A stretch of 6,442 nucleotides of DNA, taken from contig NW_003314706.1 of NCBI RefSeq assembly GCF_000143415.4, forward strand, positions 1 to 6,442, given 5' to 3'. This document shows positions 1-6,442 of this stretch, piece after piece (the stretch's first letter is position 1; each line of letters starts with the position of its first letter). The position numbers and the translations under genes are program-made. The notes under the pieces were generated by a model. The model did no database searches, was not told the origin of the DNA, and was given only the letters and a program-made list of their open reading frames with translations. Source of the DNA: Selaginella moellendorffii (Eukaryota; Plantae; Lycopodiophyta).

Positions 1-650
1 AGGTATGAACTTGTAAGATTCTTCGGTCATGTTCATGTACACTGCTTTGCAGGATTATGAAGCAAAACGCTGGATTGATCGGCGAGTTGAAATTTCCGTA
101 AGCAGTTTTTGTTTATTGTTTCTCAACAAAGCGTGTTATCTTACACGTAGAGTGGAACACGGACTGACTCTTACCTGACGCGTTTAAAGCAAGAGCTTGA
201 GGTTCTCTTTTGTATACTTGTTTTTCTCTTTGTAGCATCTTTTTAGCAACTTCGTAAGTTGCAGGAGGCGTTCCAAGCCTTTGCTCCAGATCTTTTGGTC
301 TACAACGCCGGCACAGACATATTGGAAGGAGATCCTCTCGGCCGATTGGAGGTTTGCTTCAACTTTCTCGAGCGTTGTCTCAGTCTCGTCCTTGCAGGTT
401 TCACCGGAAGGAGTGAAAGAGCGTGACGAGATTGTTTTCAGCTTCGCTCGCCAGAGAAACATCCCAATTGTCATGCTCACGTCTGGTAAACATCTTTTAA
501 TCTTCTTCCATTCCACCTGCTAGAACAGTGATTCGTTTTCCTTTTTAATTTGTTCCAGGAGGATACATGAGAAGCAGTGCTGGTGTCATCGCTGAATCCA
601 TCTCGAATTTACACTCGAAAAAGCTCATCGACTTGGCCGGTGTGAATTAA
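1..650 (+). CDS. HDA2: Histone deacetylase, class IV (plant HDA2 / HDAC11-like), 3' part; 5' end outside the window
   Basis: Exons <1-2, 53-97, 151-201, 265-351, 398-485 and 559-650 are joined by GT-AG introns (3-52, 98-150, 202-264, 352-397, 486-558). They translate to DYEAKRWIDRRVEIS-SGTRTDSYLTRLKQELE-EAFQAFAPDLLVYNAGTDILEGDPLGRLE-VSPEGVKERDEIVFSFARQRNIPIVMLTSG-GYMRSSAGVIAESISNLHSKKLIDLAGVN*. YNAGTD..GDPLG and LTSGGY are characteristic class IV HDAC motifs. Confidence 0.95.
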
Positions 651-764
651 ACAAGAGCCTCTTTCTTTCCAGCGGGGTGAAAGAGATGTCGAACCCGGGA
701 CCCCCTAAACGCATATTCGAGAGAGTGATGTAGGGCGACCATTTCTAGCAAGCCATGCCAGGCC

Positions 765-2060
765 ATGGAGGCGCGATATTCTTCTCTAAGGCTGGGAGAG
801 GCTCTTAACAGGAGGTACTAAGACTAGCACTAGCTTACATTCTCGATTTACTCCATCGATTTGCTTGTCTAGGTGCGACTATGCCCGAGCTTGCAAGGAG
901 CTTGCCGTGCTGCTCAAACAGGCTTATGGAATTGCCCCCAAGTCNNNNNNNNNNNNNNNNNNNNNNNNNNNNNNNNNNNNNNNNNNNNNNNNNNNNNNNN
1001 NNNNNNNNNNNNNNNNNNNNNNNNNNNNNNNNNNNNNNNNNNNNNNNNNNNNNNNNNNNNNNNNNNNNNNNNNNNNNNNNNNNNNNNNNNNNNNNNNNNN
1101 NNNNNNNNNNNNNNNNNNNNNNNNNNNNNNNNNNNNNNNNNNNNNNGAAGCACAAGAAGGGCTTGGCGGCTGGGGAGTTTAGAAAGGCTGCCATTTCCTT
1201 GCAAAGGAGCTCCAAGAATCAAAGCGAGCTAGACGGTATGGTTTTGTAAGACTGTTCTTCTTCGTCTTTCTGACTATGTTTTCTATTTTTTTCTCGTGAA
1301 GAATCCTGCCAGCTTCCGGTGGATGTTCTTGTTCACGTTTTCAGCTTCCTGGATCCCATATCACTGGCTACTGCTGGCTGCGTATGCAGGTTTTGATTTT
1401 AATCTCGATTTCTTCTCCAACAAATGTGACAGGTTTCATCTTGTTTTGTGAAGGTCTTGGAATTCAGAGTACAAAGACGCAAACCTCTGGCAGAAGCTTT
1501 TCACGGTTGTTCTTGAGAACACGAGTTTTGATCCTACTAGAGTTTTGCAGCTCGCTGGTTTTGAGCTGGGTGATGATGATTCCAGTACTCCTCTGAGAGT
1601 CAAGGATGTTTCGATCCAAAAAATAGGCTGCTGGAAGAAGGCTTTCGAGATCGCAGTTCTCCGTGAGTTGTTTCGTTTAGTGCTTTTCTTGTGTCTAACT
1701 ATTATATATTTTTGCTTTCCAGGTTCGCCAAAGCTTTTGTATCTCTTCACAAGGGCCCAGTGCTTGACTTGCAAGGCAACGTTTTGGTCATCGGAGCTTT
1801 GCTTGCAAACATTTGCCAACCAGTGCAGCAAGAAAAACTTCCAGGAGCACAAGCTGAGGCCACTGTTGCTAGAACAGGTTTGATCCGCCCTCGTCTGCCT
1901 TTTCATGGTTTTTCCTAAACTTTGTACTGCGGCACAGGTTGTCAGCTTTGTTCTCATGGGATCAAGACAAGCTTACAACACCAAAAAGGACAGTGATTCA
2001 GACGAAGACCAGTATCTTCCTTACGCGAAGTTGTGGGAGTATGCAAAGTGGTTGAGATAG
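765..2060 (+). CDS. F-box protein (At5g52880-like), spliced
   Basis: ATG at 765 in gccATGg context. Exons are 765-814, 873->944, (N gap), <1147-1235, 1302-1389, 1454-1662, 1723-1877 and 1938-2060 (TAG). Translation: MEARYSSLRLGEALNRRCDYARACKELAVLLKQAYGIAPK...KHKKGLAAGEFRKAAISLQRSSKNQSELDESCQ-LPVDVLVHVFSFLDPISLATAGCVCRSWNSEYKDANLWQ (F-box motif)...WKKAF...RAQCLTCKATFW...DSDSDEDQYLPYAKLWEYAKWLR*. The subfamily call is from recalled similarity. Confidence 0.9.
945..1146. other. N gap (202 nt) inside the F-box gene
   Basis: Run of N. The coding frame differs on the two sides, so the gap likely hides coding sequence plus an intron. Confidence 0.99.
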
Positions 2061-2283
2061 CCGTTTTTTATTTTTGTTAGTAATCAAGTTCACCATTGTG
2101 ACCGGTGGCAAACAAGGCGCCCTTCTTCATATCATCAAGACGAGGAAATCATCTTTAGATTGAATGGAGAGGTGGAATCACTGGGCCGACCTCTCAAGAA
2201 ACTTGTCGATCTAATGGGTCCCTAGTGTGTGTGATTTTTTGAAGTTGAAAACATTATTAATAATCAAATGAATTAACAACAAT

Positions 2284-2899
2284 TTAGTTTTGAGATGTGG
2301 AGGTGGTGAAGTCGATGATCTCAATAAACTCTCCAGTGCAGTTGTAATGCTGGAGCGTCTTTGGTTTATGCGGTTGTCCACGATCTGCCCCACCAAGTTA
2401 CTTCCCTGTGGAACAAGCGCAAAAGAGTACGAGTTGTTCTGTTCACTGAATTGCAAAAACTTGTTGGTGGCTAGAGGAGACATCTAAGGCAAGACAACGT
2501 TGCCCTTCCCAGGTCCTGCAAAGACAAATCCATCACAATCAGAGAGTCCAATCCACCCAAAAACTCTTTTACAAAATCAAATGTGGTCAAGCTTGCTTAC
2601 CAAAGCTGCCTGCTGGAATGTTTGCAACCCAGTAGGTGATATAGGACTCAAAGAATTGGAATCCAATCATGTCCAACCAGGTGAACATCACCACTGAAAA
2701 GTATGAAGGATGTGTGATGTTGATGCCGCGGCGGTCGTCATATCCTTGGATGTCAATAGTGGGAGCCCTGTCAGTGATGTGCAAGGGGAGGAAGCTGTTC
2801 TCCTCGACTGTGGTGGAACCATACTTTTATGAGAAGATTAGCATTAGCTGACAACGAACACAAAGAGAGGAGAATCACAGCTGACAAGAACACTGCCAT
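2284..2899 (-). pseudogene. Disrupted gene for a secreted, divergent PEBP (phosphatidylethanolamine-binding protein)-like protein
   Basis: ATG at 2899 gives a signal-like MAVFLSAVILLSLCSLSANA-NLLIK. One extra base at 2824-2828 shifts the frame. The shifted frame reads YGSTTVEENSFLPLHITDRAPTIDIQG...YFSVVMF...YWVANIPAGSFG. A GTAAGC...TTGCAG intron spans 2600-2516. Then PGKGNVVLP*(TAG 2486-2484)MSP...NNSYSFALVPQ...DNRIN. A probable further shift near 2360 leads to KTLQHYNCTGEFIEIIDFTTSTSQN* (TAA 2286-2284). Motif order follows PEBP (Y-G..V, L....T..P.I.I.G, W-V-x-NIP, G.vv.Y..P, Y.F.L..Q). Confidence 0.7.
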
Positions 2900-3212
2900 T
2901 TCTTAGAAGAATTGACGAATCAATGGATTGATGCTTTTATCTATGACATTTTCTCGGGCCAGTTGACTAAATTCATCCATCCCTTGATCCAAATGATCCC
3001 AGATTTCTATAAAAATCTGGGTGTCAAGATTACCATGGTCAATTCAAGGTATACTAAATTCTACACCCCATGCGAGAATAAGTTGCTAAACCATGTAGCT
3101 CTACTTGAAAAAAATAAATTAAATTGAGCAGATTTCAATCTTCGGATAAGAGTTACATGCTGTCTACTAACGAAATATCTACATCCCCGATGAATAAAAA
3201 TATGAATTTTCT

Positions 3213-3581
3213 TTAGCAGCCACAAAGTATGGTTGGATCGCAGCAGCAGCAGCATTGATCAAGCAGGCAGCAGCAACAAAGCGCAGCCAAGCTGTAAGGA
3301 AAAACTCACCATGAGAAAACTCAGCAAAAATTACAAGCTATTAAGATAGAAACTACCACTCACCAGCCTCTGAGAAACCCCCCTGACCGCTTCTTTTGCT
3401 TGTAGTTTTGTGGCGGTGGATAGTAACCTGTGGAGAATAGAACTTAATTCAATCTAGAAGAACTAGAAGAGACCAAAGAGAGATTGATCCTTGGGGAGAG
3501 CTTACCTTGCTGGGGATAGCCATAGACTGGCTGCTGATGGTGGTGTCCATGCCCCTTTTCCTCATGGTGGTGTTTCGCCAT
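3213..3581 (-). CDS. CYSTM-family cysteine-rich tail-anchored small protein (72 aa) with His-rich N-terminus
   Basis: Exons 3581-3506, 3427-3364 and 3291-3213 total 219 nt. Introns are 3505-3428 (GTAAGC..CCACAG) and 3363-3292 (GTGAGT..TTACAG). Protein: MAKHHHEEKGHGHHHQQPVYGYPQQGYYPPPQNYKQKKRSGGFLRGCLAALCCCCLLDQCCCCCDPTILCGC*. GYPQQGY-PPP and GFLxGCLAALCCCCLLD are CYSTM signatures. Confidence 0.95.
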
Positions 3582-3714
3582 TTTGAAGAACAAGGAAGAA
3601 TCGCCCAAATTCGCAAGAGACCAGAAACTAGATCGAAAAATTCAGCTTCCAATCGAAGAGAAAACCCAAAAGAATGAAACGAATCGATCGAATTCGGAGG
3701 GGACGATCGTCGCC

Positions 3715-3722
3715 CTATATAG
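3715..3722 (-). promoter_or_regulatory. Putative TATA box of the CYSTM gene
   Basis: CTATATAG lies about 135 nt upstream of the CYSTM ATG, between a pyrimidine-rich leader (minus strand) and the cis-element cluster. Confidence 0.65.
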
Positions 3723-3735
3723 AGGGTAGGGAATG

Positions 3736-3805
3736 CCGCGTAAATTCAAGTAAAGTCGGTCGCCACGTGTCAACGCGTGTCAATATGCCACGTGTCATTA
3801 CGCGG
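3736..3805. promoter_or_regulatory. ABRE/G-box x2, CE3-like element, DRE/CRT core and CGCG boxes upstream of CYSTM
   Basis: GCCACGTGTCA at 3762-3772 and 3787-3797; ACGCGTGTC at 3773-3781; GTCGGT (ACCGAC on minus) at 3755-3760; CCGCGTAA at 3736-3743 and its reverse complement TTACGCGG at 3798-3805. Confidence 0.8.
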
Positions 3806-4319
3806 ATTTAGGGCCTAGGGCTTGCTTCAAGGAAAGGGGAAACGAGGAGAGAGGGGATCTGTCACAGTGCAGGAAGGATTTTCAAGAAGCCTGTTGACAT
3901 TTCTTTTGGTTCTTTTGTTAAAGTATTTACATAGATTGGTTGAAAAAAAATGTTAATGCAATGTGGATAGTCTTTATGATCAAATTTTGAATATTAAGCA
4001 ATAGCTTAAGGATGCCATAAGCATAATGCAGAGTGTCAGAATGGCATCCATCAAGGAGAGGTAAAAAGACTTAACAAGTCTTAACAGAGAATAGTCCACA
4101 CACGTTTGCTGTGGCATCCGAGGCTCGATCCATGCAGTTTTCTTTTTGGGAATGTTGATAAGGGTGTGGGCTATGGTACTCCTTTTGGCAGTTCGTCAGC
4201 ATGTTTACAAGGTCCAGTGTTTTCCACGTATGATTTATCTTTTTGTAGATCGATCACACGAGGGATGCAAGAAATTCAAGAAATGCGCGTGAATCCAGGT
4301 AGATTAGGGTTCTATGATC

Positions 4320-6418
4320 CTAGGGTAGTTTTGGCGCTCTCCACTCGCAGATCGCCGACCTCACGACGCGATTCGGTGTCAAGTTCTTGTTCTCCAGCCG
4401 CAAGTTCGTCATCGGCGACGCATCGCTCTTCTGGAGCCAGCGAATGATCGCGTCATACTCGTACGTGTATCCGTCCGACGCGATCACAGGGTATTCCATC
4501 ACCTCCTGGAAGACGAAGAAATATTTCAAGAGGATGGAGGAATTCCAGGATGATTACCTGGAGAATCGGGCACAGGAAGAGCGTTGGAGCCGCGGATTTC
4601 GGTCGCTCCTCGCTGCGAAACAGATGATTCATCGTCTCGAGCATCTGCAACACGTTTTCCAGCTCCGGCCTGTTCTTCCTCTGGCACTCGGCGCAGTTTA
4701 GACCAATGCAAGCCAGCTGCGTCGCGGCTGCCAGCGGCCACTCTCCAGCGCTAGTGTCGAGGATCNNNNNNNNNNNNNNNNNNNNNNNNNNNNNNNNNNN
4801 NNNNNNNNNNNNNNNNNNNNNNNNNNNNNNNNNNNNNNNNNNNNNNNNNNNNNNNNNNNNNNNNNNNNNNNNNNNNNNNNNNNNNNNNNNNNNNNNNNNN
4901 NNNNNNNNNNNNNNNNNNNNNNNNNNNNNTCCCACAGGTGATGTGCTCCTCACGCTTGTCGCGTCGCCTGGCATGAATCTTGCCAACCCAACGTCGCTGA
5001 TCTTACTGTTGTAGTTTTTGTCTAGCAGGATGTTGGAAGGCTTGAGGTCCCGGAGCACGATCGGCTGTGGCTTTGCCTTGTGGAGGAAGAGGAGCGCTGT
5101 GCCGACTTCCACCGCAATCTGGTACCTCGTGAGGCATGAGATTGGCGGCGAGTCGTCCTTGCAGAACAGTCGATCTTCCAAGCTCCCGTTTTCCAGGTAC
5201 TCGTAGACAAGGCATTTCTTTTCCGGATTTCCGCCTAGCAGTAGAACGATGTGAGGATGGTGTAGTCGGCTCAGCACTTCCACCTTTATTTTCCCATGCT
5301 TGTTAGAGATTTTAGAAATTCGAGTGAGTTTACGTACCTCTTGTTCGAACTCTTGTGGTCCTTGCCAACTATCATGTCTTAGAACCTTGACTGCTACGTT
5401 GGTCCTGTGGAGAGTGCCTTTGTAGACGTGACCGTATGATCCCTCTCCTATTTTGTTGTTCTCAGAAAAGTTGTCTGTGATGTCTCGGAGTTCCTCAAAC
5501 GTGAATTGTGTGTACTTGAGCAGTTGTTGCCTGTTGGCCTCTCTCTCAGCTTCTGCTTTACATTGGAGCTCTATCCTGTTTTCCATTTCCTTCCTTCTCC
5601 GGATTTCGTCCACCAGTGCTTTTTTCATCGAGTTGACAAGCGTGAGAGCTTCAGCACGCTTCTGCGATTCCTCATCTAATTTCTTTGCTGCGTTATACTC
5701 TCGCTGATTGTCCTCCTCGACCGCTCGCATCAATATTTCCGCCTGGAATGCCATGAAATCGTAAGACTTTTGACGATAGCATCTCCAGTTTACCCGTTTT
5801 AAAGCCCAATCAGCGTTCTCGCGAGCTTCCTGGCTCCGTAGTGTTTCAGCGTCGGCAGATTCTTTTGCTTTGTTTGCAGCCACGATGGCATTTTGTAACT
5901 GCTGCTTGAGCATGTTTATTTGCTCCAGATCTCCAGCCTGCACGAGAGAGTCAGAACAAAATGCTGTTCTTGTAAATCTAACCTTGGGATCCGCAGGCAG
6001 GGGCTCGCTGATGATACTACTGGGCGAAGACTCTGCGAATTCTTCTTCAGTGCGAAAGGCTGGTGGCACAACTTTTAGTTCCGGCGTTTGAGGTTGGTAG
6101 CTTCCTTCAGCGATCTCATCCTTACTGTCACTGCTTCGCATTGATAGGTGACTTTTCAGCGGAGAGGTCGATACCATGAGAATTTCGCGATTCAAAGCGT
6201 CAGCTTCCAGCCAGCTAGAGGATGGAGACGGAGATAAGGGGAAAATGAATTTGTCCGCCACACTCGGACGAGCAGGAGATGAATTTGTACGAGGGAATGA
6301 GTGCGGTGGTGAAGCATTCCTGAATGACGCCAATTTCGAGGATTTCGATATGCACTGCACAGTACAGTAATCTGGAGCATGTTTCCGAACGTAGTCTGAA
6401 ACTCCCGACCTCAATCTC
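4320..6418 (-). CDS. Plant U-box domain-containing protein kinase (USP-like N-terminal domain end, coiled coil, Ser/Thr kinase, U-box; RLCK-IXb type); 5' end outside the window
   Basis: Acceptor at 6420-6419. Predicted exons are 6418-5983, 5937-5794, 5742-5338, 5283-4558 (spanning the N gap) and 4505-4320. Motifs: VRKHAPDYCTVQCISK (end of USP-like domain); E/K/A-rich coiled coil; IGEGSYGHVYKG, VAVK, LRDLKPSNILLD and DVGLAR (kinase); FLCPILQ-EVMEYPVIASDGYTYEYDAIIRWLQKSDASPMTNLRLENKNLTPNRVVRSAICEW (U-box). TAG at 4322-4320. Confidence 0.95.
4766..4929. other. N gap (164 nt) inside the kinase domain
   Basis: Run of N. The frame is conserved across it (55 codons), matching the missing kinase subdomains VIII-X. 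Confidence 0.99.
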
Positions 6419-6442
6419 CTGATGAAAGGAACTAAAACCGTG

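What the first reader, a model, noticed from the sequence alone, without database searches (positions are those of the whole stretch)
2284..2899. Hidden secreted PEBP-like protein lacking the canonical ligand-pocket motifs
Seen: stitching ORF fragments across one intron and the lesions gives a protein of about 170 aa. It has a hydrophobic N-terminus ending A-N-A, N-glycosylation sequons (NIT, NNS, NCT) and PEBP-like motif order. The DPDxP, HW and GxHR motifs are replaced by TWLDMIG, YW and QNNS. Known: plant PEBPs (FT/TFL1/MFT) are intracellular, lack signal peptides and keep these motifs, and typically have three introns. Inference: this locus belongs to a divergent extracellular PEBP-fold family, possibly lineage-specific and undescribed. 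It may have a different activity, for example protease inhibition or defence, since some non-plant PEBPs inhibit proteases.
Basis: partly seen in the sequence, partly recalled or inferred. Interest (0 to 1): 0.8.

Follow-up and report, generated by a model that had tools for sequence, protein, structure and literature searches.

The report
Decayed copy of secreted PEBP-like gene
This spikemoss (Selaginella moellendorffii) locus is a broken copy of a small gene family that descends from the florigen/PEBP proteins, carries an export-type leader and has lost the PEBP pocket motifs; no paper found here describes the family, but this copy cannot make the protein.

Summary
On the minus strand, 2899-2284, lies a two-exon gene with an 85-nt GT..AG intron (2600-2516). 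It has a signal-peptide-like leader and NIT/NNS/NCT sequons. FTWLD, YW and NNS stand where PEBPs have DPDxP, HW and GxHR.

The window is a 6442-bp S. moellendorffii scaffold, the alternative haplotype of GL377624.1.

This copy is broken three times: an extra A (2828-2825), a TAG (2486-2484) and a 10-bp deletion (~2364). Its allele (L002) and its only close paralog (L001) carry different disabling lesions. Independent runs confirm the extra A and the deletion. The TAG is polymorphic.

Intact two-exon relatives exist in the same genome (SELMODRAFT_412274, 406885 and others, 174-177 aa, about 40% identical). They share the intron site and phase.

The PEBP link is real but remote. Pfam PBP finds nothing. 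A family profile hits Hd3a (E=2.2e-4), FT and TFL1 as its best solved structures, and all 30 language-model neighbours of an intact paralog carry PF01161. Structure models were low-confidence.

No relative outside S. moellendorffii was found. PEBP surveys list only MFT-like genes in lycophytes.

The scan has already noted this family on other pieces of this genome. Here it is a pseudogene.

The parts
2284..2899 (-). Whole PEBP-like pseudogene, from ATG (2899) to TAA (2286-2284); subfamily B of the Selaginella leader-bearing PEBP-like family
   Evidence: Three-frame translation. Alignment with allele L002 and paralog L001. Profile match to intact P0004, E=2.5e-17.
2840..2899 (-). Signal-peptide-like leader, 20 codons ending A-N-A; the mature end would start at NLLIKYGSTTV
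   Evidence: Hydropathy 2.8 over 12 residues, no charged residue. Intact paralogs have equivalent leaders that end just before LL(I/V)QYGSTTV.
2825..2828 (-). AAAA run with one A too many: a +1 frameshift that separates the leader from the body
   Evidence: L001 and L002 have AAA here. In L002 the leader end and KYSSTTVEENSFLPL lie in one frame. The X4 contig over 2547-2930 has no gap against the window.
2601..2824 (-). Body of exon 1 (frame of KYGSTTV...IPAGSF-G). Contains sequon NIT (2721-2713), FTWLD in place of DPDxP (2685-2671) and YW in place of HW (2634-2629)
   Evidence: Register against Hd3a/FT.
2516..2600 (-). Only intron: 85 nt, GT..AG, phase 1 inside a Gly codon
   Evidence: Sequence. 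Spliced contig in X7 joins 2514|2600. Same site and phase in the intact paralogs on L003 and L004.
2484..2486 (-). In-frame TAG where relatives have Tyr (TAC); polymorphic
   Evidence: In reads, + strand C>G at 2484 in the X4 contig and the spliced X7 contig; unchanged in X1 and in one X7 contig.
2355..2366 (-). Site of a 10-bp deletion relative to L001 (near 2364/2363, placement ambiguous by a few bases): frameshift before the C-terminal segment
   Evidence: The X4 contig over 2300-2568 has no gaps against the window.
2287..2515 (-). Exon 2, read in two frames because of the deletion. Contains sequon NNS at the GxHR-equivalent place (2438-2430), NCT (2343-2335) and the single conserved Cys

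Best explanation
The locus is a pseudogene.

What it is: a decaying member ('subfamily B') of a Selaginella moellendorffii gene family that derives from a eukaryotic, plant-type PEBP. In this family the first ~25 residues of a PEBP are replaced by a cleavable-looking signal peptide. Only one intron remains; its phase 1 and its approximate position fit the third intron of plant PEBP genes. The anion-pocket signatures are gone. N-glycosylation sequons are conserved, one of them exactly at the GxHR place.

Shown:
- Homology of the window copy to the intact paralogs.
- The three lesions in the window copy.
- Different lesions in the allele (a 1-bp deletion in the leader, a 1-bp insertion, a 12-bp in-frame deletion) and in the paralog L001 (an 11-bp and a 5-bp deletion).
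- Confirmation of two window lesions in an independent run, and polymorphism of the TAG.
- A spliced low-level RNA-type contig of the non-TAG allele.

Inferred:
- The ancestral protein entered the secretory pathway and was glycosylated.
- Subfamily B was under purifying selection after it duplicated. Exons are 90% identical between the window and L001, the intron only 71%; dN/dS is 0.4-0.6.
- Subfamily B has since been released from constraint, so the copies are dying independently.
- The weak RNA over the locus may be read-through from the strongly expressed CYSTM-like gene just upstream. A contig of depth ~240 ends at 2875, inside the pseudogene's first 25 bases.

Consequence: no working protein can be made from this copy. 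From the ATG it yields only a 42-residue out-of-frame peptide.
For: - Identity of the window: P0003 = SELMODRAFT_449397 sits on a 6442-bp contig.
- Haplotype relation to GL377624.1: same neighbours (histone deacetylase, F-box, U-box kinase). Flanking genes are 98-99% identical; the locus is 96.4-97.4% identical with many indels.
- Lesions. Read support.
- Family: the exhaustive HMMER search found 5 representatives, all S. moellendorffii, with P0004 aligned over profile positions 1-146 = residues 29-175. Further members.
- Shared intron site and phase.
- PEBP relation. Profile A5 against the PDB: Hd3a E=2.2e-4, FT 0.012 and 0.02. A6: 8.5e-4. The profile of intact members alone (A9): Hd3a 0.0025, FT, TFL1, with a colinear second segment HTYDFVLVPQ...GSPLETVSF against HRLVFVLFQQ...GSPVAAVYF.
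- Atlas features: 30/30 hits carry PF01161, top score 0.91, 198 shared features.
- UniRef name 'PEBP-like protein' for intact paralogs.
- MAFFT aligns the family colinearly with bacterial YbhB-type PEBPs.
- A model built on that alignment gives only PEBP folds in Foldseek, with plant CEN/TFL1/FT/Hd3a first (TM 0.5-0.62).
- Conserved sequons and the single conserved Cys.
Against: - The Pfam PBP model does not match any member, even at E<=10.
- The profile of subfamily B alone finds no PEBP in the PDB.
- hhalign against 82 bacterial PEBPs is in the right register but not significant (P=0.08).
- Both AlphaFold models are low-confidence (pLDDT 37.7 and 48.0). The second used an alignment that already contained PEBPs, so its Foldseek result is not independent.
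- A spliced RNA-type contig exists, so the locus is not silent.
- dN/dS of 0.4-0.6 is not fully neutral.
- Allele and window share no disabling lesion, so the first cause of the loss of function is not identified.
- Unannotated intact B-type copies elsewhere in the genome could not be searched for.
Confidence: 0.8

Rival explanations
1. The gene is intact in the plant, and the frameshifts and the stop are assembly or sequencing errors of a small leftover scaffold.
For: - The window is a 6.4-kb scaffold with two N gaps.
- The TAG is absent from contigs of runs X4 and X7.
Against: - The X4 contigs (another study) cover 2547-2930 and 2300-2568 without any gap against the window. So the extra A and the 10-bp deletion recur.
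- X1 and one X7 contig carry the TAG.
- The allele and the paralog have their own, different lesions.
Confidence: 0.05
2. The PEBP likeness is chance or convergence. The family is an unrelated lineage-specific secreted beta-rich protein.
For: - No Pfam PBP hit.
- All signature motifs are absent.
- The alignment-only AlphaFold model is uninformative.
- The subfamily-B profile alone hits no PEBP.
- hhalign against bacterial PEBPs gives P=0.08.
Against: - Of 177,635 PDB sequences, the top three or four hits of three family profiles are plant PEBPs, always in the same register.
- 30/30 feature neighbours carry PF01161.
- A database source independently names the paralogs 'PEBP-like protein'.
- The family is colinear with PEBPs over its full length.
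- The intron phase is that of PEBP intron 3.
Confidence: 0.07
3. The locus is still used: as a transcribed pseudogene, as a source of the short leader-plus-22-residue peptide read from the ATG, or through recoding across the frameshifts.
For: - A spliced contig and low coverage over the locus in RNA-type runs.
- The out-of-frame peptide after the leader is similar in the window and in L001.
Against: - That similarity follows from 90% DNA identity.
- The allele L002 stops after 23 codons in another frame.
- The lesions differ between alleles, which does not fit programmed recoding.
- The coverage is about 50 times lower than that of the upstream gene whose transcript runs into the locus.
Confidence: 0.05
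4. The hydrophobic N-terminus of the family is not a cleaved export signal. It could be a membrane anchor or an organelle signal, so the family would not be extracellular.
For: - No predictor was run.
- The leader has no positively charged n-region.
Against: - The hydrophobic core is only 12-14 residues and is followed by small residues at -3/-1 (A-N-A; T-V-G; A-M-G). The following first strand is conserved.
- Sequons are conserved in both subfamilies.
- There is no C-terminal hydrophobic tail or retention motif.
Confidence: 0.15

Closest known systems
Plant PEBPs (FT/Hd3a, TFL1/CEN, MFT; Pfam PF01161)
   Same: - They are the best solved-structure matches of the family profile: Hd3a E=2.2e-4, then FT and TFL1.
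- The order of segments is colinear: L.V.YG..V.NG, P.I.I.G, Y/FS.VM, Y..W....IPA, P.Y..P, H..Y.F.L..Q, GSP...V.F.
- The single intron is in phase 1. PEBP intron 3 must also be phase 1, given exons of 62 and 41 bp after a first exon whose reported lengths (192-216 bp) are multiples of three (PMC10156061 and PMC6514984). It lies right after ...SFG, as in Hd3a ...ASFG|QEV. The exact FT position is from memory and was not tested.
   Different: - It has an export-type leader instead of the ~25-residue PEBP N-terminus.
- DPDxP is replaced by FTWLD (window) or ADQRA (intact paralogs).
- HW is replaced by YW.
- GxHR is replaced by QNNS (window) or RNHT (paralogs). Both create an N-x-S/T sequon.
- It has two exons instead of four.
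- There is no Pfam PBP hit.
- Identity to PEBPs is about 20%.
S. moellendorffii 'PEBP-like protein' paralogs SELMODRAFT_412274, 406885, 422282, 445941 (UniRef names; 174-177 aa)
   Same: - Same family (E=2.5e-17).
- Same leader position.
- Same intron site and phase.
- Same conserved sequon at the GxHR place and the same single Cys.
   Different: - These are intact open reading frames that keep the His of GxHR. The window copy is about 40% identical and broken.
- Together with its allele and L001, the window copy forms a separate subfamily in which no intact copy was found.
PEBPs with leaders in other organisms: periplasmic E. coli YbcL (1fux); human PEBP4 and nematode secreted PEBPs (from memory)
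   Same: A PEBP-fold domain behind an N-terminal export signal. YbcL is annotated as periplasmic and appears among the fold matches.
   Different: - Those proteins keep the DPDxP and GxHR pocket motifs (YbhB/YbcL).
- They are more distant from this family than plant PEBPs are (ranks 47-50; hhalign P=0.08).
- They arose independently.
Yeast Tfs1p, carboxypeptidase Y inhibitor (1wpx)
   Same: It appears among the fold matches at rank 41. An Atlas neighbour cluster is named 'Carboxypeptidase Y inhibitor'.
   Different: It is cytosolic and keeps PBP signatures. Nothing here tests inhibition.

Membership tests
PEBP / PBP (Pfam PF01161) | Match to the Pfam PBP profile above its cut-off | tested here: not met
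   No PBP hit at E<=10 for the window pieces, for P0001 or for the intact paralogs P0004-P0008.
PEBP / PBP (Pfam PF01161) | DPDxP motif | tested here: not met
   In the register, the window has FTWLD (2685-2671). The intact paralogs have ADQRA; only the first Asp is kept there.
PEBP / PBP (Pfam PF01161) | GxHR motif and the His of HW (pocket residues) | tested here: not met
   The window has QNNS and YW. The intact paralogs have RNHT (His kept, Arg lost) and YW.
PEBP-like superfamily (fold level) | Significant remote homology to, or the fold of, solved PEBPs | tested here: inconclusive
   - Sequence profiles: Hd3a E=2.2e-4, 8.5e-4 and 2.5e-3, with FT and TFL1 next.
- Atlas features: 30/30 hits carry PF01161.
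- Structure: the family-only model has pLDDT 37.7 and gives meaningless matches. The model built with bacterial PEBPs in the alignment has pLDDT 48; all its top hits are PEBPs (TM 0.5-0.62), but that test is circular.
Plant EuPEBP genes (FT/TFL1/MFT) | Four exons with a 62-bp exon 2 and a 41-bp exon 3 | tested here: not met
   The window, L001, L002, L003 and L004 have two exons. The one intron has the phase (1) and about the position of PEBP intron 3. Exon sizes are from PMC6514984 and PMC10156061.
Plant EuPEBP genes (FT/TFL1/MFT) | Cytosolic protein without a signal peptide | tested here: not met
   A hydrophobic leader is present in all full-length members. No predictor was run.
Processed or unprocessed pseudogene | Frame-breaking lesions relative to intact relatives that are real in the DNA | tested here: met
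   An extra A, a TAG and a 10-bp deletion. The extra A and the deletion recur in contigs of run X4. The intron is retained, so this is an unprocessed pseudogene.
Processed or unprocessed pseudogene | Neutral evolution or loss of constraint | tested here: inconclusive
   - dN/dS is 0.42-0.57 among the three copies.
- Between haplotypes the locus diverges more and has more indels than the flanking genes: 96.4-97.4% against 98-99%.
- Exons are better kept than the intron between paralogs: 90% against 71%.
Secretory-pathway glycoprotein | Cleavable signal peptide and used N-glycosylation sites | not testable with these tools
   There is only indirect evidence: the hydropathy of the leader, small residues at -3/-1, and sequons conserved across subfamilies at alignment columns 36-40 and 110.

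The most novel reading that the evidence does not exclude
Lycophytes, or at least Selaginella, may hold a second PEBP lineage that has not been recognised. It would have been split off from a plant-type (MFT-like) PEBP by gain of a signal peptide, loss of two introns and dismantling of the anion pocket, with a glycan site placed where GxHR was. It would work outside the cell in a new role, for example as a protease inhibitor or as a ligand or lipid carrier next to the nsLTP genes it neighbours. This window would then catch one branch of that lineage in the act of dying, with a still-segregating nonsense allele.
Probability: 0.5. Interest if true: 0.6.

Novelty: new variant of a known kind. Interest (0 to 1): 0.45.

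Why it matters
Plant PEBPs (florigen FT, TFL1, MFT) are textbook intracellular or phloem-mobile regulators. Surveys state that lycophytes have only MFT-like PEBPs (PMC8408984).

A leader-bearing, glycosylation-site-bearing, pocket-less offshoot would show that the PEBP fold was recruited for an extracellular task in an early vascular plant lineage. The intact paralogs give testable proteins.

This locus adds three things:
- The birth-and-death side of that family: three copies with independent lesions and a polymorphic stop.
- A correction of two chimeric gene models, SELMODRAFT_449397 and 445672.
- A shared intron site and phase that tie the family to plant PEBP genes.

By itself the locus is a dead gene of modest interest.

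Tried and rejected
- **Pfam on the four window pieces, on P0001 and on five paralogs.** No PBP hit; only noise such as TetR_C_46 at E=0.028.
- **phmmer of single pieces against the PDB.** Nothing, or chance. A cubilin CUB match to HYNCTGDFIEIID (E=0.17) was rejected as a short chance motif.
- **Subfamily-B profile against the PDB.** It matched only His-tag/thrombin-site artefacts through LVPQGS.
- **Atlas features with P0001.** Uninformative, scores below 0.9.
- **AlphaFold with the 12-row family alignment.** pLDDT 37.7; the Foldseek hits were meaningless.
- **hhalign against 82 bacterial YbhB-type PEBPs.** Right register, but P=0.08.
- **Metagenome scan with family patterns.** 83 pattern matches, none a relative. 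A first attempt with A6 had no block conserved enough to search with.
- **A 17-nt GT..AG 'mini-intron' at 2824-2808 as an explanation of the first frame change.** Rejected: it is too short, and L002 reads leader end and body in one frame with one A fewer.
- **Programmed frameshifting or editing.** Rejected because the lesions differ between the alleles.
- **Papers on the locus tags.** None found.
- **Left out on purpose.** The joined (spliced, read-through) model of the window copy was not handed to any search or fold tool. Exons and inter-lesion pieces were searched by reference, and the annotators' own models P0001-P0003 were used where a spliced sequence was needed. A joined frame was used only inside a local script to count codon changes.

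Full report
**What is there**

The minus strand between 2899 and 2284 carries a small two-exon gene.
- The ATG is at 2899. A 20-codon hydrophobic leader ending A-N-A follows (2899-2840).
- The reading frame then changes at an AAAA run (2828-2825).
- The body of exon 1 (KYGSTTVEENSFLPLHITDRAPTIDIQG ... IPAGSF) runs to 2601.
- An 85-nt GT..AG intron (2600-2516) splits a Gly codon in phase 1.
- Exon 2 (2515-2287) contains an in-frame TAG (2486-2484) and a second frame change near 2364. It ends ...YNCTGEFIEIIDFTTSTSQN, with TAA at 2286-2284.

**Origin of the window**

The word search returned three S. moellendorffii gene models.
- SELMODRAFT_449397 (P0003) lies on a contig of exactly 6442 bp, so it is this window.
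- SELMODRAFT_445672 (P0002) lies on GL377624.1 (locus L002).
- SELMODRAFT_427643 (P0001) lies on GL377658.1 (locus L001).

L002 has the same neighbours as the window: histone deacetylase, F-box gene and U-box kinase. It is 98-99% identical in those genes. It is therefore the other haplotype. L001 has different neighbours and is a paralog.

Homology between L001 and the window starts about 7 bp before the ATG and ends just after the stop. The intron aligns worse than the exons (71% against 90%).

**All three copies are broken, each differently**
- Window: one extra A, a TAG where the others have TAC (Tyr), and a 10-bp deletion.
- L002: a 1-bp deletion in the leader, a 1-bp C insertion before LHITD, and a 12-bp in-frame deletion. 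Its exon 2 is open.
- L001: an 11-bp deletion at the end of the leader and a 5-bp deletion in exon 1.
- In L002 the leader end and KYSSTTVEENSFLPL are in one frame. This fixes the ancestral reading and rules out a tiny intron as the cause of the first frame change.

**Read evidence**
- Contigs of run X4, from another study, cover 2547-2930 and 2300-2568 without gaps against the window. So the extra A and the 10-bp deletion are real.
- X4 and a spliced X7 contig have TAC at 2486-2484. X1 and another X7 contig have TAG. The stop is therefore polymorphic.
- The X7 contig joins 2514|2600, so the intron is removed in RNA.
- Coverage over the locus is about 5. A contig of depth ~240 that comes from the upstream gene ends at 2875, inside the pseudogene's start. 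Read-through is a plausible source of the weak RNA.

**Selection**
- dN/dS among the copies is 0.42-0.57.
- Between haplotypes the locus is more diverged and richer in indels than the flanking genes.

**Gene models**

The annotated models P0002 and P0003 fuse the upstream His/Cys-rich gene to pieces of this locus. They are chimeras.

**Relatives**

An exhaustive HMMER search with a 150-position profile of the three copies (A4; built from exon pieces by reference plus the annotators' models) found only five representatives among 1.84 billion proteins. All are from S. moellendorffii.

Two were new:
- P0004 (SELMODRAFT_412274, 177 aa) matches over profile positions 1-146 = residues 29-175, at E=2.5e-17.
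- P0005.

Cluster look-up and a second word search added SELMODRAFT_406885, 422282, 445941, 413648 and 413642. The full-length ones have a leader ending just before LL(I/V)QYGSTTV. They are intact and about 40% identical to the window copy. They have one intron at the same codon and phase.

Features conserved across both subfamilies:
- a sequon at the place of GxHR (NHT or NNS);
- a second sequon near column 36-40;
- a single Cys.

A pattern scan of JGI metagenomes found no relative.

**Is it PEBP-like?**

The Pfam PBP model says nothing for any member. The signature motifs are absent.

Profiles searched against all PDB sequences tell a different story:

| Profile | Hd3a | FT | TFL1 |
|---|---|---|---|
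| A5 (whole family, with leaders) | 2.2e-4 | 0.012, 0.02 | - |
| A6 (mature parts) | 8.5e-4 | 0.027, 0.044 | - |
| A9 (intact paralogs only) | 2.5e-3 | 0.048, 0.079 | 0.76 |

- In each search the top three or four hits are plant PEBPs, always in the same register.
- A9 also gives a colinear C-terminal segment, HTYDFVLVPQ...YHCGSPLETVSF against HRLVFVLFQQ...YNLGSPVAAVYF.
- The profile of subfamily B alone is too narrow to reach PEBPs.
- For P0004, all 30 Atlas feature neighbours carry PF01161 (top score 0.91, 198 shared features).
- UniRef names these paralogs 'PEBP-like protein'.
- hhalign against 82 bacterial YbhB-type PEBPs (loci) gives the expected register but P=0.08.
- MAFFT aligns the two groups colinearly.

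**Structure**
- AlphaFold with the family alone failed (pLDDT 37.7). Its fold matches are noise.
- A second model was built with twelve bacterial PEBPs added to the alignment. It is still weak (pLDDT 48, pTM 0.48).
- The 50 Foldseek matches listed for the second model are all PEBP folds. Plant CEN, TFL1, FT and Hd3a come first (TM 0.5-0.62). The bacterial type that was in the alignment comes last.
- That second test is circular as to the fold. It does suggest that the family is nearer to eukaryotic, plant-type PEBPs than to bacterial ones.

**Gene structure**
- Plant PEBP genes have four exons, with exons 2 and 3 of 62 and 41 bp (PMC6514984, PMC10156061).
- The reported first-exon lengths (192-216 bp) are multiples of three. 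This makes intron 3 phase 1, the phase of the only intron here.
- The intron here follows ...SFG, as does the exon 3 end I recall for FT/Hd3a. The exact FT codon is from memory and was not tested.

**Comparison with what is known**
- The closest known proteins are plant PEBPs. The family fails every motif-level and profile-level membership test of PF01161. It fits only at superfamily level.
- PEBPs with leaders exist elsewhere (periplasmic YbcL; human PEBP4, from memory). Those keep the pocket.
- A broad survey finds only MFT-like EuPEBPs in lycophytes (PMC8408984).
- No paper mentions the locus tags.
- Earlier notes of this scan describe the same family on other pieces of this genome, with intact tandem copies, LTP neighbours and clubmoss relatives. 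They agree with what I found independently before reading them. I did not test their claims about clubmoss relatives or intronless copies. I did see the LTP link: an LTP_2 gene lies upstream of P0004, and the model P0010 carries an LTP-like N-terminal part.

**Verdict**

The locus is an unprocessed pseudogene of a Selaginella leader-bearing, pocket-less PEBP-like family. Its whole subfamily (three loci) is decaying by independent lesions.

The function of the intact relatives is unknown. My best guess is an extracellular binding or inhibitor role, and that is inference only.

Noticed in passing
window 3213-3592 (minus strand; exons about 3592-3507, 3430-3365, 3300-3213): A small gene directly upstream of the pseudogene. 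It has a His-rich, PQQGY-rich N-terminus and a C-terminal Cys-rich tail (LAALCCCCLLDQCCCCC...). It looks like a CYSTM stress protein, with a weak partial Pfam hit (E=0.18). It seems strongly expressed: a contig of depth ~240 runs to 2875.
   Followed up: partly
window 3760-3800: Two copies of CCACGTGTCA (ACGT-core, ABRE-like boxes) lie about 170-200 bp upstream of the CYSTM-like gene's ATG. This fits an ABA- or stress-responsive promoter.
   Followed up: no
window 2284-3592; P0002, P0003: The annotated models SELMODRAFT_449397 and SELMODRAFT_445672 are chimeras. They join exons of the CYSTM-like gene, partly in a wrong frame, to fragments of the PEBP-like pseudogene.
   Followed up: yes
window 945-1146 and 4766-4929: Two runs of N (assembly gaps). 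One lies inside the F-box gene region and one inside the U-box kinase gene.
   Followed up: no
window 3947-4146: An intergenic stretch that is only 82% identical to the other haplotype, with 50 gap columns. This is far more diverged than the rest of the window (96-100%).
   Followed up: no
L003:1-674; P0010 residues 1-100: nsLTP-like genes sit next to intact family members. One model (SELMODRAFT_413648) fuses an 8-Cys LTP-like part to a PEBP-like part that lacks its own leader. This may be a real fusion or an annotation artefact.
   Followed up: no
run X7: A run filed under a different organism label (coded B) holds contigs identical to the window allele and contigs of the other allele. The label may be a synonym, a mislabel or a mixed sample.
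   Followed up: no
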